Assembly: GCF_053078305.1 (NCBI RefSeq)
Contig: NZ_CP166879.1
Reading direction: 5' to 3' (one strand)
Length of the DNA stretch: 64,000 bases
Part shown: positions 1 through 64,000 of the stretch, piece by piece
Position numbering within the stretch: position 1 is the stretch's first letter
How the letters are laid out: each line of letters begins with the position of its first letter
The notes under the pieces: generated by a model
What the model was told of the DNA's origin: nothing
Database searches by the model: none
What the model saw: only the letters and a program-made list of their open reading frames with translations
Made by a program: the position numbers and the translations under genes

Positions 1-38781: not shown

Positions 38782-39180
38782 ATTGCCACTCTTCTTGACC
38801 AAATGACCGCGAACAGGGTGATCACTGTCAACTTATTACGCGGTGCGAATTTACAAATCCTTAACGTAAGTCGCAGAAAAAGCCCTTTACTTAGCTTAAA
38901 AAAGGCTAAACTATTTCCTGACTGTACTAACGGTTGAATTGTTAAAAAATGCTACATATCCTTCTGTTTACTTAGGATAATTTTATAAAAAATAAATCTC
39001 GACAATTGGATTCACCACGTTTATTAGTTGTATGATGCAACTAGTTGGATTATTAAAATAATGTGACGAAAGCTAGCATTTAGATACGATGATTTCATCA
39101 AACTGTTAACGTGCTACAATTGAACTTGATATATGTCAACGAAGCGTAGTTTTATTGGGTGTCCGGCCCCTCTTAGCCTG

Positions 39181-39321
39181 TTATGTTGCTGTTAAAATGG
39201 TTAGGATGACAGCCGTTTTTGACACTGTCGGGTCCTGAGGGAAAGTACCCACGACCAAGCTAATGATGTTGTTGACGTTGATGGAAAGTGCATCAAGAAC
39301 GCAATTACGTACTTTAGTCAT
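39181..39321 (-). CDS. yjjY: Small uncharacterized protein
   Basis: Minus strand from 39321 reads ATGACTAAAGTACGTAATTGCGTTCTTGATGCA = MTKVRNCVLDA, matching K-12 YjjY; length set by the 46-aa K-12 product. Confidence 0.5.
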   Translation of the reverse strand: MTKVRNCVLDALSINVNNIISLVVGTFPQDPTVSKTAVILTILTAT

Positions 39322-39416
39322 GTTACGCCGATCATGTTAATTTGCAGCATGCATCAGGCAGGTCAGGGACTTTTGTACTTCCTGTTTCGATTTAGTTGGC
39401 AATTTAGGTAGCAAAC

Positions 39417-40133
39417 ATGCAGACCCCGCACATTCTTATCGTTGAAGACGAGTTGGTAACACGCAACACGTTGAAAAGTATTTTCGAAGCGGAAGGCTAT
39501 GATGTTTTCGAAGCGACAGATGGCGCGGAAATGCATCAGATCCTCTCTGAATATGACATCAACCTGGTGATCATGGATATCAATCTGCCGGGTAAGAACG
39601 GTCTTCTGTTAGCGCGTGAACTGCGCGAGCAGGCGAATGTTGCGTTGATGTTCCTGACTGGCCGTGACAACGAAGTCGATAAAATTCTCGGCCTCGAAAT
39701 CGGTGCAGATGACTACATCACCAAACCGTTCAACCCGCGTGAACTGACGATTCGTGCACGCAACCTGCTGTCCCGTACCATGAATCTGGGTACTGTCAGC
39801 GAAGAACGTCGTAGCGTTGAAAGCTACAAGTTCAATGGTTGGGAACTGGACATCAACAGCCGTTCGTTGATCGGCCCTGATGGCGAGCAGTACAAGCTGC
39901 CGCGCAGCGAGTTCCGCGCCATGCTTCACTTCTGTGAAAACCCAGGCAAAATTCAGTCCCGTGCTGAACTGCTGAAGAAAATGACCGGCCGTGAGCTGAA
40001 ACCACACGACCGTACTGTAGACGTGACGATCCGCCGTATTCGTAAACATTTCGAATCTACGCCGGATACGCCGGAAATCATCGCCACCATTCACGGTGAA
40101 GGTTATCGCTTCTGCGGTGATCTGGAAGATTAA
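39417..40133 (+). CDS. arcA: Aerobic respiration control response regulator
   Basis: 238-aa [36 protein letters not shown]... recognised as ArcA. Confidence 0.97.
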
Positions 40134-40192
40134 TCGGCTTTACCACCGTCAAAAAAAACGGCGCTTTTTAGCGCCGTTTTTATTTTTCAAAC

Positions 40193-41545
40193 TTATTTCC
40201 AGATACGTAATTCATCGTCCGTTGTAACGTCTTTACTGGCTTTCATTTTCGGCAGTGAAAACGCATACCAGTCGATATTACGAGTCACAAACATCATGCC
40301 GGCCAGCGCCACCACCAGCACACTGGTTCCCAACAACAGCGCGCTATCGGCAGAGTTGAGCAGTCCCCACATCACACCATCCAGCAACAACAGCGCGAGG
40401 GTAAACAACATGCTGTTGCGCCAGCCTTTCAATACCGCCTGCAAATAAATACCGTTCATTAACGCCCCAATCAGACTGGCGATTATCCATGCCACGGTAA
40501 AACCGGTATGTTCAGAAAGCGCCAGCAAGAGCAAATAAAACATCACCAATGAAAGCCCCACCAGCAAATATTGCATTGGGTGTAAACGTTGCGCGGTGAG
40601 CGTTTCAAAAACAAAGAACGCCATAAAAGTCAGCGCAATCAGCAGAATGGCATACTTAGTCGCCCGGTCAGTTAATTGGTATTGATCGGCTGGCGTCGTC
40701 ACTGCGACGCTAAACGCGGGGAAGTTTTCCCAGCCGGTATCATTGCCTGAAGCAAAACGCTCACCGAGATTATTAGCAAACCAGCTGCTTTGCCATTGCG
40801 CCTGAAAACCTGACTCACTAACTTCCCGTTTGGCTGGTAGAAAATCACCTAAAAAACTGGGATGCGACCAGTTGCTGGTTAAGGTCATTTCGCTATTACG
40901 CCCCGCAGGCACCACAGAAAGATCGCCGGTACCGCTTAAATTCAGGGCCATATTCAGCTTCAGGTTCTGCTTGCGCCAGTCCCCTTCGGGTAAAGGGATA
41001 TGCACGCCCTGCCCGCCTTGCTCTAACCCGGTGCCGGGTTCAATGGTCAGCGCCGTTCCGTTAACTTCAGGCGCTTTCACCACACCAATACCACGCGCAT
41101 CCCCGACGCTAATCACAATAAATGGCTTGCCTAAGGTGATATTTGGCGCGTCGAGTTCGCTAAGACGCGAAACATCGAAATCGGCTTTTAGCGTTAAATC
41201 ACTGTGCCAGACCTGACCGGTATAAATCCCTATCTTGCGTTCTTCCACGTTCTGATTGCCATCAACCATCAATGACTCAGGTAACCAAAAATGGATAAAA
41301 CTTCGTTTCCGCTCCACGGTTTTATCCTCTTCCTGCACCGTATAAAGCTCGGTCACAGGAATAGCGATAAGCGGCCCAACGAGTTTTTGCGGCCCGCTGG
41401 TACTTTGGCGAATCGCATCTTCCACATCGCTACGGTAATCGGCACGTTCGACAATCACCTGCCGAATCAGCATTATCGGAATCAACAACAGCAATACTGC
41501 ACCAAACAGGGTGGTCATTTTCCAGAACAGGGGGGATTTCAACAT
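40193..41545 (-). CDS. creD: Inner membrane protein CreD
   Basis: 450-aa membrane ORF downstream of creC, recognised as CreD. Confidence 0.93.
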   Translation of the reverse strand: MLKSPLFWKMTTLFGAVLLLLIPIMLIRQVIVERADYRSDVEDAIRQSTSGPQKLVGPLIAIPVTELYTVQEEDKTVERKRSFIHFWLPESLMVDGNQNVEERKIGIYTGQVWHSDLTLKADFDVSRLSELDAPNITLGKPFIVISVGDARGIGVVKAPEVNGTALTIEPGTGLEQGGQGVHIPLPEGDWRKQNLKLNMALNLSGTGDLSVVPAGRNSEMTLTSNWSHPSFLGDFLPAKREVSESGFQAQWQSSWFANNLGERFASGNDTGWENFPAFSVAVTTPADQYQLTDRATKYAILLIALTFMAFFVFETLTAQRLHPMQYLLVGLSLVMFYLLLLALSEHTGFTVAWIIASLIGALMNGIYLQAVLKGWRNSMLFTLALLLLDGVMWGLLNSADSALLLGTSVLVVALAGMMFVTRNIDWYAFSLPKMKASKDVTTDDELRIWK

Positions 41546-41602
41546 AGTCTTCTCCTTTGCAATGGCAGCAGGATACGAAGGCTATGTGGTAAGAATTTGA
41601 AG

Positions 41603-43027
41603 CTATGTGAAGTGACGGTGAAGTCGAAGCGAGGCCAGCACGCCACCTTCCTGCACGTTGCGCAGAGTGACTTCGCCGTTAAACAAACGGGCGACCTCAC
41701 TGACAAACGCCAACCCCAGACCGCTGCTTTTTTGCCCATTAGCACGCGGCAAAGAGTAAAAGCGTTCAAAAATACGTGACAGCGCGTAGTCAGGAATACC
41801 ACTACCGGTATCCAGCACCTTAAGCGTGACGTGTTCATGATCCACTTCGGCGCTTAGCGTTATGCGACCGCTCTCAGGGGTAAAATCGATGGCGTTATCC
41901 AGTAAATTCCCCAGCGCCTGCTCCAGTAACGCCGGTTCAGCAGCAACGTTAACCTCAGTAGGCATAACATGCAAAGTGATGTTTTTTTCTGCCAACTGCA
42001 CGGTGCGCGCTTCGCTGACGCGGCGAAATAATGCCGCCACATCAACAGCAGTCAGAACTACTTCCTGACGATTCTCCAGTCTTGCCTGGCGTAGTAACGT
42101 TTCTACCAATGCCTGCATACGCGCATTTTGGGTCAGAATGTTGTTGGTAAAACGAGCCACCACTTCCGGTGGCGGACCTTCGCGTAAAATTTCCGCCGCG
42201 CCACGAATCGCCGCCAGTGGGCTTTTTAGCTCATGGGTTAACGCATAAACATACTGCTCAATATAGTTTTTCCCTTCCAGCTTCACGCGCATACTTTCCA
42301 GCGCCTGCGCAAGCTTACGCAACTCGCTACTGCCGAGTTCAGGAAGAGGAACGGGCTTATTGTCAGTGACGGAATCGGCATAGCGAGTGAGCCGGGCAAT
42401 GGAGCGGTTGATCCACCAAACCATGCCTGCGCCAATCACCAGTGCAATCCCCAGCAAAATGGCGCTGGCCCATAAAATTCGCCGCTCGCTGCGCTTAATG
42501 ACCGGAGCCATCGCCGCGTTCGGTTTGCCTACGCTCAAAACGCCAATAAGCCGCGAGCCGTCCATAATCGGCGCGGCAACATACATCACCGAACTTTCGG
42601 GATCGGCAGGATTTTGCAACGTGCTGCGCGCACCATACTGACCACGCAACGTTAGCCAGACGTCATTCCAGCGCGAATAATCCTGTCCAACGGCTTTATT
42701 TGCCGAATCGAACAATACTTTGCCCTGCGCATCGGTCATATAGACATGATATTCATTGCGCACTTTGTTAATGCCACCGATATTGGCGCGAAACGGGCGA
42801 TATTGTAGCTGATTAAACGCCTGCGCCAGTTGCCCATGCGTTGGGTCCCCAGAGAGCAAATCGGGACGCGCCAGCTCCGCCAGCAACGTTGCGGTATCGA
42901 TTAACGTCCCCTCCGTTGCTCTTCGCACGCCCGGTTTAACTTCTTTGACAAAAATAGCCAGTACGAACCAGGCCGCCACCGCCACCAGTAAAAAATAGCC
43001 CAGCAGCAACCGCATGCCGATACGCAT
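41603..43027 (-). CDS. creC: Sensor histidine kinase CreC
   Basis: 474-aa ORF with H-box (LTHELKSPLAAIRGAAE) and ATPase motifs; start overlaps creB stop. Confidence 0.95.
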   Translation of the reverse strand: MRIGMRLLLGYFLLVAVAAWFVLAIFVKEVKPGVRRATEGTLIDTATLLAELARPDLLSGDPTHGQLAQAFNQLQYRPFRANIGGINKVRNEYHVYMTDAQGKVLFDSANKAVGQDYSRWNDVWLTLRGQYGARSTLQNPADPESSVMYVAAPIMDGSRLIGVLSVGKPNAAMAPVIKRSERRILWASAILLGIALVIGAGMVWWINRSIARLTRYADSVTDNKPVPLPELGSSELRKLAQALESMRVKLEGKNYIEQYVYALTHELKSPLAAIRGAAEILREGPPPEVVARFTNNILTQNARMQALVETLLRQARLENRQEVVLTAVDVAALFRRVSEARTVQLAEKNITLHVMPTEVNVAAEPALLEQALGNLLDNAIDFTPESGRITLSAEVDHEHVTLKVLDTGSGIPDYALSRIFERFYSLPRANGQKSSGLGLAFVSEVARLFNGEVTLRNVQEGGVLASLRLHRHFT

Positions 43028-43716
43028 TACAGGCCCCTCAGGCTATATCCCATGCCGCGATGAGTATTAATCGGAGAAAGATCGGGGTTGATGGCGCGCA
43101 GCTTGGCACGCAACGTTTTAATGTGGGTATCGACGGTGCGATCGTAGGTGTCCTGCGCATCTTCCCACACGCTATCCATTAGTTGCTGGCGGGACCAGAC
43201 GCGGCCTGGCGACTTGAGTAACGTCTTCAGCAATAAAAACTCATACCGCGTCAGCGTTAATGGCGTGTCAAACCAGCTGATCTGCGCCGCGGGTTCATTC
43301 AATTCAAAATGACCAATACGGATGACGGGAGACGGCGACGAGAACTTCTTCACCCGACGCAGTAAGGTGCGCACCCTGGCGCACACTTCGCGGGGTGAAA
43401 ACGGTTTAGCCACATAGTCGTCAGCGCCAATTTCCAGCCCAAGCAGGCGATCGACCTCTTCACTTCGGGCCGTCAGGAACAGTACAGGTAACGCCGGATG
43501 GAGCGCCAGTAACTGGCGGCACAATTCAAAGCCGCTGATATCAGGCAAACCAACATCGAGAATCATGACGTCGGGAACCTGCTGGCGAGCTTTATCCAGC
43601 ACCGGCAAGCCTCGCTCAAAGACCTCGACGGCAAAACCTTCCTGCTGCAACATGTAGACCAGCGTGTCGGCTATCCCTTGCTCATCTTCCACTAACCAGA
43701 CCGTTTCCCGTTGCAT
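43027..43716 (-). CDS. creB: Response regulator CreB (OmpR family)
   Basis: 229-aa ORF MQRETVWLVEDEQGIADTL... with receiver and winged-helix domains. Confidence 0.95.
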   Translation of the reverse strand: MQRETVWLVEDEQGIADTLVYMLQQEGFAVEVFERGLPVLDKARQQVPDVMILDVGLPDISGFELCRQLLALHPALPVLFLTARSEEVDRLLGLEIGADDYVAKPFSPREVCARVRTLLRRVKKFSSPSPVIRIGHFELNEPAAQISWFDTPLTLTRYEFLLLKTLLKSPGRVWSRQQLMDSVWEDAQDTYDRTVDTHIKTLRAKLRAINPDLSPINTHRGMGYSLRGL

Positions 43717-43728
43717 AAATCGCCTCTG

Positions 43729-44202
43729 TTATTGCCGCCACGGCATGACAGGAACCGCGCTAATCGCGTTTTTCGGCGAACCTTCTACAACTTTGTCGGA
43801 GTAAGCCAGATAAGCGAGCGCGTTGCGTTTGGCGTCATAAAAGCGCACGACCTGTAACGACTTAAAGACCAGGGACGTGCGTTTTTTGAATACTACCTCG
43901 CCCTGAGCTTTGCCGTTTTTAATACGATCCGACAGTTCAATCGGCCCGACTTGCTGACAAGAAATAGCCGCATCGGAGGTATCTTCCGCCAGACCCAATC
44001 CCCCTTTAATACCACCTGTTTTCGCCCGGCTCACATAACAGGTGACATTTTTCACATCGGGATCGTCAAAGGCTTCCACAACAATTTTGTGATCCGGGCC
44101 GATCATTTTAAATACGGTGTCGACCGAACCAATCTCTTCTGCATGAGCCAATGGCCCCAGCATTATCAGGCTTAAAGACAGGATCAAATGCTTGTATTTC
44201 AT
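43729..44202 (-). CDS. creA: CreA family periplasmic protein
   Basis: 157-aa ORF with signal peptide, first gene of creABCD. Confidence 0.92.
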
Positions 44203-44412
44203 ATTGTTACCATTTTTATCTATTACACGAGCAATTAGTTCGTCACGGTAAATAACATATTGATTAAGAACAAAATCTCAATACTTTTATTTCCGTCAAG
44301 ACCTAAAACATACTCTACTAAGAAAAAAACACTGAATGCTAAAACAGCAAAAAATGCTATTATCCAATTACCTGATGTCAGGTGCTCGTTGTTGAAAGGA
44401 TGAGGATATTTT

Positions 44413-45282
44413 ATGGATCAGGCCGGCATTATTCGCGACCTTTTAATCTGGCTGGAAGGTCATCTGGATCAGCCCCTGTCGCTCGACAATGTAGCGGCGA
44501 AAGCAGGTTATTCCAAGTGGCACTTACAGAGAATGTTTAAAGATGTCACTGGCCATGCTATTGGCGCGTATATTCGTGCTCGTCGTTTGTCGAAATCGGC
44601 GGTCGCACTACGCCTGACTGCGCGTCCGATTCTGGACATCGCGCTGCAATACCGCTTCGACTCTCAACAGACATTTACCCGCGCATTCAAGAAGCAGTTT
44701 GCCCAGACTCCTGCACTTTACCGCCGTTCTCCTGAATGGAGCGCCTTTGGTATTCGCCCGCCGCTGCGTCTGGGTGAATTCACCATGCCAGAGCATAAAT
44801 TTGTCACCCTGGAAGATACGCCGCTGATTGGTGTTACCCAGAGCTACTCCTGTTCGCTGGAGCAAATCTCTGATTTCCGCCATGAAATGCGTTATCAGTT
44901 CTGGCACGATTTTCTCGGCAACGCGCCGACCATTCCGCCAGTGCTCTACGGCCTGAATGAAACGCGTCCGAGTCAGGATAAAGACGACGAACAAGAGGTA
45001 TTCTATACCACCGCGTTAGCCCAGGATCAGGCAGATGGCTATGTACTGACGGGGCATCCGGTGATGCTGCAGGGCGGCGAATATGTGATGTTTACCTATG
45101 AAGGTCTGGGAACCGGCGTGCAGGAGTTTATCCTGACGGTATACGGAACGTGCATGCCAATGCTCAACCTGACGCGCCGTAAAGGTCAGGATATTGAGCG
45201 ATACTACCCGGCAGAAGACGCCAAAGCGGGAGATCGCCCAATTAATCTGCGCTGTGAACTGCTGATTCCGATCCGTCGTTAA
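44413..45282 (+). CDS. rob: AraC/XylS-family right-origin-binding regulator
   Basis: 289-aa ORF MDQAGIIRDLLIWLEGHLDQPLSLDNVAAKAGYSKWHLQRMFK... recognised as Rob. Confidence 0.96.
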   Translation: MDQAGIIRDLLIWLEGHLDQPLSLDNVAAKAGYSKWHLQRMFKDVTGHAIGAYIRARRLSKSAVALRLTARPILDIALQYRFDSQQTFTRAFKKQFAQTPALYRRSPEWSAFGIRPPLRLGEFTMPEHKFVTLEDTPLIGVTQSYSCSLEQISDFRHEMRYQFWHDFLGNAPTIPPVLYGLNETRPSQDKDDEQEVFYTTALAQDQADGYVLTGHPVMLQGGEYVMFTYEGLGTGVQEFILTVYGTCMPMLNLTRRKGQDIERYYPAEDAKAGDRPINLRCELLIPIRR

Positions 45283-45926
45283 CGCTGCAGCTCATCTAAT
45301 GCAGGGGCGTCCAGATGCGAGATGTCCCCTGCGGTTTCAACGACCCAGCCAGACGCCAGCCACAGGCTTTCCTGATAATCCACGCGCGAAATAGAACAGT
45401 TACGCAGACGTAAGCGGCGCTCTGCCCATGCTGGTAATCCGAGAATCGTACTCACCAGGCATCCCAGTGCAATACCATGGCTCACCAGCAGCGGTCGGCT
45501 TCCCTGCGGTAAGTCCCGGCAAGATTCCAGAGCCGCATTGACGCGATCGCTGAGCTCCTGCATTGACTCGCCTTCAGGAATACGCCCGTCAACGGTGCCA
45601 TTGACCAGCTGCCGACGCCAGTTCTCTTCTTCTTCGGTCAGAGAATCGATATGTCTTTTTTCCAGCACACCCATGTTTAATTCACGCAGGCGAGAATCAA
45701 AGATGATGTCACAGCCGCAGGCCTGGGCGATGATTTCCGCCGTACGCCGGGTGCGTCCTAAATCGCTACTGATGATATGCGTAATGCCAAGCTCTTTGGC
45801 ACGGGTTGCCACCTGCATCGCCTGTTGCTCACCTTTGGCGGTCAGCGGGCTGTCAGACTGGCCCTGAATACGTCGCTCGGCGTTCCACTGCGTTTCACCG
45901 TGGCGGACAAGGTATACCTGTAACAT
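45279..45926 (-). CDS. gpmB: Probable phosphoglycerate mutase GpmB
   Basis: 215-aa ORF with RHG histidine phosphatase motif (MLQVYLVRHGETQWN). Confidence 0.95.
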   Translation of the reverse strand: MLQVYLVRHGETQWNAERRIQGQSDSPLTAKGEQQAMQVATRAKELGITHIISSDLGRTRRTAEIIAQACGCDIIFDSRLRELNMGVLEKRHIDSLTEEEENWRRQLVNGTVDGRIPEGESMQELSDRVNAALESCRDLPQGSRPLLVSHGIALGCLVSTILGLPAWAERRLRLRNCSISRVDYQESLWLASGWVVETAGDISHLDAPALDELQR

Positions 45927-45965
45927 GCTTTTTTTCCGTATACTGCTGTAACGTTAATTTTCTGA

Positions 45966-46490
<525 letters not shown>

Positions 46491-46494
46491 GCGC

Positions 46495-46978
<484 letters not shown>

Positions 46979-47052
46979 TTAGCGGGGGAAGCAAAATGCC
47001 TCCCCCGGTTGTACTCGCTAAAGAGTACGATAGCATATCATAAACGTGCGGA

Positions 47053-48990
47053 TCAGTAACGACGTCCCCATTCCGTGGCACTCATCAACGTCGGTTTATC
47101 CCCCATGAAATAGCGGTAGTAAGCGTCATAAGCCAGCACGTTCTTCACATAACCGCGCGTCTCGGAGAATGGAATACTCTCGACAAATGCCACTGCGTCG
47201 ATACGCCCGGCGCTGTTGCCAAGCCAGGTTCGCACCCGCCCTGGTCCGGCGTTATAAGCTGCTGAGGAGAAAATACGATTATTGCCAAACTGCTGATAAA
47301 CATATTGCAGGTAACTGGTGCCAATGTTGATATTCGTTTCCGGATCCAGCAATTGCCCAAGACTGCTATAACCGGGAATAGAGAACATCTTCACCGTATG
47401 GGTCGCTGTACCAGGCATAATCTGCATCAGGCCGCTGGCCCCTACCGGTGATTTCACTTTCGGATTCCAGGCGCTCTCCTGACGAGCAATCGCCATCGCA
47501 TAGCTTTGCGGGATCTCCTTACCGCTGGTGTAGCGTTTGAAAAGATCGTTGTAAGCCAGCGGGAATCGCTCTTCCAGATGATCCCACAGCTTCCCGGCGA
47601 TCGTTGCCTGAACGCTAAGATCCCACCATTGGTTGTTGAAAGCATACCGCGCCAGTTGAGCTTGCTCTGTTTTTGACTTGCTCTTCACCAGATTGGCCCA
47701 CTCGCTACGCGCGGTGTTATCGAGATTCCAGTACATCAACTCGCGCACGCGCGCCATCTCCGGCCCCTCAGTCAGGGCGCTGTCAACATTCTGCGGCGCT
47801 TTATCAATCTTCAGCTCATACTCTTCGCCGATGCGTTGTGCTGCAACCATCGGGTAGAAACCACGCTGTTGCATGAGTTGATGCAAAATCTCTTTCGCTT
47901 CAGCTTCACGTCCGCGTTCCAGCAATAAATCCGCCTGCCAGTAACGCCATTCATCTTTCTCTTTCGCCTCCATCGGCAAACGCGCCAGCCAGGTATTCAG
48001 GCCGCGACGATCACCGGTGCCAAGCGCCATTCGCACACGGCGTTCAATCAACGACGTGGATTGCGAGCGCATAATGGCGTCATCGCGCCATTTCGCCTGC
48101 TCGTCGGTGACATCGTTGCCCATCAAACGCCAGGCGACGATATCGCGCAGCTCCTGAATCTGATCTTCATTAAGCTGCTGCGCCTGGGCAAGCGATGGGA
48201 TCATCAGCCGTGCACTCTCAGCATCCTGCCGCGCCACACTGGCAAACGCCACCGCCGCCATTTGACGGGTAAAATCGGTCGCTCCGGTTGTACGCGCGAA
48301 GGTCAGTACCGTATTAGGGTTGTTCGCCAGTGAAATGATTGCCGAGGCGATAGTCTGGTAATCGGCAGGCATCTGCCCTGCCAGCACTGTTACCAGGCCA
48401 GTGTTACCCGCTTTCATCGCCAGACGGATACGCTCTAAATACGCCAGCGGATCTTGTTTACCTGACGCACGCCAGACACTAAATAACTTGTCACAGGCGT
48501 TAGGCTGGCTCTTGCCGGTTAGCCACAGCTCTTTCGCCCCTTGCCAGGCTTCTTCACTCTGCCCGGTGTTCCATTTCGCATAGTAGTAATTACATTGTGC
48601 TTCGGTAGCTCCGGGCTTTTCCGGGCTAAAGGCTAACAGGCCACGCCAGTCTTCACGCCGCGCCAGTTCATTGACGAAACGAGATTGCAGCGTGCGAGCG
48701 GGAGGAAGCGTGGGGTTAGCGCGAACAAAGTTAGTGACCGTCACCGCCGGTTGATTCATCAGGTCATCGGTGATCTGGCGGTATTCCAGGTAGGGATAAA
48801 GCGGATAATCCTTCAGTCCAGGCATCATTTGTTCGACCACATCCATTTGTCGATTATCCCAGGCCTGCTTGATTTGCGCGTAACGACTACGCTGCTCATC
48901 CAGTGAGTCGGCTCGCGCCACGCTGCTGACCGTCAGCAGACAGACACCGGCAGCCAACAGCCGCCAGGTAACTTGTTTGGCTTTTTCCAC
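47053..48990 (-). CDS. slt: Soluble lytic murein transglycosylase (Slt70)
   Basis: Track ORF 47053..49020; accepted 645-aa product starts at the internal codon translated V in VEKAKQVTWRLLAAG (non-ATG start inferred). Confidence 0.93.
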   Translation of the reverse strand: MEKAKQVTWRLLAAGVCLLTVSSVARADSLDEQRSRYAQIKQAWDNRQMDVVEQMMPGLKDYPLYPYLEYRQITDDLMNQPAVTVTNFVRANPTLPPARTLQSRFVNELARREDWRGLLAFSPEKPGATEAQCNYYYAKWNTGQSEEAWQGAKELWLTGKSQPNACDKLFSVWRASGKQDPLAYLERIRLAMKAGNTGLVTVLAGQMPADYQTIASAIISLANNPNTVLTFARTTGATDFTRQMAAVAFASVARQDAESARLMIPSLAQAQQLNEDQIQELRDIVAWRLMGNDVTDEQAKWRDDAIMRSQSTSLIERRVRMALGTGDRRGLNTWLARLPMEAKEKDEWRYWQADLLLERGREAEAKEILHQLMQQRGFYPMVAAQRIGEEYELKIDKAPQNVDSALTEGPEMARVRELMYWNLDNTARSEWANLVKSKSKTEQAQLARYAFNNQWWDLSVQATIAGKLWDHLEERFPLAYNDLFKRYTSGKEIPQSYAMAIARQESAWNPKVKSPVGASGLMQIMPGTATHTVKMFSIPGYSSLGQLLDPETNINIGTSYLQYVYQQFGNNRIFSSAAYNAGPGRVRTWLGNSAGRIDAVAFVESIPFSETRGYVKNVLAYDAYYRYFMGDKPTLMSATEWGRRY

Positions 48991-49200
48991 AAGCGCATCC
49001 TCTAAGTGTAAATACATCAATGCAGCGTCATGCCGCGTAATAGATTTATGCTAACCAGTCATTGCCGTTTACGCCACGTTACGGACACTTTTTTACTTTT
49101 ACTGCGAAGGTGATCGACCAACTGGGATTAGGCGGGGAAAAAGGCTACACTTCGCCTTTGAAAACTCATCATCACGATAAACATAGAGGCGAAGTCCAAC

Positions 49201-50868
49201 GTGGCTCAATTCGTTTATACCATGCATCGTGTCGGCAAAGTTGTTCCGCCGAAACGTCATATTTTGAAAAACATCTCTCTGAGTTTCTTCCCTGGGGCAA
49301 AAATTGGTGTCCTGGGTCTGAATGGCGCGGGTAAGTCCACCCTGCTGCGCATTATGGCGGGCATTGATAAAGACATCGAAGGTGAAGCGCGTCCGCAGCC
49401 AGACATCAAGATTGGTTATCTGCCGCAGGAACCGCAGCTGAACCCGGAACACACCGTGCGTGAGTCCATTGAAGAAGCGGTTTCAGAAGTGGTTAACGCC
49501 CTGAAACGCCTGGATGAAGTGTATGCGCTGTACGCCGATCCGGATGCCGATTTTGACAAGCTGGCCGCTGAACAAGGCCGTCTGGAAGAGATCATTCAGG
49601 CTCACGACGGTCATAATCTGAACGTACAGCTGGAGCGTGCGGCGGATGCGCTACGTCTGCCGGACTGGGACGCGAAAATCGCTAACCTCTCCGGTGGTGA
49701 GCGTCGTCGCGTGGCGTTGTGCCGCCTGCTGCTGGAAAAACCAGACATGCTGCTGCTCGACGAACCGACCAACCACCTGGATGCCGAATCCGTGGCCTGG
49801 CTGGAACGCTTCCTGCACGACTTCGAAGGCACCGTGGTGGCGATTACCCACGACCGTTACTTCCTCGATAACGTTGCGGGCTGGATCCTCGAACTTGACC
49901 GCGGTGAAGGTATTCCGTGGGAAGGTAACTACTCCTCCTGGCTGGAGCAGAAAGATCAGCGTCTGGCGCAGGAAGCTTCACAAGAAGCGGCGCGTCGTAA
50001 GTCGATCGAGAAAGAGCTGGAGTGGGTACGTCAGGGAACTAAAGGCCGCCAGTCGAAAGGTAAAGCACGTCTGGCACGCTTTGAAGAGCTGAACAGCACC
50101 GAATACCAGAAACGTAACGAAACCAACGAACTGTTTATTCCACCTGGACCGCGTCTGGGCGATAAAGTGCTGGAAGTCAGCAACCTGCGTAAATCCTACG
50201 GCGATCGCCTGCTGATTGATGACCTGAGCTTCTCGATCCCGAAAGGGGCGATCGTCGGGATCATCGGTCCGAACGGCGCGGGTAAATCGACCCTGTTCCG
50301 TATGATCTCCGGTCAGGAACAGCCGGACAGCGGCACCATCACTTTGGGTGAAACGGTGAAACTGGCATCGGTTGATCAGTTCCGTGACTCAATGGATAAC
50401 AGCAAAACCGTTTGGGAAGAAGTTTCAGGCGGGCTGGATATTATGAAGATCGGCAACACCGAGATGCCAAGCCGCGCCTACGTTGGCCGCTTTAACTTTA
50501 AAGGGGTTGATCAGGGTAAACGCGTTGGTGAACTCTCCGGTGGTGAGCGCGGTCGTCTGCATCTGGCGAAGCTGCTGCAGGTTGGCGGCAACATGCTGCT
50601 GCTAGACGAACCAACCAACGACCTGGATATCGAAACCCTGCGCGCGCTGGAAAACGCCCTGCTGGAGTTCCCGGGCTGTGCGATGGTTATCTCGCACGAC
50701 CGTTGGTTCCTCGACCGTATCGCCACGCACATTCTGGATTACCAGGATGAAGGTAAAGTTGAGTTCTTCGAAGGTAACTTTACCGAGTACGAAGAGTACA
50801 AGAAACGCACGCTGGGCGCAGACGCGCTGGAGCCGAAGCGTATCAAGTACAAGCGTATTGCGAAGTAA
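49201..50868 (+). CDS. ettA: Energy-dependent translational throttle (ABC-F ATPase)
   Basis: 555-aa ORF with two ABC cassettes (GLNGAGKST, LSGGERRR; GPNGAGKST, LSGGERGR); recognised as EttA. Confidence 0.97.
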   Translation: MAQFVYTMHRVGKVVPPKRHILKNISLSFFPGAKIGVLGLNGAGKSTLLRIMAGIDKDIEGEARPQPDIKIGYLPQEPQLNPEHTVRESIEEAVSEVVNALKRLDEVYALYADPDADFDKLAAEQGRLEEIIQAHDGHNLNVQLERAADALRLPDWDAKIANLSGGERRRVALCRLLLEKPDMLLLDEPTNHLDAESVAWLERFLHDFEGTVVAITHDRYFLDNVAGWILELDRGEGIPWEGNYSSWLEQKDQRLAQEASQEAARRKSIEKELEWVRQGTKGRQSKGKARLARFEELNSTEYQKRNETNELFIPPGPRLGDKVLEVSNLRKSYGDRLLIDDLSFSIPKGAIVGIIGPNGAGKSTLFRMISGQEQPDSGTITLGETVKLASVDQFRDSMDNSKTVWEEVSGGLDIMKIGNTEMPSRAYVGRFNFKGVDQGKRVGELSGGERGRLHLAKLLQVGGNMLLLDEPTNDLDIETLRALENALLEFPGCAMVISHDRWFLDRIATHILDYQDEGKVEFFEGNFTEYEEYKKRTLGADALEPKRIKYKRIAK

Positions 50869-50871
50869 TGC

Positions 50872-50915
50872 GTAAAATGCCGGATGCGGCGCGCCAGCAC
50901 CGCATCCGGTATTAG
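50872..50915. repeat. REP-like palindrome
   Basis: GCCGGATGCGGCGCGCCAGCACCGCATCCGGTA inverted repeat after ettA stop. Confidence 0.55.
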
Positions 50916-51023
50916 TTAAATGATTAGTCCCCGGAAAAAGGCAGAATTTTCTTTTAGTGTATTAGCTCAGATGCGGACTGACATCTCAAATCAAGCGGGA
51001 ACTCATGATTCCCGCTTAACGTT

Positions 51024-51911
51024 CTATTCACCGCGCAGAATCTGGCGGAAATGGGAAACCAACGGACGTTGGTTGGCTTTATGCCAGGCTGCCCATAATT
51101 GCGTTGAATAATTCATCCACGGCAATTCACGTAATACCACCCCTTCCGGCGCATTATGACGCAGACTATGTTGAATTAAGGCCAGACCTAATCCCGCAGC
51201 GACCAGACCTAATGCCGTGAGGGGTTCACCCGCTTCCAGGCGAATATCAGGATTAAACCCGGCGTTAACACAGGCGGCGACAAAATGATCGCGAGAATGC
51301 GCATCGTCGTTATGAATCACCGCAATCCACTGCTCATCGCCAAGTTGTGACGCGACAAGGTTTTCCTCCTGCGCCAGAGGATGATTTTGCGGTAAGGCCA
51401 ACAACATTCGATCATCCAGAACCTGAATATATTCCAGATCCTGCTCGCTGTCGGTGGGCGGCGTATCGACCAGAGAAAAATCGAGACTGCGCTGGCGCAG
51501 GCCTTCAATCTGGGTAGCCGGTGGTTGGCTGTAAAGTGCGATATGCACATTCGGACGCGATACACGTAACGTACGTAGCGCCGTAGAAAGCACACCGGAA
51601 TGCATGGCGTTTTCGATATAGCCAATACACAAGCCACCATCTTCCCCCCGTCCCAGGCGTTTGCCTAACGACTCCAGGCGGTTGGCGTGTGTCAGCAACG
51701 AACGTGTTTCGGCAAGGAATGTCTGTCCATCAGCGGTCAGGCGAATGCGCTGCTGATTACGCTCAAACAGCGTCAGCCCCAGTCGTTCTTCCAGTTGTGC
51801 AATCTGGCGGCTCAGCGGCGATTGCGAGATATGTAATCGCTCGGCTGCGCGTCCCACGTGCTCTTCTTCTGCGACCACCACGAAGTACTTCAGTTGGCGT
51901 AAATCAATCAT
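51024..51911 (-). CDS. LysR-family transcriptional regulator
   Basis: Track ORF 51024..52004; probable start at internal ATG giving MIDLRQLKYFVVVAEEEHVGRAAERLHISQSPLSRQIAQLE (classic LysR HTH); divergent from the oxidoreductase genes. Confidence 0.85.
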   Translation of the reverse strand: MIDLRQLKYFVVVAEEEHVGRAAERLHISQSPLSRQIAQLEERLGLTLFERNQQRIRLTADGQTFLAETRSLLTHANRLESLGKRLGRGEDGGLCIGYIENAMHSGVLSTALRTLRVSRPNVHIALYSQPPATQIEGLRQRSLDFSLVDTPPTDSEQDLEYIQVLDDRMLLALPQNHPLAQEENLVASQLGDEQWIAVIHNDDAHSRDHFVAACVNAGFNPDIRLEAGEPLTALGLVAAGLGLALIQHSLRHNAPEGVVLRELPWMNYSTQLWAAWHKANQRPLVSHFRQILRGE

Positions 51912-52044
51912 GTTAGACCTCAAAGGACTTAAGTCAGACGAATTATGTCCTATCAAGTCACAACCTCGCAAGGTATTGTGATCCACGTCACAGGGCGATA
52001 GCAAAAAAACGCCCTAACCCAAACCGAATAATTGAGGACATCTT

Positions 52045-53055
52045 ATGAGCATTAAAAATTTACTCCCCGGCAAAATTGGCTTAGGCGGCGCACCACTTGG
52101 CAACATGTTCCGTGCCATTCCGGAAGAAGAGGCCCACGCCACCGTGAGCGAAGCCTGGAACCTGGGTGTGCGTTACTTTGATACCGCGCCGCTGTACGGC
52201 TCTGGCCTTTCTGAAATCCGCATGGGTGAAGCGCTGTCTCAGTATCCACGCGATGAATACGTTCTGAGTAGCAAAGTCGGTCGCATCATGCTGGACGAAA
52301 TGGAAGATCCGGCAAAACGGGATTTCGGTGAAAAAGGTGGCCTGTTCGAACACGGCCTGAAAAACAAAATTCTGAATGACTACTCTGCTGACGCCACTCT
52401 GCGCTCGATTGAAGACAGCCTGAAACGCCTGAAAACAGACCGTCTGGATATTGTCTGGATCCACGACCCGGCGCAGGACTTCTACGGTGACAGCTGGCTG
52501 GAGCAGTTCAACATTGCCCGTACCGGTGCATTTCGTGCGCTGACGCGTTTGCGTGACGAAGGTGTGATTAAAGCCTGGGGACTGGGTGTGAACCGCGTCG
52601 AACCTTGCGAACTGACGCTGGCGCTGGACGAACCGAAGCCGGATGCGTTCCTGCTGGCGGGGCGTTATTCCCTGCTGGATCACGAACGTGCGCTGCAACG
52701 CCTGATGCCAGAAGCACTGGAACAGAACGTGGATATCGTTGTGGGCGGTCCATACAGCTCTGGCGTACTGGCAGGCGGCGAGCACTTTGAATATCAGAAA
52801 GCCTCTGCGGCCATCCAGCAGAAAGTGGCGCAAATTAACGCCATTGCCACACGTTTCAATGTGAACGTTAAAGCGGCTGCGCTGCAGTTCGCGCTGGCAA
52901 ACCCGGCCGTTGCAGCGGTTATTCCTGGCTCCAGCCGTCCTGGTCGTATGGCAGAAGATCTGGCTGCACTGAATGCGCCTGTTCCGGCTGAATTCTGGGC
53001 AGAAATGCGCCGTCAAAATCTGGTTGCGGAAAACGCTCCGCTGCCGACCCGTTAA
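52045..53055 (+). CDS. Aldo-keto reductase family oxidoreductase
   Basis: 336-aa ORF with AKR-like GVRYFDTAPLYG and DIVWIHDP motifs; GAGGA ribosome-binding site upstream. Confidence 0.85.
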   Translation: MSIKNLLPGKIGLGGAPLGNMFRAIPEEEAHATVSEAWNLGVRYFDTAPLYGSGLSEIRMGEALSQYPRDEYVLSSKVGRIMLDEMEDPAKRDFGEKGGLFEHGLKNKILNDYSADATLRSIEDSLKRLKTDRLDIVWIHDPAQDFYGDSWLEQFNIARTGAFRALTRLRDEGVIKAWGLGVNRVEPCELTLALDEPKPDAFLLAGRYSLLDHERALQRLMPEALEQNVDIVVGGPYSSGVLAGGEHFEYQKASAAIQQKVAQINAIATRFNVNVKAAALQFALANPAVAAVIPGSSRPGRMAEDLAALNAPVPAEFWAEMRRQNLVAENAPLPTR

Positions 53056-53074
53056 TCAACCAGGTGAGAAAACG

Positions 53075-53872
53075 ATGAAACTGGATCTGACAGGTAAAGT
53101 CGCGGTGGTCAGCGGCTCAACCTCCGGCATTGGGCAGGGTATCGCCGCCGGACTGGCAAAAGCAGGCGCAACGGTGGTTGTCGTCGGCCGTAAACAGAGC
53201 GGCGTTGATGACGCCATGGCTGCGATTGCGGCACAAACTCCCACAGCGTCACTGCGCGGCGTGGTGGCCGATCTCAGCACCGAAGACGGCGTGGCTGCGC
53301 TGATCGCTGCAGTCCCAACGGCTGATGTGCTGGTCAATAATCTGGGCATTTTTAACGATAAAGATTTCTTTAGCGTTCCGGATGATGAGTGGATGCACTT
53401 CTATAACGTCAACGTCCTCTCCGGCGTTCGTCTGGCGCGTCACTATGCGCCAGGCATGACGGAACAGGGCTGGGGGCGGATTATCTTTGTCTCGTCCGAA
53501 TCCGGCGTGGCAATCCCTGGCGACATGATCAACTACGGCGTCACCAAAGCCGCGAATCTGGCGGTTTCTCATGGTCTGGCGAAACGACTGGCGGGGACCG
53601 GTGTGACCGTCAACGCCATTCTGCCAGGGCCAACCTTTACCGATGGCCTGAAAGAGATGCTGGCGGATGCCGCTGCACAATCGGGACGCAGTGCGCGTGA
53701 ACAGGCCGATGAATTTGTTAAAACCTCGCGTCCGAGCTCCATCATCCAGCGTGCGGCAGATGTGGAAGAAGTGGCGAATCTGGCGGTTTATCTCGCGTCA
53801 CCGCTTTCCTCGGCAACCACAGGGGCAGCCCTGCGCGTCGATGGCGGCGTCGTCGACACCCTGACAATGTAA
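53075..53872 (+). CDS. Short-chain dehydrogenase/reductase (SDR) family oxidoreductase
   Basis: Internal start MKLDLTGKVAVVSGSTSGIGQGIA (TGxxxGxG) within track ORF 52973..53872; YGVTKAA catalytic motif; ribosome-binding site present. Confidence 0.85.
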   Translation: MKLDLTGKVAVVSGSTSGIGQGIAAGLAKAGATVVVVGRKQSGVDDAMAAIAAQTPTASLRGVVADLSTEDGVAALIAAVPTADVLVNNLGIFNDKDFFSVPDDEWMHFYNVNVLSGVRLARHYAPGMTEQGWGRIIFVSSESGVAIPGDMINYGVTKAANLAVSHGLAKRLAGTGVTVNAILPGPTFTDGLKEMLADAAAQSGRSAREQADEFVKTSRPSSIIQRAADVEEVANLAVYLASPLSSATTGAALRVDGGVVDTLTM

Positions 53873-53897
53873 CCCTATAAATTAAGAGAAAATTATC

Positions 53898-54314
53898 ATG
53901 GCTAAAACAACTGTATCGATCGAAATTCCGGCTTCTGGCGACGCCGTATGGCAATTGATGGGCGGCTTTGATGCGCTGCCAGACTGGCTACCATTCATCC
54001 CGAAAAGCGTGGTGACAGAAGGCGGTCGCGTTCGTTCGCTGACAACCTCTGACGGCGGCACTGTGGTTGAACGTCTGGAAGCGTTTGATAACCGTCAACG
54101 CAGTTATACCTATTCCATTATTCAGGCACCGTTCCCGGTGGTGGATTACCTCTCCACCATTACCGTTCATGAAACCGCCGACAGCCAGGTTTCCCGTGTG
54201 GAATGGTTCGGTGAATTCACCCCGGTGAATGTGACGAACGAAGAGGCCGAGGCGCTGTTTACCGGCATCTATCGGGATGGACTCAAGGCGCTTAAGGACA
54301 ACTTTGTTGCCTGA
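53898..54314 (+). CDS. Small START/Bet v1-like (SRPBCC-type) protein of unknown function
   Basis: 138-aa ORF 25 nt after the SDR gene; family assignment is tentative. Confidence 0.6.
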   Translation: MAKTTVSIEIPASGDAVWQLMGGFDALPDWLPFIPKSVVTEGGRVRSLTTSDGGTVVERLEAFDNRQRSYTYSIIQAPFPVVDYLSTITVHETADSQVSRVEWFGEFTPVNVTNEEAEALFTGIYRDGLKALKDNFVA

Positions 54315-54471
54315 TGCGATCGACAGGCGTCGGCACGTCCGGCGTCTGATTATTAACAAAAACAGAATAGTCTATTGTCATTTGTATCATTTATGTTATC
54401 AGACAGCAGGCGTATTCTCTCCCCATCGCGTTAATAAACGCCAAACAATTAAGACACTCTGGAATATAAAC

Positions 54472-54684
54472 ATGAAAACGATCATCGCAATTTTTACCGC
54501 TTCTCTTTTCTCTGTCGCGGCGTTTAACGCATCGGCGCAAAGCGTGACAGCAACCGGTACAACACTGGATTCCGCTGAAGCGGTTATTGCGCAGAAAGCG
54601 AAAGAGATGAACGCCTCTGAATACAAAATTACCAGCGCTCGCATGGGCAATACCGTCACCATGAGTGCCGAACTGTATAAATAA
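54472..54684 (+). CDS. Small secreted stress-type protein (YdgH/BhsA/McbA-like, DUF1471)
   Basis: Internal start MKTIIAIFTASLFSVAAFNASAQ (signal peptide) then ...SEYKITSARMGNTVTMSAELYK, characteristic of the family; 70 aa. Confidence 0.7.
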   Translation: MKTIIAIFTASLFSVAAFNASAQSVTATGTTLDSAEAVIAQKAKEMNASEYKITSARMGNTVTMSAELYK

Positions 54685-54732
54685 TCGCGCGAGGAACCCA
54701 TTACGTAATTTGCTAAATATGCGCTGAATGCG

Positions 54733-55039
54733 TTGCCATTAATAAACCGTATTGTACTGCCACCGATGACGCGTTCCCGCGCCGGTGCGGGTGACGTTGC
54801 GATTGGCATGATGGCGGAGTATTACGCGCAGCGCGCCAGTGCTGGACTTATCATCAGCGAAGGTACGCAAATCAGCAGAATCGCTGCGCATAATTTTCCA
54901 CGGCACGCTGATTTACTCCGGTAAATACACCAAAGCGCGCGCCGAACAGGCGCTGGCTAACGGCTGGTCGGATCTGATTGGTTTTGGTCGTCCGTATAGT
55001 GCCAGGAGCGGAAGTTGTCGAAGGGTCATAAAGAGCTAA
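54733..55039 (+). pseudogene. Remnant of an Old Yellow Enzyme-type NADH:flavin oxidoreductase (NemA-like), internally deleted and frameshifted
   Basis: Frame 1 (54733..54924) MPLINRIVLPPMTRSRAG...MAEYYAQRASAGLIISEGTQIS resembles the OYE N-terminus; a second frame (54839..55039) ...GKYTKARAEQALANGWSDLIGFGRPY resembles the OYE C-terminus; the ~300 central residues are missing. Confidence 0.6.
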
Positions 55040-55315
55040 ACCCCGGCATTGCTTCTCAGCTGTTTATAGCCGTTCCTGGGTACAAGTGAGCACTAAGGCG
55101 AGCATTGTTATAATCACCAACCAATCACTAGTTGTGTACAAATTCTGACCGCAAAGCGAACTCTCCGGCATGCAGGTTGGAGAAAGCACAGTTGACCTAA
55201 AATGCTCCTCCAGCCAGAAACAAAAGGTGGCCGATAATTCGAAAGCAAAAAAAGATAAAGCAGGGAATGTGCCCGCAAATTCTTAATCATATAGCCAAAC
55301 CGAGCAGCGTATGAT

Positions 55316-55345
55316 ATCCAGCCCTGATACGGGCTGGATATTAAA
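55316..55345. terminator. Perfect palindromic hairpin
   Basis: ATATCCAGCCC-TGATAC-GGGCTGGATAT followed by TAAATTTTCG; just 3' of the lipoprotein gene stop and at the end of an ORF-free ~300 bp. Confidence 0.4.
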
Positions 55346-55355
55346 TTTTCGCCGG

Positions 55356-55823
55356 TCAGTTATCGCAATGACCTGGCACTGCTAACTTAACTTCAGGTTT
55401 AGAAACGACGCGGATACCTTCGCTTTCGGATACCTGTTCAAGTCCAGCCCCACCAACAAAAACGCCCATTTTGATGTACTGGCGAACAAAGTAGTTTTTC
55501 CCGGACGTGACATTGAGTGTCAGATTATTAGGTGAAAACTCGGATTCAGTTCCCAGCGTATGTGGTTGGCTGGTCGATATTTGCTGATAGAAAAAGACTC
55601 TGTCAGCCGTTTCACCAAGACAACGGCCGTCAAGATAAACATCCTTTTTTAACGCTTTACCAACAAAGCTGTCTCTGTAAACGTATAGACCGGCTTTGCC
55701 ATTTTCCGGGACCGGGAAAGACTTAGCTGTCTCGTTTTCAGCATTACTGCCCAGAGGAACCGACGCACACCCCCCCAGAAGCACTGAGGAAATAATGACT
55801 GCGCCAAATAAAATTTTATTCAT
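55356..55823 (-). CDS. Putative lipoprotein
   Basis: 155-aa ORF with lipobox (VLLGGCAS) after signal peptide. Confidence 0.75.
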   Translation of the reverse strand: MNKILFGAVIISSVLLGGCASVPLGSNAENETAKSFPVPENGKAGLYVYRDSFVGKALKKDVYLDGRCLGETADRVFFYQQISTSQPHTLGTESEFSPNNLTLNVTSGKNYFVRQYIKMGVFVGGAGLEQVSESEGIRVVSKPEVKLAVPGHCDN

Positions 55824-56161
55824 TGAATTCTCATGGAGTTAAGAAAATCGCCAAATGAGAATAAACTTATTTTACACTTATGTCATTAAAGGAGGCATTG
55901 CTTCACAACAACATCAATGTTCATCCCGGAACCGTCCACTTCCGCTTCTCGCTCAAAACGGACTGTCATATTTGATTGCATTCTGGCTACGCAACCGGTC
56001 GGTTGGAGTATGAAGTTGCTCACGAATAGCCTTAGCATCCGCAATTTCGTAGCGGGTCACCCGTACAGGTTCTTTCTAATCTCGACAGCCTCTTCCAGAG
56101 AGGTTTTCAACTCATCAAAAAAACTCATTTTATACCTCGCCTTTGAGCAGTTTCATCACGG

Positions 56162-57394
56162 TTATCTCTGCTCCCCCATCATCTCCCGCACCAGCTCCAC
56201 GCAGCGCAGGAAACGGCTGTCGTAATCTTCCTCTTCAACCCGCACAAATTCGATATTGTTCTCTTCCAGCATCTCCACCAGCAGATTCTGGAACTCTTTA
56301 CGATCCACCGAACTGCCGAGGCTGCGTAAACCATCCGCCACCCACGGCGTGTTGTTCTCCAGCAGGATCACCAGATCGAAACGGTATTCATCAATCAGCG
56401 CCTGCACGAACGGATGTTCCCGCCCTTCGTACTTTTTGCAGAACGCCTGAGTGGTGACAAAATCGGTATCGATAAATGCCACTTTATTGGCATATTTCAC
56501 CGCAAAATCAATGTATTGAGCGTGGCCCAGCGCGATTTTATCGTAGTCAGAATACTGCAATGCGATCTCATCACCGCCGAGGTGTGAAAAGACATAATCG
56601 CGGCCATATTCCCACGCACTGGTGGTGTTGAAGATATTGGCAAGTTTGTTTACCAGGGTGGATTTACCGCTCGACTCGCCGCCAAGGATCGCCACGGTAC
56701 GCACAAAAAACGGCTTCACTTCGGTAGGAATATATTCCCAGTAGCGGAACGGGTTTTCGCGGATCTGCGCACCGCTGATACTCATAAAGGTACGTTTCGG
56801 ATCGACCAGCACCGTCTCGATCCCCAGATGTTCCATATACTGTGGCGCATCGGCTTCTTCCGAGGTGTAGATCAGATCCGGCTGGATCCCTTTTTCAGCC
56901 ATAAACTTTTTGATACCGTTGCTCCACACATCCCAGCCGTGCGGATACGGCTCCATGCCCTCTTCGTTGAAAGCATGAATGCGAATATTTTTCTGATATT
57001 TAAAAGTTTGCAATAACCAGCGCAGACGATCCGGCACGGTCGGCTGCTGCGACATGGCACTGTCTTCGAACAACGCGCGGTCACGGGTATCGTCAAAACC
57101 CATAATGATATGCAGCTCGTCAACCTGGCTACAGGCGCGCTGGATAAGGTAGATATGTCCGGTATGCAGTGGGTAGAACTTACCGAATACGACACCGATC
57201 GTTTTCTTCTGCCGGGGAAACTCAAGCCCCAAAAAACGGTGCAACGCCTCCAGCTTTTGCGCGCTGGGGCTTTTAATTTTGGCATTCAGTAACTGGCTTA
57301 AATACCCTTTGGTCATACCGCTGGCATCAGCTACCTGCTGTAGCGTGCAGCCCTGTTGCTTGATGGCAGTTTTCAGGTAATCAAATGACGACAT
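56162..57394 (-). CDS. nadR: Trifunctional NAD biosynthesis/regulator protein NadR
   Basis: Track ORF 56162..57415; accepted 410-aa NadR starts at MSSFDYLKTAIKQQGCTLQQVADASGMTKGYLSQL. Confidence 0.95.
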   Translation of the reverse strand: MSSFDYLKTAIKQQGCTLQQVADASGMTKGYLSQLLNAKIKSPSAQKLEALHRFLGLEFPRQKKTIGVVFGKFYPLHTGHIYLIQRACSQVDELHIIMGFDDTRDRALFEDSAMSQQPTVPDRLRWLLQTFKYQKNIRIHAFNEEGMEPYPHGWDVWSNGIKKFMAEKGIQPDLIYTSEEADAPQYMEHLGIETVLVDPKRTFMSISGAQIRENPFRYWEYIPTEVKPFFVRTVAILGGESSGKSTLVNKLANIFNTTSAWEYGRDYVFSHLGGDEIALQYSDYDKIALGHAQYIDFAVKYANKVAFIDTDFVTTQAFCKKYEGREHPFVQALIDEYRFDLVILLENNTPWVADGLRSLGSSVDRKEFQNLLVEMLEENNIEFVRVEEEDYDSRFLRCVELVREMMGEQR

Positions 57395-57414
57395 ATCTCC
57401 CTCCGTATTTCTCA

Positions 57415-58797
57415 TTATAAGTCGTCGAACACGCTAAGCGCGTCGGAGAGTTTTTTAACGCCAAAAATCTGCATCCCTTCCGGCGCTTTTTTCGGTACGT
57501 TAGCCGCCGGAACAATCGCCCGACGAAAACCGTGTTTCGCCGCTTCAGAGATTCGTTCCTGACCGCTGGGCACCGGGCGGATCTCCCCTGCCAGCCCGAC
57601 TTCACCAAACACCACCAGATCCTGCGGTAGCGGTCTGTCACGCAGGCTGGAAACCATCGCCAGCAGTAACGCTAAGTCGGCGCTGGTTTCGGTTACCTTC
57701 ACGCCGCCGACCACGTTCACAAACACATCCTGATCGGCCATTTGCAGACCACCGTGACGGTGCAAGACAGCCAGCAGGATTGCCAGACGGTTTTGTTCCA
57801 GCCCCACTGCCACGCGGCGCGGATTCGCCATCATCGAGTGATCGACCAGCGCCTGGATCTCCACCAGCAGTGGACGCGTTCCTTCCCATACCACCATCAC
57901 TGAACTACCAGAGGTCACTTCATCGCCACGGCTTAAAAAGATTGCCGAAGGATTGCTGACTTCACGCAGCCCCTGTTCGGTCATCGCGAAGACGCCCAGC
58001 TCATTCACCGCGCCGAAGCGGTTTTTATGGCTGCGCAAGGTGCGAAAACGGGAGTCGGCATCGCCATCCAAAAGCACCGAACAGTCGATACAGTGTTCCA
58101 GCACTTTCGGGCCAGCCAGCGAACCATCTTTGGTTACGTGCCCCACCATGACAATCGCCACACCGCGCGTTTTGGCGAAGCGTGTCAAATAAGCCGCCGT
58201 TTCACGCACCTGCGCCACGCTACCAGGCGATGACTGTACATCCGCCATATGCATCACCTGGATCGAGTCAATTACCATCAGCTTCGGTTGCTCTTCTTCG
58301 GCAATCAGGCAGATCTGCTCGATGCTGGTTTCCGACAACATATTGAGATTGTCAGTCGGCAGGCCAAGGCGATGAGCGCGCATTGCCACCTGTTGCAGCG
58401 ACTCTTCGCCGGTGACATACAGCGTTTTCATCTGCTGCGCCAGTTTGCACAGCGTTTGCAGCAACAGCGTGGATTTCCCCGCACCAGGGTTACCGCCAAT
58501 CAGAATGGCACTTCCTGGCACCACGCCGCCGCCTAGTACGCGGTCGAACTCTTTAAATCCGGTGGAAAAACGCGGCAGCTCTTCAAGGCTGATATCGGAG
58601 AGTTTCTGGACTTTTGCCACCCCGGCGCTACCGGCATAGCCGCTGAGACGCTCGTTACGCGCCACCGTTGGCGACGCAGCAAGACGCACCTCGGTGATGG
58701 TGTTCCAGGCATGACAGGCACTGCACTGCCCCTGCCAGCGCGGATAATCGGCCCCGCATTCATTACAAACAAAGGCGCGTTTTGGAGCTTTTGCCAC
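57415..58797 (-). CDS. radA: DNA repair protein RadA (Sms)
   Basis: Track ORF 57415..58845; accepted 460-aa product starts at the internal codon translated V in VAKAPKRAFVCNECGADYPRWQGQC (non-ATG start inferred); Walker A GNPGAGKST. Confidence 0.94.
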   Translation of the reverse strand: MAKAPKRAFVCNECGADYPRWQGQCSACHAWNTITEVRLAASPTVARNERLSGYAGSAGVAKVQKLSDISLEELPRFSTGFKEFDRVLGGGVVPGSAILIGGNPGAGKSTLLLQTLCKLAQQMKTLYVTGEESLQQVAMRAHRLGLPTDNLNMLSETSIEQICLIAEEEQPKLMVIDSIQVMHMADVQSSPGSVAQVRETAAYLTRFAKTRGVAIVMVGHVTKDGSLAGPKVLEHCIDCSVLLDGDADSRFRTLRSHKNRFGAVNELGVFAMTEQGLREVSNPSAIFLSRGDEVTSGSSVMVVWEGTRPLLVEIQALVDHSMMANPRRVAVGLEQNRLAILLAVLHRHGGLQMADQDVFVNVVGGVKVTETSADLALLLAMVSSLRDRPLPQDLVVFGEVGLAGEIRPVPSGQERISEAAKHGFRRAIVPAANVPKKAPEGMQIFGVKKLSDALSVFDDL

Positions 58798-58845
58798 GGT
58801 GTACCTCGTTAATGCTGTGCCGCCCGCAGGATGGCGGGCGAGCAA

Positions 58846-59814
58846 TTACTTCTGATTCAGGCTGCCTGAGAGGATGCAGAATACCCCCATCAGGTCAGCG
58901 TGACGGATGGTGACTTCCGCCTTTTCATTCACTTTTGGCTTGGCATGGTAGGCAATCCCCAGCCCTGCCGCTTTGATCATCGGCAGGTCATTGGCTCCAT
59001 CGCCAATCGCCACGGTCTGCGCCAGCGGGATTTCATACTCCTGCGCGAGGCGAGTCAGAGTTTTCGCTTTGTACTGCGCGTCTACGATGTCGCCGATCAC
59101 ATTGCCGGTAAATTTACCGTCCATGATCTCCAGTTCATTGGCTACCACGGCTGTCAGGCGCAGCTTCTCGCGCAGGTATTCAGCAAAGAAAGTAAAGCCG
59201 CCGGAGGCAATCGCCACTTTCCAGCCCAGCGTTTCCAGCTTGAGCACCAGTTGCGTTAAGCCTGGCATCAGCGGCAGATTTTCACGCACCTGTTGCAGAA
59301 TATTGGCGTCAGCGCCTTTCAGCGTCGCCACGCGGCTGCGCAGGCTGGCGGTAAAATCGAGTTCGCCGCGCATCGCCCGTTCGGTTACTTCCGCCACCAT
59401 CTCGCCCGTTCCGGCCAGTTTGGCAATTTCATCAATACATTCAATCTGGATGGCGGTGGAATCCATGTCCATCACCAGCAAACCCGGCGTGCGCAGGTGC
59501 GGGATTTTCCCCAGCGGGGCGACATCCAGCTGCGCTTCGTGGGCCAGGCGTGTAGCCCGTGCGGTGAGTGAACCTGCCAGACGAATCACCTGATAATCTT
59601 CCACGCACCAGGCGGCAACAATCACCATCGCCGCACCCAGTTTGCTCTGGTATTGGGTCAGACGTTGTTTATCCAGCCCACGACCATACAGCAGCCAGCC
59701 GCTACGACCTGCGTGGTAATCCAGTGGCATCACTTCATCACCACTTAATGAAAGAGGCAGACCCGGCCATAAAGAGACATCTTCAGGCAGGTCGCACCAG
59801 GTAATGTTAGGCAT
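58846..59814 (-). CDS. serB: Phosphoserine phosphatase
   Basis: Track ORF 58846..59901; accepted 322-aa SerB starts at internal MPNITWCDLPEDVSLW; HAD motif LLVMDMDST. Confidence 0.95.
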   Translation of the reverse strand: MPNITWCDLPEDVSLWPGLPLSLSGDEVMPLDYHAGRSGWLLYGRGLDKQRLTQYQSKLGAAMVIVAAWCVEDYQVIRLAGSLTARATRLAHEAQLDVAPLGKIPHLRTPGLLVMDMDSTAIQIECIDEIAKLAGTGEMVAEVTERAMRGELDFTASLRSRVATLKGADANILQQVRENLPLMPGLTQLVLKLETLGWKVAIASGGFTFFAEYLREKLRLTAVVANELEIMDGKFTGNVIGDIVDAQYKAKTLTRLAQEYEIPLAQTVAIGDGANDLPMIKAAGLGIAYHAKPKVNEKAEVTIRHADLMGVFCILSGSLNQK

Positions 59815-59919
59815 TAAGGCTCCTGTAAAATCGTTCGAAGCAGGGAAAATAACGCATGAGGCTACCTTGTATCCATTGCTTCTGGCAACATTAAGTCTCA
59901 AATTTTCAAAGGGTGGAAG

Positions 59920-60564
59920 ATGGCTCGCACAAAACTGAAATTCCGGCTACATCGGGCAGTGATTGTCCTGTTCTGTCTTGCCTTGTTAGTGGCACTGATG
60001 CAGGGGGCGTCATGGTTTAGTCAAAACCACCAGCGACAGCGTAATCCACAGCTGGAAGAACTGGCCCGCACCCTGGCGCGTCAGGTGACGCTGAACGTTG
60101 CACCGCTGATGCGTACCGACTCACCGGATGAAAAACGCATTCAGGCGATCCTCGATCAGTTAACGGATGAAAGCCGTATCCTCGACGCGGGTGTGTATGA
60201 CGAACAAGGCGATCTTATCGCACGTTCTGGCGAAAGCGTCGAAGTGCGCGATCGGCTGGCGCTCGACGGTAAAAAAGCAGGCGGCTATTTTAACCAGCAG
60301 ATTGTCGAGCCAATTGCGGGTAAAAACGGACCGCTCGGCTATCTGCGCCTGACGCTCGACACCCATACGCTCGCCACCGAAGCCCAACAGGTGGATAACA
60401 CCACTAACATTTTACGCCTGATGTTGCTGCTCTCACTGGCAATCGGCGTAGTGCTGACCCGCACGCTGCTACAGGGTAAACGCACCCGCTGGCAGCAATC
60501 GCCCTTCCTGTTAACCGCCAGCAAACCGGTGCCGGAAGAGGAAGAAAGCGAGAAAAAAGAGTGA
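59920..60564 (+). CDS. ytjB: Membrane protein YtjB (Smp)
   Basis: 214-aa ORF MARTKLKFRLHRAVIVLFCLALLVALMQ... at the K-12 ytjB position. Confidence 0.92.
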   Translation: MARTKLKFRLHRAVIVLFCLALLVALMQGASWFSQNHQRQRNPQLEELARTLARQVTLNVAPLMRTDSPDEKRIQAILDQLTDESRILDAGVYDEQGDLIARSGESVEVRDRLALDGKKAGGYFNQQIVEPIAGKNGPLGYLRLTLDTHTLATEAQQVDNTTNILRLMLLLSLAIGVVLTRTLLQGKRTRWQQSPFLLTASKPVPEEEESEKKE

Positions 60565-60591
60565 CCCATTACTACAAGAAAGGAAATCGTT

Positions 60592-64000: not shown

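What the first reader, a model, noticed from the sequence alone, without database searches (positions are those of the whole stretch)
45279..45282. Convergent rob and gpmB share a palindromic TTAA stop
rob (+) ends at 45282 and gpmB (-) ends at 45279, so the two stop codons overlap within a 4-nt TTAA (TAA on each strand). The genes have no intergenic spacer and no room for separate terminators; transcripts must overlap at their 3' ends.
Basis: seen in the sequence. Interest (0 to 1): 0.2.

Follow-up and report, generated by a model that had tools for sequence, protein, structure and literature searches.

The report
Shared TTAA stop of rob and gpmB
Two well-known E. coli genes on opposite strands end in the same four bases (TTAA); this is real and conserved, but it is an ordinary, already catalogued kind of compact gene junction, and the predicted overlap of the two transcripts has already been measured.

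Summary
RefSeq annotates the same overlap in MG1655 and in other E. coli.

- The two transcription units overlap by 300 nt (Conway 2014, cited in Huang 2020).
- A double-stranded RNA cluster cut by RNase III spans the junction.
- A bicyclomycin-sensitive (Rho-dependent) termination region lies about 220 nt past the rob stop, inside gpmB.
- 'ytjC-rob' is one of 165 convergent excludons listed for E. coli (ExcludonFinder 2025).

Four-base stop/stop overlaps (TTAA, CTAA, TTAG, CTAG) are a described class.

New here: 72 of 78 Enterobacteriaceae species keep the 4-nt geometry, and all four allowed tetramers occur. The neighbouring yjjX/trpR junction varies freely across the same loci. Lineages that escaped did so by duplicating the tetramer or by an ERIC insertion flanked by a duplicated stop region. 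A hairpin just after the rob stop shows covariation at synonymous sites.

Verdict: real, conserved, ordinary, already known. Termination of the rob-strand transcript is Rho-dependent and lies inside gpmB. The TTAA itself has no demonstrated role.

The parts
44413..45282 (+). rob (robA) coding sequence, 289 aa, stop TAA at 45280-45282
   Evidence: ORF list. NCBIfam RobA matches 1-289/289. PDB 7vwy and 1d5y. RefSeq annotation.
45279..45926 (-). gpmB (ytjC) coding sequence, 215 aa, stop TAA = reverse complement of 45279-45281
   Evidence: ORF list. NCBIfam GpmB matches 1-215/215. RefSeq annotation.
45279..45282 (.). Shared TTAA tetramer: the 4-nt ORF overlap. The inner TA (45280-45281) belongs to both stop codons.
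   Evidence: Kept as a YTAR tetramer in 74 of 80 loci examined: TTAA 63, CTAG 5, CTAA 4, TTAG 2.
45277..45284 (.). 8-nt palindrome CGTTAACG. It arises because both proteins end in Arg (CGT) followed by TAA.
   Evidence: Octamer counts: CGTTAACG 63, CGCTAGCG 5.
45283..45502 (+). rob 3' untranslated transcript running antisense through the last ~220 nt of gpmB. Published unit end at 45438. Peak of the Rho (bicyclomycin-sensitive) termination region at about 45502.
   Evidence: Conway unit T 4632308 (v2 coordinates), cited in Huang 2020 Table S1d. Adams 2021 Supplementary file 2: 4634221(-), Rho score 5.02, p 3.9e-19. Coordinate map verified. C/G ratio 1.2-1.9. No intrinsic-terminator-like site.
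45138..45278 (-). gpmB 3' untranslated transcript running antisense through the last ~141 nt of rob. Published unit end at 45138.
   Evidence: Conway unit P 4631692 -> T 4632608, cited in Huang 2020 Table S1d. C/G rises to 1.6-2.1 at 45158-45019. No terminator-like site on this strand. How it terminates is inferred, not shown.
44751..45433 (.). Double-stranded RNA cluster (sense/antisense pairing, RNase III products captured by p19) spanning the junction. A highly abundant 21/22-bp duplex lies at 45295-45316.
   Evidence: Huang 2020 Table S1d cluster 299 and Table S3. Sequence of the duplex matched to the window.
45301..45332 (+). Conserved hairpin GCAGGGG-N18-CCCCTGC, starting 19 nt after the rob stop and lying inside gpmB codons AGD...APA. 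Role unknown.
   Evidence: Folding: -20.9 kcal/mol, z -2.9 on the rob strand; -15.9, z -1.8 on the gpmB strand. Conserved in 79 sequences with compensatory changes at the two pairs formed by third-codon positions.
45265..45265 (+). Reported 5' end (Dornenburg 2010) 17 nt before the rob stop, on the rob strand. It is either a weak internal promoter or a processing site.
   Evidence: Huang 2020 Table S1d cites position 4632481(-), 8 reads, -10 match 3/6. RNA start ATTCCGATCCGTCGTTAACG equals window 45265-45284.
44992..45005 (-). Reported antisense TSS inside rob (Thomason 2015) at 44992, with a -10-like TAGAAT at 45005-45000. It helps explain why the dsRNA extends beyond the gpmB 3' end.
   Evidence: Huang 2020 Table S1d. 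Sequence read. Mapping.

Best explanation
This is an ordinary, maximally compact tail-to-tail junction between two independently transcribed genes.

Translation is unaffected, because each stop codon is read on its own mRNA. With no spacer, each RNA polymerase runs past its stop into the antisense strand of the neighbour. Once the ribosome has left at the stop codon, the untranslated, moderately C-rich RNA lets Rho load and terminate within roughly 150-250 nt. The result is about 300 nt of complementary 3' ends that pair and are cut by RNase III.

The TTAA has no signalling role of its own. It persists because it is doubly constrained:
- Any change to the inner TA destroys both stop codons.
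- Only transitions are tolerated at the outer bases. They are synonymous for one gene's final Arg and convert TAA to TAG (or back) for the other gene.
- Indels would alter two conserved C-termini.

Shown: the sequence geometry, its conservation, transcript overlap, dsRNA, and Rho dependence on the rob strand. Inferred: Rho termination on the gpmB strand, and that conservation is passive rather than selected.
For: Geometry and gene identity.

No intrinsic-terminator-like site near the junction on either strand, and no Rfam family there.

Transcript evidence:
- Rho region at MG1655 4634221(-), 'antisense ytjC'. Reads upstream/downstream were 228/49 without bicyclomycin and 164/177 with it; Rho score 5.0, p 3.9e-19.
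- Unit ends at window 45438 and 45138, giving a 300-nt overlap, and a dsRNA cluster at 44751-45433.
- 'ytjC-rob' appears in the E. coli excludon list.
- C/G ratio is above 1 downstream of both stops.

Conservation:
- 72 of 78 Enterobacteriaceae species keep the -4 geometry. All four permitted tetramers occur and none other.
- The neighbouring yjjX/trpR junction takes at least five overlap lengths and many spacer lengths in the same loci.
- Escapes keep both C-termini, either by tetramer duplication or by an ERIC insertion flanked by a duplicated stop region.

The class is known: 58 convergent overlaps in E. coli, and the four tetramers are named.
Against: - No sharp Term-seq 3' end was reported for either gene downstream of its stop, so the exact termination points are not mapped.
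- Rho dependence of the gpmB transcript is not documented.
- The Rho score uses 800-nt windows, so its position is approximate.
- The signal on the rob strand could partly come from the 5' end reported at 45265 rather than from rob read-through.
- The conserved hairpin at 45301-45332 shows covariation. This hints at some selected RNA function that a purely passive model does not explain.
- The published data are from MG1655. The window is another strain, but it is collinear with only 18 substitutions in 3 kb.
Confidence: 0.85

Rival explanations
1. The junction is a selected regulatory excludon. The obligatory 3' overlap makes rob and gpmB expression antagonistic, through transcriptional interference and RNase III cleavage of the duplex, and this is why the arrangement is conserved.
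For: 'ytjC-rob' is listed among the 165 convergent excludons, and that paper reports excludon pairs as more syntenic than other pairs. There is an abundant dsRNA cluster and a very abundant RNase III duplex at 45295-45316. The junction geometry is much more stable than that of the neighbouring pair. The conserved hairpin shows covariation.
Against: No reciprocal expression data for this pair were found. In Huang 2020 Table S2, rob RNA changes only 1.2-fold in the rnc-14 mutant. Double coding constraint explains the conservation without any regulation. Several lineages tolerate an abutting junction or a 135-146-nt ERIC spacer. An excludon listing needs only overlapping coverage.
Confidence: 0.15
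2. Termination is achieved by programmed head-on collisions of converging RNA polymerases at a hairpin. This is the bidirectional-terminator model for convergent gene pairs, with the conserved hairpin at 45301-45332 as the positioning element.
For: The model exists for E. coli convergent pairs and requires a nascent stem-loop. A stable, conserved hairpin lies 19 nt past the rob stop and can form on both strands.
Against: The hairpin lies inside the gpmB ORF, so stopping gpmB-direction polymerases there would truncate the gpmB message. It has no flanking A and U tracts: the downstream sequence is GGUUUC, and in other species often CAUCUC. Mapped unit ends lie 106 nt beyond the hairpin on the rob strand and 141 nt into rob on the other strand. 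Read-through is bicyclomycin-sensitive, which points to Rho. No Term-seq 3' end is reported at the hairpin.
Confidence: 0.07
3. The overlap is a chance or annotation artefact with no real second gene end at this position.
For: The sequence requirement is minimal: any TAA preceded by a pyrimidine reads as a stop on the other strand.
Against: Stop codons are unambiguous. Both proteins match curated full-length family models end to end, and Rob is solved to residue 289. The same ends are found in 78 species.
Confidence: 0.01

Closest known systems
Four-nucleotide convergent (tail-to-tail) stop-codon overlaps: CTAA, TTAA, CTAG, TTAG (Lillo & Krakauer 2007, PMC2174442)
   Same: The geometry is exactly the same: two stops on opposite strands within one YTAR tetramer. 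That paper describes a jump at length 4 in the overlap-length distribution of convergent overlaps, counts 58 convergent overlaps in E. coli, and notes that any terminator must lie inside the partner's coding sequence.
   Different: Nothing structural. Added here are a family-wide survey of this one junction, showing all four tetramers, and the ways lineages have escaped it.
Convergent excludons: overlapping 3' UTR transcription with RNase III processing (Sesto 2013; ExcludonFinder 2025, PMC12288877)
   Same: The two genes have overlapping 3' transcripts and dsRNA that is cut by RNase III. This pair is itself in the published E. coli list.
   Different: Mutually exclusive expression, the functional hallmark of an excludon, has not been shown for this pair. 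The effect of an rnc mutation on rob RNA is about 1.2-fold.
Rho-dependent termination of untranslated 3' read-through running antisense into a neighbouring gene (Peters 2012; Adams 2021, PMC7815308)
   Same: There is a bicyclomycin-sensitive drop in coverage about 220 nt after the stop, classified 'antisense'. That is the largest class (51.5%) of Rho termination regions. The local RNA is C-rich and G-poor.
   Different: Only the rob strand is documented. The gpmB strand is inferred.
Bidirectional intrinsic terminators of convergent gene pairs (Ju 2019; Wang 2022, bioRxiv 10.1101/2022.10.23.513370)
   Same: A convergent pair, with a stem-loop close to the gene boundary.
   Different: There is no intergenic space and no A-tract/U-tract flanks. 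The hairpin is inside gpmB, and the mapped ends lie elsewhere.

Membership tests
4-nt convergent stop/stop overlap (YTAR class) | Two genuine protein-coding genes on opposite strands | tested here: met
   Full-length equivalog matches for RobA and GpmB. Rob PDB entries. RefSeq annotation.
4-nt convergent stop/stop overlap (YTAR class) | Both stop codons lie within one tetramer out of TTAA, CTAA, TTAG, CTAG | tested here: met
   TTAA at 45279-45282. Orthologous loci show only these four tetramers.
4-nt convergent stop/stop overlap (YTAR class) | Same gene ends in orthologous loci, so not a lineage-specific ORF extension | tested here: met
   72 of 78 Enterobacteriaceae species keep the -4 geometry. 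Families outside Enterobacteriaceae were not reached.
Convergent excludon | 3' ends of the two transcripts overlap in vivo | tested here: met
   Met by look-up of published MG1655 data: 300-nt overlap of transcription units, and an excludon listing. No new experiment was possible.
Convergent excludon | The overlap forms dsRNA that RNase III processes | tested here: met
   p19-captured cluster 299 and 21/22-bp duplexes at the junction.
Convergent excludon | Mutually exclusive or antagonistic expression of the two genes | not testable with these tools
   No data for this pair were found. The only hint is a 1.2-fold change of rob RNA in rnc-14.
Rho-dependent terminator | Read-through increases when Rho is inhibited | tested here: met
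   rob strand only: Rho score 5.02, p 3.9e-19 at MG1655 4634221(-). No entry exists for the gpmB strand.
Rho-dependent terminator | Untranslated, C-rich, G-poor RNA upstream of the termination region | tested here: met
   C/G 1.2-1.9 over 45303-45522 on the + strand and 1.6-2.1 over 45158-45019 on the - strand. The enrichment is moderate, not strong.
Rho-dependent terminator | Rho dependence of the gpmB transcript's 3' end | not tested
   No dataset held here reports it. It is inferred from the lack of an intrinsic terminator and from composition.
Bidirectional intrinsic terminator of a convergent pair | GC-rich hairpin flanked by an A tract and a U tract, lying between the two genes | tested here: not met
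   No spacer exists. The terminator scan finds nothing at the junction. The conserved hairpin lacks U and A tracts and is intragenic.

The most novel reading that the evidence does not exclude
The conserved hairpin at 45301-45332, together with the 5' end reported at 45265, could define a short cis-antisense RNA of about 70 nt. It would start in the last codons of rob and end at the hairpin. It, or the rob 3' UTR carrying the same hairpin, would pair with the 3' end of gpmB mRNA and direct RNase III cleavage at the very abundant 45295-45316 duplex. Expression of the phosphatase GpmB would then be tied to the stress regulator Rob across Enterobacteriaceae. On this reading the frozen 4-nt junction is part of a selected antisense module rather than passive compaction.
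Probability: 0.08. Interest if true: 0.35.

Novelty: already known. Interest (0 to 1): 0.1.

Why it matters
It matters little in itself. The overlap is in the reference annotation, its class was described in 2007, and the transcript overlap, the dsRNA and the Rho dependence of the rob strand are all in published genome-wide datasets.

The small additions made here could serve as a clean textbook example of how a shared stop tetramer becomes evolutionarily locked:
- The junction is frozen across a whole bacterial family.
- Only the four permitted tetramers occur.
- Lineages escape only by duplicating the shared stop region.

If the conserved hairpin or the antisense overlap turned out to tune GpmB or Rob levels, that would add one more 3'-end antisense module to a known category. 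It would not open a new one.

Tried and rejected
1. Intrinsic terminators. The consensus scan of 44000-46600 found none at or near the junction on either strand.

2. Known RNA families. Rfam found nothing at the junction. The only matches were REP-like naRNA4 hits in the yjjX/trpR spacer.

3. A structured element downstream of gpmB, inside rob. The E. coli fold is better than shuffles (z -2.4). Across 79 sequences, however, the consensus fold keeps almost nothing, and the two candidate stems show zero compensatory changes, with variation that breaks pairs. Rejected as a conserved structure.

4. Sharp mapped 3' ends. Adams 2021 Term-seq lists none in MG1655 4634200-4634799. Its only rob entry is an internal 3' end 208 nt into the ORF.

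5. Papers and supplements that could not be read. Dar & Sorek 2018 supplements are not held. Ju 2019 and Lybecker 2014 are not held. ExcludonFinder supplements are not held.

6. Reaching beyond Enterobacteriaceae.
- The protein search listed only the best 120, all but one truncated hit at or above 74%.
- Yersiniaceae, Erwiniaceae and similar families were therefore not examined.

7. Literature searches. Two general searches on convergent overlaps returned mostly irrelevant papers.

Full report
**What is there**

The window reads ...CCG ATC CGT CGT TAA CGC TGC AG... at 45270-45290. The mechanical ORF list gives a 289-aa ORF on the + strand at 44413..45282 and a 215-aa ORF on the - strand at 45279..45926.

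The first ORF matches the NCBIfam RobA equivalog over 1-289 of 289 positions. The second matches the GpmB equivalog over 1-215 of 215. Rob has solved structures covering the whole chain.

The rob stop (TAA) is 45280-45282. The gpmB stop is the reverse complement of 45279-45281. The ORFs therefore share TTAA (45279-45282) and the stop codons share the inner TA. Because both proteins end in Arg encoded by CGT, the junction is the 8-nt palindrome CGTTAACG (45277-45284).

RefSeq annotates exactly this overlap in MG1655 (ytjC 4633797..4634444, rob 4634441..4635310) and in the other E. coli genomes inspected. The junction region is present in 5421 of 5426 complete E. coli genomes.

The window is not MG1655. 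It is collinear with MG1655 over 43723-46723 with 18 substitutions and no indels. Published MG1655 coordinates can therefore be transferred exactly.

**Is it unusual?**

No. Lillo & Krakauer (2007, PMC2174442) describe a jump at overlap length 4 for convergent genes. They name the four possible tetramers (CTAA, TTAA, CTAG, TTAG) and count 58 convergent overlaps in E. coli. They also point out that terminators of such genes must lie inside the partner's coding sequence.

In this window, 1 of 9 annotated convergent pairs overlaps. Across the related loci fetched here, the next convergent pair (yjjX/trpR) overlaps in more than half of the species.

**How the transcripts end**

A consensus scan finds no intrinsic-terminator-like site near the junction on either strand. 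Rfam finds nothing there. The published data for MG1655 are as follows.

- *Rho dependence.* Adams et al. 2021 (PMC7815308), Supplementary file 2, list a Rho termination region peaking at 4634221 on the rob strand, classed 'antisense ytjC'. Reads in the 800-nt windows upstream/downstream were 228/49 untreated and 164/177 with bicyclomycin. The Rho score is 5.02 and p is 3.9e-19. This maps to window ~45502, about 220 nt past the rob stop.
- *Transcription units.* Huang et al. 2020 (PMC7373196), Table S1d, cite the units of Conway et al. 2014. rob runs from 4633375 to 4632308 in old coordinates, which is window 44371 to 45438. ytjC runs from 4631692 to 4632608, which is window 46054 to 45138. 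The stated convergent overlap is 300 nt.
- *Double-stranded RNA.* The same table reports p19-captured dsRNA cluster 299 over window 44751-45433. Table S3 lists a very abundant RNase III duplex at window 45295-45316, and I matched its sequence to the window.
- *Excludon list.* ExcludonFinder (2025, PMC12288877) lists 'ytjC-rob' among 165 convergent excludons of MG1655.

The RNA downstream of each stop is moderately C-rich and G-poor, as expected for Rho loading. C/G is 1.2-1.9 on the rob strand and up to 2.1 on the gpmB strand.

Rho dependence of the gpmB transcript is inferred, not shown. Neither gene has a sharp Term-seq 3' end in the dataset I could read.

**Conservation**

One scan of species-representative genomes with Rob returned 80 loci from Enterobacteriaceae, at 75-99% Rob identity. 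For each locus I located Rob and GpmB by tblastn and extended to the stops.

| Result in the 78 loci with both genes | Count |
|---|---|
| Exactly a 4-nt overlap | 72 |
| of which TTAA | 61 |
| of which CTAG | 5 |
| of which CTAA | 4 |
| of which TTAG | 2 |
| Exceptions | 6 |

All four permitted tetramers occur, and no other. This fits the codon logic. The outer bases are the third positions of one gene's Arg codon and of the other gene's stop, so only transitions are silent for both. The inner TA is needed by both stops.

The six exceptions are informative.
- Three loci have abutting stops made by a duplicated tetramer: TTAACTAA, TTAATTAA and CTAGTTAA. They are two Buttiauxella species and Pluralibacter gergoviae.
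- Two Buttiauxella species carry a 135-146-nt insertion. Its core matches the ERIC2 primer sequence at 19 of 22 positions. In L054 it is flanked by a 12-nt direct repeat, TACGTCGTTAAC, which re-creates rob's last codons and stop.
- One Kluyvera assembly keeps the CTAA junction but has a 1-nt deletion in a C run that shifts the gpmB frame.

As a control, the neighbouring yjjX/trpR junction in the same loci takes overlaps of 4, 7, 10, 13 and 14 nt and spacers from 8 to 1095 nt. The stability of the rob/gpmB junction is therefore not just a lack of evolutionary time.

The simplest reading is passive locking by double coding constraint. Selection on the overlap itself is not required.

**A conserved hairpin**

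Nineteen nucleotides after the rob stop lies GCAGGGG-N18-CCCCTGC (45301-45332). On the rob-strand RNA it folds at -20.9 kcal/mol (z -2.9). On the gpmB strand it folds at -15.9 kcal/mol (z -1.8).

Five of its seven pairs are fixed by conserved GpmB residues (AGD...APA). The other two pairs join third-codon positions on both sides, and those two covary. The measures are:
- 96.8% of cells paired, against 93.1 ± 0.4 in shuffles (0 of 500 shuffles reach it).
- 20 double-change cells, against 3.4 (0 of 500).
- 7 further pair types, against 4.2 (5 of 500).

The shuffle control ignores phylogeny, so this is suggestive only. The hairpin lacks a U tract, and no 3' end is reported at it. Its role is unknown.

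By contrast, the candidate stems downstream of gpmB inside rob show no covariation.

**Rivals**

*A selected excludon* is possible. It rests only on overlap, dsRNA and synteny. rob RNA changes 1.2-fold in an rnc mutant, and several lineages tolerate separated stops.

*Collision-based bidirectional termination* fits poorly. The only hairpin is inside gpmB, the mapped ends lie elsewhere, and read-through is bicyclomycin-sensitive.

*An artefact* is excluded.

**Verdict**

The feature is already known and ordinary. The new points are minor: family-wide locking of the tetramer, the escape routes, and a covarying hairpin.

Noticed in passing
window 45301-45332 (+): Hairpin GCAGGGG-N18-CCCCTGC starting 19 nt after the rob stop, inside gpmB. 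It is conserved in 79 Enterobacteriaceae sequences, with compensatory changes at the two pairs formed by synonymous third-codon positions. It is more stable on the rob strand (-20.9 kcal/mol) than on the gpmB strand (-15.9). Function unknown.
   Followed up: partly
L054 3371-3516 and L066 3371-3505 (Buttiauxella): An ERIC-like repeat element is inserted exactly at the rob/gpmB junction. Its core matches the ERIC2 primer at 19 of 22 positions. In L054 a 12-nt direct repeat, TACGTCGTTAAC, flanks it, so both genes keep their C-termini and stops.
   Followed up: partly
L060, L062 and L081 at about 3367-3374: The shared tetramer is duplicated in tandem (TTAACTAA, TTAATTAA, CTAGTTAA). The overlap becomes two abutting stops with a 0-nt spacer.
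   Followed up: yes
L047 at about 3412-3418 (Kluyvera genomosp. 3): A 1-nt deletion in the CCCC run of the hairpin's 3' arm shifts the gpmB frame, so its ORF runs 41 nt into rob. The DNA junction CTAA is intact. This could be a homopolymer assembly error.
   Followed up: no
window 46491-46636 (yjjX/trpR spacer); loci L001-L082: The next convergent pair, yjjX/trpR, is highly plastic. It overlaps by 4, 7, 10, 13 or 14 nt in most genera, but has spacers of 8-1095 nt in others. In this window the 146-nt spacer holds REP-like sequence that matches Rfam naRNA4 just below threshold (57.6 against 59.5 bits at 46558-46629).
   Followed up: partly
window 44621 (+): Adams 2021 Term-seq reports a strong 3' end inside rob, 208 nt after its start codon, in two of the growth-condition tabs. 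It is not Rho-dependent (Rho score 0.65) and its intrinsic-terminator score is 2.3. The local scan shows a weak terminator-like hairpin at 44563-44580.
   Followed up: no
window 44992-45005 (-): A published antisense TSS inside rob (Thomason 2015, cited in Huang 2020) sits 8 nt downstream of a good -10 hexamer, TAGAAT (45005-45000). The window differs from MG1655 at 44991.
   Followed up: partly
window 45265 (+): A published 5' end (Dornenburg 2010; 8 reads; -10 match 3/6) lies 17 nt before the rob stop on the rob strand. It may be a weak internal promoter or a processing site feeding antisense RNA into gpmB.
   Followed up: partly
window 50894-56024: A 5.1-kb segment between ettA and nadR is absent from strain TUM13936, the closest strain compared; from recalled gene order, not checked here, it is also absent from K-12. 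It encodes a LysR regulator, an aldo-keto reductase, a short-chain dehydrogenase, an SRPBCC/polyketide-cyclase-like protein, a YdgH/BhsA-like protein and a DUF2846 protein.
   Followed up: partly
window 13338-19762: By collinearity with TUM13936 (99.6% identity), this stretch carries espX1 and a chaperone-usher fimbrial cluster between rpsT and nhaR. The annotation was transferred, not checked in the window. From recalled K-12 gene order, the window also seems to span the K-12 coordinate origin (thrL side) in reverse orientation.
   Followed up: no

Follow-up and report, generated by a model that had tools for sequence, protein, structure and literature searches.

The ettA-nadR segment and its boundaries

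The window, a stretch of 64,000 nucleotides from contig NZ_CP166879.1 (assembly GCF_053078305.1), contains an ordinary annotated accessory segment of the E. coli chromosome between ettA (49201-50868, + strand) and nadR (56162-57394, - strand). The segment holds a lysR regulator gene, divergent genes for an aldo-keto reductase (AKR), a short-chain dehydrogenase/reductase (SDR), an SRPBCC protein and a DUF1471 protein, an Old Yellow Enzyme (OYE) remnant, a cassette with a lipoprotein gene and a nadS stub. The gene content and coordinates given between ettA and nadR in the initial annotation agree with annotation and family profiles. The two flanking genes are indeed nearly adjacent in K-12: they are 307 bp apart in MG1655, where the gene set is absent from this place, and 307 bp apart in O157:H7 Sakai.

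BLASTN placed the K-12 break points at 50893/50894 and 56024/56025 of the window, and 5,131 bp (50894-56024) therefore take the place of 135 bp of REP sequence in K-12. The first 25 nt past ettA are common to both and are followed in K-12 by a cluster of three REPs. REP elements had been thought to mark the ettA-side junction. The junction does lie in a REP loop; the plural does not hold for the window, which has a single REP hairpin just past the ettA stop codon (50876-50913; 17-nt arms, 88% complementary). The 128 bp past the junction (50894-51021) are common to the E. coli carriers and missing at the Citrobacter locus, and the homology of C. farmeri to the window begins only at 51022. Neither integrase nor tRNA genes were found in the segment, and no direct repeats flank it.

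The locus is polymorphic. Among 5,426 complete E. coli genomes the module was found in 482 (about 9%), single-copy and chromosomal, and most genomes are without it. At the nadR end lies a truncated pseudogene of the NadS family of HTH proteins (55938-56130, - strand), frameshifted past codon 23 and matching positions 1-44 of the 94 in NCBIfam profile NF041265. This stub was not in the gene list of the initial annotation; PGAP labels the same stub partial nadS in other strains. K-12 retains it only from 56025 onward, where REPs directly adjoin what is left of nadS (codons 1 to about 36), while the carriers keep codons 1 to about 65. Because the K-12 stub is the shorter one, its state is read as a nested deletion and not as an empty target. 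The K-12-type "empty" site thus probably represents a deletion, and the term insert, used for the segment at first, probably has the polarity wrong.

A NemA-like OYE (alkene reductase) pseudogene was located by tblastn and NCBIfam at 54703-55004 (+ strand). The intact C. farmeri protein (365 aa), used as tblastn query, matched with residues 3-59 at 54709-54879 and with residues about 287-330 up to 55004, in different frames; on the NCBIfam profile the remnant covers positions 17-66 and 288-336. Relative to the intact Citrobacter gene, which lies 3' of the module, it has an internal deletion of 686 bp, and all three further E. coli carriers that were aligned with Citrobacter or the window have this deletion junction too. 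OYE genes are also found nearby in three non-enteric loci.

The stretch after the remnant, described earlier as free of ORFs, indeed has no convincing ones. From the remnant to the nadS stub extends a strain-variable cassette (55005-55937; 44-46% G+C; break points by comparison), whose slot is occupied in other strains by a GNAT gene, by wHTH and TauE/TSUP genes, or by nothing. The cassette was found in none of the 5,426 complete RefSeq E. coli genomes and was found in GenBank CP057673.1 and in draft assemblies. Its DUF2846 lipoprotein gene (55356-55823, - strand; 155 aa, lipobox LLGGC; Pfam DUF2846, E 2.8e-23) belongs to a 90% cluster with only three members, and its nearest relative at the DNA level (71.6% identity) is carried by an E. 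coli plasmid of 8.6 kb. Neither the cassette nor the nadS stub is related to the module; both ride along in an intergenic spot that is decaying and prone to recombination.

The regulator and the divergent region

The lysR gene (51024-51911, - strand) is intact and encodes a LysR-type transcriptional regulator of 295 amino acids, with Pfam HTH_1 and LysR_substrate assigned to the identical product. The best NCBIfam matches, AlsR (223 bits, cut-off 430) and PRK09986 (207 bits, cut-off 290), are all under cut-off, and the protein was rejected as an equivalog of these as well as of HcaR (162 bits, cut-off 356). A hairpin directly 3' of the stop codon (50993-51017), AAGCGGGAA-N7-TTCCCGCTT, read from the sequence and not folded, may be the lysR terminator.

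The region between lysR and akr (51912-52044) contains a series of candidate features, in which the hexamers and the operator are putative assignments. The candidate Shine-Dalgarno sequences are AGACCTC for lysR (51915-51921, - strand, written as the + strand) and GAGGA for akr (52033-52037, + strand). A promoter scan gave the lysR promoter-like site TTGCGA-18-CATAAT, running from 51971 to 51942 on the - strand. For akr a -10-like TATTGT is found at 51974-51979 (+ strand), with the putative -35 position at 51951-51956. The dyad TCACAA-N12-TTGTGA (51958-51981) is a candidate operator, and a conserved block, GGACTTAAGT, is situated at 51925-51934. The enterobacterial lysR-akr sequence offers no clean T-N11-A motif that could be assigned as a LysR box.

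About 90 nt of this region are nearly invariant in an alignment of five enterobacterial genera. Identity over the first 92 nt is 84-93% in the enterics, compared with 53-77% at AKR third codon positions. A gap-free alignment over about 65 nt was obtained for 58 sequences from Proteobacteria and Actinobacteria, with the promoter-like and dyad blocks conserved. As judged by these alignments, selection strongly constrains the promoter region between the two genes.

The akr-sdr-srpbcc unit and its conservation

The akr gene (52045-53055, + strand; 336 aa, Pfam Aldo_ket_red) is intact, and the catalytic tetrad D46, Y51, K77 and H140 is invariant in the alignment of homologues. Codon positions 1 and 2 are 95-98% identical in the enterics versus 53-77% for position 3, a pattern of strong purifying selection at the sequence level. 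NCBIfam profile scores rejected YdjG (71 bits, cut-off 550) and every other named K-12 AKR as its identity. The closest solved relatives are L-galactose dehydrogenases (8SCC, 7SMI and others), a weak match (E 2e-29) with the best-matching stretch confined to the N-terminal 70 residues. JGI and NCBI sources call the homologues D-threo-aldose 1-dehydrogenase, names that are automatic transfers and not assays.

The sdr gene (53075-53872, + strand; 265 aa, Pfam adh_short) encodes a classical SDR with the motifs SGSTSGIG, NNLG and YGVTK, read from the translation; a GRK after strand beta-2 suggests NADP(H) use. The nearest solved structure is 8G9M of A. baumannii (E 9e-138), an SDR whose natural substrate is stated to be unknown, and the protein is also similar to the NADPH-dependent L-sorbose reductase 3AI1 (PMC10889901).

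The third gene, srpbcc (53898-54314, + strand; Pfam PF10604), encodes a 138-aa SRPBCC/Polyketide_cyc2 (Bet v1-like) protein. It shares about 60% identity with two solved proteins of unassigned function, 3CNW ('XoxI', B. cereus) and 3F08 (B. thuringiensis). Its similarity to PYR/PYL hormone receptors is weak and at family level (E about 1e-3).

The gaps between akr and sdr and between sdr and srpbcc are 19 and 25 bp. The gap from srpbcc to the DUF1471 gene is 157 bp and contains a terminator-like hairpin (54325-54347, + strand), with a 9-bp stem followed by GAUUAUU in the RNA fold. Folding of 54310-54400 gave -26.4 kcal/mol (z = -2.98); the hairpin does not meet the T-run rule of the terminator scan. 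Citrobacter retains the stem despite changes on both sides, and Klebsiella has a different GC-rich hairpin, then TTTTAT, in the same place, so that a terminator-like structure past srpbcc is kept in three genera. Behind the hairpin, the DUF1471 gene (54472-54684, + strand) encodes a YhcN/BhsA-like secreted protein of 70 aa with a signal peptide (Pfam YdgH_BhsA-like), with NCBIfam matches to BhsA, RclB and YhcN all under cut-off. It is missing at the Enterobacter locus and at all examined loci outside Enterobacterales, and in Citrobacter it is coupled to the OYE gene instead. The DUF1471 gene is probably a separate transcription unit. The initial annotation placed four genes under LysR control. 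For akr-sdr-srpbcc the proposal is supported, with an order kept across genera and phyla and a conserved promoter region; the DUF1471 gene, behind the hairpin and often missing, probably falls outside it. We infer both the LysR regulation and the operon limits, and the controlled unit most likely comprises akr-sdr-srpbcc only.

The order of lysR and the divergent akr-sdr-srpbcc is kept in Klebsiella, Citrobacter, Enterobacter and Yersinia, at four different, unrelated places in the chromosome. The set across phyla comprises 80 loci found with the AKR, which is 68-76% identical to the proteins there. A LysR homologue (60-73% identity) is present at 57 of these loci and directly divergent from the AKR gene in 53. 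An SRPBCC homologue (50-67%) is present at 60, in most of them directly 3' of the AKR or SDR gene, and an SDR homologue (68-74%) at 25, mostly in Pseudomonas and mostly in the order AKR-SDR-SRPBCC. All partner genes are missing at 12. The linkage of LysR, AKR and SRPBCC is kept in Pseudomonas, Burkholderiales and Streptomyces, and Bacillales loci retain AKR-SRPBCC. The AKR-SRPBCC gap is 2-40 nt in Firmicutes, the two genes are duplicated as a pair in Marininema, and AKR::SRPBCC fusion products are possible, the evidence being one 1-kb metagenomic contig. By these comparisons the conserved core is AKR plus SRPBCC. Clustering of all adjoining ORFs gave no further recurrent neighbour gene, and no study of the function of the regulator, the AKR, the SRPBCC protein or the promoter region was found.

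These linkages make it very improbable that the genes are mere neighbours, that is, a random accessory patch of oxidoreductases with separate promoters and a LysR that regulates another target or none. The numbers of promoter-like sites (7 versus 5.0 +/- 2.1) and terminator-like sites (9 versus 6.4 +/- 2.7) in the scans of the region are within chance, as such a patch would have it, and DUF1471, the OYE remnant and the DUF2846 cassette do behave as independent passengers. Against this stand the linkage of lysR, akr and srpbcc (with sdr in a subset) at unrelated sites across genera and phyla, the short gaps within the unit and the constraint on the divergent region.

Possible substrate and comparison with known systems

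We put at about even the chance that akr-sdr-srpbcc is a cytoplasmic NAD(P)H oxidoreductase unit that is complete in itself, is activated by LysR and acts on a diffusible small molecule. LysR would bind the conserved sequence from 51912 to about 52004, where the lysR and akr promoters overlap back to back, and would repress its own gene. A small-molecule inducer acting on LysR would activate transcription of akr-sdr-srpbcc, ending at the hairpin past srpbcc. The AKR with its D-Y-K-H tetrad and the SDR with its S-Y-K site and probable NADP(H) use would use NAD(P)(H) for redox steps between carbonyl and alcohol on the inducer compound. The SRPBCC protein, apparently the obligate partner of the AKR across phyla, probably binds a hydrophobic substrate or product, and could either present or sequester this ligand or be an accessory catalyst itself. 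The module travels without a transporter or any additional pathway enzyme, and the most likely origin of the substrate is therefore entry by diffusion or formation within the cell. We infer redox direction and substrate class; the best guess is a reactive or hydrophobic carbonyl or quinone-type compound. An intact OYE near the module, from a family of enone/quinone reductases, fits chemistry on unsaturated carbonyls. In the window the OYE gene is dead, and DUF1471 would be a separately transcribed periplasmic stress-type add-on. A detoxification role is plausible; the very high conservation of the module speaks for a single, specific substrate and not for detoxification over a broad range.

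Both enzymes have sugar oxidoreductases as their nearest characterised relatives, L-galactose dehydrogenase for the AKR and L-sorbose reductase for the SDR, and sugar oxidation fits this at least as well as detoxification. The genes could form a small unit for the catabolism or salvage of a sugar or lactol, with LysR sensing the sugar, the AKR oxidising an aldose of the L-galactose/L-fucose/D-arabinose type to the lactone and the SDR interconverting ketose and polyol. The database name of the AKR homologues agrees with this, and one distant AKR-SRPBCC locus adjoins a GH10 xylanase, a sugar transporter and a LacI regulator. We nevertheless consider it unlikely: no transporter, lactonase, dehydratase or kinase is recurrent beside the module in 86 loci, the AKR match is weak and N-terminal, the names are automatic transfers, and SRPBCC pockets usually hold hydrophobic ligands.

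The extreme conservation of regulator, enzyme, binder and operator across phyla could also indicate one defined ligand, a specific hydrophobic signal or antibiotic from plants or other microbes. The SRPBCC protein would be a high-affinity binder and AKR and SDR would reduce a key carbonyl, which would amount to resistance or signal quenching and not general detoxification. The lack of a transporter, the PYR/PYL similarity and the enrichment of the module in soil- and plant-associated Pseudomonas, Streptomyces, Burkholderiales, Bacillales, Klebsiella and Enterobacter are in line with this, but the evidence is purely circumstantial and the PYL similarity reflects only a common fold family. We regard this as an improbable explanation, to about the same degree as the sugar unit.

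The preferred reading, a LysR-activated oxidoreductase unit, resembles the classical LysR systems (BenM/CatM-ben/cat, AlsR-alsSD, HcaR-hca) in its layout of an N-terminal HTH_1 plus a substrate-binding domain and in its divergence from the presumed target operon, the two being separated by a short region (133 bp) in which promoter-like elements and dyads overlap. It differs in that the regulator is not an equivalog of any named one and in the unusual conservation of regulator and operator region across phyla. The D-threo-aldose 1-dehydrogenase/L-galactose dehydrogenase branch is the best sequence neighbourhood of the AKR among solved structures, but the match is partial, the AKR is a candidate member only, and the module is without lactonase or dehydratase neighbours. 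The structural-genomics entries 3CNW, 3F08 and 8G9M are orthologue-level matches to the SRPBCC protein and the SDR, so that a solved fold already exists for two of the three enzymes or partners, although none of these structures has an assigned function. With the electrophile and carbonyl detoxification units of K-12 (nemRA-gloA, with the OYE NemA; the AKRs YdjG, DkgA and YghZ; YqhC-yqhD-dkgA) the unit shares NAD(P)H-dependent enzymes of the AKR, SDR and OYE types, a dedicated local regulator and the lack of a transporter, and a NemA-family OYE was once part of the segment and is intact in Citrobacter. The regulator here is of LysR type, whereas NemR is a TetR and YqhC an AraC regulator, and the obligate SRPBCC partner has no counterpart in the K-12 units.

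The ettA-nadR segment in E. coli

The left flank of the segment is formed by slt (47053-49020, minus strand) and ettA (49201-50868, plus strand) and the right flank by nadR (56162-57394, minus strand), all three placed by the ORF list and by PGAP annotation of near-identical genomes. Between ettA and nadR, a gene for a LysR-type regulator (51024-51911, minus strand) is divergent from plus-strand genes for an aldo-keto reductase (AKR; 52045-53055), a short-chain dehydrogenase/reductase (SDR; 53075-53872), a Polyketide_cyc2/Bet v1-like protein (SRPBCC; 53898-54314) and a DUF1471 secreted protein (54472-54684). The ORF list and PGAP agreed on these genes, and NCBIfam and precomputed Pfam hits confirmed their families. 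The DUF1471 gene is followed 3' by a remnant of a NemA-like Old Yellow Enzyme (OYE) gene, a stretch devoid of convincing ORFs, a lipoprotein gene assigned to DUF2846 by Pfam (55356-55823, minus strand) and, directly upstream of nadR, a frameshifted and truncated nadS stub (55938-56130, minus strand). The stub matches positions 1-44 of the 94 positions of the NadS profile and is annotated as partial nadS by PGAP in other strains. It had been missed in the initial annotation, which named all the other genes in agreement with the ORF list and the PGAP annotations of near-identical genomes.

No protein of the segment attained the cut-off of a named NCBIfam equivalog, and PADLOC defence models gave zero matches to six proteins of the segment. 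An Rfam scan of 50700-56300 (E<=1) returned a chance miRNA match only, so neither the ORF-free stretch nor the regulatory region contains a known RNA element. The 128 bp from the REP element to the lysR stop codon (50894-51021) are found in all carriers examined, lie outside the homology to Citrobacter and hold a strong hairpin (50993-51017); a 63-codon ORF that overlaps lysR (50920-51111) is probably spurious.

In MG1655 nadR and ettA are 307 bp apart, in line with the near-adjacency that had been given for K-12, and the same 307-bp spacer is found in O157:H7 Sakai, spanned there by a 55-codon ORF with the annotation 'transcriptional regulator' (ECs_5781). The K-12 spacer (4549-4855 in the nadR-ettA locus L004) is made up of three REP elements, which form a BIME-like cluster, joined to the ~36 first codons of a nadS pseudogene. 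A BLASTN comparison, as proposed in the initial annotation, gave the junctions. K-12 matched 50600-50893 and 56025-56400, and the break points 50893 and 56025 enclose 5,131 bp in the window vs 135 bp in K-12. The left junction in the window sits in the loop of a REP hairpin (50876-50913); the REP sequence expected to mark the ettA-side junction is thus there, as one hairpin and not as several elements. Of 5,426 complete RefSeq E. coli genomes, 482 carry the core module (51024-54684) with an identity of 98.2-100%, always as a single chromosomal copy and never on a plasmid, and the match runs contiguously with ettA and nadR in 479 of these carriers.

The segment had been described as an insert. 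It contains no integrase or transposase ORF and is not flanked by direct repeats, a scan of 47000-60000 gave no tRNA gene, and the G+C content of the module (52-58%) resembles that of its flanks, only the cassette at 55005-55937 being lower (44-46%). By mobility genes, tRNA, repeats and composition the segment is not a mobile genomic island. Homology to nadS is kept to 55938 (~codon 65) in carriers and to 56025 (~codon 36, with a REP element abutting) in K-12, and the NadS profile match in the window spans the K-12 junction. The K-12 state can therefore be derived from a carrier-like state by deletion; the carrier state, judged from these alignments, apparently cannot be derived from K-12 by simple insertion. 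A mobile island inserted in an empty site of the K-12 type was rejected as the simplest account, since the nadS stub of the carriers exceeds that of K-12 and mobility genes are absent. The carriers differ by up to 1.8% and those compared share one OYE deletion junction, which suggests that the segment has long been part of E. coli and was later lost from most lineages.

The nearest foreign DNA found was that of Citrobacter farmeri, which is 88.7% identical to 51022-54876 and resumes at 54877-55004 after a gap of 686 bp in Citrobacter coordinates. Citrobacter has an intact OYE gene of 365 aa 18 nt past the DUF1471 gene, followed by a GNAT gene. The remnant in the window comprises residues 3-59 and ~287-330 in different reading frames; it is a pseudogene, and an intact Oxidored_FMN barrel of ~365 aa is absent.

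The slot beyond 55004 varies among carriers. The window has a 933-bp cassette of low G+C content (55005-55937) with the DUF2846 gene, strain 1190 a GNAT gene, GF60 wHTH and TauE/TSUP genes, and ETEC6335 nothing. This 933-bp cassette was not found in any of the 5,426 complete RefSeq E. coli genomes; the exact arrangement of the window occurs in GenBank CP057673.1 and in draft assemblies. The sole DNA relative of the cassette, 71.6% identical over the DUF2846 gene, is carried by a non-mobilizable E. coli plasmid of 8.6 kb (NZ_CP074011.1 / CP057862.1), and the 90% cluster of the DUF2846 protein has three members. An inverted repeat (54990-55020 and 55933-55963) flanks the slot on both sides; its 31-nt arms are 77% complementary and have the core AGCGGAAGT / ACTTCCGCT. 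This core is found at the boundaries of the DUF2846 and wHTH-TauE cassettes and is degenerate at the GNAT cassette; by a rough estimate the chance expectation of a 9-10-mer at both slot boundaries is ~1e-3. The repeat could mark a recombination site.

Encoded proteins and their transcription

The lysR, akr, sdr and srpbcc genes are intact in the window and under purifying selection. The regulator carries PF00126 and PF03466 (identical product) and is matched by 54 NCBIfam LTTR models over residues 2-292; by its domains it is a LysR-type transcriptional regulator. It was rejected as AlsR, PRK09986 (XapR-like) or HcaR (scores of 223 vs 430, 207 vs 290 and 162 vs 356 for the NCBIfam cut-offs), and its best solved relative, an itaconate-responsive regulator, matched with an E value of 1e-36 only.

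The AKR carries PF00248 and belongs to the aldo-keto reductase superfamily, with the TIM-barrel domain and an Asp-Tyr-Lys-His tetrad (D46, Y51, K77 and H140) that is invariant in the AKR alignment. Its nearest solved relatives are plant L-galactose dehydrogenases, the match being weak and partial. Automatic sources name it 'D-threo-aldose 1-dehydrogenase' (EC 1.1.1.122), an activity that comprises the NAD(P)+-dependent oxidation of L-fucose, D-arabinose or L-galactose-type aldoses, or, in one source, 'methylglyoxal reductase'. As a methylglyoxal reductase of the YdjG type it was rejected, with 71.4 bits vs a cut-off of 550 for NCBIfam NF049922. The SDR (PF00106 and PF13561) has SGSTSGIG, NNLG, VSSESG and YGVTK in its translation and is a classical short-chain dehydrogenase/reductase with Rossmann motifs and Ser-Tyr-Lys; a basic GRK after strand beta-2, together with the classical motifs, suggests use of NADP(H). 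The closest solved structure is 8G9M from A. baumannii (E 9e-138), an enzyme with no known substrate (PMC10889901). Both enzymes are of sugar-dehydrogenase ancestry, and this keeps a role in sugar or lactol oxidation alive as an explanation of the module.

The SRPBCC protein belongs to the Polyketide_cyc2 (Bet v1-like) superfamily. PF10604 was found in the protein and its homologues, and the structural-genomics entries 3CNW and 3F08, which are without known function, align over residues 1-136 with ~60% identity. The DUF1471 protein (PF07338) is probably a family member with no named orthologue, its scores for BhsA, RclB and YhcN all being below the cut-off (for BhsA, 31 vs 90).

The spacer between lysR and akr is 133 bp long, with ~90 nt nearly invariant among five enterobacterial genera. 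Its first 92 nt show 84-93% identity between the window and the other genera, and in the same comparisons the third codon positions of the AKR gene are 53-77% and the first and second positions 95-98% identical. About 65 nt, counted from the lysR start codon, could be aligned without gaps for 58 sequences from Enterobacterales, Pseudomonas, Burkholderiales, Xanthomonadales, Streptomyces and Saccharopolyspora, with the consensus AGACCT-N4-GGACTYAAGT-N6-A.ATTATGTCTTGGACRGTCT-N12-CTAnnnT. The conserved blocks in the window are GGACTTAAGT, ATTATGTCC and TCACAA-N12-TTGTGA. The last of these is a dyad of the enterics, and Streptomyces has the dyad CCAAG-N5-CTTGG; no unambiguous T-N11-A LysR box could be assigned in the spacer.

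These blocks may be read as Shine-Dalgarno and promoter elements. AGACCT(C) is probably the complement of the lysR Shine-Dalgarno sequence, and ATTATG that of a putative lysR -10 element, CATAAT, with a -35 element TTGCGA 18 nt away, a promoter-like site that was also picked up by the promoter scanner. TTGGAC and CTAnnnT would be the -35 and -10 elements of akr, represented by TATCAA and TATTGT in the enterics; the weak enteric -35 element fits a dependence on an activator. The putative promoters of lysR and akr would overlap back to back, as is common in LysR systems. Because the scan for consensus promoters and terminators gave site counts within chance, single sites were used only where they are backed by conservation.

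The intergenic gaps are 19 bp between akr and sdr, 25 bp between sdr and srpbcc and 157 bp between srpbcc and duf1471. A GC-rich hairpin of 9 bp lies directly 3' of srpbcc (54325-54347; regional fold z = -2.98). Its stem survives changes on both sides in Citrobacter, and in Klebsiella this position is taken by another hairpin, which has a T-run. DUF1471 was found neither in the Enterobacter locus nor at any surveyed locus outside Enterobacterales, and the Citrobacter copy is coupled to the OYE gene. From the gap, the hairpin, the patchy occurrence and this coupling, the unit under LysR control is taken to be akr-sdr-srpbcc, with duf1471 as a probable separate add-on. The single LysR module of four plus-strand genes that had been suggested is thus kept for the first three.

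Linkage of the genes beyond E. coli

Homologues of the SRPBCC protein with 80-91% identity were found in Citrobacter, Enterobacter, Klebsiella, Yokenella, Trabulsiella and Yersinia, and the gene is recorded in thousands of K. pneumoniae assemblies. The order of lysR divergent from akr-sdr-srpbcc, with or without duf1471, is kept at four unrelated chromosomal sites in other enterobacteria; the module adjoins crl-frsA-gpt in Klebsiella, fimbrial genes in Citrobacter, a CDI toxin locus in Enterobacter (without DUF1471) and yicC-rph in Yersinia. This synteny contradicts the view that the genes are unrelated neighbours, which is essentially excluded.

Proteins with 73-78% identity to the AKR occur in Pseudomonas, Janthinobacterium, Paraburkholderia, Streptomyces, Micromonospora and Gottfriedia. 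An alignment-based scan with one genome per species gave 80 AKR loci (L022-L101, with the AKR gene at ~6001-7005 in each), which include Bacillales, Dyadobacter, Caulobacter and Sorangium and have an AKR identity of 68-76%. The partner genes at these loci were sought by tblastn with the proteins of the window. A LysR homologue (60-73% identity) was present at 57 loci, in 53 of them directly divergent to the AKR gene. SRPBCC homologues (50-67% identity) were found at 60 of the 80 loci, in most of them immediately 3' of the AKR or SDR gene, and SDR homologues (68-74% identity) at 25, chiefly from Pseudomonas and with the gene order of the window. All-against-all clustering of ORFs in 86 loci gave no other recurrent neighbour, transporters and hydrolases included. 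The gap between the AKR and SRPBCC genes is 2-40 nt in the Bacillales loci, and no shared regulator, for example an electrophile-sensing MarR or HxlR type, recurs among the Firmicutes neighbours. More distant SRPBCC relatives from metagenomes (54-56% identity) also stand after an AKR of 336-342 aa. The linkage counts, the Bacillales pairs and the distant relatives together indicate a universal core of AKR and SRPBCC, usually with LysR and frequently with the SDR as a third enzyme.

The AKR-SRPBCC pair appears to be duplicated in tandem in Marininema mesophilum (L081, 4138-5565 and 6001-7143), where the second SRPBCC copy was matched over 45 residues only and may be truncated. At 12 more distant loci, for example in Caulobacter, Asticcacaulis, Dyadobacter, Sorangium and Rheinheimera, the AKR stands alone, with no LysR, SRPBCC or SDR. 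Among the database proteins related to the SRPBCC protein, P0128 and P0150 may be AKR::SRPBCC fusions, a weak hint from poor contigs (that of P0128 is metagenomic and 1,043 bp long). P0137, P0141, P0174 and P0206 were ruled out as informative fusions, being tandem SRPBCC duplications of a secreted or lipoprotein type; they resemble periplasmic MxaD-like proteins and are of a different branch from the cytoplasmic AKR partner.

For the AKR, the identity of 68-76% that E. coli shares with Streptomyces, Bacillales, Pseudomonas, Dyadobacter and Sorangium is a level met more among core housekeeping proteins than among aldo-keto reductases.

Possible role and comparison with known systems

In the best-supported picture the unit would be self-contained, with a sensor and enzymes and without need for a transporter or a downstream pathway, and its compound would in that case diffuse into the cell or arise in the cytoplasm. 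The recurrent adjacency of OYE genes and the hydrophobic-ligand fold of the obligate SRPBCC partner make us lean to a reactive or hydrophobic compound of carbonyl or quinone type as the substrate. A specific signal or antibiotic as the target would fit as well, the sensor, binder and operator all being extremely conserved.

We tentatively suggest, with more doubt than confidence, that AKR and SRPBCC form a dedicated two-protein enzyme system which, with its own LysR sensor and conserved operator, has spread as a plug-in unit over Proteobacteria, Actinobacteria and Firmicutes and recognises one specific, widely met small molecule, for example a signal or toxin from plants or microbes. In such a system the Bet v1-fold protein would be an essential subunit of the AKR, either substrate-presenting or catalytic, a partnership undescribed so far.

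In the full-text literature outside subscription journals no study of the module or its function was found, the search giving nothing beyond the paper on the 8G9M structure and an unrelated cluster of Pseudomonas. Crystal structures already exist for two components, with a function not found in the literature searched. The akr promoter is an obvious reporter in this compact system, which is tractable by genetics, so that thousands of database entries could gain a function from discovery of the inducer and the substrate; such work could also show the role of a Bet v1-fold partner for an aldo-keto reductase. The tightly conserved, cross-phylum LysR-AKR-SRPBCC(-SDR) unit is a reasonable target for function discovery. 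Its value beyond E. coli is that of a pointer, the regulator-AKR-SRPBCC unit being core in Klebsiella pneumoniae and common in Pseudomonas, Streptomyces and Bacillus.

Every gene of the module is already in public databases under a generic name, and a LysR gene divergent to an oxidoreductase operon is a standard architecture. As a feature of E. coli the segment is ordinary: it belongs to the accessory genome, lies in an intergenic region that is decaying and is without a link to virulence, resistance or mobility. The conservation across phyla, which extends to the LysR protein and a gap-free operator region as well as to the AKR, is unusual for 'generic' oxidoreductases.

Follow-up and report, generated by a model that had tools for sequence, protein, structure and literature searches.

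Remnant of an Old Yellow Enzyme gene at the end of a six-gene module in an Escherichia coli accessory island

Identity and extent of the remnant

Two short, overlapping open reading frames close an oxidoreductase gene cluster in the 64-kb stretch of DNA analysed here (the window), and the question they raise is whether they are genes in their own right or, as an earlier note on this DNA had claimed, what is left of an Old Yellow Enzyme (OYE) gene. The ORFs were found exactly as claimed, in adjacent frames of the plus strand, at 54733-54924 (63 aa, TTG start) and 54839-55039 (66 aa, GTG start). The locus belongs to an accessory island, 5.1 kb long, with ettA and nadR on either side, and is preceded by five intact genes. 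The first gene of this module encodes a LysR-type regulator (51024-51911, minus strand), which is annotated in orthologous E. coli loci. It is followed on the plus strand by genes for an aldo/keto reductase (AKR; 52045-53055; Pfam PF00248, E = 8.2e-45), an SDR-family oxidoreductase (53075-53872; Pfam adh_short_C2, E = 3.9e-44), an SRPBCC/polyketide-cyclase-like protein (53898-54314; Pfam PF10604, E = 1.1e-29) and a DUF1471 (YdgH/BhsA/McbA-like) small secreted protein (54472-54684; Pfam PF07338, E = 2.5e-11).

Intact orthologs of the decayed gene, obtained from a scan of genome contigs with one genome per bacterial species, encode proteins of 365-370 aa in Kluyvera, Citrobacter amalonaticus, Pseudocitrobacter, Serratia, Providencia and 'Escherichia coli strain E69' (CP089930.1, locus L003; hereafter E69). 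In E69 the 365-aa OYE is encoded after the same five genes as the remnant. Window 50993-54876 and L003 3285-7168 form an ungapped alignment with 97.8% DNA identity, and window 54877-55004 aligns to L003 7855-7982 at 94.5%. The six-gene module (LysR-AKR-SDR-SRPBCC-DUF1471-OYE) is present in Providencia alcalifaciens too, with ~3 kb inserted before the OYE gene, and the DUF1471-OYE pair is intact in Kluyvera, C. amalonaticus and Pseudocitrobacter, a partnership conserved across genera. Since intact orthologs occur in other genera, the direction of change is loss; the individual lesions were polarised with one very close intact relative (E69) and these more distant genera. The earlier claim that the cluster formerly included an intact OYE gene is therefore upheld by E69, where the module is complete and the upstream proteins are 99-100% identical to those of the window (99% for the LysR regulator).

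The resemblance of the two ORFs to the N- and C-terminus of an OYE, also claimed earlier, was recovered by Pfam, NCBIfam and tblastn alike. Against the Pfam family Oxidored_FMN (PF00724), the N-terminal fragment scored 31.5 bits (E = 1.5e-7; profile positions 12-62 of 342), above the 27-bit cut-off, and the C-terminal fragment scored 15.1 bits (E = 0.014; positions 282-325 of 342), which is under it. Both fragments also matched the NCBIfam N-ethylmaleimide reductase subfamily NF007899 (N-terminal fragment, E = 1.2e-14, positions 11-66 of 365; C-terminal fragment, E = 1.1e-5, positions 288-336 of 365). For tblastn against the whole window, the intact E69 ortholog was used as the query in place of the NemA suggested earlier. 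Two matches were obtained, one for each fragment: residues 3-59 in frame +1 (89% identity, E = 5.6e-27) and residues 275-337 in frame +2 (67% identity, E = 2.2e-20). No further match appeared in the window even at E <= 10, and the missing OYE core is therefore not located elsewhere in it. A protein search with the joined fragments returned only proteins of at most 155 aa and no full-length relative. Two relatives of 125 aa (P0003 and P0006) were considered as cases of repeated inactivation and set aside, as their frame breaks exactly at an A6 run (GGCTGGAAAAAAGT) and sequencing errors are likely.

Alignment to the intact E69 gene places the homologous DNA at 54703-55004 (302 bp), beginning 30 bp before and finishing 35 bp before the limits of the span first proposed (54733-55039). 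The N-terminal part (54703-54876, plus strand; L003 6995-7168) corresponds to ancestral codons 1-58, and the C-terminal part (54877-55004, plus strand), which is in a different frame, to ancestral codons 288-330. Where a complete OYE has a PF00724 (beta/alpha)8 barrel of ~340 profile positions in a single frame, the remnant has two pieces in two frames, and it has no translatable gene with start codon, open frame and native stop. Three features that mark a pseudogene are present, namely an intact ortholog in the same neighbourhood, disabling lesions and relaxed selection, and nothing arguing for a function of the remnant was found in the analysis. With high confidence, we regard 54703-55004 as the non-functional remnant of a gene for a SYE1-like FMN-dependent NAD(P)H alkene reductase, formerly the last gene of the six-gene module.

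Lesions and loss of constraint

Four independent lesions were read from a base-by-base alignment and codon comparison with the intact 365-codon E69 gene (L003). The ancestral start codon has changed from ATG to ACG (54703-54705), and codon 2 from TTA to the stop TAA (54706-54708). The third lesion is a clean internal deletion of 686 bp (L003 7169-7854, codons 59-287), which has no counterpart in the window and whose junction falls between 54876 and 54877; as 686 leaves a remainder of 2 on division by 3, the deletion is itself the frameshift. Finally, homology to the intact gene ceases at 55004 (codon 330), and the last 110 bp (codons 331-365 and the stop) are gone. An internal deletion with frameshift had been proposed earlier and is confirmed, but the missing core amounts to ~229 residues (686 bp, codons 59-287) and not the ~300 residues then estimated.

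Most of the TIM barrel was lost with the 686-bp deletion. In OYE1 and in PETN reductase, the roles of the active-site His/Asn (or His/His) pair and of Tyr as proton donor have been established for H191/N194/Y196 and H181/H184/Y186, respectively. The HGANGY motif of the E69 protein begins at residue 183, and its His183, Asn186 and Tyr188, the counterparts of these catalytic residues, are encoded within the deleted codons 59-287, leaving the remnant without them.

The earlier note had suggested aligning the deletion endpoints and looking there for short direct repeats. The endpoints could be located (L003 7169-7854), but no direct repeat or microhomology was found at them, the intact gene reading ...ATCAGC|CAGCAG...TTTAA|AGAAGC... 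across the two sites. An origin in two steps, in which a 4-bp slip came first and a 682-bp deletion at an 'AG' second, is possible but found no support.

Selection was compared as the ratio of synonymous to nonsynonymous changes among codons at which the window departs from E69. Pooled, the five neighbours gave 63 synonymous to 5 nonsynonymous, made up of the LysR regulator (20:2), the aldo/keto reductase (22:0), the SDR oxidoreductase (10:0), the SRPBCC protein (7:2) and the DUF1471 gene (4:1). In the remnant the ratio is 2:12 (Fisher p = 6e-9 against the neighbours; p = 1e-7 without the two start-region lesions), with 8 nucleotide differences in the N-terminal part (1 synonymous, 7 nonsynonymous) and 6 differing codons in the C-terminal part (1 synonymous, 5 nonsynonymous). 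Among six E. coli alleles, 7.0% of sites in the remnant are segregating and the mean pairwise difference is 3.2%, about twice the 2.6-4.2% and 1.0-1.7% seen in the neighbours, and further lesions were seen in the remnants of these alleles, namely a deletion of 6 bp and a stop created by TGG>TAG. Purifying selection thus no longer acts on the remnant, whereas it still constrains the five upstream genes.

These data also bear on whether one or both of the short ORFs might encode functional small proteins derived from the ends of the OYE. Both are open in the window, and gene callers and RefSeq enter such ORFs as 'hypothetical protein' or 'oxidoreductase': the 63-aa ORF is deposited publicly under the former name (P0013), as is a one-residue variant of the 66-aa ORF (P0018), and an ORF similar to the latter is named 'oxidoreductase' in RefSeq (WP_024195856.1). 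However, 12 of the 14 differing codons are nonsynonymous, and in other strains the ORFs are broken by the 6-bp deletion, by TGG>TAG, which interrupts the 66-aa ORF, and by a deletion that removes half of this second ORF in ~440 genomes. Their TTG and GTG starts have no Shine-Dalgarno-like sequence upstream, and most of the barrel is missing from the fragments, as is every catalytic residue. A protein-coding role is therefore very unlikely, and the 63-aa and 66-aa ORFs are most likely spurious gene calls. Under the pseudogene reading, the remnant would make no enzyme and the two ORFs would be by-products of its lesions.

Distribution of the remnant and the variable slot beside it

The distribution of the remnant was surveyed in 5,426 complete RefSeq E. 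coli genomes and, elsewhere, in one genome per species. In 482 of the 5,426 genomes it was matched as one piece across the junction, and the same junction is present in loci L001, L002 and L082-L084. The deleted 686-bp segment was detected in none of the 5,426, and no intact copy was found among them. The finding of the same junction in all 482 genomes and of the 686 bp in none indicates that the lesions are shared and arose once; all four would have arisen before the present E. coli island alleles diverged. The same survey disposes of an assembly or sequencing artefact, in which an intact gene had been collapsed or mis-joined. This reading, for which no support was found, is refuted by independent assemblies, as the junction is identical in 482 independent complete genomes and recurs in 24 or more additional NCBI contigs arranged like the window, and we give it practically no credence.

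Decay of the pseudogene probably went on after the shared lesions, through the 6-bp deletion and TGG>TAG in some strains and a larger deletion in most. The full 302-bp remnant is kept in only ~41 of the 482 genomes, 20 with a GNAT gene and 21 with a wHTH regulator and a TauE exporter downstream. The other ~440 carry a shorter remnant that ends at remnant position 244-247, where a further deletion of ~1 kb joins ...GCGCGCCGAAG to CG(A/G)ACTGTCAG... beside nadR, with CGAAG microhomology at the junction (loci L086 and L087, around 5238-5245). This deletion is the equivalent of window 54947-55955 and took the rest of the remnant, any cargo, the repeat motifs and everything up to the nadS remnant. 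No genome of the complete set shows the arrangement of the window, in which a DUF2846 lipoprotein gene lies downstream; this arrangement is found in 24 or more other NCBI contigs, CP057673.1 among them.

With no intact copy in 5,426 complete genomes, loss of the OYE may predate the spread of the island in E. coli. As read from ORFs and BLAST, the E69 module lies beside pitA-yhiN and not at ettA-nadR, and the core flank of E69 is only 93.5% identical to E. coli, so that E69 probably belongs to another Escherichia species. The contrast between 97.8% identity for the module and 93.5% for the core flank suggests that the module moves horizontally. One further reading, which concerns timing and is compatible with that of a pseudogene, is that the OYE gene was never intact at E. 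coli ettA-nadR, the island having arrived with the gene already broken in a donor lineage. It is in keeping with the shared junction in all 482 island-bearing genomes, the absence of the deleted 686 bp from the 5,426, the different site (pitA-yhiN) of the only close intact copy and the higher identity of the island than of the core flank. On the other side, the survey was limited to complete genomes in RefSeq and to a single genome for each species, and a draft Escherichia genome could hold an intact copy at ettA-nadR. We consider arrival in the broken state plausible, but hold it only tentatively.

The 3' end of the remnant coincides with the left edge of a strain-variable slot. A short motif feature (55005-55017, without strand; AGCGGAAGTT at 55007-55016) directly follows the truncated end of the OYE, and an inverted copy of the motif lies at 55937-55946. 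In loci of the wHTH/TauE type (L002, L082-L084) both sides carry the 11-mer AAGCGGAAGTT without a mismatch, the slot boundaries being flanked by the inverted 11-nt repeat AAGCGGAAGTT / AACTTCCGCTT. In E69 a single copy of the motif is present, 455 bp downstream of the intact OYE gene.

The slot itself (~55005-55937) has the OYE remnant on one side and the nadS remnant on the other. In the window its cargo is the DUF2846 lipoprotein gene (55356-55823, minus strand), which none of the 5,426 complete E. coli chromosomes carries, the only match, of 71.6%, being on a small plasmid; between the same two boundaries, other strains carry a GNAT acetyltransferase gene (20 genomes) or the wHTH regulator and TauE exporter genes (21 genomes). 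The three cargo segments share no homology except at their edges. Whether the slot genes natively lie downstream of OYE in other genera was tested, and they do not. A placement of the right-hand repeat within the helix-turn-helix part of a longer nadS found no support, the NCBIfam model for NadS having matched at positions 1-44 of 94 only.

Downstream of the intact OYE gene in E69, an apparent C-terminal fragment of a LysR regulator was noticed by eye (ORF 8261-8392 of L003), the single AACTTCCGCTT motif lies at 8547-8557, and farther on the opposite strand carries a gene for a 1,718-aa helicase-like protein. The whole of this right flank (8093-8560 and 8859-14015) had no match in any complete E. 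coli genome. The inverted repeats might mark a site of site-specific exchange, as opposed to old rearrangements spread by homologous recombination in the flanks. We regard such exchange as unlikely. If it were true, the slot boundary would be an undescribed small recombination site, and the OYE gene would have lost its 3' end in the same event.

Several observations concern the island and its edges. In strains that lack the island, such as E. coli A30, to which the nadR-radA-serB stretch of the window is 99.4% identical, nothing but REP elements and a short nadS gene is present between ettA and nadR. Two or three REP elements occupy the gap from ettA to nadS in these strains, and in the window further copies are found at 32400-32507 and 46493-46639. 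The island's left edge, at ~50894 (50870-50910; locus L085 8694-8860), falls inside a REP-like hairpin just after ettA. In the window nadS (~55953-56128, minus strand) is itself a pseudogene, with a 10-nt deletion relative to A30 that shifts the frame and brings in a stop after 23 codons; it is recognisable only at positions 1-44 of the 94-position NadS model, whereas the nadS of A30 is cut short instead by REP elements. In the interval 54300-56200 no Rfam family was matched, and promoter-like and terminator-like sites showed no excess over shuffled sequence. A 2,144-bp contig labelled as a metagenome-assembled Collinsella sp. (JAIJJM010000574.1, L017) carries the SDR, SRPBCC and DUF1471 genes and the OYE remnant with 99-100% protein identity to the E. 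coli island; almost certainly, this is E. coli DNA that contaminates the metagenome bin of an actinobacterium.

Comparison with public annotation and known enzymes

The pseudogene status of the locus is already known from public annotation. At the same position after the DUF1471 gene, for instance in NZ_CM128601.1 and NZ_CP082357.1, RefSeq (PGAP) records an 'alkene reductase; incomplete; partial in the middle of a contig; missing C-terminus'. PGAP flags only the N-terminal piece, with the C-terminal ORF often labelled 'hypothetical protein' or 'oxidoreductase', and identifies neither the deletion nor the intact ortholog; in many E. coli annotations the two ORFs should be merged into one pseudogene. 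A literature search returned no description of the island or of the OYE pseudogene. The remnant is an ordinary pseudogene, a product of gene decay that is not new in kind, and it carries little biological weight: it is a textbook case of stepwise decay in an accessory island whose other genes stay under selection. The intact E69 gene supplies the ancestral sequence for testing what the complete six-gene module does. Judging by the families of its members, the module may have a role in detoxifying or reducing reactive carbonyls or enones.

The description of the lost gene as 'NemA-type' in the earlier note holds for the class, in that both fragments match NF007899, but not for orthology. The intact ortholog shares its class of bacterial OYEs with the NemA and PETN reductase of Enterobacteriaceae, whose structures score ~335-345 bits against it, ~120 bits under SYE1. 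The intact E69 ortholog scores 396.4 bits against NF007899, just below the curated 403-bit cut-off; this score and the lower scores against NemA and PETN reductase indicate a paralogous OYE lineage and not a nemA ortholog. The closest solved relative is Shewanella oneidensis SYE1 (PDB 2GOU/4AWS), which aligns with the intact ortholog end to end over residues 2-364 (464 bits, E = 2.8e-138), and by sequence similarity the ancestral enzyme is closer to SYE1 than to NemA. SYE1 has the HxxNGY motif in common with the intact ortholog, and the N- and C-terminal segments in common with what survives in the remnant. Compared to SYE1, the window retains only codons 1-58 and 288-330, with the start codon lost and the two parts in different frames, so that no enzyme would be made from it.

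Follow-up and report, generated by a model that had tools for sequence, protein, structure and literature searches.

A probable 3′ stem-loop of a DUF2846 lipoprotein gene within a chromosomal cassette bounded by phage P2 fun(Z)-type repeats

The closest described counterparts of the unit reported here are the inverted-repeat-bounded cassettes of the fun(Z) slot of phage P2. A cassette-exchange system for this slot was reportedly proposed by Nilsson, Karlsson and Haggard-Ljungquist in 2004 (Mol Biol Evol 21:1; GenBank AJ512676, AJ512680 and AJ512681). The cassettes themselves are summarized in PMC8987985. The locus studied here lies in a stretch of 64 000 nucleotides from contig NZ_CP166879.1 (assembly GCF_053078305.1), which we refer to as the window. 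Like the P2 cassettes, the unit in the window is bracketed by the same 26 bp motif in inverted orientation and shares part of the outer flank of the P2 right repeat; alternative cargo is found between the same flanks, and the same cargo is found between such repeats at another locus. Unlike them, the window copy is chromosomal, situated between a remnant of an OYE gene and a remnant of nadS beside nadR rather than in a P2 prophage, and its cargo, a DUF2846 gene with a hairpin (hairpin 1) and a tail of ∼300 bp, was found in no phage record.

For the hairpin itself, the nearest comparisons are Rho-independent terminators and other enterobacterial 3′-end stem-loops, bidirectional terminators and REP/BIME palindromes. 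With the first of these it shares a G+C-rich perfect stem, a short loop and a location a few nucleotides past a stop codon; it is also inherited with its gene, is replaced by canonical terminators in orthologues and is followed by a second hairpin with a U-run. It differs from Rho-independent terminators in having no U-tract on the gene strand here, and it may instead be a 3′-end stabilizer or need Rho or hairpin 2. As in bidirectional terminators, a symmetric hairpin lies between convergent units and an A-tract on one side serves as a U-tract for the other strand; in contrast to them, there is a short U-run on the plus-strand side only and the convergent partner is a pseudogene remnant on the far side of a cassette boundary, so that the arrangement appears to be accidental and not evolved. 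REP/BIME elements are likewise stable palindromes just past the 3′ end of a gene that may protect the mRNA, whereas hairpin 1 is not dispersed, being a single gene-specific copy of unrelated sequence. The features of the region are collected in Table 1.

Table 1. Features of the cassette and its surroundings (window coordinates).
Feature	Position	Strand	Basis and description
Left cassette-boundary repeat	54990–55015	+	GTCCGTATAGTGCCAGGAGCGGAAGT; GTGCCAG centre; GGAAGT end points into cassette
Cassette tail	55016–55246	unstranded	Apparent non-coding filler; no conserved ORF, no family match, neutral divergence
Extended −10-like element	55106–55114	+	TGTTATAAT; perfect match, no good −35; putative
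Hairpin 2 and U-run	55247–55276	−	Terminator scan; intrinsic-terminator-like
Hairpin 1	55314–55341	−	Perfect 11 bp stem, 6 nt loop; assigned as 3′ stem-loop of DUF2846 gene
DUF2846 lipoprotein gene	55823–55356	−	ORF list, 155 aa; signal peptide, lipobox LLGGC; PF11008, E = 2e-23
Promoter-like site ATGACA-17-TATTCT	55858–55886	−	Consensus scan; upstream of DUF2846 gene; putative
Right cassette-boundary repeat	55938–55963	−	GTCCGTTTTGAGCGAGAAGCGGAAGT on minus strand; GAGCGAG centre; GGAAGT end points into cassette

The cassette and its boundary repeats

The local gene order is ettA, a LysR regulator, an aldo-keto reductase, an SDR, an SRPBCC and a DUF1471 gene, the OYE remnant, the stretch that ends in hairpin 1, the DUF2846 gene (minus strand), the nadS remnant, nadR and radA; the window comes from an Escherichia chromosome, and its nadR is ∼96% identical to that of E. 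coli. The OYE remnant proposed in the initial annotation has a match to PF00724 and carries the annotation `alkene reductase, incomplete', but it ends at ∼54995, where the 26 bp repeat begins, and not at 55039 as first placed. It occupies 54733–54995 and consists of an N-terminal and a C-terminal piece, which indicates an internal deletion; the left boundary repeat truncates the sequence at GFGRPY. We find this remnant in 482 complete E. coli genomes.

The repeat has the form GTCCGYT..(GAGCGAG or GTGCCAG)..AGCGGAAGT, and the pattern GTCCGT-N11-AGCGGAAGT has exactly two matches in the 64 kb window, in inverted orientation, at the two boundary positions in Table 1. These delimit a cassette of ∼970 bp (54990–55963) in which the DUF2846 gene is the only gene. 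All of the break-points in homology coincide with the motif. Homology to E. coli strains with other cargo stops right after the left repeat, and homology to the same-cargo copy of Escherichia sp. E1V33 (locus L007) begins there. The same OYE and nadS flanks enclose a wHTH gene and TauE in one E. coli locus (L005) and a GNAT gene in another (L006), and the DUF2846 unit is found between the same repeats, with other flanks and at another locus, in E1V33. A second repeat-bounded cassette, with a 225-residue ORF, starts 17 bp after the DUF2846 cassette of E1V33 (L007 4852–5849).

The boundary repeats were surveyed in the window and in loci L005, L006, L007, L090, L093, L094, L096–L125, L136–L138 and L143. 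Of 5426 complete E. coli genomes, 726 contain the motif, at 754 places that mostly lack annotation, and there are exact matches in 27 IMG/VR prophage contigs. Usually a GAGCGAG-type site faces a GTGCCAG-type site across 0.6–4 kb of cargo; facing pairs of opposite centre type account for 19 of the 26 neighbouring long pairs. The cargo between facing repeats is varied and includes ParA, GNAT, GST, MBL-fold and membrane proteins. In L007 and in lambdoid-like prophage contigs (L100 and L118, for example) the sites form back-to-back arrays in which they are 10–17 bp apart. The arms of the repeat are mostly invariant, and a reading in which they co-vary like a hairpin was rejected. By eye, no convincing target-site duplication was found beside the repeats, and no recombinase for cassette exchange was identified here or named in the literature covered.

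The nadS gene beside nadR is itself a remnant (window ∼55964–56135, minus strand; L090 2682–2906), with the NadS model NF041265 covering only residues 1–44 of 94, and in the window it is also frameshifted. The repeat was considered as coding sequence of a nadS-like helix-turn-helix protein (`VRFEREAEV') and rejected as such: the similarity to NadS stops after residue 44, leaving ∼40 nt up to the repeat, and the repeat also lies in many non-coding contexts. A resemblance to the outer portion of the P2 `right inverted repeat' is seen in the intervening ∼40 nt, which include TCAAAT(A/C)TGACA. In L098 a RefSeq CDS for a `helix-turn-helix domain-containing protein' (5208–5438) overlaps a palindromic boundary repeat (5276–5303), and the C-terminal half of this CDS may be an annotation artefact.

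A BLAST search against phage records placed the motif next to fun(Z) in phage P2 (NC_001895). In the Z-region records of P2-EC46 and P2-EC48 (AJ512680 and AJ512681), which we take to belong to the 2004 work of Nilsson, Karlsson and Haggard-Ljungquist, the annotated left (3–115) and right (3166–3256) inverted repeats have it at their inner ends. In P2-EC46, the annotated `right inverted repeat' opens with the motif of the window's right repeat and the same outer flank, TCAAATCTGACA. Neither a search of the literature with the sequence nor a tblastn search for the DUF2846 cargo in phage records gave a match. Judged on its sequence, the window unit has the checkable features of a P2 fun(Z)-type cassette, namely inverted repeats, a repeat annotated in the Z-region and exchangeable cargo. 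We classify it as a chromosomal fun(Z)-type cassette with DUF2846 cargo, its exchange by site-specific recombination being putative.

The stem-loop downstream of the DUF2846 gene

Hairpin 1 has the sequence ATATCCAGCCC-TGATAC-GGGCTGGATAT and is the perfect 11 bp stem first noticed in the initial annotation; six of its 11 base pairs are G–C. The energy predicted for the minus strand is −20.5 kcal/mol and that for the plus strand −22.9 kcal/mol, the stem there gaining two pairs and reaching 13 bp. It is single-copy in the window with up to three mismatches tolerated, and its sequence is absent from all of 100 shuffles. Perfect hairpins with a stem of at least 11 bp and a loop of 3–8 nt occur at six sites in the window against 0.07 expected from dinucleotide shuffles, on which basis hairpin 1 is non-random; it is nevertheless one of several terminator-like hairpins in the window and belongs to a common class. 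The other five such hairpins (6443–6470, 17751–17780, 28846–28873, 37766–37795 and 40154–40181) are presumably terminators of other genes.

On the gene strand, hairpin 1 begins 14 nt beyond the DUF2846 stop codon (55358–55356). Its gene-strand tail is CAUACGCU, which contains no U-tract, and the minus-strand context in this lineage, CAUACGCUGCU, is also without one. The window, E1V33, Pantoea and Yersinia copies share the gene-strand tail CAU(A/U)CGCU and an A-tract before the hairpin. This A-tract, which lies 5′ of the hairpin on the gene strand and reads as TAAATTTT on the plus strand, accounts for the short T-run on the plus-strand side. The T-rich run that had been described there is real (TAAATTTTCG, with four consecutive T at 55346–55349) but modest, and a consensus terminator scan called hairpin 1 on neither strand. 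Of the features that define a Rho-independent terminator, hairpin 1 has the G+C-rich stem-loop (stem of at least 5 bp, loop of 3–8 nt) and the position (shortly 3′ of a same-strand stop codon and conserved with the gene) but lacks the U-tract, which is present in hairpin 2 and in the homologous hairpins of L008, L011 and L141. Since the U-tract is missing in this lineage, we do not class hairpin 1 as a textbook intrinsic terminator; `terminator' may really stand for a 3′-end-defining or stabilizing stem-loop.

Hairpin 2 lies 38 nt downstream of hairpin 1 on the minus strand. Its stem-loop, GCGGG-CACATTC-CCTGC (55276–55260), is followed by the U-run TTTATCTTTTTTT (55259–55247), and it is the only terminator-like site called between 54300 and 56300. 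It is weak, with an RNAfold energy of −7.9 kcal/mol for the containing segment 55245–55285, and its stem carries a double change from C–G to U–A in L090. An attempt to assign its strand from wobble pairs was abandoned, as the G·U pair of the window fits the minus strand and the U·G pair of L007 fits the plus strand.

The association of hairpin 1 with the DUF2846 gene was followed in fetched loci that encode relatives of the DUF2846 protein; the identical protein is present in 44 collection blocks, CP057673.1 among them. A homologous hairpin, with the core CCAGCC...GGCTGG placed 16–25 nt past the stop codon in relatives, travels with the gene in ten lineages, and its carriers include Escherichia sp. 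E1V33, Pantoea brenneri, Yersinia enterocolitica, two Enterobacter species, Brenneria alni, Raoultella, Scandinavium and a Klebsiella-like contig. In E1V33 the gene occupies a different chromosomal locus from that in the window, and the flanks of the gene and hairpin are unrelated among the carrier genomes. At the nucleotide level, similarity to the window runs no further than the hairpin or just past it (to 55312 in L010, 55316 in Raoultella and 55284 in Pantoea), and within 1.15 Mb of fetched loci the hairpin motif is found only after DUF2846 genes.

The covariation analysis suggested in the initial annotation bore the structure out. Pairing is retained in 96% of 100 stem cells from ten distinct sequences, compared with 20–40% when the 3′ partner is slid, and two stem pairs are changed on both sides from U–A to C–G. 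The covariation score is equalled in eight of 500 column shuffles, and a version of the analysis with eight sequences gives the same picture. Five of the ten pairs counted in the ten-sequence set are invariant and the compared sequences are related; the covariation is modest. Because the hairpin is inherited with the gene across genera, we assign it to the minus strand and, from these comparisons, place it at the 3′ end of the DUF2846 transcription unit. The suggestion that it is a terminator shielding the lipoprotein gene was the closest of the three earlier readings, in that a terminator-type hairpin is associated with that gene; what did not hold is its role, as it appears to be the gene's own minus-strand 3′ end and not primarily a plus-strand shield.

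Orthologues at 79–82% protein identity have unrelated hairpins resembling canonical terminators in the same position, such as AAAGCCTGC-GTCA-GCAGGTTTTTC in L143 and CCCGGG...CCCGGGCTTTATTAT in L139. Among the homologous hairpins, those of L008, L011 and L141 carry their U-rich tail on the gene strand, and the Raoultella copy, like that of the window, has no U-rich tail. A hairpin of −10 kcal/mol or lower lies within 75 nt of the stop codon in 63 of 79 DUF2846 loci, a count without a background control.

Several further observations concern the surroundings of the gene. A convergent arrangement of the DUF2846 gene and a YdgH/BhsA-like (DUF1471) gene recurs in Raoultella and Enterobacter sp. 10-1 (L087–L089 and L008), next to redox enzymes and a LysR regulator, a loose parallel to the window island; the DUF1471 proteins of the two settings are merely 38% identical over 40 residues. 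In Pantoea brenneri a gene resembling a Tn3-family transposase (L009 2490–5084; N-terminal sequence, by eye) ends ∼100 bp after the DUF2846 stop codon, and homology to the window tail ends where this gene ends (window 55284). The putative promoter upstream of the DUF2846 gene is only partly covered by the homology shared with Raoultella and Scandinavium, which starts at 55873–55871. A mini-ORF of 12 codons (MNIDVVVKQCLL; window 55886–55924, minus strand) begins 14 nt inside the GAGCGAG-type repeat; the copies of E1V33 and Pantoea brenneri have kept its start (ATGAACATTGATGT).

The non-coding tail

The stretch before the hairpin had been described as free of ORFs, in agreement with what we find: the longest ORFs in the tail are of 58 residues (minus strand), 41 residues (minus) and 38 residues (plus), and there is no conserved ORF in 55016–55313. 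The 58- and 38-residue frames are interrupted by stop codons in E1V33, and neither the candidate tail ORFs nor a 98-residue ORF of L007 has a Pfam or NCBIfam match. In a six-frame tblastn comparison with the E1V33 copy all frames are about equally conserved, and the same search of all fetched loci returned close Escherichia copies only, with the frames alike. No Rfam 15 covariance model matches either strand of 53500–57500 at E values up to 1, and ARAGORN found no tRNA.

By BLAST, the tail has no homologue in E. coli complete genomes, plasmids or phages; the sole match of the query was the DUF2846 CDS, 72% identical, on an 8.6 kb plasmid. An exact-pattern scan gave no match in viral contigs and, in metagenomes, one real Escherichia-like contig of 1 kb (L131) and nine chance 20-mers. 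The relatives of the tail (L001–L004, L090–L092, L007 and L131) are all close Escherichia copies. It is absent from every non-Escherichia DUF2846 locus, whereas the hairpin is kept. Of the outcomes that the initial annotation named as refuting its reading, a lack of conservation past the hairpin is what we see for the ∼300 bp.

Over 55016–55245 the tail is 93.9% identical to that of L007, compared with 94.2% at the third codon positions of the adjacent gene, a measure of neutrality that is essentially one informative comparison. The covariation term given by RNAalifold is almost nil (−0.76), and the sole compensatory pair lies in hairpin 2. The 321 nt region folds somewhat better than shuffles (z = −2.5), equally on both strands. 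On the sequences compared, the ∼230 bp between hairpin 2 and the left repeat look like neutrally drifting filler with no detectable function, and the ∼300 bp as a whole need no special function or explanation.

Interpretation of the stem-loop

We consider it likely that the stretch is the 3′ non-coding part of the ∼970 bp DUF2846 cassette and that hairpin 1 is the gene's own 3′ stem-loop. Anatomy, co-inheritance with the gene, structural conservation, replacement by other terminators and neutral drift of the tail are observations; termination and stabilization by hairpin 1 are what we infer from them. As the DUF2846 mRNA is made, hairpin 1 would fold 14 nt past the stop codon and would end transcription, protect the 3′ end of the mRNA from exonucleases, or both. 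As hairpin 1 has no gene-strand U-tract in the Escherichia, Pantoea and Yersinia lineage, full termination would probably depend on Rho or on hairpin 2, which is weaker and lies with its U-run 38 nt downstream (55276–55247). Since its A-tract reads as TAAATTTT on the plus strand and the terminator scan gave no other plus-strand site from 54684 to 55314, hairpin 1 may also impede read-through on that strand from the DUF1471 gene and the OYE remnant and so serve the convergent units as a bidirectional terminator.

This last effect could conversely be taken as the main one, with the hairpin terminating read-through from the DUF1471 gene (stop at 54684) and the OYE remnant, the ∼300 bp as their 3′ UTR and the lipoprotein gene shielded from antisense transcription. 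The convergent genes, the U-richer side of the hairpin in this lineage, which is the plus strand, and the lack of another plus-strand terminator-like site between the DUF1471 stop codon and hairpin 1 are consistent with such a role. Yet the hairpin is inherited with DUF2846 in genomes without a DUF1471 or OYE neighbour, the U-rich tail is on the gene strand in L008, L011 and L093, and a cassette boundary separates the OYE remnant from the tail, E. coli strains with the same remnant carrying other cargo. For these reasons the plus-strand role appears secondary and local, compatible with a 3′ stem-loop of DUF2846 as a bidirectional effect, and we regard it as unlikely to be the principal one. 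An origin of the stretch as 3′ UTR of the OYE remnant, as had been proposed, is not supported in view of the same boundary: the remnant stops at the left repeat, after which E. coli strains with the same remnant have different DNA. A role of the hairpin in mobility or recombination, as a REP-like palindrome, an attC-like folded site or a transposon end, seems to us very improbable. It would fit the location of the DUF2846 gene in a mobile cassette that is scattered among unrelated contexts, the end of cross-genus homology at the hairpin and the six of 11 window-hairpin stem pairs that are invariant across genera (five by the ten-pair count), but each locus has a single copy, with no further ones in the window or the 1.15 Mb, no partner repeat lies on the other side of the DUF2846 gene, and no integron core site (GTTRRRY or RYYYAAC) can be read beside the hairpin. 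Moreover, the true cassette boundaries are the 26 bp repeats ∼300 and ∼600 bp away, and ordinary terminators replace the hairpin in more distant orthologues. Identification as an integron attC was rejected given the missing R′′ and R′ core sites (RYYYAAC...GTTRRRY), the perfect stem without extrahelical bases and the single copy, and identification as REP/BIME given the one window copy and the occurrence only after DUF2846 in 1.15 Mb. A search of E. coli complete genomes with an 883 nt query gave no match to the hairpin, its sensitivity being limited for a 28 nt match.

The remaining alternatives place a function in the tail. An independent plus-strand small RNA of ∼225–230 nt would start ∼7 nt past TGTTATAAT, end at hairpin 1 and UAAAUUUU, and, being antisense to the DUF2846 3′ UTR, could regulate DUF2846. 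The promoter search that had been suggested did find an extended −10 element, the sole perfect TGNTATAAT of the 64 kb, in non-coding DNA 200 bp upstream of hairpin 1; it is kept in four of four tail copies (as TGTTATAAT or TGTTAAAAT in L090, L131 and L007), and the 13 bp plus-strand stem is followed by four U. One match is not above chance, however (1.54 expected; at least one in 81 of 100 shuffles), the element has no −35 and the plus-strand promoter scan is negative there. The shuffle z-score favours folding of the region, though equally on both strands, and the missing Rfam match, divergence at the rate of third codon positions, the restriction of the only compensatory pair to hairpin 2 and the lack of the tail in non-Escherichia loci that keep the hairpin argue against an RNA gene. 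The perfect extended −10 leaves the earlier small-RNA proposal some room, but no homologues turned up outside close Escherichia copies, and we hold such an RNA to be rather improbable. In a more specific version, which we rate as a slightly longer shot, the tail encodes a ∼230 nt plus-strand RNA that is driven by the extended −10, terminated by hairpin 1 in the opposite sense and regulates, by antisense, either the 3′ UTR and terminator of DUF2846 or the 41-residue ORF; if true, the fun(Z)-type cassette would carry a regulatory module as part of its cargo. It is hardly credible that the ∼300 bp are a decayed gene or encode a small protein, for which the candidate is the 41-residue minus-strand ORF (55189–55064), resembling a type I toxin with an antisense promoter. 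The frame is open in four of four copies and has a hydrophobic stretch, WLVIITMLALVLTC, and the extended −10 element lies antisense within it. Against this, it has a GTG start with the nearest Shine–Dalgarno-like sequence, GGAGGAG, read 15 nt away and poorly placed; it differs from L007 by four amino-acid (nonsynonymous) and two silent (synonymous) changes, which is near-neutral; the antisense promoter is not above chance; and there is no family match, all six frames are equally conserved and the other two ORFs are broken in L007.

We therefore return to hairpin 1 as the probable 3′ stem-loop of the DUF2846 gene. Taken alone, the hairpin has little significance, being real but ordinary; previously unannotated, it is now assigned to a gene and a strand. 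The useful by-product is the context, in which the lipoprotein gene, the hairpin and the tail make up a discrete cassette with the repeats of the P2 fun(Z) slot. The 26 bp motif offers annotators a simple marker for delimiting such cassettes in chromosomes and prophages, and the repeat-bounded cassette accounts for the fact that the nadR–ettA island differs between Escherichia strains exactly at these points.

Follow-up and report, generated by a model that had tools for sequence, protein, structure and literature searches.

The solved structures closest to the gene pair discussed here belong to the HigB2-HigA2 toxin-antitoxin (TA) system of Vibrio cholerae (PDB 5JAA, 5J9I, 8A0X). Residues 1-36 of its antitoxin, VcHigA2, are disordered and fold onto the toxin, a peptide comprising residues 3-22 is the minimal inhibitor and inhibits the toxin alone, and the C-terminal helix-turn-helix (HTH) dimer, described as MqsA-like, binds DNA (PMC5416850). 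An intact pair sharing the toxin-first order of HigB2-HigA2 is known from Escherichia coli, where it occupies the nadR-ettA intergenic region of strains NRG857c and CFT073 under the name parE-3/yiaG-2 (TA30) (PMC7232551). The intact order, as found in UID2309220036, is nadR, a gene for a 110-aa RelE/ParE family toxin, the gene for the 94-aa protein NadS, and ettA. The toxin matches PF06296 (RelE) and, among solved structures, V. cholerae HigB-2 (E 8.4e-16); judged from this homology with V. cholerae HigBA2, it would be a RelE-fold, ribosome-dependent mRNA endonuclease.

Intact NadS has the layout of HigA2, i.e., an N-terminal extension followed by a C-terminal XRE HTH. Pfam HTH_3 was identified at residues 35-79, the HTH region matches V. 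cholerae HigA-2 among solved structures (E 2.2e-6), and 32 residues precede the aligned HTH region. The N-terminal segments of the two antitoxins, in contrast, have no detectable sequence similarity, and a comparison of the N-terminal 45 aa of NadS with PDB sequences gave no meaningful match. If the roles of the VcHigA2 parts carry over, a disordered N-terminus of NadS would neutralise the toxin, while the C-terminal XRE HTH dimer would bind the operator; since there is no sequence match to the VcHigA2 N-terminus, the former role is assigned to residues 1-32 by position only.

Full-length NadS homologs (69-98% identity) are encoded at 80 species-representative loci (L012-L091), which span Enterobacterales, Alteromonadales, Oceanospirillales and others across many Gammaproteobacteria. 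The N-terminal 22 residues are well conserved among these 80 proteins. A HigB2-like gene lies directly upstream at 69 loci, and nadR adjoins the NadS homolog at a single one, from an Escherichia cryptic-clade genome. The name NadS therefore reflects Escherichia synteny and not function, and the family is a widespread HigA2-type antitoxin. A literature search on "NadS family" returned nothing on the protein family.

The DNA analyzed here, referred to as the window, is a 64-kb stretch in which the region between nadR and ettA is rearranged (Table 1). In our interpretation, the two broken frames downstream of nadR are what is left of the 5' part of nadS, which encoded the antitoxin of a type II TA operon of the HigB2/HigA2 type, and no longer form a functional gene; we assign this reading a probability of about 0.93. 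Earlier annotation or publications already cover nadS, its decay to a pseudogene and the intact TA pair between nadR and ettA; the detail of the split gene given below is a small addition.

Table 1. Features of the nadR-ettA region of the window, ordered by position.
Feature	Position	Strand	Remarks
ettA (context)	49201..50868	plus	conserved far-side neighbour of nadS
REP hairpin	50876-50913		between ettA and the nadS 3' fragment
nadS 3' end	50960..50924	minus	TLKENSAFFRGL, ~residues 80-91; tblastn (50960..50925) and DNA alignments
Island, ~5.05 kb	50961..56012		replaces nadS codons 43-79
LysR regulator	51024-52004	minus	island
Aldo/keto reductase	52045-53055		island
SDR	to 53872		island
SRPBCC	53898-54314		island
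DUF1471	to 54684		island
Old-yellow-enzyme pseudogene fragments	54733-55039	plus	island
Inverted-repeat partner arm	54990..55020		within the old-yellow-enzyme pseudogene remnant
DUF2846 lipoprotein cassette	55356-55823	minus	island
Inverted-repeat arm, nadS side	55933..55963		imperfect, 31 nt
Second-ORF tail	56012..55953	minus	HTPTDRLRSQNAIKYDSPF, then stop; island right end, not nadS
Second ORF, 35 codons	56060..55953	minus	GTG 56060, TGA 55955..55953
nadS codons 22-42, native frame	56075..56013	minus	KEPVRVTRYEIADAKAIREQL; tblastn and alignments
10-bp deletion junction	56077/56076	minus	AACAAGGTTT missing; alignments to intact nadS
Native nadS codons 1-17	56128..56078	minus	MSFFDELKTSLEEAVEI
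First ORF, 23 codons and stop	56128..56057	minus	ATG 56128..56126, TGA 56059..56057
Toxin-gene 3' end, last 29 nt	56158..56130	minus	includes stop 56132..56130; alignment to the intact pair, NZ_CM142674
nadR (context)	56162..57394	minus	TAA stop 56164..56162

The nadS ATG is located 33 nt downstream of the end of nadR on the minus strand, and both minus-strand frames that the first-pass annotation had described from this position are present exactly as it gave them. The first encodes MSFFDELKTSLEEAVEIRKNLYG; after native codon 17 it runs through six out-of-frame codons (RKNLYG) into a TGA. The second, which lies in a different frame and whose GTG overlaps that TGA, encodes (V/M)TRYEIADAKAIREQLHTPTDRLRSQNAIKYDSPF. 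Alignment with intact nadS identified the cause of the frameshift as a 10-bp deletion just past codon 17. The window has preserved the ribosome binding site (RBS), the ATG and codons 1-17, the native Shine-Dalgarno sequence (GAGG) being held by the 29-nt remnant of the toxin gene, which is fused to the nadR stop codon.

The antitoxin-derived share of the second ORF is confined to nadS codons 22-42. Similarity to intact nadS ends at ...AIREQL (...CAACT in the DNA, ~56013), and intact nadS has nothing that corresponds to the following 19 codons (56012..55956); their sequence is common to island-bearing strains only, and the stop codon of the ORF falls within one arm of the inverted repeat described below. 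The antitoxin of ~58 aa that had been proposed from the two frames joined together is thus genuine up to ...AIREQL, while its last 19 codons are island sequence.

The resemblance to an antitoxin is not due to chance. A tblastn search of the window with the intact 94-aa E. coli NadS matched both frames (E 1e-12), with residues 1-21 and residues 22-43 (56075..56010) each at 86% identity. The repaired 58-aa sequence matched NCBIfam profile NF041265 (NadS) over positions 1-44 of 94 with E 1.5e-14 and 54 bits, below the curated cutoff of 60 bits because truncation leaves under half of the profile covered; K-12 NadS scored 69.1 bits and intact NadS 182.6 bits. A Pfam scan of the repaired 58-aa sequence and of the 23-aa and 35-aa products gave zero hits, and the homology surfaced only through the NCBIfam profile and genome comparison.

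Position and existing annotation agree with this assignment. The remnant lies directly downstream of nadR and upstream of ettA in continuous DNA alignment with annotated nadS, and in a megablast comparison with 5,426 complete E. coli genomes the first gene past nadR is annotated as "nadS: NadS family protein". The same allele in strain ST2747 is labeled by PGAP as [quoted passage not shown] and is followed by the island; strains 504239 and 67-1 carry the same pseudogene annotation, and the window is 99.4% identical to the pseudogene of 504239 over 181 nt. Position, 10-bp deletion and island breakpoint are as in these three strains, with no essential difference except that, a few hundred bases further on, the window has a DUF2846 cassette that is less common. 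The earlier idea of a frameshifted, decayed and lone XRE-type antitoxin remnant is borne out by these data, and the intact TA pairs whose search at this junction it had proposed are present in 674 of the 5,426 genomes.

A resemblance to HigA/MqsA-type antitoxins had been suggested, and the antitoxin part of this suggestion holds, with the type being HigA2 (NadS in NCBIfam) and not MqsA or classical HigA. That the remnant belongs to either of the latter families is extremely improbable. The C-terminal HTH of intact NadS does bear a distant resemblance to that of MqsA (YgiT), with matches below threshold to the MqsA C-terminal HTH (TIGR03830, 38 bits against a cutoff of 61.8; PF15731, 20.5 bits against a cutoff of 30), as might be said of the VcHigA2 HTH, itself described as MqsA-like (PMC5416850). 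Yet the best solved relatives of the pair are HigA-2 and HigB-2, the partner toxin is RelE-like (PF06296) and not of the MqsR type, and intact NadS contains no cysteine and therefore no MqsA zinc finger (CxxC...CxxC) in an N-terminal domain. As for classical HigA, TIGR02607 was absent from the NCBIfam hits of intact NadS at E values up to 1. The copy in the window lacks any HTH, the surviving part being the N-terminal segment, which would be the toxin-neutralising one by analogy with VcHigA2.

The 3' end of this HigA2-type gene was traced to the other side of the island. The nadS 3' fragment on the ettA side carries an 11-bp deletion and a displaced native stop, and is contiguous with the REP hairpin and the ettA flank, as in intact strains. 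With the 5' breakpoint at one island edge and the 3' end at the opposite edge, the island therefore sits inside nadS, where codons 43-79, i.e., the C-terminal XRE/HTH_3 domain, have been replaced. The remnant had been placed at the right edge of an insert; this is its location, although the insert interrupts nadS and does not merely abut it. The region is best annotated as a single nadS pseudogene split into 56128..56013 and 50960..50924 rather than as new small ORFs.

Taking the TA30 pair as the ancestral form, the window keeps 29 nt of the toxin gene and nadS codons 1-17, 22-42 and 80-91; it has lost the HTH domain as well as the promoter and the toxin, and the antitoxin frame is shifted. 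This state was probably reached in three steps: (i) a deletion of ~395 bp would have taken away the promoter together with all but 29 nt of the toxin gene, (ii) a ~5-kb metabolic/regulatory island would then have replaced codons 43-79 with the entire HTH domain, splitting the gene into a 5' piece on the nadR side and a 3' stub on the ettA side, and (iii) the 10-bp deletion past codon 17 would have frameshifted the 5' piece, with the 11-bp deletion arising in the 3' stub. The order of the steps is inferred from shared junctions and not from phylogeny.

The distribution of locus states was determined in the 5,426 complete E. coli genomes using identity and coverage bands, so that the counts are approximate. 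Besides the 674 genomes with intact toxin and nadS, the island type was found with the 10-bp deletion in ~460 and without it in ~70, no match to the remnant was obtained in 448, and most of the remaining genomes are K-12-like, with the 3' part of nadS replaced by REP sequence. All matches begin at query position 396-400, so all remnant-bearing E. coli share the toxin-deletion junction of the window. The 10-bp deletion was also found in ST2747, ETEC6335, 504239, 67-1 and 23AR0303. Further independent lesions affect the start of the gene: ATG has changed to ATA, together with a 1-nt deletion, in MB07152, ATCC 43896, B771 and 23AR0303, and to TTG in ST2747 and O158.

K-12 (TG1) has the order nadR, a gene for a 55-aa NadS (L003, 2773-2940), and ettA. 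The C-terminal 17 of the 55 residues (VDRKRCSRRIRHSVLNA) are encoded by a REP/BIME repeat, which replaced the HTH-coding part, and K-12 nadS is therefore also a truncated antitoxin remnant. Escherichia sp. MOD1-EC7003 (L012, 2860-3420) carries a full-length orphan nadS of 94 aa next to nadR. The deletion of its toxin gene is different, with ~95 nt preserved at the 3' end, and at least two losses of the toxin have therefore taken place at this locus in Escherichia. Chromosomal TA modules usually decay in this way, with loss of the toxin followed by erosion of the orphan antitoxin, and the locus is a clean textbook case in which E. coli lineages have acquired several lesions independently of one another. 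Beyond correct annotation, its importance is slight.

A functional type II TA system requires a toxin, an antitoxin and its own promoter/operator; in the window, each of these is either absent or damaged. A homology search of the 64 kb found no toxin homolog. The promoter/operator region was deleted along with the toxin, which leaves the remnant without one of its own, and no terminator-like site was found between nadR and the remnant. At most, a 23-residue peptide might be translated from nadR read-through transcripts via the retained RBS and ATG; having no toxin partner in cis and no DNA-binding domain, it would be expected to do nothing, and the remnant is presumably without function. Among ~15 billion predicted proteins, there is no entry for either the 23-aa or the 35-aa product.

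The retained 5' end also permits a different view, according to which the remnant has been kept as a mini-antitoxin: by analogy with VcHigA2, the 23-aa peptide (or the 55-aa NadS of K-12) would act as a free toxin-neutralising helix, providing anti-addiction against incoming HigB2-type toxins of plasmids or phages. The ability of the VcHigA2 peptide 3-22 to inhibit the toxin by itself (PMC5416850) fits this view, as does the conservation of the N-terminal 22 residues among the 80 full-length homologs. Furthermore, the intact codons 1-17 supply 17 of the ~22 residues that correspond by position to the smallest inhibitory peptide of VcHigA2, the 55-aa K-12 nadS ORF appears to be translated according to reporter evidence, the sole experimental mention of nadS that we found in the literature (PMC12350097), and two different 3' truncations (by REP in K-12 and by the island) both fall just past the N-terminal segment. 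If this view were right, the majority of E. coli strains would have retained an anti-addiction micro-protein from a TA module that has otherwise been dismantled, and it would join the antitoxin fragments that act as immunity factors.

Nevertheless, we consider such a role very unlikely. The start-codon losses and frameshifts in this same segment in many E. coli lineages argue against selection, and the comparison of K-12 with the intact allele, with five nonsynonymous and two synonymous differences in 38 codons, looks neutral, albeit in a small sample. The frameshift in the window removes helix residues 18-22 and the whole subsequent beta-strand segment: of the native codons, 1-17 are still read in frame and 22-42 persist out of frame, and their match to the VcHigA2 helix (~3-22) and strand (~28-37) is positional only. 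The lack of a toxin homolog in the window and of the peptide in any protein collection likewise speaks for a non-functional nadS pseudogene.

We also considered whether the stretch past nadR has been kept as an RNA element (a nadR 3' UTR, a terminator or a small RNA), the ORFs being incidental. Among the E. coli alleles compared, hardly any variation occurs in the first ~75 nt past the nadR stop, as might be expected of such an element, but this level of conservation does not exceed that expected from divergence within the species, and the stretch is missing from 448 of the 5,426 genomes. With no terminator-like site, no Rfam match and an unremarkable folding energy (z = -1.14), this explanation has next to no probability, and the sequence is best described as what remains of the nadS 5' end.

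At least 80% of the island that splits the nadS pseudogene is carried by ~479 E. coli genomes. The old-yellow-enzyme pseudogene within it consists of two pieces of a NemA-like NADH:flavin oxidoreductase, namely the N-terminal ~48 aa and a C-terminal part ending in ...GFGRPY. One of these remnants and the region next to the 5' piece of nadS contain the arms of an inverted repeat (31-34 nt, ~77% complementary), a score reached by one of 500 shuffled sequences; the repeat was also found at L001 2938-2971 and 4452-4485. It brackets a variable cassette, comprising the DUF2846 lipoprotein gene in the window, TauE/SafE and winged-HTH genes in ST2747, and a GNAT acetyltransferase gene in O158, and in each strain it runs a few bases into strain-specific sequence. 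Both arms and the cassette are deleted in the ETEC6335 type, which represents most island-bearing strains. Neither an uninterrupted palindrome nor an empty cassette site with the left flank joined to the right was found at ≥80% coverage in the 5,426 E. coli genomes.

None of the 5,426 complete E. coli genomes contains the DUF2846 lipoprotein cassette, and the exact 30-nt junction between the nadS remnant and this cassette was found in none of 100,044 species-representative genomes. In a plasmid search, the nearest DNA match of the DUF2846 gene, located on a plasmid of 8.6 kb, had 71.6% identity. An identical protein is recorded on 25 E. coli contigs, and the arrangement in the window is therefore a rare variant of the locus. 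The second-ORF tail (55953-56012) was tested as a decayed, same-orientation copy of the old-yellow-enzyme C-terminus, and this origin was rejected, as 67 of 500 shuffles scored as high in direct local alignment. A motif, ATG(A/T)CAGTCCG..T.TGAGC, occurs in the same orientation near both island ends (50964-50985 and 55952-55973, minus strand), with ~17 of 22 positions matching, and is too short to tell from chance.

Elsewhere in the window, a block at ~12000-20000 has a low GC content (0.35-0.40, vs about 0.52 elsewhere) and contains a run of same-strand ORFs, including one of 816 aa (16341-18791). Such an arrangement hints at a chaperone-usher fimbrial operon acquired by horizontal transfer.
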